A DNA stretch of 21,725 bases from a virus (lineage: Duplodnaviria; Heunggongvirae; Uroviricota; Caudoviricetes), in IMG/VR virus record IMGVR_UViG_3300035156_000038, positions 1 through 21,725 of that record. One strand, written 5' to 3'. The notes beneath the pieces are model-generated. The model was not told where the DNA came from. It saw only the letters and a program-made list of their open reading frames with translations, and did not search any database. Positions within the stretch are counted from its first letter, which is position 1. The number at the start of each line of letters is the position of its first letter. Of this stretch, positions 1 through 21,725 are shown piece by piece. Both the position numbers and the translations under genes were made by a program.

Positions 1-2
1 TA

Positions 3-302
3 CGCACGTTTGAAGCCAAGCCGGAGCAGACTTTCTATAAGATTGGCAAAGCTGGCGTACTGACCCTTAAGCAAGCCGCTAAGGCCCTTAACGACCATCA
101 CAATAACCACGGGGCCGGGTTCTATGTTGACTTCGCTAAAGGCGGTTGCGCACGCTGCTATATGGCTCGCGTTTCGTCCAATTGGCAAGGCGGCAGCTTC
201 CTAGAAGTTAAAGAAATTGGTAGTAATGGTACGTGGTACGCACTGGATACGGTTACAGATAAAGTCCGTAACGGCTTCGGTTCCGGCTATATCACCCTGT
301 AA
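3..302 (+). CDS. hypothetical phage protein, 5'-truncated by the window edge
   Basis: Frame 3 is open from base 3 to TAA at 300-302 (RTFEAKPEQTFYKIGKAG...GFGSGYITL*). The stop overlaps the AAGGA RBS of the next gene. Absent from the ORF track because the start lies outside the window. Confidence 0.7.
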   Translation, partial: RTFEAKPEQTFYKIGKAGVLTLKQAAKALNDHHNNHGAGFYVDFAKGGCARCYMARVSSNWQGGSFLEVKEIGSNGTWYALDTVTDKVRNGFGSGYITL

Positions 303-315
303 GGATAAACCTATT

Positions 316-501
316 ATGAAAAAGAACGATTATATCAATACCCTGTTAGCCCATCATGCGGCCCTTTGCCCTAGCTGGGAACATGAGAAATACAGGGGCG
401 CTATTCTCTCTGTTGCGCATTTCTGTCAACAATCGGCAATGCCGATAGAAGAAGCTAAAACCCGGCTTGAAAAAGTAATTGAAGAACGCCGGAAACTGTA
501 A
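316..501 (+). CDS. hypothetical protein (61 aa)
   Basis: AAGGA at 301-305 precedes ATG 316 (MKKNDYIN...). This start is preferred over the track start at 217, which overlaps the upstream gene. Confidence 0.7.
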   Translation: MKKNDYINTLLAHHAALCPSWEHEKYRGAILSVAHFCQQSAMPIEEAKTRLEKVIEERRKL

Positions 502-554
502 GCGTATTACCCCGTAATAACCCTTTATTAATAACAGCCCGAAAGGCTCTAATC

Positions 555-896
555 ATGACTCAGCCAAAGCGTATCGTAATGTCTTCCGGTAACACCATTG
601 CAACCCCGGCCCGTATCATTACCCGGTATTGGTTTAATGGCGAAGTAGTGAAGACTAACGCAGGCTCTAACCTGTTCGAAGCTGGCCCCAATGTGCAACG
701 TAATTTGCAGATCAATAAATACGGGGCCACCTTTGCCGAAGTGCTGGACGCCGACACGGAACAGCTTTACTACAGCCAAAGCCGTAGTATTAGCGGCACG
801 ATTAGCAAGCCGCATTACGAATGGAACCCGGAAGACACAGCACGGAAGTACAGCGCCGGATTGCTGCTGCTGGGGGATAAGAAGGGGCGTAAGTAA
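555..896 (+). CDS. hypothetical protein (113 aa)
   Basis: ORF with AAAGG upstream, co-directional with its neighbours; stop overlaps the next ATG (TAATG). Confidence 0.7.
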   Translation: MTQPKRIVMSSGNTIATPARIITRYWFNGEVVKTNAGSNLFEAGPNVQRNLQINKYGATFAEVLDADTEQLYYSQSRSISGTISKPHYEWNPEDTARKYSAGLLLLGDKKGRK

Positions 897-1072
897 TGCG
901 GATCATTGATAAGGATATAGACAGCTATACAGCCTTTACCGAACACCACGAAAGACGGCTAAGGCATTGCCACCCAGACGAAGAAGCTAGAGAGAAGGCC
1001 CTATTAGCAGCAGCACGGAAGGCCCTAGCAGCATTGGAAGAATACCGGGAAGTAATGGACGCACCCGCATAA
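896..1072 (+). CDS. hypothetical helical protein (58 aa)
   Basis: TAATG coupling at 894-898; reads MRIIDKDIDSYTAFTEHHERRLRHCHPDEEAREKALLAAARKALAALEEYREVMDAPA*; ends just before a terminator. Below the ORF-track cutoff. Confidence 0.65.
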   Translation: MRIIDKDIDSYTAFTEHHERRLRHCHPDEEAREKALLAAARKALAALEEYREVMDAPA

Positions 1073-1076
1073 GCAC

Positions 1077-1106
1077 AGGCCCCTAGAGATAGGGGCCTTT
1101 TCTATT
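1077..1106 (+). terminator. intrinsic terminator
   Basis: AGGCCCCTA-GAGA-TAGGGGCCT 9-bp hairpin followed by TTTCTATT. Confidence 0.8.
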
Positions 1107-1112
1107 GGGCGT

Positions 1113-1473
1113 CTACATAGGTAGGCCACATAGGCGACAGCCTACGCCAGCGAGCTAACGCTAGTTAGCGACCTTCCCCGGCTGGCCTTATACATAGATA
1201 GCCCCACATAGGCAGGCCCAATTAAGTAGCCCTATCCGCTACCCGACCCCCTACTTAAGCCCCTGCCCTAATTAATCATTCTCTAATCCGCTACCCCACC
1301 AAACAAGGTTATAGGCTAGGGCTACATAGGTAGCTACATAGGGTTACTAATTAGCCTTCCTATAACATAGGATCAAGTAGCTATAGGGAAGGCCCTACAT
1401 AGTAGACCCTACATAGGGTAGCCCCTACATAGTGGCCCCTATAGAGTAGCCCTACATAAGCTGTACTACATGG
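1113..1473. repeat. dispersed direct repeats of (C/T)ACATAG, core CTACATAG
   Basis: CTACATAG at 1113, 1322, 1334, 1395, 1409, 1425; variants CCACATAG 1126 and 1204, TACATAG 1191, AACATAG 1364, CTACATAA 1452, CTACATGG 1466. All on the same strand, in non-coding DNA. Confidence 0.85.
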
Positions 1474-1924
1474 CTAGCCCAACGCGTATAAGAGGGGGCA
1501 GCACAGCCCCGCTAGGGGCTGGGCGTTGTCCCAGAGCATAAGCCGGGGAAGGGTCAACGTAATGCGACCGATAAGGGGAACAGGGGTTTTCTTACCCAAA
1601 CCATGCGGCCACTTATTGAGAGACAAAAAGAAGTTGCCAAACTCCACCCGGCCACGGTGGGAGGCCCTACGCACGCAGCCCTTCCCCATAGGGGAAGGCT
1701 ATAACCCAACCAAACACGATAGGAAAGCTACCCCGTTCAAAACTCTACACGTCCGTCTAGGCTTTTGACTGAGCCTCTATAGAGCGATTGTAGGCCCTTT
1801 CCCTGTTATGGCTACCCTGTGTCATCCTGCCCCGTGATCGCCCCGTGTAGGGCCTATACGCAAGCCGTAGCCCCATTCCCACCCTGTAGACCTACCCCAG
1901 ACCAGCCCAACCCCGGCTCCAAGT

Positions 1925-1981
1925 GATAATGAGAATGATTCGCATTCATATTTTGGAACGAGAATGAGAATGATTCGCATT
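1925..1981. promoter_or_regulatory. two tandem Fur-box-like sites
   Basis: GATAATGAGAATGATTCGC (1925-1943) matches the Fur consensus GATAATGATAATCATTATC at 15/19; GAGAATGAGAATGATTCGC (1960-1978) matches at 14/19. The near-palindrome AATGAGAATGATTCGCATT is an exact repeat at 1928-1946 and 1963-1981. Confidence 0.6.
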
Positions 1982-2184
1982 ACGCTTCGGGCCATTAAGA
2001 ACACCACTCGACATTGCGAGATTTCCAACATAGGTAGTCGCCTCTGTCAACAACACCACTCGATACCCCATGTTTTACTACTGTTGTAATTGATGCAACA
2101 AAAGTTTCATATAATTTAGGTTTCTTCCTACACAAGCCGGGGAACATCGTGATTCCAAAATTTTATTTTTTAAATTTTAGCCAC

Positions 2185-2214
2185 AAAAGAAAAAGCCCCT
2201 ACCGAAGTAGGGGC
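2185..2214 (-). terminator. intrinsic terminator for the leftward gene block
   Basis: Minus strand GCCCCTAC-TTCG-GTAGGGGC (cUUCGg tetraloop) followed by TTTTTCTTTT. Confidence 0.9.
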
Positions 2215-2218
2215 CTCT

Positions 2219-2518
2219 TTAGTACGCAAGCACAGATTTCTTGCCAGCAGCCATACCGAACGGGCTATCTAAGTTCCTAGCGTACCGCTGCTTGTTCGGG
2301 GAGTATCTTTTACCTTTTCCCTCTGTCTTCCTAGCCCCGAACATAGTTTTACAACTTGTGCATTGGCTGTTAGCTACATAACGTGTAGTGATGTGGCCCC
2401 AGATGCAAGGTATCCCGGTGAAGAATGTTGTGACGCCAGCTTCCCTAGCTGCTTCCCTAAGCCGTTCAACTCTAGCTTCCTCAAGCACAGGTTCAGCTTC
2501 GTCAACAAACATACTCAT
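2219..2518 (-). CDS. small protein with a putative Zn-binding motif
   Basis: FFTGIPCIWGH...RYVANSQCTSC resembles the Y/F-x-TG-x-PC-x2-GH...C-x2-C motif seen at the N-terminus of some phage HNH proteins; no HNH domain follows. ATGA overlap with the upstream gene. Confidence 0.65.
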   Translation of the reverse strand: MSMFVDEAEPVLEEARVERLREAAREAGVTTFFTGIPCIWGHITTRYVANSQCTSCKTMFGARKTEGKGKRYSPNKQRYARNLDSPFGMAAGKKSVLAY

Positions 2519-2841
2519 GCCAGCAGGGCTTTTACATCGGCCAGAGCGGCAGACAGCTTGGTAGCTGCTTGGGTAGCTGCTTCCAGCTTGGCTACAGCGG
2601 CAGACGAATCCACTTCGACAGTGATTGGAGCGCCTACGGTTTGTGGCTCAGCCAGTACCTTCACCACGCCCCGGTTAATGAGGTCGAGCAGGCTGTTTTC
2701 GCTTTGGTCGTTTTCGAACTTCTGACCAGTTGCAACAGCCACAAACGTTACGGCTTGAGGGCGAGTCCCTTTCGTCGCCACGTACACAGAGGTACAACCC
2801 CATTGGACGACCATCGGCAGAGTCACTTTAGTGCGTTTCAT
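2515..2841 (-). CDS. hypothetical protein (108 aa)
   Basis: 4-nt overlaps with both neighbours; GAAAGGAAA upstream. Confidence 0.75.
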   Translation of the reverse strand: MKRTKVTLPMVVQWGCTSVYVATKGTRPQAVTFVAVATGQKFENDQSENSLLDLINRGVVKVLAEPQTVGAPITVEVDSSAAVAKLEAATQAATKLSAALADVKALLA

Positions 2842-3110
2842 TGTGTGTTTCCTTTCAGTTTGGTTAATTTTCCGTGTTTGTCATACACGGCATCGGCAGA
2901 TTCTATCCACCACTTGTTAGCTATCTGCTTACCTTCCTTGTCAAGCTCGTACTTGATGGACGGTACAGCCAGCTTAGCTAGCAACGCGTGTGCACGGGCC
3001 GTGGTTTCGGCGTAAATACGGTTCGCATCTTCCGGTCTTCCTTCTTCGATAGCCGTATGTAGCTGGCTTCCTTTAGCGGCGAAGGTACGCTTGTAGGCTA
3101 CGCCCTTCAC
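2838..3110 (-). CDS. hypothetical protein (90 aa)
   Basis: GTG start overlapping the upstream stop (GTGA); coupled operon arrangement. Confidence 0.7.
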   Translation of the reverse strand: MKGVAYKRTFAAKGSQLHTAIEEGRPEDANRIYAETTARAHALLAKLAVPSIKYELDKEGKQIANKWWIESADAVYDKHGKLTKLKGNTQ

Positions 3111-3346
3111 GATTCAATTACGCTCTTTACCACGCCCACGATGCAGCCGAAGATAGCCAGCGCACAGAGGCAGAGGAAGGTTTTCACGAACGTTCCGGCG
3201 AACCAGAAGAACGCGATGATCGCCAGAAGTAGGATGACAGTCCACATGGTAGCGTACAGCCACTTACGCACGTCACGGTCGAGGCCGTTCCAAATGTCTT
3301 TGATCCACGCCAGTGACCATCCCCGGTTAGGTAGTTTTTCTTTCAT
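3107..3346 (-). CDS. putative membrane protein with two TM segments
   Basis: Two hydrophobic stretches (WLYATMWTVILLLAIIAFFWF; FLCLCALAIFGCIVGVV); AAAGGAG RBS. Confidence 0.75.
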   Translation of the reverse strand: MKEKLPNRGWSLAWIKDIWNGLDRDVRKWLYATMWTVILLLAIIAFFWFAGTFVKTFLCLCALAIFGCIVGVVKSVIES

Positions 3347-3897
3347 TTCTTTTCTCCTTTCAACGCCGCTACGGCGTCTTCATGTATTTGTTGGAACTTG
3401 GCTAGCTGTTCATCCCCGGCCAAGCGTTTAAGGGTCTGCCTGTGGAACTGTTCGTCAGGCAGGATGATGCGCAGGGCTTCCTTAACGTCAGAAGGCGTGC
3501 ACGCCATATCCACAATCACTTCGAACCGGAACGCAGCCAGAGCTTCCCCGTAGTAGTTAGCAGCACACGCCGAATAGATGTCGGTGATGTGGCTATCCAG
3601 CGTCTTCCAGTATTCGCTAGCTGGGGCGTCAGGGTCGATGGTATGACCACGGCCAGCCAGAACGTCTACCAAGATCAGCGAGTGCTTCTTTTCGTCATCG
3701 GCTACGTTTTCCAGAATGCGGCGGGTACGCAAGTCAGTGTCGTAGCTAATAAGGAAGGATTGGTAGTCATCATACCCGCCAATCTCCGTTCCGTAAAGCT
3801 TTTTCAGCCAAGCTAGCAGCTTACCTTCGTCCTTATTGACGCGTTCCCACCACGCTTGGGTGAATGCTACTTCTTCGTCAAGGGTGCGGATCATCAC
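3343..3897 (-). CDS. ferritin-like (di-iron carboxylate) protein
   Basis: Duplicated E...DE-x2-H pattern: GTE...ADDEKKH and YGE...LPDEQFH, with four-helix-bundle spacing. Confidence 0.8.
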   Translation of the reverse strand: MMIRTLDEEVAFTQAWWERVNKDEGKLLAWLKKLYGTEIGGYDDYQSFLISYDTDLRTRRILENVADDEKKHSLILVDVLAGRGHTIDPDAPASEYWKTLDSHITDIYSACAANYYGEALAAFRFEVIVDMACTPSDVKEALRIILPDEQFHRQTLKRLAGDEQLAKFQQIHEDAVAALKGEKK

Positions 3898-4082
3898 TTA
3901 CGCCCCAGAGTCTTGTAAATCTGGCTGGTAATCAGGGCAACCATAAGCACAACGATCACACCAAAGTATCCAGCAGGCCCCAGCGTGGTAAGAACCAGCT
4001 TAAAGAACAGCAGTACCAGACCGATACCGCCTACCACGCTTACCGCGATTGCAAAAGCCTTGAAAAGTCGTTCGAAATCCAT
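3894..4082 (-). CDS. small membrane protein
   Basis: Two hydrophobic helices; AAGGAG RBS upstream. Confidence 0.75.
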   Translation of the reverse strand: MDFERLFKAFAIAVSVVGGIGLVLLFFKLVLTTLGPAGYFGVIVVLMVALITSQIYKTLGRK

Positions 4083-4125
4083 GTGTTCTCCTTAGTTAAG
4101 TAGGTAGTTAAGAATGAATGCAGCC

Positions 4126-4154
4126 ACTATAGCATACCCGGCCAACGCCCACAA
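4126..4154 (-). promoter_or_regulatory. sigma70-type promoter (extended -10)
   Basis: Minus strand TTGTGG-17 bp-TATAGT with TG immediately upstream of the -10 (TGcTATAGT). Confidence 0.5.
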
Positions 4155-4185
4155 CATTTCTTCGCGGGGGTCGGGTACAAAATCG

Positions 4186-4425
4186 TTAGTTAGGCCCATG
4201 TTTCATCGCCTTCACCACAGCCGGGGGTAAATCATCCCAGCTTACCTTCGTATCAGCATCCCCGCGTGTTGCTGGCGGTAGCAGTTCCAGTGCTTCCGGC
4301 AGGATGTTACGGATGTAGTCGCCTTCGCCGTCGATCTTCGCCTTGTAGCACGCCTTGCGGGTGAAGCTATTCTGGTTGACAACGCTGCTGAAGATGCGGA
4401 TAGCAAGGTTGTGCGTGATCGTCAC
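4186..4425 (-). CDS. hypothetical protein; true N-terminus uncertain
   Basis: ORF from GTG 4425. The frame stays open upstream to a stop at 4519-4521 and there encodes a KOW/SH3-like segment PGDRARIVAGEGSFAGKHV. Confidence 0.6.
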   Translation of the reverse strand: MTITHNLAIRIFSSVVNQNSFTRKACYKAKIDGEGDYIRNILPEALELLPPATRGDADTKVSWDDLPPAVVKAMKHGPN

Positions 4426-4454
4426 GTGTTTCCCGGCAAAGCTTCCTTCCCCGG

Positions 4455-4634
4455 CTACGATTCGGGCACGGTCGCCCGGTATGGGATAGCTTCTACTGGA
4501 TGGTCTACGTCCATTTCCTTAGAACCACTGTTGGATGCGTAGATAGCCAGTGCAGCTACAGGCACGCCGTCTTGGTTGTGGCCTACACACTGGGAAATAG
4601 CTACGTTTCCCGAGCCGAATTCTAGTACGTTCAT
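4455..4634 (-). CDS. hypothetical protein (59 aa)
   Basis: TAAGGAG RBS, ATG 4634, MNVLEFGSGNVAISQCVG...RATVPES*; below the track cutoff. Confidence 0.6.
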   Translation of the reverse strand: MNVLEFGSGNVAISQCVGHNQDGVPVAALAIYASNSGSKEMDVDHPVEAIPYRATVPES

Positions 4635-4660
4635 GTATTACTCCTTAAAATGGGTTGGTA

Positions 4661-5020
4661 TTACAACGCAGCCTTAATCAGCCTGTAGTCACTCTCGTTA
4701 AGCTCCACTTCGGAAGCTTTCCCGGCCATGCCTTCCAGTTGCTTGATAGCCGCTTCGGTTTGGTAGCCCGAGTTCATAATGTTCAGGTACGTGCTACCGT
4801 GGCCCCACATATCGCCGTCATCTTTCTTGAGTTCGGCTAGCGCCTCGGCTTCGCTAAGGAAGCGGGGAACACGGCCAAACTCGCGGAAGCTGAACCGGGT
4901 CTTAGCCATAGTGGCCTTGATTGCTTCCAGCAGCTTTTCGTTACGGTAGTTCTTGATCCATTGTAGGCGTTCGTGGCAAGCAGCCTTGACGCGGTAGCTA
5001 GGTAGTTTGATGGTAGCCAT
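4661..5020 (-). CDS. hypothetical protein (119 aa)
   Basis: TAAGGA RBS; co-directional in the operon. Confidence 0.75.
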   Translation of the reverse strand: MATIKLPSYRVKAACHERLQWIKNYRNEKLLEAIKATMAKTRFSFREFGRVPRFLSEAEALAELKKDDGDMWGHGSTYLNIMNSGYQTEAAIKQLEGMAGKASEVELNESDYRLIKAAL

Positions 5021-5029
5021 GTTTTATCC

Positions 5030-5533
5030 TTAGTTTGGTTTGAGTTTGTCGGCAATACGGGTCAGAAGCTTAGCTTGCGCTTCCCCGGCCCCGTTAGGGT
5101 TGTCCAGTTTTACAACTTCAACTAGCAAGTCATACACTTCTTCCCCATCAGGCAGCAAAAACATCACGCCAGCCGTGGCAAGCTCGCCTTCGACAGACAG
5201 ACGTATGCTCTTTACCGTCTTAGAAAGCGACTGTTGACGCTTGCGCTCTGCATCACGCTTAGTACGTTCGGCTCTTTCGATCATCGTTTTGCTAATGTCG
5301 TACGTTACGTTAAAAGCTGGCGCATTAAGCGAATTATCCTTCGAATAACTGAGCTTTACGCCTGCGTCAATGTGCGGGGCCAACATAGGCTTAACAATAG
5401 CCTTCAACTCGTCAACGTTCTGGTAGGTTTCACCATCCCCAGTAGTCCAAGTCAAATCCATTCCTTCTACGATAGCCAGAGCATCGTAGTAAACACCGCG
5501 TAGGATTCGTTCAGCTTTAAGACTCAGTGCCAT
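5030..5533 (-). CDS. hypothetical protein (167 aa)
   Basis: AAGGA RBS; downstream of the promoter at 5567-5595. Confidence 0.75.
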   Translation of the reverse strand: MALSLKAERILRGVYYDALAIVEGMDLTWTTGDGETYQNVDELKAIVKPMLAPHIDAGVKLSYSKDNSLNAPAFNVTYDISKTMIERAERTKRDAERKRQQSLSKTVKSIRLSVEGELATAGVMFLLPDGEEVYDLLVEVVKLDNPNGAGEAQAKLLTRIADKLKPN

Positions 5534-5566
5534 GTTGTTTCCTTGGTTGGTTAGCAGTTAGGTAGT

Positions 5567-5595
5567 ATCTTACCTTCGTCCCTAGCTAGCGTCAA
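5567..5595 (-). promoter_or_regulatory. sigma70-type promoter
   Basis: Minus strand TTGACG-17 bp-TAAGAT. Confidence 0.7.
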
Positions 5596-6158
5596 GTCTT
5601 AAAATAGTTTTTAACGAACCTGTCTGCTTTTTTCCACAGGGGCGGGTAAGCCCCGATAAGCCCGTGGTCGAGCAGATGACGTTTTTCACGCATGTACTTC
5701 ACGGCGAAGCCCGGATCGTGGTCGGTAATGTCAGCCGTGTTGTGTAGCAGATCGCACAGCTTGACCGTCTTGACGGACGAGCAGCAGCGGTCGATGCGTT
5801 GCACTTCCAGCGCCTTGCGTTCGGCACGGTTGAGGCCGGGGTAGCTGCGCTCTGTGAGGCCGTCCACCAGCAGGGCCACTTGTGGGCCGAAGTGGTGTTC
5901 GATTACGTCAAGGCTGTAGTTGTGCCAAGTCGTCGGCCACAGTTCCGGGTTGCCGACATCCTCTACAACATCGTGGAGCAAGGCCGCGTCAATCTCGGCG
6001 TTGTTGGCGTACGGGTAGTTCGCAATCAGAATTTCCGCCACAGCTTCCGGGTGCGTCCAGTAGGGATCACCTGTGTATTTGCGCTTCTGGTTGACGCTGT
6101 TGTGTGCCGCCACCATGAAGGCGTGTGCGGGGCGTTGTCGTAGTTGAATCAGGTTCAT
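5592..6158 (-). CDS. HD-domain protein, RelA/SpoT hydrolase (small alarmone hydrolase, Mesh1-like)
   Basis: AH..Q.RK..G.PY..HP..VA..L, AALLHDVVED, VALLVDGLT and VKLCDLLHN motifs typical of RSH hydrolase (HD_4) domains; no synthetase domain. Confidence 0.85.
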   Translation of the reverse strand: MNLIQLRQRPAHAFMVAAHNSVNQKRKYTGDPYWTHPEAVAEILIANYPYANNAEIDAALLHDVVEDVGNPELWPTTWHNYSLDVIEHHFGPQVALLVDGLTERSYPGLNRAERKALEVQRIDRCCSSVKTVKLCDLLHNTADITDHDPGFAVKYMREKRHLLDHGLIGAYPPLWKKADRFVKNYFKT

Positions 6159-6175
6159 TTTTAGCTCCTGTAGAT

Positions 6176-6201
6176 AAAGAAAAGGCCGGGACTACCCGGC
6201 C
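6176..6201 (-). terminator. intrinsic terminator, possibly bidirectional
   Basis: GGCCGGG-ACTA-CCCGGCC hairpin with an A-run on the left (U-tract on the minus strand) and a T-run on the right. Confidence 0.7.
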
Positions 6202-6226
6202 AATTTTTGCGCGCCGCCTTCGGCGT

Positions 6227-6577
6227 TTAGTCGTCGCCTAGTGCCGTGCGTAGAACGGCTCTTGCGAACCGTATTCCGTGAGGTAAGGAATCCTCCGTCA
6301 TGTGCGTCATAAACAACGCCTCAATATCGCCGTTCGATAACGACTTGCCCCGGCGTTCGCGTACACGTGCAGCCAAGTCGTCAACCGTGCCATGCGTGGG
6401 CATCTTGTACTCCACACACAGGGCAACCAATGCGTGCCACTGAGGCGACGAACGGCGTGCGTCCAACACATCCCCTACCGTCAAGTCCCATCCGGGGAAG
6501 CCCAGAATGACGGTTTCGCGGGGTTTATCGGCGTAGCCCGTAACTTCTAACGGGAAGTCGGCCAACTTGCTTTTCAT
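6227..6577 (-). CDS. hypothetical protein (116 aa)
   Basis: ATGA coupling to the recombinase stop. Confidence 0.7.
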
Positions 6578-7278
6578 GCTGCTGTCTCCATGCGTTCAAC
6601 AAGGTTAATTACAGTTTGTGTTCCCCACGCTTTGCCGCGTGCGGTTTTGATGCCCATGCGGTTCAATTCGGCTGCCGTAGCCTTGAACGTGAGTCCTTGG
6701 CCGCGAAGGTTCATGACGATTGAGCCGATTTTCTCTGCAAATTCGTCTGCCTTCTCCGCGTTGCGTGCCGCACCCTTTGCACGGGCTTCCACAATCGTGT
6801 TCGGGTCTTTGTGCAGGGCGTAGCCCAGCGTGACGCCCTGCGCTTTCAGTTCGTCCAGAGCGGCTTTAGTGCGTTCCCCAATCAGGGTGCGCTCTTTCTC
6901 CGCAAAGGTTGCATAAATGTGCATCATCATTGGGTCAACGTCTTCGCCCAGAGCTACGGCGATGAATTTCACCCGCTTCATGAAGCCTGCTACGAATTCC
7001 ACATCACGTGAAAGACGGTCAAGCTTACTTACCACCAGCGTTGCACCAACCCGGCCAGCCTTGGCTACAGCGGCGTGCAGCACCGGTCGATCTTCAAGCC
7101 CCAGCTTGCCGCTAGCGCGTTCTTCGACGTATTCCAGCACTTCGTAGCCGTTGTACTCTGCAAACTGCTTCACGGCTGCACGTTGGGCTTCAATACCCAG
7201 CCTAAGCGCGTCTTCGCCCCCGGCGTTCTTCTTATCTTCGGTCGAGACACGCAGATAGGCTATCAATTTCTTGGTCAT
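6574..7278 (-). CDS. serine recombinase (resolvase/invertase family)
   Basis: Catalytic AYLRVST motif, SGK...[14 protein letters not shown], and a short C-terminal DNA-binding region ([16 protein letters not shown]...RGKAW). Confidence 0.92.
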
Positions 7279-7314
7279 GGCTGTCTTCCCCTGTTCGGTT
7301 ACTCAATGAACAGG

Positions 7315-7343
7315 AGTTTACAGTCAAAACTCTAGAAGGTCAA
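7315..7343 (-). promoter_or_regulatory. sigma70-type promoter of the recombinase
   Basis: Minus strand TTGACC-17 bp-TAAACT, immediately followed by the inverted repeat CCTGTTC/GAACAGG (7290-7296/7308-7314). Confidence 0.65.
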
Positions 7344-7348
7344 GCGGT

Positions 7349-7720
7349 TTATGCAACTTTCTGCTTGATGCGTGCAATCAGGGCGTCCAGAGCCGCTTCG
7401 ACTTCGAACGTGGTCAGTCCACGCGGGATGCTTGCCATAGTCCAGCCAGCAGCAGCGAGCATCTTGGCCTTCGCCGTGATACGCATACGGGTGTAACCCG
7501 CCTTCAGTTCCACGTAGAGCGCCTTCTGGGTAGTGTGCAGCTTACGCAGCTTGCTAGCCAGCTTGTCTGCTTTGTCGAACTGGTCAGCAGCGAAGGATAG
7601 TTCACCTTTAGCGCGCTGGCTACGGGCGTTGTCCACGTGCTGTTCCTTTTGCGCGTTCATGGCCGTAATACGTGCGGCGTTGGTAGCGATACGGGACTGG
7701 ATGTGTGCGGTTGCATTCAT
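7349..7720 (-). CDS. hypothetical coiled-coil protein (123 aa)
   Basis: GAAGGAG RBS; Ala/Lys-rich helical sequence. Confidence 0.75.
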   Translation of the reverse strand: MNATAHIQSRIATNAARITAMNAQKEQHVDNARSQRAKGELSFAADQFDKADKLASKLRKLHTTQKALYVELKAGYTRMRITAKAKMLAAAGWTMASIPRGLTTFEVEAALDALIARIKQKVA

Positions 7721-7763
7721 GGTAGTTCTCCTTCAGGTTGTTAGTTATATCGGATGTGAATGT

Positions 7764-7809
7764 GTTGCTGACAGGAATAACTATATCTGGATTAAATCCT
7801 GTCAGCAAC
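7764..7809. repeat. perfect 13-bp inverted repeat with 20-bp spacer, containing a minus-strand promoter
   Basis: GTTGCTGACAGGA (7764-7776) / TCCTGTCAGCAAC (7797-7809). Minus strand TTGCTG-17 bp-TATAGT at 7808-7780. Confidence 0.75.
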
Positions 7810-7855
7810 TTTATTTAAATCAATATTTCATGCGTGTTGTAAACACACCACAGGG

Positions 7856-8152
7856 TCAATCATCCCCCACAACGCACGACAAATCGAGCTTGCCTTTCCC
7901 CCTTTGTGCACGTGCGTAGGCCATTCGTTCTGCTGGGGTCAGCTTTGGCCGGGATTGCACAGAATCAACTCTTGTTTTCAAAGCGTTAATTGTTGCATCA
8001 CTGCGAACCATCCCCACTGAATAAGCACCCCCGAACATGGCAACTTCGCCGGGGTCATCGTCTGCGATTGCCCACCCGTCAAGGGTCATTTCGAAAATCT
8101 CTGCCAGTAGGGCTTCTAGCGTGGGGTGGGATAGCTTTTTAATATCCTTCAT
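7856..8152 (-). CDS. hypothetical protein (98 aa)
   Basis: ORF overlapping the upstream gene end; operon context. Confidence 0.7.
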   Translation of the reverse strand: MKDIKKLSHPTLEALLAEIFEMTLDGWAIADDDPGEVAMFGGAYSVGMVRSDATINALKTRVDSVQSRPKLTPAERMAYARAQRGKGKLDLSCVVGDD

Positions 8153-8321
8153 CGCCTGCTGCCTTCCCGAAGCCCATCCACATAAACCCGTAACTGGTTA
8201 GCAAGCATCCCAGTCCACCAGCAATCGCTACCCAGTCGTTGATGCTCATGCCGTAGGTTACGAAAGCTGCCCCCACCACTACAAGCACCACAACCAAGCC
8301 CAGTTCCACCCATTTAAGCAT
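8139..8321 (-). CDS. small membrane protein (60 aa)
   Basis: ATG 8321 (MLKWVELG...) after AAGGTGG; two hydrophobic helices. Start moved from the track position 8330. Confidence 0.7.
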   Translation of the reverse strand: MLKWVELGLVVVLVVVGAAFVTYGMSINDWVAIAGGLGCLLTSYGFMWMGFGKAAGDEGY

Positions 8322-8484
8322 CTTTACCACCTTGGATCAGGGCCACCACAGCCCCTTCGTAGCCCACCCGATTAGCAACCAAGCCTTCTTTCACGGCTAA
8401 GATTGCGTCCCTGTGGTCTTCTACCCCATCCACCTTCGTTACTGCCAGCTTCTTTGTTGCGCTGTCTTTGTAGTACACAAGCAT
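8314..8484 (-). CDS. hypothetical protein (56 aa)
   Basis: AAAGGAG RBS before ATG 8484 (MLVYYKDS...). Confidence 0.7.
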   Translation of the reverse strand: MLVYYKDSATKKLAVTKVDGVEDHRDAILAVKEGLVANRVGYEGAVVALIQGGKDA

Positions 8485-8513
8485 GTTAGCTCCTTTGTTC
8501 GTTTGATGCAAGC

Positions 8514-8542
8514 ATCTTACCTATTTTGTTTAGTTTGTGCAA
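8514..8542 (-). promoter_or_regulatory. sigma70-type promoter
   Basis: Minus strand TTGCAC-17 bp-TAAGAT. Confidence 0.6.
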
Positions 8543-8579
8543 GGATTATTTGATTCCTTGCTTCTTAAGTTAGGTAGAC

Positions 8580-8642
8580 AGTGTACACCCTACGTAGCCG
8601 TGGGTCAAGAGGCTTGACAGCAAGCAATTCATCGTGTACACT
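8580..8642. promoter_or_regulatory. back-to-back divergent sigma70 promoters
   Basis: Minus: TTGACC(8608-8603)-17 bp-TACACT(8585-8580). Plus: TTGACA(8614-8619)-17 bp-TACACT(8637-8642). Confidence 0.75.
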
Positions 8643-8671
8643 CTGTTCGAACGAGCGCAGCGAGTGAAGAA

Positions 8672-8747
8672 CTACTTAAGTAGGGTTAAGTAAGTAGTAT
8701 ATATAAAGTAGTTTTATAAGTAGCCTACTTAAGTAGTAACTACGTAG
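8672..8747. repeat. AT-rich segment with two CTACTTAAGTAG palindromes and AAGTAG repeats
   Basis: CTACTTAAGTAG at 8672-8683 and 8725-8736; further AAGTAG copies between them; CTACGTAG palindrome at 8740-8747 (also 8590-8597). Confidence 0.75.
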
Positions 8748-8761
8748 CCCGGTCGTGGGGC

Positions 8762-8790
8762 TTGACAAAATGCAAGTTTGCGTGTATCAT
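8762..8790 (+). promoter_or_regulatory. sigma70-type promoter
   Basis: TTGACA-17 bp-TATCAT. Confidence 0.75.
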
Positions 8791-8814
8791 ACGATCTTTC
8801 AAAGGAACGAAACA

Positions 8815-9150
8815 ATGAACGAAGGTGTTGTGACGATGGTGGAAGCGCCCATCTTCGTTAAGAAGACTCATGAACTGGCGGGGTTACTGAAGCGCGTTAA
8901 GTATGGATCGGCCAAGGCCGTTGACATCCTGATTGACACGATGGAAGACAAGAATACCGAGCCGAAGCTAAAAGTAGCGTGTGCGCAATCGCTAATTGAG
9001 TACGAAGTAAAGATTACAGACCAGATTAACAAAGACCAACTAGTAAGACAGGTGGCGGAAATTAAGGCTAAGGGCCTATCTACTCCGCTACGCCCTGAAG
9101 ATAAGGCGCTATCGCCAACGGTGGACTTTAGCCGTATTCAGGAAGTCTGA
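8815..9150 (+). CDS. hypothetical protein, possible terminase small subunit
   Basis: AAAGGA RBS before ATG 8815; 111 aa, helical with a disordered C-tail. First gene of the unit that leads to terL. The TerS assignment is positional inference only. Confidence 0.5.
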   Translation: MNEGVVTMVEAPIFVKKTHELAGLLKRVKYGSAKAVDILIDTMEDKNTEPKLKVACAQSLIEYEVKITDQINKDQLVRQVAEIKAKGLSTPLRPEDKALSPTVDFSRIQEV

Positions 9151-9167
9151 TAGCTAGGTAGCAAGGC

Positions 9168-9196
9168 TTGACAAAACACGGATCGTCGCTTATACT
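9168..9196 (+). promoter_or_regulatory. sigma70-type promoter heading the tRNA array
   Basis: TTGACA-17 bp-TATACT. Confidence 0.8.
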
Positions 9197-9373
9197 GTGA
9201 CCACATGGAGATATTGGGGTATTTGATTCTCTTTCGAAAGGTAGGTGATCCTGTATTTTGTTTGGCTTCATGTAAAGTGTTCTCCTTGGGTCAGATGTGT
9301 GTGAAGCTGGTTACTTCATTGGGGTGGTTCCCGAGACACGACATCGCCGCAAACTGTAAGCGGCCAGAACATT

Positions 9374-9460
9374 GCTCCTTTCCCATAGTGGTTGATTGGA
9401 CTTGCCTTGTAAGCAAGCGGCGAAAGCCCAGCGTCCGTTCGAATCGGACAGGGAGCACCA
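9374..9460 (+). tRNA. tRNA-Thr(UGU) with a long variable arm
   Basis: Acceptor GCTCCTT/AGGGAGC, A73, CCA; anticodon arm CTTGC-CTTGTAA-GCAAG; variable arm GGC-GAAA-GCC; T arm GTCCG-TTCGAAT-CGGAC. Confidence 0.8.
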
Positions 9461-9462
9461 AA

Positions 9463-9539
9463 CCTTCTCAAGCTAATCAGGTTGAAAGCGACGGATTGAA
9501 AACCCGTAGAGCGTGGATCGTTACCACGGTGAAGGGCCA
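9463..9539 (+). tRNA. tRNA-Phe(GAA), atypical acceptor
   Basis: ACGGA-TTGAAAA-CCCGT anticodon arm; T arm CGTGG-ATCGTTA-CCACG; acceptor CCTTCTC/GTGAAGG; G73; CCA. Confidence 0.75.
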
Positions 9540-9592
9540 AACAACTGTGCATTGTAACCAGTGCTAAGCTGTTTGACAATTTAGAGGTAGGT

Positions 9593-9997
9593 ATGAAGTC
9601 GTGTAGCTCATGCCAAGTTGAGTATGAGCCGTACGGCCAGAGATGCAGCTTGTGTAAGGAATGTCGGCGTGCGTATGATAGACAGTACCACGCTAAGAGA
9701 AGCACTGCTGCAAAGCAGCGAAAGTTGGATGTGCAGCGAGCAGCCCGGATACGGAATTCCCAGTTTGTGTACGATTACTTTAAAAGTAACCCGTGCGTCG
9801 GATGTGGAGAAACGCGTATCCCATGCCTACAGTTTGACCACGTAGGAGATAAATCCCACACTGTATCCGATATGGTTAAAGGCTACTCATTAGCCAACAT
9901 CAAAGAAGAAATTAGTAAGTGCAGGGTATTGTGTGCTAACTGCCACGCTGTCAGAACAGCAGAGCAGTTCGGATGGTACTCCAACGTAGCTAAGTAA
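9593..9997 (+). CDS. free-standing HNH endonuclease
   Basis: N-terminal CxxC...CxxC; core CVGCG...LQFDH...EISKCRVLCANCH; GAGGT RBS. Confidence 0.85.
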   Translation: MKSCSSCQVEYEPYGQRCSLCKECRRAYDRQYHAKRSTAAKQRKLDVQRAARIRNSQFVYDYFKSNPCVGCGETRIPCLQFDHVGDKSHTVSDMVKGYSLANIKEEISKCRVLCANCHAVRTAEQFGWYSNVAK

Positions 9998-10003
9998 GAC
10001 AAT

Positions 10004-10090
10004 CTGTGTGTAGCCCCGTAATCAGGTAGCGGCCTCGTTTTGGAAACGAGTGGGAAACCCTTGGTGGATCGAAGCCACCCGCGCAGACCA
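10004..10090 (+). tRNA. tRNA-Pro(UGG) with an extra variable stem
   Basis: C1-G72, A73, CCA; CTCGT-TTTGGAA-ACGAG; variable GGG-AAA-CCC; T arm GGTGG-ATCGAAG-CCACC. Confidence 0.8.
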
Positions 10091-10110
10091 AGTATTTAAG
10101 TGAGAAAGAC

Positions 10111-10139
10111 TTGACAAAGATAGGAAGCTAGTGTATTAT
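10111..10139 (+). promoter_or_regulatory. sigma70-type promoter
   Basis: TTGACA-17 bp-TATTAT. Confidence 0.8.
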
Positions 10140-10163
10140 TCAAGTCTAGGCAGTAAAGAATAT

Positions 10164-10243
10164 GGGGATAGGGACTGCTAGAAGTGGTCATTCGCCTTGC
10201 ACGCGGAATATCAGCCGGGTTTGAATCCTCGGTATCTCCACCA
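10164..10243 (+). tRNA. tRNA-Ala(UGC)
   Basis: GGGGATA/TATCTCC with G3:U70; TTCGC-CTTGCAC-GCGGA; A73; CCA. Confidence 0.85.
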
Positions 10244-10251
10244 AGTTTTAC

Positions 10252-10328
10252 GGGCGAGCACCGGAGTGATCCGGCCTTCTTTTGAAGGTACAGCTAAGCA
10301 GTGGTTAGATACCGCTCCTTGTCCACCA
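10252..10328 (+). pseudogene. degenerate or atypical tRNA-like gene, anticodon undetermined
   Basis: Acceptor GGGCGAG/CTTGTCC + A + CCA; T-like arm AGTGG-TTAGATA-CCGCT; D-like arm CCGGA-GTGA-TCCGG; the anticodon arm gives no canonical 7-nt loop. Confidence 0.5.
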
Positions 10329-10454
10329 GAATCATCGCAGAAGCGGCGTGAGCTAATCTACACTCACTGAGGTCATTGTCCACCAAAAGTCAGAACGGAC
10401 GGTATTATTAACTAGGCAACATGCAGCCCCCGTAGGAAAGCATGTAAGAACAAA

Positions 10455-10528
10455 GCAGGTAATCATAAGGTGTGACGCAAGCCTTCCAAGCTTCGCTGAG
10501 TGGAGTTCGATTCTCCCTACCCGCTCCA
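10455..10528 (+). tRNA. tRNA-Gly(UCC)
   Basis: AAGC-CTTCCAA-GCTT; U73; CCA; T loop TTCGATT. Confidence 0.85.
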
Positions 10529-10534
10529 AACAGT

Positions 10535-10610
10535 ACACGTATGGCTGATCGGCTTAGGCCCCGGATTGCAAACCCGGTGTAGCTGGGTTCGATTCCCGGT
10601 ACGTGTTCCA
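10535..10610 (+). tRNA. tRNA-Cys(GCA)
   Basis: ACACGTA/TACGTGT; loop TTGCAAA; U73; CCA. Confidence 0.85.
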
Positions 10611-10713
10611 AGATAGGCACTTATGCCTTGCGCAAGCGGAAAATAAGCTGGGGCTAGCATCATCTAGCCTTGCCTTCGCCGGGAAGGGACTACAAATAAC
10701 CGGAACGAATATT

Positions 10714-10795
10714 GGGCGAGTGGCTTATGGAAACGGTACACCTACCTGCCTTAGAAGCAGGGCTTTTGCTGGTTCGAATCCAGTCTTGCCTACCA
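10714..10795 (+). tRNA. tRNA-Leu(UAG) with a short variable region
   Basis: CCTGC-CTTAGAA-GCAGG; variable region only GCTTTT; T arm GCTGG-TTCGAAT-CCAGT; A73; CCA; long D loop. Confidence 0.8.
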
Positions 10796-10801
10796 AGTTA
10801 C

Positions 10802-10890
10802 GCTGTGTTGATAGAATTCGGTTACTTCATACTTTGACTTTTAATCAAACCCATTGCCGAAAGGCAGTTACCGATTCGCCAGTTACCAGC
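10802..10890 (+). ncRNA. Y-RNA-like RNA 1 (Yrl-like, Ro60-associated)
   Basis: Terminal GCTG/CAGC stem; GAATTCGGTTAC pairs with GTTACCGATTC; shared TTACTTC motif; internal TTGA-CTTTTAA-TCAA and TGCC-GAAA-GGCA hairpins; upstream of the Ro60 gene. Confidence 0.75.
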
Positions 10891-10898
10891 AAATTTAC

Positions 10899-10982
10899 GG
10901 CTTGCCGATATAAACCGATACTTCTTCGCTAATAGCCGATAACACCGAGGGGTGCGGCGTTTCTGTTTAGCCAGTTGCAGCC
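10899..10982 (+). ncRNA. Y-RNA-like RNA 2
   Basis: 5' GGCTTGCCGAT and 3' GCCAGTTGCAGCC resemble the Ro-binding stem of Y RNAs (GGCUGGUCCGA/UUGACUAGCC); TAAAC/GTTTA stem; ATACTTC motif; CACC-GAGG-GGTG hairpin. Confidence 0.65.
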
Positions 10983-10990
10983 AGTTTTAC

Positions 10991-11095
10991 GCAGTGTTGA
11001 TTGAAACAGTTACTTCTTACCTTTGCTAAAGAGAGTTCCGTTCGAATCGGATTAATCCACGGTGGACGACCATTTCTGTTTCGCTTGTTACCTGC
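10991..11095 (+). ncRNA. Y-RNA-like RNA 3 (YrlA-like, with T arm)
   Basis: GCAG/CTGC ends; GAAACAG/CTGTTTC stem; TTACTTC motif; canonical T arm TCCG-TTCGAAT-CGGA at 11037-11051. Confidence 0.8.
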
Positions 11096-11113
11096 TTATA
11101 TTTGTAGTAGAAT

Positions 11114-11169
11114 GCCCCTACCTCTGCCAGCTAGCCCAGAGCTAGTGAGCAAGTAGGGGCTTTTGTTTT
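11114..11169 (+). terminator. terminator-like hairpin between the Y RNAs and Ro60
   Basis: GCCCCTAC/GTAGGGGC stem with a nested CTAGC/GCTAG hairpin, followed by TTTTGTTTT. Confidence 0.6.
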
Positions 11170-11209
11170 AACCACGCCCGTTAGGGTAAACCAACCAAGG
11201 AGATTGTAA

Positions 11210-12520
11210 ATGGCATCGACTAACAAAAAAGTAGCACAACCGCGTACCGCAACCACTCACGCTGGCCTAGCTGTTAAGCAGCTTGGGGCAAACGATAAGC
11301 TGGTGCGTCTGACGCTGGCACACATGCTGTTCGAAGGGCAGTTCTACGTGAACGGCCAAACATCGGCAACCCTGTTGCAATCAGCCGTGAAAGCCGCTGA
11401 CCCACGTTTCGTAGCTACGCTGGCAGAAACCGCCCGTACTGATTACAAACTGCGTCACGTGCCGCTCTACCTGATTCGTGAACTAATCCGCAATGGTGAC
11501 GCTACCGCTGCCGACATCGACAACGTGATTCGTCGCCCGGATGAAATGGGTGAACTGCTTTCGCTGTATAACAAGCCGAAGCGTCAACCGCTGTCGCATC
11601 AACTGAAGAAAGGTCTGCGTCAAGCATTTGGCCGCTTCAACGAATACTCGCTAGCCAAGTTCGACAAGAACTCCGCTGGTTACAGCATCCGTGATGTGAT
11701 GTTCATGGTACGCCCAAAGCCTGCCACGCCAGAACAGGAAGCCCTGTACAAGCGTATCGCAGACGGCACAATGGCAACCCCGGATACGTGGGAAACCGAA
11801 CTGTCGGCTGGTGCGGATAAGAAGGAAACGTTCGAACGCCTGATGGGCGAAAAGAAGTTGGGCGCTCTGGCGTTCCTGCGCAACCTGCGTAACATGGTGC
11901 AAGCTGGTATCTCCACTTCGGTGATTCGTGCTTACGCTGAAACGCTGGATGTCAAGAACGTCCTGCCATTCCGCTACATCGCCGCTGCACGTGTTGTACC
12001 GCAGTTCGAAGATATGCTGGAAGCTATGATGTTCCGTTCGCTGCAAGGCGTGGAGAAGATCAAGGGCAAGACGGTGTTGATGGTGGACGTTTCGGGTTCG
12101 ATGTTCGGTACGAAGGTATCGGCCAAGTCCGACCTTGACCGCTTCGATGCAGCAGCGGCCTTGGCTGTTCTGTGCCGTGAGATTTGCGAAGAAGTGGAAA
12201 TCTACTCCTTCAGCAATCAATCGAAGCTGGTAGCGCCTCGCCGTGGCTTTGCTCTGGTGGAAGCTATCCGTAACAGCCAGTCGCACGGCGGTACTGCGAT
12301 GGGACGTTCGTACGCTGAAATCTCGGCTAAGACTTCGTTTGACCGCATCATCTGCTTCACCGATGAGCAATCGAGCGACCGCCCAGCCAAGCCGAAGGGT
12401 AAAGGTTACATCATCAACGTTGCTAGCTACCAAAATGGCATCAACGAAGACGCATGGACTACCGTTACCGGGTTCTCGGAAGCGACTTTGGAATACATTA
12501 AGTTTGTCGAAAAGCTGTAA
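11210..12520 (+). CDS. rsr: Ro60 / TROVE-domain RNA-binding protein (TROVE + vWA)
   Basis: TROVE-like N-terminal region (GQFY, LRHVPLYL.REL.R, IRRPDEMGELL, LRNLRNM, VLPFRY) and vWA MIDAS motif VDVSGSM, GGT, FTDEQS; AAGGAG RBS. Confidence 0.93.
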   Translation: MASTNKKVAQPRTATTHAGLAVKQLGANDKLVRLTLAHMLFEGQFYVNGQTSATLLQSAVKAADPRFVATLAETARTDYKLRHVPLYLIRELIRNGDATAADIDNVIRRPDEMGELLSLYNKPKRQPLSHQLKKGLRQAFGRFNEYSLAKFDKNSAGYSIRDVMFMVRPKPATPEQEALYKRIADGTMATPDTWETELSAGADKKETFERLMGEKKLGALAFLRNLRNMVQAGISTSVIRAYAETLDVKNVLPFRYIAAARVVPQFEDMLEAMMFRSLQGVEKIKGKTVLMVDVSGSMFGTKVSAKSDLDRFDAAAALAVLCREICEEVEIYSFSNQSKLVAPRRGFALVEAIRNSQSHGGTAMGRSYAEISAKTSFDRIICFTDEQSSDRPAKPKGKGYIINVASYQNGINEDAWTTVTGFSEATLEYIKFVEKL

Positions 12521-12526
12521 AGCCTC

Positions 12527-12555
12527 TTGACAAGCAAGCTAGCTAGGTGTATAAT
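12527..12555 (+). promoter_or_regulatory. consensus sigma70 promoter
   Basis: TTGACA-17 bp-TATAAT, a perfect match. Confidence 0.9.
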
Positions 12556-12587
12556 CACTCCACTTAGCTAGCAAAGACCTTACAAAA

Positions 12588-12679
12588 GGTCTTAACTATA
12601 ACTCTGGTGTTAGAATCGGTTACTTCTTCAACTGGTGAAAACAAAGCTCCGATTCGCCTTTTCCGGGTTATAGTTAAGA
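12588..12679 (+). ncRNA. Y-RNA-like RNA 4, downstream of Ro60
   Basis: 13-bp terminal stem TCTTAACTATAAC/GTTATAGTTAAGA; GAATCGG/CCGATTC stem and TTACTTC motif, near-identical to those of RNA 1. Confidence 0.7.
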
Positions 12680-12685
12680 TTTTAT

Positions 12686-12768
12686 GTGCGTGTGGCTTAG
12701 GTAAATTGGCACAGCCACCCGGCTCAAAACCGGGGCTTTTGCTGGTTCGAATCCAGTCACGCATACCA
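12686..12768 (+). tRNA. tRNA-Leu(CAA) with a short variable region
   Basis: CCCGG-CTCAAAA-CCGGG; variable GCTTTT; T arm identical to Leu(UAG); A73; CCA. Confidence 0.8.
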
Positions 12769-12776
12769 AGAACAAT

Positions 12777-12862
12777 TGCGAGGTAGAGAGTAGGGGTAGC
12801 TCGTCAGGCTCATAACCTGAACCTTAATTGGCTCGGCGGTTCGATTCCGCCCTTCGCAACCA
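12777..12862 (+). tRNA. tRNA-Met(CAU), initiator-like, with an expanded variable region
   Basis: TCAGG-CTCATAA-CCTGA and GGTAGCTCG D region resemble fMet tRNA; U1-A72; 14-nt variable region; CCA. Confidence 0.8.
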
Positions 12863-12867
12863 GAATT

Positions 12868-13257
12868 ATGCATACTAAAACTAAAGGAGACATCGCAGAG
12901 GCGATGGTAGCCGCACGGCTCCTACAAACAGGTGCGGCTGTACTAAAGCCGATGGGCGACAACCTGCGATACGATCTTGTAATTGACCGCGACGGGAAGT
13001 TCTACCGGGTTCAGTGCAAGATGGGTAAGTTGAAAGCTGGTAGTGTTCATTTCAGCACTTGTAGTAGTACCGCTAAGGAAAGCTACGAAGGGCAGATTGA
13101 ATACTTCGGCGTGTACTGCCCAGATAATGACGAATCCTACCTAATCCCGATTGAGGATTGCAAGGTAGGCCGTCAAAAGAGTTTGCGAGTGCAGGAAGCT
13201 AAGAACGGCCAAACAGCGGGTGTCACTTTAGCAGGGAAGTACAAACTGGGTCTATAA
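12868..13257 (+). CDS. PD-(D/E)XK endonuclease (PDDEXK_5 / I-Ssp6803I-like)
   Basis: KGDIAE, RYDLVID, RVQCK, Y..QIEYFGVY and YLIP motifs. The last codons overlap the 5' end of tRNA-Lys. Confidence 0.85.
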   Translation: MHTKTKGDIAEAMVAARLLQTGAAVLKPMGDNLRYDLVIDRDGKFYRVQCKMGKLKAGSVHFSTCSSTAKESYEGQIEYFGVYCPDNDESYLIPIEDCKVGRQKSLRVQEAKNGQTAGVTLAGKYKLGL

Positions 13258-13323
13258 CTTAACTGGTTAAAGTAGGTGGCTTTTAACCATCAAATCGGGG
13301 TTCAAGTCCCTGTGGACTCACCA
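13248..13323 (+). tRNA. tRNA-Lys(UUU)
   Basis: GGTGG-CTTTTAA-CCATC; acceptor GGGTCTA/TGGACTC; CCA. Confidence 0.9.
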
Positions 13324-13332
13324 AGATTCAAT

Positions 13333-13411
13333 TCCGCAGAACCCGAGCATGGCGCATGGGCGTGACTGTTAATCACTGACTAGGCTGGATCGTTACCAGC
13401 GTGCGGAGCCA
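13333..13411 (+). tRNA. tRNA-Asn(GUU)
   Basis: GTGA-CTGTTAA-TCAC; G73; CCA. Confidence 0.85.
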
Positions 13412-13418
13412 GAACAAT

Positions 13419-13494
13419 ATTGCGTTAGTATAAAGGTCAGTACGGGGGACTTTCAATCCCTAGATGTTCGGTTCAAGTCCGACACGCAATACCA
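13419..13494 (+). tRNA. tRNA-Glu(UUC)
   Basis: ATTGCGT/ACGCAAT; GGGGA-CTTTCAA-TCCCT; CCA. Confidence 0.85.
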
Positions 13495-13502
13495 TTACAA
13501 TT

Positions 13503-13632
13503 TATTTACGCATACGTTGGTTCCTAGTACGGGGGTTCGAATCCCAATGGTAACGGAAGTGGAGCCAAGCTACCGCAGCTTAATTACCTGCGAAATGCGC
13601 CACGTAGCGAGTGAGCGGCGTATGCGTAAATA
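13503..13632 (+). ncRNA. unassigned structured RNA with a T-loop
   Basis: Perfect 14-bp terminal stem TATTTACGCATACG/CGTATGCGTAAATA; TTGGTTCC/GGAGCCAA helix enclosing GGG-TTCGAAT-CCC; CGCAG/CTGCG hairpin. Confidence 0.6.
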
Positions 13633-13636
13633 TATT

Positions 13637-13711
13637 GGTCGATTAGCTCAGCGGTAGAGCGGAGTCTTTACACGGCTTTGGTCGGCGGTTCAATCCCGTC
13701 ATCGACTACCA
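13637..13711 (+). tRNA. tRNA-Val(UAC)
   Basis: GGTCGAT/ATCGACT; loop TTTACAC; CCA. Confidence 0.9.
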
Positions 13712-13721
13712 AGATTACAAC

Positions 13722-13814
13722 GCATACAAGTTAGATATTGGTTAAGCTAACCGGGACTGTAACCCCCGAGAGCCGCTAGACGGCGTGGACGTTCGATTCG
13801 TTCTGTATGCACCA
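13722..13814 (+). tRNA. tRNA-Tyr(GUA)
   Basis: GCATACA/TGTATGC; loop CTGTAAC; long variable arm GCCG-CTAGA-CGGC; CCA. Confidence 0.85.
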
Positions 13815-13820
13815 AACAAA

Positions 13821-13896
13821 GCATCATTAGCTCAATTGGGAGAGCGTCTGCCTGTCGAGCAGAGGGTAAGCGGATCGAAACCGCTATGGTGCGCCA
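13821..13896 (+). tRNA. tRNA-Asp(GUC)
   Basis: TCTGC-CTGTCGA-GCAGA; G73; CCA. Confidence 0.9.
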
Positions 13897-13902
13897 AACA
13901 TT

Positions 13903-13976
13903 ATCACGCCCGGTGGATTCCCGGCTCAGCGGCTACGAACCGCAGATACAAGGTTCGACTCCTTGGCGTGGTTCCA
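13903..13976 (+). tRNA. tRNA-Arg(ACG)
   Basis: GCGG-CTACGAA-CCGC; T arm CAAGG-TTCGACT-CCTTG; atypical D arm; CCA. Confidence 0.75.
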
Positions 13977-13984
13977 GATACAGT

Positions 13985-14058
13985 GGTGAAGATAGTGTAA
14001 TGGGAGCATAACTGTCTGTGAAACAGTTGGAACGGGATCGAAACCCAGCTTCACACCA
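13985..14058 (+). tRNA. tRNA-His(GUG)
   Basis: AACTGT-CTGTGAA-ACAGTT; encoded G-1; weak T stem; CCA. Confidence 0.75.
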
Positions 14059-14160
14059 AGAATAGGTTGGCCGTACATTGGTCTTAATTGGCTAAGAACG
14101 GCGTGATCGTACTAATGTACGTGGCTTCGCTGGGGTGGAAAGATAAAACCCTAGCCCGAT

Positions 14161-14234
14161 AGTGGGTTAGCTCAAAGGCAGAGCACACGCTTGATAAGCG
14201 TTAGACGTTGGATCGTTACCATCACTCACTACCA
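14161..14234 (+). tRNA. tRNA-Ile(GAU)
   Basis: AGTGGGT/ACTCACT; ACGC-TTGATAA-GCGT; CCA. Confidence 0.9.
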
Positions 14235-14242
14235 AGAACAAT

Positions 14243-14318
14243 TGCAGCGTAGCTCAACTGGTAGAGCAGCAGACTTTGACTCTGTTGGTTGCAGGTTCAA
14301 ATCCTGCCGCTGTTGCCA
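14243..14318 (+). tRNA. tRNA-Gln(UUG)
   Basis: GCAGA-CTTTGAC-TCTGT; unpaired 1-72; G73; CCA. Confidence 0.85.
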
Positions 14319-14646
14319 GTAATACAGCAAGTACCGGGGGCATACACCCGGACGACCGCAGGATTCCACTAGGCTGTGCGCAGCCTATTGTAGACATTAC
14401 AGGTTGCCAAGCTAGATTGCTATGGGGGTGATGCCCCAGTCTAGCCCAGAAGTCCTAGTAGCTGTAGCTAGGCGCATACACGGAGAAGCCCGGATTGGGC
14501 CTCTTATGCCCGGTATGGCAAGAATGTGGGTGAGCAAACCCGGCTCTGACAGCGCGTAAACATCGCCCTGCTGGCTCGCTTTTGCAAGCCGGTTAAGGGA
14601 AGGTTTCGAACAACCGGATTCACTCACACACAGATTATAACACAAT

Positions 14647-14723
14647 ATATCCGAATGTCCCAAGGTGGCGAACGTGGCTCCAAACCATGTTGCGGCGGGT
14701 TCGATTCCGTGCCGGATATGCCA
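14647..14723 (+). tRNA. tRNA-Trp(CCA)
   Basis: ATATCCG/CGGATAT; ACGTGG-CTCCAAA-CCATGT; G73; CCA. Confidence 0.85.
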
Positions 14724-14731
14724 AATTAGTT

Positions 14732-14765
14732 AGCCGCTCCCGCCTCGTCGCTGGGGCGGCTTTTT
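14732..14765 (+). terminator. intrinsic terminator
   Basis: AGCCGCTCC/GGGGCGGCT stem followed by a T-run. Confidence 0.75.
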
Positions 14766-14795
14766 ACGTTGTACCCTTCCATTTTAAGGAAAATT

Positions 14796-15239
14796 ATGTC
14801 TAAAAGCAATACATTCGAAAATGACCTGATGCTGTGCATTTTCAACAACGCCAACATGGCCCTTATCGGTGACGCCACGGGTATCCGTGGCAGCACTGCT
14901 GTTGGCAACCTGTACATTTCGCTGCACACTGGCGATCCGGGTGAAGCAGGCAATCAAGCCACTAGCGAAGCAGCCTACACAGGTTACGTCCGTATGGCCC
15001 TTCCTCGCACTGCTGCTGCGTTCAACGTGGTAGCTAATGCTGTTAATCTGGTGGCTAACCTTGAGTTTGGAGCTTGCACGGCTAGTCCGGGTGCAGCCCT
15101 TACCCACTTTGCTATCGGCACAGACGCAGCAGGCGCAGGTAAGGTTCTTTACAAGGGAACGCTAACCCCTAACGTAACTATGGCCGTTGGTGTCGTGCCT
15201 CGCATCACTACCGCTGCTAACCTTGTAACTGAGGATTAA
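14796..15239 (+). CDS. putative virion structural protein (minor tail/fibre-associated family)
   Basis: TAAGGA RBS before ATG 14796. LYISLHTGDPG...E..YTGY.R...N...F....THFAIG...G..LY.G.L pattern, as in small phage tail-associated beta proteins. Confidence 0.65.
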   Translation: MSKSNTFENDLMLCIFNNANMALIGDATGIRGSTAVGNLYISLHTGDPGEAGNQATSEAAYTGYVRMALPRTAAAFNVVANAVNLVANLEFGACTASPGAALTHFAIGTDAAGAGKVLYKGTLTPNVTMAVGVVPRITTAANLVTED

Positions 15240-15243
15240 TCCA

Positions 15244-15648
15244 ATGGCAATCACTAAAGAAGAAGTTGTAGCAAAGGTTTCTGCTGAACTGATTGCCAGC
15301 CGTGATTGCCAAGCAATTGCAGCGGCAGCTAGTGTTGGACGAAAACGTTCCACCAAGCGTGAAATTGGTTACGGCACAATCCTAGAAACAGTGGGATTCG
15401 TGGCGGGTAATGCCGTATGTGATGAAATTAATAACAACCCTATGTACCGCTACGTAAAACCGTTGGTGGAGCAGGGTCGCATGTTAATTGGTTCCCCTAT
15501 GGTGGCAGCAGCCCTGCAAGCTATGGTTCCAGCAGTCATCCCACAAGCAGTGGCGGATAAGCTAAAAGCGTTGGGCCTAGAAGACGACCCTGTAACAGCC
15601 CAGGATGTCGCAATTGCCCTTTATAACCCGGACGGGAGTGACAAGTAA
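15244..15648 (+). CDS. hypothetical protein (134 aa), virion-accessory module
   Basis: GAGGA RBS; TAATG coupling to the next gene. Confidence 0.7.
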   Translation: MAITKEEVVAKVSAELIASRDCQAIAAAASVGRKRSTKREIGYGTILETVGFVAGNAVCDEINNNPMYRYVKPLVEQGRMLIGSPMVAAALQAMVPAVIPQAVADKLKALGLEDDPVTAQDVAIALYNPDGSDK

Positions 15649-16025
15649 TGCCAATTTCTAAAGCAGCATCAACAATTTTTGCAGCAAGCACGGCTGTTGC
15701 GGCAGGCACGCTTAAGTCAAGTCCAGTCGTAGGAAGCTCAGTTGATTGCCGCAGTTGCTACGGCGGCGAACTAACCTACAAGATTACAAACAACGCTGGC
15801 ACATTCACAGCAGCTTGTATTATCGTATTCCAAGTTTCCCATGACGGGGCTAACTGGTACGATTATTACCCTGTCTACGGCGATACAGCAGCCTCTAGCG
15901 TGAACAGTGGTGCACTACTCCTTGACCGCCCTGTTATGTATGTCCGTGCCATTGCGTTCGGTGTCACTGGAAGCGGGGCTTCTTCTACCGTGGAAGCGTC
16001 GGTACAGAATGTAACGGGGGTGTAA
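15648..16025 (+). CDS. hypothetical beta-rich protein, probable virion component
   Basis: QVSHDGANWYD motif and alternating beta pattern; operon context. Confidence 0.6.
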   Translation: MPISKAASTIFAASTAVAAGTLKSSPVVGSSVDCRSCYGGELTYKITNNAGTFTAACIIVFQVSHDGANWYDYYPVYGDTAASSVNSGALLLDRPVMYVRAIAFGVTGSGASSTVEASVQNVTGV

Positions 16026-16026
16026 T

Positions 16027-17736
16027 ATGGCTCTAATGCGCTATCAGCCGTATGGATTGGTTAGACTGGGGGGCAATCGTGGCCTTCAACGCGGATTGGT
16101 AGCGTATGCCCGACTATCTGGCCGCAACACCATTGACCCTGTAGACGGGAAGCCTTGGGCGGTGAATGTAGGGGCGACCCCGCTAACATTTGACGGTACT
16201 CCAAGGGGCATGGGGATGAAGATGAAGGGGGAAACCCCCTCGTTCGTGTCAAGACTTGCCCCCTCCACGATTTCCCCCGGAACGTCACAGCCTGCAACAA
16301 TTCGCTTCAGGCTGTTCTTCCGCAATATGCCAATTCAAGGCTACTCTCTTATGTCTTGGGGAGATAGTCCTCAAGATGGCAACCCGCGACTGTACATTCG
16401 TGTTAACGGGGGAGGTCAAATCAACCTATACCGTGGGGGAGGATACAACTACAACTTTCAGTGCGTGGCAGGTAAGGAGTATATTATCACTTATGCCTGT
16501 GACGGTACGCTGTTCACTCTCTATGTCAATGGAGAGGTTGTAGGCGTTGCAGGGGGATCATGGGGTGGAAATACTTCCGCGTTCTACGTTGGAAGTGGGT
16601 ACGATGGATATAACTATTCCGCTGACTACATCATTTCAGACTTCGCAGTGTGGAACCGTGGGCTAACCAGTGCGGAAGTGGTGAGCGATTACCAGAACCC
16701 TTGGCAAATGTTCGCAACAGACCACGAAGAAGAAGAACCTATTGTAGTCGTAACGGCGGGATACGCTGATACGGCGGGTAGCTCAAGCGGAGCTTCCACA
16801 GTAACAGGCGTGGCGAGAGCCGTAGCACAAGCTTACGGGAGCAGTGCTGCACTGGCAGCGGCAGCAGCGGGAGCCCAAGCGGTAGCCCGTACAAGCGGAA
16901 GCTCCGTAGCGGCCTCTAGCACAGGCGCAACAGCGTACAGCGTATGGAACGTCAACGGAGCGTCACAAGGCTCTGCAACGGCCTCTGTGCCAGCCTTTAG
17001 CGTAGCCAACACTGCTGCGTCTGCTACAGGCGCATCATCGGCGGGTGGTACGGTAGTTTCGGTTGCGTGTGCTAACGGTAATTCGTCAGCATCGGCTACC
17101 GTAACAGGCAACGCAGCTTGCGTATGGCAGATTGTAGGTAACGCGTCGGGCGGGGCAACCGTCAACGCAGTATCCGCGTTTGGTAATAACGAACCGGGCA
17201 ACACGGTAGTCTACTGGGATGTCCAAGGCGCAAGCTACGGTAGTGCTTCAGCGTCGGCTACAGCGAGGGCAGTAACTAACTCGGCTGGTTCTTCTGGTGG
17301 TAACTCATTGGTGACGGCAAGCGCCCAAGCCCTGACAAGCGCAATTGGATCGGCCCTAGCCTCGGCTACGGCAGCAGGCACAGGCGCTATGGTTATCACT
17401 ACCACGGGTGCAGCAGTTGCGGCCAGTTCAGCAGCAGGTAATGCTAATGCGGTGGCTAGCACAAGCGGTAACACCGTTGGTGGAAGTTCTACACAAGCAG
17501 TCTGTCTGACCATCTACGAAAGCGTAGCAAACAGCCTAAGCACGAGTATTGTGCAGGCAGTTACACAATCTGTAGTTGAAGCCATTGGTAATGCTAACGG
17601 CTTTGCCAAGGTTTCGGGAACAACTGAGGGTGGTGTACATTACACGGCTTCCGGCGACAAGTTTAGCGTAACTGTCACGTTCTCCCCGTACAGAATCACG
17701 GTGGAAAGCAACCCATATACCGTAACATTTAATTAA
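16027..17736 (+). CDS. LamG/ConA-like domain protein with a 20-aa repeat stalk; putative fibre or adhesin
   Basis: The N-terminal region has LamG-like motifs (ITYACDG..FTLYVNG, FYVGSG, ISDFAVWNRGLTSAEV...YQNPWQMF). An Ala/Ser/Gly/Thr-rich repeat region follows. Confidence 0.7.
   Translation: MALMRYQPYGLVRLGGNRGLQRGLVAYARLSGRNTIDPVDGKPWAVNVGATPLTFDGTPRGMGMKMKGETPSFVSRLAPSTISPGTSQPATIRFRLFFRNMPIQGYSLMSWGDSPQDGNPRLYIRVNGGGQINLYRGGGYNYNFQCVAGKEYIITYACDGTLFTLYVNGEVVGVAGGSWGGNTSAFYVGSGYDGYNYSADYIISDFAVWNRGLTSAEVVSDYQNPWQMFATDHEEEEPIVVVTAGYADTAGSSSGASTVTGVARAVAQAYGSSAALAAAAAGAQAVARTSGSSVAASSTGATAYSVWNVNGASQGSATASVPAFSVANTAASATGASSAGGTVVSVACANGNSSASATVTGNAACVWQIVGNASGGATVNAVSAFGNNEPGNTVVYWDVQGASYGSASASATARAVTNSAGSSGGNSLVTASAQALTSAIGSALASATAAGTGAMVITTTGAAVAASSAAGNANAVASTSGNTVGGSSTQAVCLTIYESVANSLSTSIVQAVTQSVVEAIGNANGFAKVSGTTEGGVHYTASGDKFSVTVTFSPYRITVESNPYTVTFN
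16759..17628 (+). repeat. 2 x 7 degenerate 20-aa (60-nt) repeats
   Basis: Blocks 16759-17178 and 17209-17628 are each exactly 7 x 20 codons, with Gly (occasionally Ala) at position 7, separated by the linker FGNNEPGNTV. Confidence 0.8.
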
Positions 17737-17744
17737 GGAACATT

Positions 17745-18068
17745 ATGCAGATTGAACGCAGACGCGGGGATACTGGGCCGGATACTTGCACGGTATCTGC
17801 ACACGGCGATGCAGCAAACATTACTGGGTGCACATTCCTGATGACGCTAAGCCGGGTTCCAAACCCGGTTGACGCTTCCCAGCAAGTGTATCAAATTGAA
17901 GGAGTTATTATAGACGCGGCAGCCGGGGTGGTGGAATTCAGCCCCACTGCCGAGCAAGCTAATCAGGTAGGATACTTCTATTACGACATCCAAATGACGG
18001 ACTCGTACGGGAAAGTACATACCCCGATTACTGGCAACTACGTCTACAAGCAGGACATTACCAAATAA
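17745..18068 (+). CDS. BppU-N-like Ig/beta-sandwich virion protein
   Basis: RRGDT...ITG.TF.MT...GVVEFSPT...G.FYYDIQ.TD..G...T...G...KQDIT pattern; TAAGGA RBS. Confidence 0.65.
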   Translation: MQIERRRGDTGPDTCTVSAHGDAANITGCTFLMTLSRVPNPVDASQQVYQIEGVIIDAAAGVVEFSPTAEQANQVGYFYYDIQMTDSYGKVHTPITGNYVYKQDITK

Positions 18069-18086
18069 CGCCCTCGGGCGTTGCTA

Positions 18087-18115
18087 TTGACAAAGCTAGC
18101 TAGGTAGTGTATTAT
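18087..18115 (+). promoter_or_regulatory. sigma70-type promoter
   Basis: TTGACA-17 bp-TATTAT, just after the AACGCCC-TC-GGGCGTT hairpin. Confidence 0.8.
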
Positions 18116-18123
18116 GCAGGCAT

Positions 18124-18212
18124 GGAAGATTAACCAGCCGGGGCGCTGGCGGTGATTGCTAATCACTTGGTACGCACCCGCGTATGGCAGTCGGGATGTC
18201 AGTCTTCCGCCA
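18124..18212 (+). tRNA. tRNA-Ser(GCU)
   Basis: GGAAGAT/GTCTTCC; GGTGA-TTGCTAA-TCACT; long variable arm; atypical T loop GTCGGGA; G73; CCA. Confidence 0.85.
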
Positions 18213-18220
18213 AGAACAAT

Positions 18221-18306
18221 GGAGAGTAGCGTACAGGGTACAAAGCAGCCTTGAAAACTGTGCCAGTCTTGATCGGCTGATGGTTCGATTCCTTTATTCT
18301 CCGCCA
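18221..18306 (+). tRNA. tRNA-Ser(UGA)
   Basis: GGAGAGT/ATTCTCC; loop CTTGAAA; long variable arm; G73; CCA. Confidence 0.85.
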
Positions 18307-18311
18307 TATTC

Positions 18312-18387
18312 GCGTCCTTAGCTTAATGGATAAAGCAGGGAACTTCTACTTCCCGTGATGGGGGTTCAAGTCCTCTAGGACGCTCCA
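18312..18387 (+). tRNA. tRNA-Arg(UCU)
   Basis: GCGTCCT/AGGACGC; GGGAA-CTTCTAC-TTCCC; CCA. Confidence 0.9.
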
Positions 18388-18638
18388 AGACACTTTGCAA
18401 GAGTGTACCCGCTACATGCGGAAAATCCCGACAAGGAATTGCGAAACAGGGGGCCACGTCCTGCTTAGAACGTAGTGGCTACGAATTCCCCCGCTAGGTA
18501 CGCCGAACCGGGAGATAGACAGTGTGGCCCTTTTAGACCTAATTCGTCACGGGAGTAGCCTACTGTCGGTGTGGAGAGGGGTTTATAACTGGAACCCAAG
18601 TTACTGTGCAGGCAGCGTGGCAGGTAGCAACTATTTTG

Positions 18639-18670
18639 GCCCTGCGTTCTTATTGGACGCGGGGCTTTTT
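18639..18670 (+). terminator. intrinsic terminator
   Basis: GCCCTGCGTTC-TTATT-GGACGCGGGGC 11-bp stem followed by TTTTT. Confidence 0.75.
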
Positions 18671-18688
18671 CGTATTTGGAGAATAATA

Positions 18689-20134
18689 ATGTCAACAAAG
18701 GCTTCAACGAAGCAGAAAATCTACGGGCCTTGTTCGCGTAAGCAGCAGTTGGTTCTAATGGATAACGAAGTAGACGTGCTGCTAACCGGGGGTGGTGCAG
18801 GTTCGGGTAAGACCCACACTTGCATCGTCAAGGCGCTTAAGTACGCCGAAGACCCTGAAGCGCGTATTGTCATCCTGCGTCTCACCTACCCAATGCTTAT
18901 GTCCATCGGCGGTATCGTAGAAGAAGCTAACAAGGTATTTGCCGACTTCAATACCATCTACAAGGTTCAGGCTAAAGAGCATCACTTCCCGAACGGGGCT
19001 ATGGTGAAGTTCGTGGCGATGCCAACCAACCTAAAAGAAGTTCAGGGTTGGCAACCTACCCACGTTATCATTGACGAAGGGGCCGAATTCACACTGGCCG
19101 ACATCCTAGCTCTGCAAGCGCGTATTCGTAGTACCACGTACACGAAGTACAAGCTAAGCATGACGATTACGTGTAACCCGGATCGTGCTTCATGGCTGTA
19201 CGACTGGGTAGAATACTCACTAGACCCCGACACAGGTATTCCGAAGCCGGGTACAGAAGATATTATCCGCTGGTACGTCATCCTGTCCGGTAAGATTCAC
19301 TGGGGAACGTCAGCAGAGCAGCTATACAAGGATCATGGCGAAGGTTATACCTACGGGGATGACTTTATGCCTATGAGCTTCCGCTTTATCCCGATGACGA
19401 TTGAAGATAACCCCGTCATCCTGAAGCATAACCCGCGATACAAAGCTAACCTGCTATCACAAAGCCGCGTTTCGCAGCTACGCTACCTGTACGGATCGTG
19501 GACAGCCGTGCCAGAAGGCAGCAGCGTCTTCAACCGGGAATGGGTCAAGATCATCGACTACGCCCCACCTGAAGTTGCTAACCGCGTTCGATCATGGGAC
19601 TTGGCCTACTCCATCCCTTCCGAAACCTATCCGAACCCGGACTGGACGGTTGGTGTAAAGATGTCACGCACCCGAGAAGGCCGCTACGTCATCGAAGATG
19701 TGGTGCGCTTCAGAAAGCTAACAGACGGCGTGCTAAAGACCATTATAGACACTTCCGACTGTGACGGCAAGAACCAGCTTGTTACCTACCCACGAGACAA
19801 CGGCGGCGGTAAGGCTAACAGTGTGCACATGGCTAGGTTGTTCTCTGAGAACGGTATGTACACCCGTGGTATCCCAATCTCAGCCCACTCTAGCAAGATG
19901 CAACGCTTCCTGCCTTTCTGTTCATTGGCTGAATCTGGCTCTGTAGATATGGTACGTGGGCCGTGGAATGAAGAATTCCTGTCGGAGCTAGAGCGGTTCG
20001 TGGGCGACAAGAAAATGAAAGACGACCAAGTTGACGCCACAAGTGATGCTTTTAACATCTTAGCAAAACAGACGTTGATGCCGACTTTCAGCATCCCGGA
20101 TATGACGCAAGCTAGCCCAATCCCGTCAATTTGA
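18689..20134 (+). CDS. terL: terminase large subunit
   Basis: GGAG RBS before ATG 18689. Walker A GGGAGSGKT, Walker B IIDEG, TCNP coupling motif, nuclease motifs RSWDLA and DDQVDA. Confidence 0.93.
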   Translation: MSTKASTKQKIYGPCSRKQQLVLMDNEVDVLLTGGGAGSGKTHTCIVKALKYAEDPEARIVILRLTYPMLMSIGGIVEEANKVFADFNTIYKVQAKEHHFPNGAMVKFVAMPTNLKEVQGWQPTHVIIDEGAEFTLADILALQARIRSTTYTKYKLSMTITCNPDRASWLYDWVEYSLDPDTGIPKPGTEDIIRWYVILSGKIHWGTSAEQLYKDHGEGYTYGDDFMPMSFRFIPMTIEDNPVILKHNPRYKANLLSQSRVSQLRYLYGSWTAVPEGSSVFNREWVKIIDYAPPEVANRVRSWDLAYSIPSETYPNPDWTVGVKMSRTREGRYVIEDVVRFRKLTDGVLKTIIDTSDCDGKNQLVTYPRDNGGGKANSVHMARLFSENGMYTRGIPISAHSSKMQRFLPFCSLAESGSVDMVRGPWNEEFLSELERFVGDKKMKDDQVDATSDAFNILAKQTLMPTFSIPDMTQASPIPSI

Positions 20135-20173
20135 TTACTAGCACGCTTCCTACCTACCTGTCAAGCTAAACAC

Positions 20174-20202
20174 TTGACATTTTAGGGGAAGTGTGTTAGA
20201 AT
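20174..20202 (+). promoter_or_regulatory. sigma70-type promoter for the portal gene
   Basis: TTGACA-17 bp-TAGAAT with an extended -10 TG. Confidence 0.75.
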
Positions 20203-20230
20203 CGCTTCATTAAATCAACAAGGAGTTTGT

Positions 20231-21725
20231 ATGGCAGCTAGAAAGCCTAAACAAGAAGGCGCAGGCTTGCAATCGGACTCTGGTGCAGTAATTCCACGCG
20301 TCAGCCTTGGCGAGTCGGGGTTTATCGGCCTTCGTACTTCGAACGGTCAAATTCTGGAAGAAGCAAACAGGGCGTTTCGATTCCCGGCCTTCCTGAAGAC
20401 AGTAAATGAAATGCGCAACGATCCAACGATTGCAGCCGCACTAAACGTTTACCGTATGATGATTAACCGCGTTGACTGGAAGGTAGAGCCGCCAGTGGAT
20501 GCAACTGAAACAGAAAAGCAACGAGCAGACTTTGTAGCTTCCTGCATGGGAGATATGGAAGGAACTTGGGGCCAGTTCATTTCGGAGACAGTGACGTATA
20601 TCGAATACGGCTTCTCCGTGCAAGAAAAAGTTTATCGCCGTCGCCTTACTCGCAACGGTAGCAAGTTTAATGATGGGCTGGTTGGCCTTCGCAAGATCGC
20701 TACACGATCACAAGATACTATTCGCCACTGGAATTTCAGTGAAGACGGACGTGACCTTGTAAGCATCGGCCAAAGCCTAGTCAACCTTGAGAACGGATCA
20801 CGGTACATCGCTAACACGTCTGCTAAAGACGGCGTTATCACTATCCCCCGTTCCAAGTTTATGCTTTTCAGCGTTGATAGCGTGAAAGGCAACCCGGAAG
20901 GTAAATCGCTGCTTAAGAATGTGTACCTGCCTTACAAGCAGCTTACCATGCTAAAAGATCAGCTACTTCTAGGTGTCGCAAAAGATATGGCCGCTGTGCC
21001 TATCGTGTATCTGCCACCTGACCTGATGGACGCTAACGCCCCACCAGAGAAGAAAGCAGCCTACCAAGCTTATCAACGTCTTGTAGACAACGTTGCCGCT
21101 GGTACTCAGAAGGGGATGATTCTCCCGATGATGTACGACGAACAGGGCAAGCCGATGTTTGAATTCAAGCTTATGGAAGCTAAGGCTAACAGCAAGTTTG
21201 ACATCCCCGGAATCATCGAACAGCTTCAGCAAGACATTTTCGTTGCCCTGAACTGTGACGTAATCAAGACCAGCGGCGAAGGTAACTTCGCGGTAGGCGA
21301 GTCTAAGACTAACCTGCTAGCACTGGCTATTGAACACCGTCTTAACGAGATTCGGGACGTGCTGAATAACGATCTTATCCCGCAATTGTACGCCTTGAAC
21401 GGTTGGAGTCTAGACAGGCTTCCTACCTTTGAATACGGTGACATTCTGGATATTGATTCGGAAGCGTTCTCTAAGTTCGTACAGCGCGTGGGTGCAGTCG
21501 GCATGATGGAAATTGATCGCCAGTGGTTGAATAAGATTCGTGAAGTTGGCGGTATTGAGCCGCTTCCGCCTGATGCCCCAGTAGACAAGGAAAACTTGAC
21601 TGGTGCACCGCCAGCAGGAGCCGGGGCCGGAATGGCACCGGGAACAACTGGTGAAGGTACTGCCAAGGTTGGCGGTAAGTCTAAGAAAACCGATAAGTCG
21701 GCAGGCAACTCCGATAACGCTGCAT
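20231..21725 (+). CDS. portal protein, 3'-truncated by the window edge
   Basis: AAGGAG RBS, ATG 20231, frame open to the window end: MAARKPKQ...EMRNDPTIAAALN...EYGFSVQEKVYRRR...GNPEGKSLLKNVY...NNDLIPQLYALNGW. Directly follows terL; DUF935-like portal pattern. Confidence 0.88.
   Translation, partial: MAARKPKQEGAGLQSDSGAVIPRVSLGESGFIGLRTSNGQILEEANRAFRFPAFLKTVNEMRNDPTIAAALNVYRMMINRVDWKVEPPVDATETEKQRADFVASCMGDMEGTWGQFISETVTYIEYGFSVQEKVYRRRLTRNGSKFNDGLVGLRKIATRSQDTIRHWNFSEDGRDLVSIGQSLVNLENGSRYIANTSAKDGVITIPRSKFMLFSVDSVKGNPEGKSLLKNVYLPYKQLTMLKDQLLLGVAKDMAAVPIVYLPPDLMDANAPPEKKAAYQAYQRLVDNVAAGTQKGMILPMMYDEQGKPMFEFKLMEAKANSKFDIPGIIEQLQQDIFVALNCDVIKTSGEGNFAVGESKTNLLALAIEHRLNEIRDVLNNDLIPQLYALNGWSLDRLPTFEYGDILDIDSEAFSKFVQRVGAVGMMEIDRQWLNKIREVGGIEPLPPDAPVDKENLTGAPPAGAGAGMAPGTTGEGTAKVGGKSKKTDKSAGNSDNAA

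What the first reader, a model, noticed from the sequence alone, without database searches (positions are those of the whole stretch)
10802..12679. Phage Ro60 flanked by four paralogous Y-RNA-like genes inside the tRNA array
Seen: three tandem ~85-105-nt RNAs upstream and one downstream of a full TROVE+vWA gene. All share one scaffold: terminal stem, then a TGTTGAT/CCGAT-like segment, a second stem (GAATTCGG, TAAAC, GAAACAG, GAATCGG), the (T/A)TACTTC motif, a variable hairpin module, the complementary strand, and a GCCAGTT/GCTTGTT-like 3' segment. Stem sequences differ yet stay complementary, which is covariation visible within one genome. Established: bacterial Ro60 (Rsr) binds Y RNAs; YrlA mimics tRNA; in Deinococcus the Y RNA tethers Rsr to PNPase; in Salmonella rsr-yrlBA-rtcBA responds to tRNA cleavage; some phages carry Ro60/YrlA. 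Inference: a four-member diversified set with different effector modules on one Ro-binding scaffold would be a programmable RNP for tRNA protection, repair or decay during infection. No RtcB is in this window.
Basis: partly seen in the sequence, partly recalled or inferred. Interest (0 to 1): 0.88.

Follow-up and report, generated by a model that had tools for sequence, protein, structure and literature searches.

The report
Phage Ro60 with four Y-like RNAs
A phage gene for the ring-shaped RNA-binding protein Ro60 is flanked by four small RNA genes that share one conserved "handle" but carry different bodies; this is a real, unannotated branch of the known Ro60/Y-RNA partnership, recurring in many phages and soil bacteria.

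Summary
ORF 11210-12520 is a compact (436 aa) Ro60: it has a TROVE hit, an intact MIDAS motif and a predicted fold matching solved Ro60 structures. Four RNAs lie on its strand: W1 10802-10890, W2 10899-10982, W3 10991-11095 and W4 core 12599-12670. They share a handle: terminal stem, invariant bulged U, two covarying base pairs, an internal loop with a relaxed CGAA motif, a second stem, then UUACUUC.

A covariance model of the handle finds exactly these four in the 85.7-kb genome. It finds 49 more beside Ro60 in 15 related viral contigs and 84 upstream of Ro60 in 80 bacterial loci, always on the Ro60 strand. Compensatory changes occur at every modelled pair.

Rfam's YrlA model misses all four. 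Sister phages carry tRNA-like RNAs with the same handle that hit YrlA below threshold, which links the families.

The bodies fall into conserved classes:
- W1: an anticodon-arm-like hairpin plus a GAAA hairpin.
- W3: a T arm without a D arm.
- W4: short, with a long terminal helix.
- W2: probably a decayed copy of W3.

This phage lacks the full tRNA-like YrlA.

The kind is known (YrlA/YrlB; Thermus phage phiLo Yrl1/2), so this is a new variant. The scan's own index holds many similar notes on other DNA. The function (adaptor or gate for host PNPase, or counter-defence) is inferred, not shown.

The parts
10111..10139 (+). Sigma-70-type promoter-like site (TTGACA-17-TATTAT). It is the likely start of the transcript carrying tRNA-Cys, tRNA-Leu(UAG) and W1-W3.
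   Evidence: 11 of 12 consensus matches. Its function is inferred.
10714..10795 (+). tRNA-Leu(UAG), ending 6 nt before W1. It shares an identical 26-nt stretch (10760-10785) with the tRNA-Leu(CAA)-like gene after W4.
10802..10890 (+). W1, a class A Y-like RNA. Handle: S1 10802-05/10887-90, bulged U 10806, 2 bp 10807-08/10885-86, S2 10814-21/10870-77, UUACUUC 10822-28. Body: an anticodon-arm-like hairpin 10833-49 (5 bp, loop CUUUUAA) and a GAAA-tetraloop hairpin 10856-65.
   Evidence: CM R1 54.3 bits, E 9e-11. Orthologues with the same body are in L001, L002, L005, L006 and L010.
10899..10982 (+). W2, the weakest member. Its handle motif is GCCGAU, stem 2 has one C.U mismatch, and its body is a bulged hairpin with no T loop. 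It is probably a truncated duplicate of W3.
   Evidence: CM R1 32.7 bits, E 1e-5; alignment with class B RNAs.
10991..11095 (+). W3, a class B Y-like RNA. It has the handle, a small V hairpin, a T arm (11037-11051, loop UUCGAAU) and a short hairpin, but no D arm.
   Evidence: CM R1 58.1 bits. It aligns with L001:2701-2805 and other class B RNAs. There is no Rfam YrlA hit.
11108..11169 (+). Terminator-like two-tier GC-rich hairpin followed by a U tract, between W3 and the Ro60 gene. A weak promoter-like site (11085-11113) would start transcripts inside its 5' arm.
   Evidence: (-29.7 kcal/mol, z -3.8). Its role is inferred.
11210..12520 (+). Ro60 (TROVE + vWA) protein, 436 aa. An AAGGAG ribosome-binding site lies 7 nt before the ATG. 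The MIDAS motif DVSGS is intact.
   Evidence: Pfam TROVE E 1e-11. phmmer to Thermus phage phiLo Ro60 (9KOP/9L5Y) E 7e-19 over residues 42-432. AlphaFold2 pLDDT 82.8; the top 13 Foldseek hits are all Ro60 structures, TM 0.59-0.75.
12527..12555 (+). Perfect sigma-70 consensus promoter (TTGACA-17-TATAAT), 7 nt after the Ro60 stop codon. It would drive W4 and the downstream tRNAs.
   Evidence: 12 of 12 matches. Its function is inferred.
12586..12684 (+). W4, a class D Y-like RNA (CM core 12599-12670). Handle: bulged U 12605, GG/CC pairs, S2 12613-19/12649-55. A mostly single-stranded ~29-nt loop contains UGGUGAAAACAAA. The whole sits on a 16-20-bp terminal helix.
   Evidence: CM R1 68.9 bits, E 3e-14. 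Fold in context -37.9 kcal/mol, z -3.9. Orthologues in L001, L003, L005, L006, L010, L012 and L014.
12686..12766 (+). tRNA-Leu(CAA)-like gene closing the cassette. ARAGORN does not call it.
   Evidence: Rfam tRNA 25.4 bits, below the gathering score; sequence read.

Best explanation
The cassette encodes a phage Ro60 ribonucleoprotein system: one compact Ro60 protein and four Y-like RNAs.

Each RNA carries the same handle: terminal stem, bulged U, two base pairs, an internal loop with a relaxed CGAA motif, a second stem, and UUACUUC. By analogy with solved and tested Ro60-Y RNA complexes, this handle is the Ro60-binding site.

The bodies displayed on the handle differ and fall into classes conserved across phages:
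- an anticodon-arm-like hairpin plus a GNRA hairpin (W1);
- a T arm without a D arm (W3, and its decayed copy W2);
- a largely single-stranded loop on a long helix (W4).

The RNAs are made as parts of the phage's tRNA operons. W1-W3 lie behind tRNA-Leu and before a terminator. W4 lies behind its own consensus promoter and before more tRNAs. They are cut out by host RNA-processing enzymes.

Once bound, the RNAs would act as adaptors and gates. They would tether Ro60 to host factors (PNPase is the best precedent) and control access to the Ro60 cavity, reshaping RNA decay or quality control, or blunting a host defence, during infection.

Shown here: the protein's identity and fold, the RNA family, its structure by covariation, its exclusive linkage to Ro60, and the body classes. 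Inferred: Ro60 binding, processing, partners and biological role.
For: Protein:
- Pfam TROVE hit.
- E 7e-19 to phiLo Ro60, which binds Yrl1 and Yrl2 (PMC12135203).
- Predicted fold matches 9KOP, 1YVP, 2I91 and 2NVO.
- In the alignment, K133/K134, R161 and K170 line up with phiLo K141/K142, R169 and R178, whose mutation weakens RNA binding. The numbering offset of +8 is inferred.

RNA family:
- Exactly four CM hits in the genome, all beside Ro60.
- All 21 hits in five complete related viral genomes (~500 kb) lie beside Ro60.
- 49 of 49 hits in viral loci and 84 of 84 in bacterial loci are on the Ro60 strand. All 84 bacterial hits are upstream of the gene.

Structure:
- 93-98% of cells paired; every modelled pair has compensatory changes.
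- The two pairs next to the bulged U were not required when candidates were picked, and they carry about 1 bit of mutual information each.

Link to known Y RNAs:
- RNAs with the same handle plus T, acceptor-like and D arms hit Rfam YrlA at 34-56 bits.
- The handle loop (R-N-Y-G-W-W, G invariant) is a relaxed form of the published GNCGAA/CGAA motif (PMC4201824; PMC12135203).

Functional precedent:
- phiLo Ro60, Yrl RNAs and host PNPase form a complex that attenuates PNPase (PMC12135203).
- A Ro60-like protein of phage Bas63, encoded just upstream of its tRNA genes, counters the ppl defence system (PMC11482910).
Against: - There is no direct evidence that the RNAs accumulate or bind Ro60. Read data were not available for this window.
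- Rfam's YrlA model does not detect any of the four.
- The strict GNCGAA motif is met by none: W2 has 5 of 6, W1 and W3 have 4 of 6, W4 has 3 of 6.
- This phage lacks the tRNA-like YrlA that Chen et al. 2014 found in every species they examined.
- Single-sequence folding energies are unremarkable.
- In Ralstonia phage RsoM2USA the handle RNAs lie 5 kb and 30 kb from the Ro60 gene, so adjacency is not universal.
- The candidates used to seed the model were chosen partly for stem complementarity, which inflates pairing statistics for S1 and S2.
Confidence: 0.75

Rival explanations
1. Decoy reading: the bodies are mimics of tRNA parts (anticodon arm in W1, T arm in W3). They would soak up or report host tRNA-targeting nucleases or other tRNA-binding defence proteins, with Ro60 stabilising or disposing of the products.
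For: - W1 has a 5-bp stem with the loop CUUUUAA, the same 7 nt as this phage's tRNA-Lys(UUU) anticodon loop.
- Across the family, 15 hairpins after UUAC have 7-nt loops of anticodon-loop form (Y-U-NNN-R-N), against 1.9 expected and a maximum of 7 in 500 shuffles.
- tRNA finders read some of these hairpins as anticodon arms.
- A Ro60-like phage protein counters a defence system (PMC11482910).
Against: - The 'anticodon' differs between orthologous class A RNAs (UUU, CUU, UAC, UCC; L001's loop does not fit the form), so no single nuclease target is conserved.
- The stems differ from those of the real tRNAs.
- The hairpin may simply be a relic of the dimeric-tRNA origin proposed for YrlA (bioRxiv 10.1101/312249).
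- No anticodon nuclease is known for the unidentified host.
Confidence: 0.12
2. Cis-acting reading: the handles are Ro60-binding or processing sites within the tRNA/Ro60 operon transcripts (autoregulation, processing guides). They would not be stable trans-acting RNAs.
For: - The spacing is tight: 6-8 nt between tRNA-Leu, W1, W2 and W3.
- A terminator lies directly between W3 and the Ro60 gene.
- The 16-20-bp helix under W4 resembles a double-strand-specific RNase site.
Against: - Same-handle RNAs in sister loci are YrlA-like. Chen et al. 2014 showed YrlA and YrlB to be stable, Rsr-bound RNAs in Salmonella Typhimurium and Mycobacterium smegmatis.
- The bodies are conserved as classes across phages whose Ro60 proteins are only 45-68% identical. 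A mere protein-binding site would not need that.
- In RsoM2USA the RNAs lie far from the gene.
Confidence: 0.07
3. Different-partner reading: the handle is bound by some protein other than Ro60 (a host factor or another phage protein). The linkage to Ro60 would then reflect shared function only.
For: - No binding data exist for this subfamily.
- The handle departs from the canonical CGAA motif.
- Only about half of the phiLo RNA-contact residues are conserved in the alignment.
Against: - Ro60 is the only gene consistently next to the RNAs across phages and bacteria of several phyla.
- The stem-bulge-stem layout and the loop motif match those of Ro60-bound RNAs (PMC4201824, PMC12135203).
- Single substitutions in the phiLo CGAA motif lower affinity only 3-4-fold (PMC12135203), so drift of the motif is tolerable.
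Confidence: 0.04
4. Debris reading: the elements are decaying tRNA or repeat remnants of the array, with no function.
For: - W2 looks degenerate.
- W3 has lost the D arm relative to tRNA-like members.
- Individual folding energies are not exceptional.
Against: - Every handle pair shows compensatory substitutions.
- Loop nucleotides are invariant across 49 copies.
- Hits occur only beside Ro60 and only on its strand.
Confidence: 0.02

Closest known systems
Bacterial and phage YrlA/YrlB Y RNAs with Rsr (Chen et al. 2014, PMC4201824; Rfam RF02553; structure of the YrlA tRNA-like domain, bioRxiv 10.1101/312249)
   Same: - Encoded next to Ro60 and on its strand.
- A 5'/3' stem, with an internal loop carrying a GNCGAA-like motif near the 5' end.
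- A conserved UA just after the second stem.
- More than one Y RNA per locus, cut from one precursor.
- Some bodies carry a T arm (as in M. smegmatis YrlB).
- Sister phages have same-handle RNAs that hit RF02553.
   Different: - None of the four window RNAs is detected by RF02553, and none has a D arm.
- The motif is relaxed (GUUGAU, GCCGAU, GGUGUU).
- There are four copies here and up to six in relatives, rather than two.
- At least two body classes (the anticodon-arm-like plus GNRA hairpin type, and the short single-stranded type) are not tRNA-like domains.
Thermus phage phiLo Ro60 with Yrl1 and Yrl2 (PMC12135203; PDB 9KOP, 9L5Y)
   Same: - A phage-encoded Ro60 that is the best sequence and fold match to this protein.
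- Y-like RNAs directly upstream of the gene.
- A stem-bulge-stem handle with a CGAA-type motif.
   Different: - 23% identity; this protein is about 65 residues shorter.
- Two RNAs versus four.
- phiLo's RNAs were not described as sitting in a tRNA array or as carrying tRNA-part bodies.
- Binding and PNPase recruitment are shown for phiLo and only inferred here.
Deinococcus radiodurans Rsr-Yrn1-PNPase (RYPER) machine
   Same: The working model is the same: the Y RNA handle binds Ro60 and the other end tethers an exoribonuclease.
   Different: - No PNPase gene is encoded next to this cassette, so any PNPase partner would have to be the host's; the rest of the genome was not searched for one and the host is unknown.
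- The Yrn1 body is organised differently.
Metazoan Y RNAs (human Y1, Y3, Y4, Y5)
   Same: Several paralogous RNAs share one Ro60-binding helix that contains a bulged nucleotide, and they differ in their loop modules.
   Different: - There is no sequence homology detectable by Rfam Y_RNA.
- The bulge here is a U next to two covarying pairs.
- The genes are inside tRNA operons rather than Pol III units.
Ro60-like gp130 of E. coli phage Bas63 (PMC11482910)
   Same: A Ro60-shaped phage protein encoded directly upstream of the phage's tRNA genes. The authors suspected that some of the annotated 'tRNAs' are Y RNAs.
   Different: - gp130 is known only by structural similarity, and its RNAs are undefined.
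- An anti-defence role (against ppl) was shown there and is untested here.

Membership tests
Ro60 / Rsr (TROVE) protein | TROVE domain recognised by sequence | tested here: met
   Pfam PF05731, E 9.8e-12, 45 bits against a cut-off of 23; only residues 188-237 are matched. phmmer to phiLo Ro60 gives E 7e-19 over residues 42-432.
Ro60 / Rsr (TROVE) protein | C-terminal vWA domain with a MIDAS motif (DxSxS) | tested here: met
   vWA_Ro60 and VWA_2 hits are below their cut-offs. DVSGS aligns with the phiLo motif. D293, S295 and S297 are invariant in 15 homologues.
Ro60 / Rsr (TROVE) protein | Helical-repeat (HEAT-type) TROVE domain plus vWA overall fold | tested here: met
   AlphaFold2 model, pLDDT 82.8. 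The 13 best Foldseek PDB hits are all Ro60 structures, E 7e-18 to 5e-10, TM 0.59-0.75. Ring closure was not inspected directly; the match is to the overall fold.
Ro60 / Rsr (TROVE) protein | Binds Y RNA or misfolded RNA | not testable with these tools
   Needs gel-shift or RIP experiments.
Rfam YrlA (RF02553) | Score at or above the family's gathering threshold (69 bits) | tested here: not met
   No YrlA match in 9000-14500 even at E<=10. Same-handle tRNA-like RNAs in related loci reach only 34-56 bits.
Rfam YrlA (RF02553) | tRNA-like domain with conserved T and D arms | tested here: not met
   W3 has a T arm (UCCG-UUCGAAU-CGGA) but no D arm. W1, W2 and W4 have neither.
Rfam YrlA (RF02553) | GNCGAA(N0-1)G motif near the 5' end | tested here: inconclusive
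   W2 has GCCGAU (5/6), W1 and W3 have GUUGAU (4/6), W4 has GGUGUU (3/6). The family consensus R-N-Y-G-W-W has an invariant G, and some relatives have exact GGCGAAG.
Rfam YrlA (RF02553) | Encoded within about 4 kb of Ro60 on the same strand | tested here: met
   All four lie within 410 nt of the ORF on the + strand.
Y RNA in the broad sense (Ro60-bound stem-bulge-stem RNA; Yrl of phiLo) | Paired 5' and 3' ends, an internal loop or bulge with a conserved motif, then a second stem | tested here: met
   Covariation supports both stems and the two pairs beside the invariant bulged U.
Y RNA in the broad sense (Ro60-bound stem-bulge-stem RNA; Yrl of phiLo) | Accumulates as a discrete small RNA and co-purifies with Ro60 | not testable with these tools

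The most novel reading that the evidence does not exclude
The phage carries a kit of Ro60 adaptor RNAs, each displaying a different isolated piece of a tRNA: an anticodon arm with a variable 'anticodon', or a T arm. A short single-stranded tether is also present. Together with Ro60 they would work as decoys or sensors that neutralise host defences acting on tRNAs or through RNA decay. The variable anticodon-like triplets would reflect an arms race with anticodon nucleases.
Probability: 0.12. Interest if true: 0.85.

Novelty: new variant of a known kind. Interest (0 to 1): 0.55.

Why it matters
- Ro60 and Y RNAs are conserved from bacteria to humans, yet what bacterial and phage versions do is still largely open.
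- Chen et al. 2014 noted that non-tRNA-like Y RNAs "eluded bioinformatic discovery". The handle model built here finds them directly.
- The typical locus holds several Y RNAs (up to six), with recurring body classes, in phages and in many Acidobacteriota.
- None of these RNAs is annotated, and some are mislabelled as tRNAs in GenBank records.
- Cultured carriers make the binding partners of each body class experimentally accessible: Xanthomonas phage 10KY502B has five copies in a 43-kb genome, and Ralstonia phage RsoM2USA also carries them.
- The same carriers allow a test of a possible anti-defence role.

Tried and rejected
- **Rfam scans.** At gathering thresholds and at E<=10, Rfam found only tRNAs in the region. 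There was no Y_RNA, YrlA or other family.
- **Single-sequence folding.** Folding W1-W4 gave z-scores of -1.9 to +0.3, so stability alone does not support the RNAs.
- **Similarity to deposited phages.** Megablast of 10500-12900 against GenBank phages gave no match. tblastn of the 569-aa ORF 16027-17736 also gave no match, and it has no Pfam hit. The phage has no close cultured relative, and I could not name a host.
- **My first descriptor scan** produced many false positives at low scores. It was replaced by the covariance model.
- **W3 as a degraded class C (full YrlA) RNA.** I considered this but rejected it, because W3 aligns better with class B RNAs such as L001:2701-2805.
- **Caulobacter phage CcrColossus**, reported to have a YrlA, gave only a 15-bit hit and none at E<=0.01 genome-wide. 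The model covers a subfamily of handles, not all Y RNAs.
- **Dictyostelium Class I RNAs.** Notes in the scan's index link such handles to these RNAs. Rfam gave no such hit here, and I did not pursue it.
- **Unavailable sources.** The reviews PMC10870794 and PMC6047535 and the supplements of Chen et al. 2014 were not held.
- **Complex prediction.** None was attempted, because the tool takes no RNA and the host partner is unknown.
Full report
**What is there.**

The window is the first 21.7 kb of an 85.7-kb viral record that CheckV estimates as 94% complete. GC content is 51.7%. It carries a terminase large subunit and a Mu-type portal gene, and all of the genome's tRNA genes (13 by ARAGORN plus two more tRNA-like genes).

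ORF 11210-12520 (+) encodes a 436-aa protein.
- It has a Pfam TROVE hit (E 1e-11) and weak Ro60-vWA hits.
- It matches the solved Ro60 of Thermus phage phiLo with E 7e-19 over residues 42-432, and it has an intact DVSGS MIDAS motif.
- An AlphaFold2 model built on 15 homologues has pLDDT 82.8. Its 13 best PDB matches are all Ro60 structures: phiLo, Xenopus, human and Deinococcus.

It is therefore a genuine but compact Ro60.

**The four RNAs.**

My coordinates are W1 10802-10890, W2 10899-10982, W3 10991-11095 and W4 12586-12684 (core 12599-12670).

All four share this layout, read 5' to 3':
- terminal stem S1;
- a bulged U;
- two base pairs that pair with the last two bases of the 3' loop (GU/AC in W1 and W3, GC/GC in W2, GG/CC in W4);
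- a short 5' loop (UGAU, CGAU or UGUU);
- stem S2;
- UUACUUC (AUACUUC in W2);
- a variable body;
- the 3' strand of S2;
- a loop ending in UU;
- the 3' strand of S1.

**Is it more than chance?**

A sequence-only search for the 5' half of the motif already picked out the three upstream RNAs, plus similar elements beside Ro60 homologues in IMG/VR contigs. Each of these had downstream complements to both stems.

I aligned 14 short members from the window and seven related loci and built covariance model R1 from them. Results:
- With filters off, the window gives 68.9, 58.1, 54.3 and 32.7 bits for the four RNAs. The next best hit scores 9.6 bits.
- The rest of the genome has no hit.
- In 15 related viral loci there are 49 hits, all on the Ro60 strand.
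- In five complete related viral genomes (~500 kb in all), all 21 hits lie beside Ro60.
- In 80 bacterial loci with a relative of this Ro60 (mostly Acidobacteriota, with a few from other phyla) there are 84 hits. All are on the Ro60 strand and all are upstream of the gene.

Covariation is strong:
- 98.5% of cells are paired in the seed alignment, and 93.3% in the 49-sequence alignment.
- All 15 modelled pairs show changes on both sides.
- Only about 40% of cells pair when the partner is slid by 1-3 columns.

Because my first candidate list required S1 and S2 to be complementary, the fairest evidence is the two pairs next to the bulged U, which were not required. They show GC:30/AU:18 and GC:30/UA:14/AU:3/CG:1, with about 1 bit of mutual information each.

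Invariant positions in 49 of 49 copies are the bulged U, the loop G, the second U of UUACUUC and one U of the 3' loop.

**Relation to known Y RNAs.**

- Rfam contains YrlA (RF02553, gathering score 69 bits). It does not match the window even at E<=10.
- Related loci contain RNAs with the same handle whose bodies have a T arm, an acceptor-like hairpin and a D arm. These hit YrlA at 34-56 bits, E 7e-12 to 7e-4, and none reaches the gathering score.
- The handle loop consensus R-N-Y-G-W-W is a relaxed form of the GNCGAA(N0-1)G motif of Chen et al. 2014 (PMC4201824) and of the CGAA motif used to find Yrl1 and Yrl2 in phiLo (PMC12135203). Some relatives carry exact GGCGAAG.
- The UA of UUACUUC probably corresponds to the conserved YUAY/UA that those authors place at the start of the V loop. 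This is an inference.
- In phiLo, single substitutions in CGAA lower affinity only 3-4-fold (PMC12135203), so a drifted motif is compatible with binding.
- In the alignment, K133/K134, R161 and K170 of this protein line up with phiLo K141/K142, R169 and R178, while R137 and K193 are not conserved. This assumes the deposited chain is numbered 8 higher than in the paper, which I inferred from the RxxxKK pattern.

**Bodies.**

Comparison across loci gives four recurring classes.
- **Class A** (W1; also L001, L002, L005, L006, L010). A 4-5-bp hairpin with a 7-nt loop (weaker, with a 6-nt loop, in L010), followed by a GNRA-tetraloop hairpin.
- **Class B** (W3; L001, L005, L006, L014). A V region, a T arm and a further hairpin, with no D arm.
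- **Class C** (L001, L005, L006, L008, L009, L014, L015, Xanthomonas phage 10KY502B, Microcystis phage Mvi-JY20). The full YrlA-like arrangement. It is absent from this window, although the nearest relative L001 (Ro60 68% identical) has one directly before its Ro60 gene.
- **Class D** (W4; found in most loci and the best-scoring class). A short RNA whose loop contains UGGUGAAAACAAA-like sequence.

W2 aligns best as a shortened copy of W3 that has lost the T loop. It has the lowest score and a mismatch in S2.

The 'four different effector modules' are therefore better described as three conserved classes plus one probable decaying duplicate.

**Transcription and processing (inferred).**

- Strong consensus promoters precede the array (for example 10111-10139).
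- A perfect TTGACA-17-TATAAT sits 7 nt after the Ro60 stop codon, in front of W4.
- tRNA-Leu(UAG), W1, W2 and W3 are separated by only 6-8 nt. They are followed by a stable hairpin with a U tract.
- A weak promoter-like site at 11085-11113 would start transcription inside the 5' arm of that hairpin. This would let Ro60 mRNA escape termination.
- W4 sits on a 16-20-bp helix. Similar extended helices flank class D RNAs in six other loci. This is a plausible RNase III substrate.

**Function.**

Nothing here shows function directly. The precedents are:
- Rsr-Y RNA-PNPase in Deinococcus and Salmonella (PMC4201824).
- phiLo Ro60 with Yrl1/2 and host PNPase, which attenuates PNPase (PMC12135203).
- A Ro60-like protein of phage Bas63 that counters the ppl defence system and lies directly upstream of the phage's tRNA genes (PMC11482910).

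The genome has no RtcB. It does encode an RNA ligase with an N-terminal OB fold far from the cassette.

My best reading is a Ro60 RNP in which each RNA is an adaptor or gate. The choice of partner for each class is unknown.

**Anticodon-arm-like hairpins.**

Another note on this window (e1-5372806) proposed anticodon-loop mimicry. Comparative data partly support the observation.
- Among the 55 of 58 family members that carry the UUAC anchor, 15 hairpins just after UUAC have 7-nt loops of the form Y-U-NNN-R-N. Shuffles give 1.9 on average and at most 7 in 500.
- In several class C RNAs the hairpin is followed by a variable-loop-like AGGUC or UGGUC and then the T arm, as in a real tRNA.
- ARAGORN and a GenBank annotation read three such RNAs as tRNAs.

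This fits the dimeric-tRNA origin model for YrlA (bioRxiv 10.1101/312249). It leaves a decoy role possible, but the central triplet is not conserved between orthologues.

**Novelty and score.**

- Phage Ro60 genes with adjacent Y-like RNAs are published: 22 phages in Chen et al. 2014, and phiLo in 2025. The kind is known.
- New relative to the papers I could search:
  - a handle-defined subfamily that Rfam does not detect;
  - arrays of up to six copies;
  - recurring non-tRNA-like body classes;
  - a phage that lacks the tRNA-like member;
  - wide occurrence in Acidobacteriota.
- The scan's own index lists 569 notes matching Ro60/Y-RNA/phage search terms in at least 509 genomes; the eight shown all describe Ro60-like proteins beside Y-like or handle RNAs. 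So this window is one more instance of a theme the scan has met before on other DNA.
- I rate it a new variant of a known kind, with moderate interest.

Noticed in passing
window 12686-12766 (+) and 10760-10785 / 12733-12758: A tRNA-Leu(CAA)-like gene that ARAGORN misses (Rfam tRNA 25.4 bits). It shares an identical 26-nt stretch (variable region plus T arm) with tRNA-Leu(UAG) at 10714-10795. The Y-RNA/Ro60 cassette is therefore bracketed by direct repeats inside two paralogous tRNA genes.
   Followed up: partly
window 10833-10849; L005:5113-5201; L006:5099-5185; L014:2809-2942; L022:2825-2954 and others: Hairpins right after the UUAC motif often have 4-5-bp stems and 7-nt loops of anticodon-loop form (CUUUUAA, CUCUUAA, CUUACAC, CUUGUAA and others): 15 seen against 1.9 expected. 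ARAGORN and a GenBank record call three such RNAs tRNAs: L006 2845-2912 'Ile(tat)', L022 2607-2676 'Glu(ctc)', and the annotated tRNA-Thr of Xanthomonas phage 10KY502B.
   Followed up: partly
window 13503-13632 (+): A 130-nt structured element between tRNA-Glu and tRNA-Val, with a ~17-bp closing helix and a GGGGG-UUCGAAU-CCC T-arm-like hairpin (-49.6 kcal/mol, z -3.4). It has no R1 handle and no Rfam family.
   Followed up: partly
window 12586-12684; L002:4587-4675, L004:4463-4549, L005:5027-5117, L006:4886-4971, L014:4393-4481: Class D RNAs sit on 16-20-bp perfect helices. In several loci the 3' strand of that helix overlaps the 5' terminal-stem strand of the next Y-like RNA, giving mutually exclusive pairings that covary between loci. 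This may be a processing switch or an RNase III site.
   Followed up: no
G000:C1 about 73929-75104 (-), i.e. L026:2429-3604: A 391-aa RNA ligase (PHA02142 OB-fold domain plus PF09414 RNA_ligase), far from the cassette. The genome has no RtcB.
   Followed up: partly
window 12868-13257 (+): A PD-(D/E)XK endonuclease ORF (PF11645, E 6e-36) lies between tRNA-Met and tRNA-Lys inside the tRNA array. It may be a homing-type nuclease.
   Followed up: no
L027-L106 (bacterial contigs, mostly Acidobacteriota): Many soil Acidobacteriota chromosomes, and a few bacteria from other phyla, carry a relative of this Ro60 (44-49% identical over nearly its whole length). One to three handle RNAs lie upstream: 84 hits, all on the gene's strand. 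None reaches Rfam's YrlA gathering score in the loci tested.
   Followed up: partly
Ralstonia phage RsoM2USA MG752970.1: 49860-50070 and 75201-75506 (-): This jumbo phage has four handle RNAs in two pairs, about 5 kb and 30 kb from its Ro60 gene (43612-45078). Adjacency to Ro60 is therefore not universal.
   Followed up: no
window 16027-17736 (+): A 569-aa ORF just upstream of the terminase gene has no Pfam family and no tblastn match in 50,697 GenBank phage records.
   Followed up: no
window 5592-6158 (-) and 6574-7278 (-): A stand-alone HD-domain protein (PF13328, the RelA/SpoT-type hydrolase family) and a serine recombinase (Resolvase plus Recombinase domains) lie upstream of the tRNA array.
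   Followed up: no

What the first reader, a model, noticed from the sequence alone, without database searches (positions are those of the whole stretch)
10833..11051. Y-like RNAs display anticodon-loop mimics: possible decoys for anticodon nucleases
Seen: RNA 1 carries TTGA-CTTTTAA-TCAA, whose 7-nt loop is identical to the anticodon loop of this phage's tRNA-Lys(UUU). RNA 3 carries TTGCTAA, identical to the tRNA-Ser(GCU) loop, on a bulged stem and followed by a canonical T arm. RNA 2 (CTAATAG) and RNA 4 (CTGGTGA) have weaker loop-like heptamers at the equivalent position. Established: tRNA-Lys(UUU) is the target of PrrC and of PARIS AriB. Inference: Ro60-stabilised, non-aminoacylatable anticodon decoys that absorb or inhibit host anticodon nucleases, each aimed at a different isoacceptor.
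Basis: inference. Interest (0 to 1): 0.78.

Follow-up and report, generated by a model that had tools for sequence, protein, structure and literature searches.

The report
Anticodon-loop mimics on phage Y RNAs
Small RNAs that flank this phage's Ro60 gene end in hairpins that copy tRNA anticodon stem-loops, a trait shared by many related phage and bacterial Y RNAs; they may be baits for tRNA-cutting defence enzymes, but that function is untested.

Summary

Four Y-type RNAs flank a Ro60 (TROVE+vWA) gene inside the tRNA array of an 85.7-kb uncultured phage.
- RNA 1 carries a 5-bp stem with the 7-nt loop CUUUUAA (10833-10849).
- RNA 3 carries UUGCUAA on a bulged stem, followed by a canonical T arm.
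- The heptamers named for RNA 2 and RNA 4 are not closed by stems.

Within the window alone the loop matches are only mildly unusual (P about 0.03). The comparative evidence is much stronger.
- A covariance model of the scaffold finds 170 units beside Ro60 genes in 88 phage loci and 135 in 80 bacterial loci. All lie on the Ro60 strand.
- The hairpin after the conserved UACUUC motif prefers a 7-nt loop with consensus C-U-N-N-N-A-A.
- That loop type makes up 36% of these hairpins, against 1.4% of background hairpins.
- 32% of the loops are identical to genuine anticodon loops, against 1.3% of background.
- Near-identical RNAs differ mainly at positions 34 and 35.

RNA 1 also reproduces 15 nt of the E. 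coli tRNA-Lys anticodon arm, including the PARIS AriB site UAAUC|A. The phage's own tRNA-Lys has C at position 39.

Earlier notes of this scan report the same trait on other DNA.

The parts
10796..10897 (+). Y-type RNA 1. Outer stem 10802-10808 / 10885-10890 with bulged T10806. GUUGAU internal loop. Inner stem 10814-10822 / 10870-10877. UUAC motif at 10822-10825.
   Evidence: R1 covariance model 35.9 bits, E 2.5e-6. Stems covary across 38 seed units.
10833..10849 (+). Anticodon-stem-loop mimic of RNA 1: 5-bp stem UUUGA/UCAAA with loop CUUUUAA (Lys UUU).
   Evidence: Sequence and RNAfold. 15 nt (10834-10848) are identical to E. coli K-12 tRNA-Lys positions 28-42. That 15-mer occurs in K-12 only in its six tRNA-Lys genes. 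It contains UAAUCA, the AriB site described in PMC12409363.
10855..10866 (+). GNRA hairpin of RNA 1 (UGCC-GAAA-GGCA). The same hairpin is conserved in RNA 1-type units of L001, L002, L005, L006 and L062.
10893..10989 (+). Y-type RNA 2, a weak family member with no convincing anticodon-like hairpin.
   Evidence: R1 22.2 bits, E 0.0024 in the own-genome search. Not found at E<=0.01 in the large search.
10985..11102 (+). Y-type RNA 3, YrlA-like but without a D arm. Outer stem 10991-10997 / 11090-11095. Inner stem 11003-11009 / 11076-11082.
   Evidence: R1 40.1 bits, E 1.7e-7.
11023..11029 (+). UUGCUAA heptamer of RNA 3 (Ser GCU-like) on a stem with a 4-nt bulge. It sits at the position of the (C/A)UGCUAA loops of YrlA-type relatives.
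11037..11051 (+). T arm of RNA 3 (UCCG-UUCGAAU-CGGA).
   Evidence: Sequence; matches the tRNA T-loop consensus.
11056..11066 (+). Short hairpin UCCA-CGG-UGGA at the position of the YrlA 'acceptor-like' stem-loop.
   Evidence: Sequence; element order compared with Chen 2014.
11113..11170 (+). Strong hairpin followed by a T run: the likely terminator of the tRNA/Y RNA transcription unit.
   Evidence: RNAfold -29.7 kcal/mol, z -3.8.
11210..12520 (+). Ro60 orthologue (TROVE + vWA).
   Evidence: Pfam TROVE E 1e-11. phrog_850 E 7e-37. Thermus phage phiLo Ro60, PDB 9L5Y/9KOP, E 7e-19.
12595..12675 (+). Y-type RNA 4, a short class with apical UUC-AACUGGU-GAA. It lies behind a consensus sigma-70 promoter at 12527-12555.
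   Evidence: R1 51.8 bits. Promoter 12/12.
13248..13323 (+). The phage's own tRNA-Lys(UUU). Its anticodon arm is GGUGG-CUUUUAA-CCAUC, so positions 36-41 read UAACCA (C at 39).
   Evidence: ARAGORN and Rfam.
18124..18213 (+). tRNA-Ser(GCU)-like gene with loop UUGCUAA (18156-18162), missed by ARAGORN.
   Evidence: The neighbouring stretch 18215-18337 matches annotated tRNA-Ser genes of Klebsiella phages.

Best explanation
Shown: the four RNAs are Ro60-partner Y RNAs of the bacterial/phage YrlA lineage. Each has a covarying two-part stem with a bulged U and a GNYGAW internal loop (the likely Ro60 site), followed by the conserved YUAC-UUC motif and a variable apical module.

Shown statistically: in RNA 1, in degraded form in RNA 3, and in roughly a quarter to 40% of homologous units (by stem length required), the first apical hairpin copies a tRNA anticodon stem-loop.
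- It has a 4-5-bp stem and a 7-nt loop with C32, U33, A37 and A38.
- The wobble position is rich in G and U and poor in A.
- The middle triplet changes between close relatives.

Inferred: the Ro60-Y RNA particle uses this hairpin to present one isoacceptor's anticodon loop to a protein that reads anticodon loops. The most likely role is a non-aminoacylatable bait or competitive inhibitor for tRNA anticodon nucleases.

Inferred for RNA 1: it copies the enterobacterial-type tRNA-Lys arm, including the PARIS AriB recognition and cleavage sequence U36-A-A-U-C|A41. The phage's own tRNA-Lys and tRNA-Thr(UGU) carry a changed position 39, as the AriB-resistant T5 tRNA-Lys does.
For: Scaffold:
- 14 of 14 predicted pairs show compensatory changes.
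- Model R1 finds 170 units in 545 kb of phage loci and 135 in 464 kb of bacterial loci, all on the Ro60 strand.
- It finds exactly four in the 85.7-kb genome, all beside Ro60.
- Rfam YrlA scores 55.9 and 38.8 bits on R1 units of Xanthomonas phage Tenjo.

Mimicry:
- Hairpins with a Y-U-NNN-R-N 7-nt loop and a stem of at least 4 bp occur in 32 of 129 non-redundant phage units. Shuffles give 2.4 on average, 8 at most.
- In bacterial units the count is 33 of 112, against 2.0 in shuffles.
- With stems of at least 5 bp, 7 nt is the most enriched loop length (28 against 10.5), followed by 9 nt (19 against 9.8).
- CU...AA loops make up 26 of 72 hairpins, against 1.4% of 24,262 background hairpins (P 8e-30).
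- 23 of 72 loops are identical to genuine anticodon loops of tRNAs in the same loci, against 1.3% of background (P 1e-25).
- A34 occurs in 3 of 65 loops, against 26% background (P 7e-6).

Variability:
- Five units (L017, L018, L022, L024, L025) differ at only about 2-4 of about 78 positions (my count from the alignment) outside the loop.
- Their loops read CUU, GCU, GCU, UUU and UUU.
- Pairwise difference is 0.8 at position 34 and 0.6 at position 35. Third codon positions of the adjacent Ro60 genes differ by 0.15-0.33.

RNA 1:
- AriB needs U36AAUC|A41, and U39A abolishes cleavage. Its targets are Lys UUU, Thr UGU and Asn GUU, and modifications are not required (PMC12409363).
- The phage's own tRNA-Lys reads UAACCA and its tRNA-Thr(UGU) reads UAAGCA.

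Context:
- The phage also encodes an RNA ligase.
- A Ro60-like protein of phage Bas63 counters the Ppl defence system (10.1101/2024.10.10.617714).
- YrlA was already proposed as an anticodon-nuclease inhibitor (PMC7790460).
Against: - No expression, binding, cleavage or protection data exist.
[quoted passage not shown] It is about 1 in 256 for a given host once the loop matches.
- Stems of other units follow the conserved CUUC motif rather than real tRNA stems. Only 1 unit's 15-mer, among the 150 aligned phage units, matches a phage tRNA arm.
- The trait is as common in bacterial rsr loci, so phage counter-defence cannot be its general purpose.
- AriB also needs D-loop contacts (PMC12409363), which a bare hairpin lacks.
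- The commonest mimic triplet, GCU, is not, to my knowledge, a known major nuclease target.
- More than half of the units have other apical loops, for example the UUGGGGAAAU and UUUGGAU classes.
- Only two of this window's four RNAs carry the feature.
Confidence: 0.4

Rival explanations
1. Relic or structural element. The hairpin is the retained anticodon arm of the tRNA (or tRNA dimer) from which YrlA-type RNAs arose. It is kept as a stable U-turn hairpin for folding or nuclease resistance. The triplet is simply unconstrained and carries no isoacceptor-specific function.
For: - The hairpin lies 5' of the T arm, where the first tRNA's anticodon arm would lie in the dimeric-tRNA origin model (10.1101/312249).
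- Positions 34 and 35 are near-uniform in composition.
- The units sit inside tRNA arrays.
Against: - The loop geometry and C32/U33/A37/A38 are kept between phages and Acidobacteriota whose Ro60 proteins are only about 45% identical.
- Short units keep this hairpin while lacking T and D arms.
- A34 is avoided as in real tRNAs. Free drift would not do that.
- Positions 34 and 35 vary faster than third codon positions.
Confidence: 0.2
2. Handle for a tRNA-binding effector other than a nuclease. Candidates are anticodon-loop modification enzymes (t6A, i6A and queuosine machinery), a synthetase, or a partner that the Y RNA tethers to Ro60, in the way D. radiodurans Y RNA tethers PNPase.
For: - Most triplets end in U36 or A36 followed by A37-A38. 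From general knowledge, these are the determinants of the t6A and i6A classes.
- YrlA is modified by TruB and DusA (PMC4201824).
- Phage phiLo Ro60, its Y RNAs and host PNPase form a ternary complex (PMC12135203).
Against: - No enzyme-specific signature was found.
- Rapid change of the triplet between close relatives is not expected for a housekeeping enzyme handle.
- Nothing was tested.
Confidence: 0.15
3. Codon-directed targeting. The mimic pairs with its codon in an empty ribosomal A site, for example on ribosomes stalled after tRNA depletion. This brings Ro60 and an exonuclease to the stalled complex.
For: - The only direct support is that the loops are decoding-competent in sequence.
- Chen 2014 raised ribosomes as possible partners of the tRNA-like module.
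Against: - There is no acceptor end and no EF-Tu handle.
- In YrlA-type units the hairpin occupies the variable-arm position, not the anticodon-arm position, of the tRNA-like fold.
- The idea is entirely untested.
Confidence: 0.07
4. Chance resemblance in AU-rich hairpin loops, of no significance.
For: - Within the window alone P is only about 0.03.
- One of the three heptamer matches is clearly accidental.
- RNA 2 and RNA 4 fail the test.
Against: Family-wide enrichment has P values of 1e-14 to 1e-30 against shuffles and against background hairpins, in two independent sets of loci.
Confidence: 0.03

Closest known systems
YrlA / bacterial and phage Y RNAs bound by Ro60 (Rsr); Rfam RF02553; Chen et al. 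2014 (PMC4201824); Wang et al. 2018 (10.1101/312249)
   Same: - Encoded next to Ro60 and on its strand, often in several copies.
- Terminal stem with a bulged helix and a GNCGAA-like motif.
- Conserved YUAY after the stem.
- RNA 3 and many relatives have the T arm and an acceptor-like hairpin, and the relatives also have the D arm.
- Rfam YrlA scores 55.9 bits on a relative.
   Different: - Published YrlA is said to lack an anticodon loop, and the stem-loop before the T arm is described only as a less conserved 'V' arm.
- Here that hairpin has anticodon-arm geometry and sequence.
- It also stands alone on short units that lack T and D arms.
- The window's own RNAs do not reach any Rfam YrlA score.
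- RNA 3 has no D arm.
D. radiodurans Yrn1, modelled with an 'anticodon arm' (Chen et al. 2014)
   Same: A Y RNA drawn with a 5-bp stem-loop at a tRNA anticodon-arm position.
   Different: The Yrn1 loop has 6 nt, and no anticodon-loop consensus or variability was reported. Its arm order relative to the 5' end also differs.
Proposal that the YrlA tRNA-like domain competitively inhibits an SOS-induced anticodon nuclease in Salmonella (Hughes et al. 2020, PMC7790460)
   Same: The same functional idea: a Ro60-linked tRNA mimic that is not itself cleaved and competes for a tRNase.
   Different: That proposal rests on the tRNA elbow of a YrlA without an anticodon loop. Here the mimic is the anticodon stem-loop itself, with isoacceptor-like identity.
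Phage T5 tRNA-Lys/Thr/Asn variants that neutralise PARIS AriB (PMC11464382, PMC12409363)
   Same: - Phage RNAs in a tRNA array that deal with an anticodon-arm nuclease.
- This phage's own tRNA-Lys and tRNA-Thr(UGU) carry a changed position 39, like the T5 tRNA-Lys.
   Different: T5 supplies functional, cleavage-resistant replacement tRNAs. RNA 1 here is a non-chargeable hairpin that keeps the sensitive sequence UAAUCA.
Bas63 gp130, a Ro60-like protein that counters the Ppl defence system (PhageMaP preprint 10.1101/2024.10.10.617714)
   Same: A phage Ro60-like gene next to tRNA genes, with an experimentally shown anti-defence phenotype. The authors suspect that some of the neighbouring 'tRNAs' are Y RNAs.
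   Different: The protein is too distant to be found by tblastn with this Ro60. No Y RNAs were defined and no anticodon mimicry was described.

Membership tests
Ro60-associated Y RNA (YrlA lineage) | Encoded within about 4 kb of a Ro60 orthologue, on the same strand | tested here: met
   All four units lie within 420 nt of the TROVE+vWA gene, on the + strand. All 305 R1 hits in related loci are on the Ro60 strand.
Ro60-associated Y RNA (YrlA lineage) | 5' and 3' ends pair into a long stem with a bulged helix, supported by covariation | tested here: met
   14 of 14 pairs show compensatory changes, and a bulged U is conserved.
Ro60-associated Y RNA (YrlA lineage) | GNCGAA(N)G motif near the 5' end | tested here: inconclusive
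   The window has GUUGAU, GCCGAU, GUUGAU and GGUGUU. Relatives have GGCGUA, AGCGAU and GGUGAA. These are similar to the published motif but not identical.
Ro60-associated Y RNA (YrlA lineage) | Conserved YUAY after the stem | tested here: met
   UUAC or AUAC is present in all four units, and UAC is invariant in the 38 seeds.
YrlA proper (tRNA-like domain) | T arm, acceptor-like stem-loop and D arm in that order | tested here: not met
   RNA 3 has the T arm and a short hairpin but no D arm. RNAs 1, 2 and 4 have none of the three. Relatives such as L001:2307-2455 and L091:2807-2951 have all three.
YrlA proper (Rfam RF02553) | Score at or above the gathering threshold (69 bits) | tested here: not met
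   No YrlA match in 9000-13300 even at E<=10. Tenjo relatives score 55.9 and 38.8 bits.
Ro60-associated Y RNA | Bound by Ro60 in vivo | not testable with these tools
   Needs co-immunoprecipitation or a gel-shift assay.
tRNA anticodon stem-loop (as a mimic) | 5-bp stem and 7-nt loop with Y32, U33, R37 | tested here: met
   RNA 1 (10833-10849) meets all of these. RNA 3 meets the loop features only, because its stem is bulged. RNA 2 and RNA 4 do not.
tRNA anticodon stem-loop (as a mimic) | Loop sequences drawn from the repertoire of real anticodon loops, with A34 avoided | tested here: met
   23 of 72 loops are identical to real loops, against 1.3% of background. A34 occurs in 3 of 65 loops.
Canonical tRNA | Acceptor stem with a free 3' end, cloverleaf detected by tRNA finders | tested here: not met
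   Neither ARAGORN nor Rfam tRNA calls any of the four units.
Substrate of PARIS AriB | U36-A-A-U39-C40|A41 in the anticodon arm | tested here: met
   RNA 1 reads UAAUCA at the equivalent positions. The criterion is taken from PMC12409363.
Substrate of PARIS AriB | D-loop U16/U17 contact with the second AriB monomer | tested here: not met
   RNA 1 has no D arm. The criterion is taken from PMC12409363. RNA 1 may therefore bind AriB without being cut like a tRNA, but this is inference.

The most novel reading that the evidence does not exclude
Ro60-Y RNA particles of phages and bacteria carry an exchangeable anticodon-arm 'address'. Each Y RNA would be an isoacceptor-specific bait for tRNA-targeting nucleases, and the triplet would evolve under an arms race.

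In this phage, RNA 1 would be a bait for a PARIS/AriB-like nuclease. It keeps the sensitive tRNA-Lys sequence UAAUCA. It would work alongside the phage's own position-39 escape variants of tRNA-Lys and tRNA-Thr(UGU), giving a two-pronged defence of translation.
Probability: 0.17. Interest if true: 0.85.

Novelty: new variant of a known kind. Interest (0 to 1): 0.66.

Why it matters
The function of bacterial and phage Y RNAs, and of the tRNA-like module of YrlA in particular, is still open. Published work states that YrlA lacks an anticodon loop.

A widespread anticodon-arm mimic whose triplet changes between close relatives gives that question a concrete, testable handle: which anticodon-loop-reading proteins do these particles engage?

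If the partners are tRNA-cutting immune or toxin nucleases, Ro60-Y RNA particles would be a new class of RNA-based anti-tRNase devices. They would be shared by phages (counter-defence) and bacteria (protection from toxins), and would complement the known strategies of tRNA replacement and tRNA repair.

Tried and rejected
- **RNAfold on the variable domains.** Weak A-U hairpins are often not predicted, so I replaced this with explicit enumeration of hairpins.
- **Reverse-complement control.** It is uninformative, because CU-NNN-AA reads UU-NNN-AG on the other strand and still fits the motif.
- **Whole-arm mimicry as a general rule.** Only one unit's 15-mer, among the 150 aligned phage units, equals a phage tRNA arm, so in general the stems are not copied from tRNAs.
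- **U39 enrichment as a general AriB-site signal.** The trend is weak (9 of 17 and 8 of 12, against 23 of 93 in phage tRNAs), and UAAUCA occurs only in this window's RNA 1. I did not generalise it.
- **Host assignment.**
  - The closest cultured relatives are only 41-54% identical in protein: Pseudomonas, Ralstonia and Xanthomonas phages.
  - Relatives cannot be drawn for a virus record.
  - A taxon-wide pattern search could not be centred on E. coli.
- **Rfam.** It gives no Y RNA hit in the window.
- **Ralstonia phage RsoM2USA.** It has the closest cultured Ro60 but no R1 unit within 3 kb.
- **RNA repair genes.** No RtcB or polynucleotide kinase was found in the genome.
- **Formal covariation count on the mimic stems.** I did not run it, because the hairpins had been selected for pairing and the test would be circular.
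Full report
**Setting**

The window is the first 21.7 kb of an 85.7-kb uncultured phage genome with 51.7% G+C.

A gene at 11210-12520 encodes a Ro60 orthologue.
- Pfam gives TROVE at E 1e-11, with weaker Ro60-vWA matches.
- PHROG 850 'RNA-binding protein' scores E 7e-37.
- The solved Ro60 of Thermus phage phiLo (9L5Y/9KOP) matches over residues 42-432 at E 7e-19.

The gene sits in a tRNA array. ARAGORN tRNAs. Several more tRNA-like genes are seen by Rfam or by eye, including a tRNA-Ser(GCU)-like gene at 18124-18213 with loop UUGCUAA.

**The RNAs**

Three tandem repeats upstream of Ro60 and one downstream share a scaffold:
- an outer stem with a bulged U;
- a conserved internal loop (GUUGAU-type on the 5' side, GCCAGUU-type on the 3' side);
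- an inner stem;
- the motif UUAC-UUC;
- a variable apical module.

An alignment of 38 short homologues from related loci gave a consensus of 14 pairs, and all 14 show compensatory changes.

A covariance model built from that alignment (R1) gave these results:
- 170 units at E<=0.01 in 545 kb around Ro60 genes of 88 phage contigs plus the window, every one on the Ro60 strand;
- 135 units in 464 kb around 80 bacterial Ro60 genes, mostly Acidobacteriota, again all on that strand;
- units in the cultured phages Xanthomonas phage Tenjo, Caulobacter phage CcrColossus and crAss001;
- exactly four hits in this phage's whole genome: 12595-12675 (51.8 bits), 10985-11102 (40.1), 10796-10897 (35.9) and 10893-10989 (22.2).

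Rfam's YrlA model does not reach the window's RNAs. It does score 55.9 and 38.8 bits (E 7e-12 and 6e-7, below the gathering score of 69) on R1 units of phage Tenjo that carry T, acceptor-like and D arms.

These are therefore Y RNAs of the YrlA lineage. This is a known kind: Chen et al. 2014 reported such RNAs beside Ro60 in 254 bacteria and 22 phages.

A near-consensus promoter at 10111-10139 and a strong hairpin plus T run at 11113-11170 bracket the upstream array. A perfect consensus promoter at 12527-12555 precedes RNA 4.

**Checking the observation**

RNA 1 is as described, and better. Positions 10833-10849 form a 5-bp stem (UUUGA/UCAAA) and the 7-nt loop CUUUUAA, which is the loop of the phage's tRNA-Lys(UUU).

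RNA 3 has UUGCUAA at 11023-11029, which is the loop of the phage's tRNA-Ser(GCU)-like gene. It is followed by a canonical T arm at 11037-11051. Its stem needs a 4-nt bulge, and a triloop fold competes with it.

The heptamers named for RNA 2 and RNA 4 are not closed by helices. RNA 4 belongs to a class with a conserved UGGUGAAAAC tip rather than a conserved U33.

Taken alone, the window is weak evidence. The four variable domains hold 3 heptamer matches to the 18 tRNA anticodon loops I compiled in this window. One match lies in a stem and is accidental. Shuffles give P(>=2) = 0.03.

**Comparative test**

I examined the first about 22 nt after the inner stem in non-redundant units (no pair more than 85% similar).

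| Measure | Phage units | Bacterial units | Expectation |
|---|---|---|---|
| Hairpin with Y-U-NNN-R-N 7-nt loop, stem >=4 bp | 32 of 129 | 33 of 112 | shuffle mean 2.4 (max 8); 2.0 (max 7) |
| Same, stem >=5 bp | 18 | 14 | 0.9; 0.8 |
| 7-nt loops, stem >=5 bp | 28 | 28 | 10.5; 11.7 |

With stems of at least 5 bp, 7 nt is the most enriched loop length in the phage set. 9 nt is also raised (19 against 9.8).

The loop profile over 56 hairpins is C32 61%, U33 79%, near-uniform at 34 and 35, U36 43%, A37 59% and A38 61%.

Against 24,262 background hairpins of the same geometry in the same loci:
- CU...AA loops are 1.4% of background, compared with 26 of 72 in Y units (P 8e-30);
- 23 of 72 Y-unit loops are identical to an anticodon loop of one of 427 ARAGORN tRNAs in these loci, compared with 1.3% of background loops (P 1e-25).

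The wobble position is G or U in most loops and A in only 3 of 65, against a 26% background (P 7e-6). Real bacterial tRNAs show the same bias.

The triplets seen include GCU (the most frequent), UGU, UCU, GUU, UUU, CUU, GAU, CGU, UGA, UAA, GAA, GUG and GUA.

**Variability**

A sub-class with stem UAGA/UCUA is nearly invariant over about 78 nt in L017, L018, L022, L024 and L025. Its loops, however, read CU-CUU-AA, CU-GCU-AA, CA-GCU-AA, CU-UUU-AA and CU-UUU-AA. More distant members carry UGU, UCU, GUU, AUU, UUA and UAC.

Pairwise differences are 0.8 at position 34 and 0.6 at position 35. Third codon positions of the adjacent Ro60 genes differ by 0.15-0.33, and about 3-5% of the RNA outside the loop differs.

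This fits diversifying change, or module exchange, at the 'anticodon'. With only two sites and shared ancestry it is suggestive, not proof.

**Position in the tRNA-like fold**

In YrlA-type relatives the order is stem, YUAY, this hairpin, T arm, acceptor-like hairpin, D arm, stem. The hairpin therefore occupies what Chen et al. called the less conserved 'V' arm.

Rfam's YrlA consensus has no such hairpin, and Wang et al. state that YrlA lacks the anticodon loop. Short units keep only this hairpin.

The anticodon-like hairpin thus adds to the published description of a known RNA family. I found no paper that describes it. The two reviews by Sim and Wolin could not be read.

**RNA 1 and PARIS**

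Fifteen nucleotides (10834-10848) equal positions 28-42 of E. coli K-12 tRNA-Lys(UUU). That 15-mer occurs in K-12 only in its six tRNA-Lys genes.

Belukhina et al. (PMC12409363) report the following for the PARIS nuclease AriB:
- it cuts tRNA-Lys(UUU) at U36AAUC|A41;
- it needs the UAAU sequence, and U39A abolishes cleavage;
- it does not need tRNA modifications;
- it does need a D-loop contact.

RNA 1 keeps UAAUCA. The phage's own tRNA-Lys reads UAACCA and its tRNA-Thr(UGU) reads UAAGCA. The phage tRNAs therefore look like escape variants of the T5 kind, while the Y RNA displays the sensitive sequence.

This is inference. The host is unknown, other units' stems are not copied from tRNAs, UAAUCA is unique to this unit, and a hairpin without a D arm may bind AriB but is unlikely to be cut like a tRNA.

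**Function**

None of this shows what the hairpins do.

The bait or competitive-inhibitor reading has three points in its favour:
- it fits the triplet variability;
- it fits the link between Ro60/Y RNA operons and tRNA damage (PMC7790460), where the same idea was raised for YrlA;
- a Ro60-like protein of phage Bas63 counters the Ppl defence system.

The phage also has an RNA ligase, but no RtcB or polynucleotide kinase.

Against a purely phage-specific reading, bacterial Ro60 loci show the trait just as often.

The rivals are a retained tRNA relic, a handle for modification enzymes or another effector, and codon-directed delivery to ribosomes. I put the bait model at about 0.4, and the existence of genuine anticodon-arm mimicry at about 0.85-0.9.

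**Earlier notes of this scan**

Notes on other genomes report the same trait in actinobacterial phages, lake phages and Bacteroidota. My analysis was made independently on different DNA and agrees with them.

Noticed in passing
window 10164-10243: tRNA-like gene missed by ARAGORN and Rfam. It has a 7-bp acceptor stem (GGGGAUA/UAUCUCC), ends in CCACCA, and has an anticodon arm UUCGC-CUUGCAC-GCGGA (UGC, Ala-like).
   Followed up: no
window 10244-10530: A stretch of about 290 nt that begins with the same AGTTTTACG leader as the Y units and ends with a T arm plus CCA (about 10498-10528). It could be a tRNA with a long insertion or another structured RNA. Neither Rfam nor ARAGORN calls it.
   Followed up: no
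window 10611-10713: Structured spacer between tRNA-Cys and tRNA-Leu with several G+C-rich hairpins (RNAfold -33 kcal/mol, z only -1.2). It matches no family.
   Followed up: no
window 12698-12757 and 10714-10795: A partial tRNA-like element (Rfam tRNA 25.4 bits, loop CUCAAAA) has a variable region and T arm nearly identical to those of tRNA-Leu(UAG) at 10714-10795. This suggests a duplicated tRNA half.
   Followed up: no
window 18220-18306 and 9463-9536: Two more tRNA genes missed by ARAGORN. One is a long-variable-arm tRNA with loop CUUGAAA (Ser UGA; Rfam calls it tRNA-Sec at 29 bits). The other is a tRNA-Phe(GAA)-like gene (Rfam tRNA 35.9 bits).
   Followed up: partly
window 12527-12555, 10111-10139, 18090-18118: A repeated promoter cassette: TTGACA, a spacer containing the palindrome AGCTAGCTAG, then TATAAT-like. 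It heads each tRNA/Y RNA block.
   Followed up: no
window 12868-13257: A PD-(D/E)XK endonuclease gene (PF11645, E 6e-36) is inserted in the tRNA array. It may be a homing-type endonuclease.
   Followed up: no
G000:C1:73928-74800 (minus strand; L174:629-1501): RNA ligase (PF09414 E 1e-16; phrog_968 E 7.5e-47). No RtcB or polynucleotide kinase was found in the genome.
   Followed up: partly
related loci, e.g. L076:2335-2409, L071:2098-2172, L082:2379-2452: A separate class of short Y units has an almost invariant tip, CUUGGGGAAAU(A). Another class has UUC-UUUGGAU-GAA. Both are conserved across distant phages and neither is explained by anticodon mimicry.
   Followed up: no
L009:2084-2190: A Y-type unit whose apical module is a complete, normally ordered tRNA-like body (D arm, anticodon-like arm, T arm) rather than the permuted YrlA order.
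   Followed up: no
window 10796-10801, 10893-10898, 10985-10990, 10244-10252: Each Y unit starts with (A/T)TTTACG directly after the CCA end of the preceding tRNA or after the previous unit. This may be a shared processing site.
   Followed up: no
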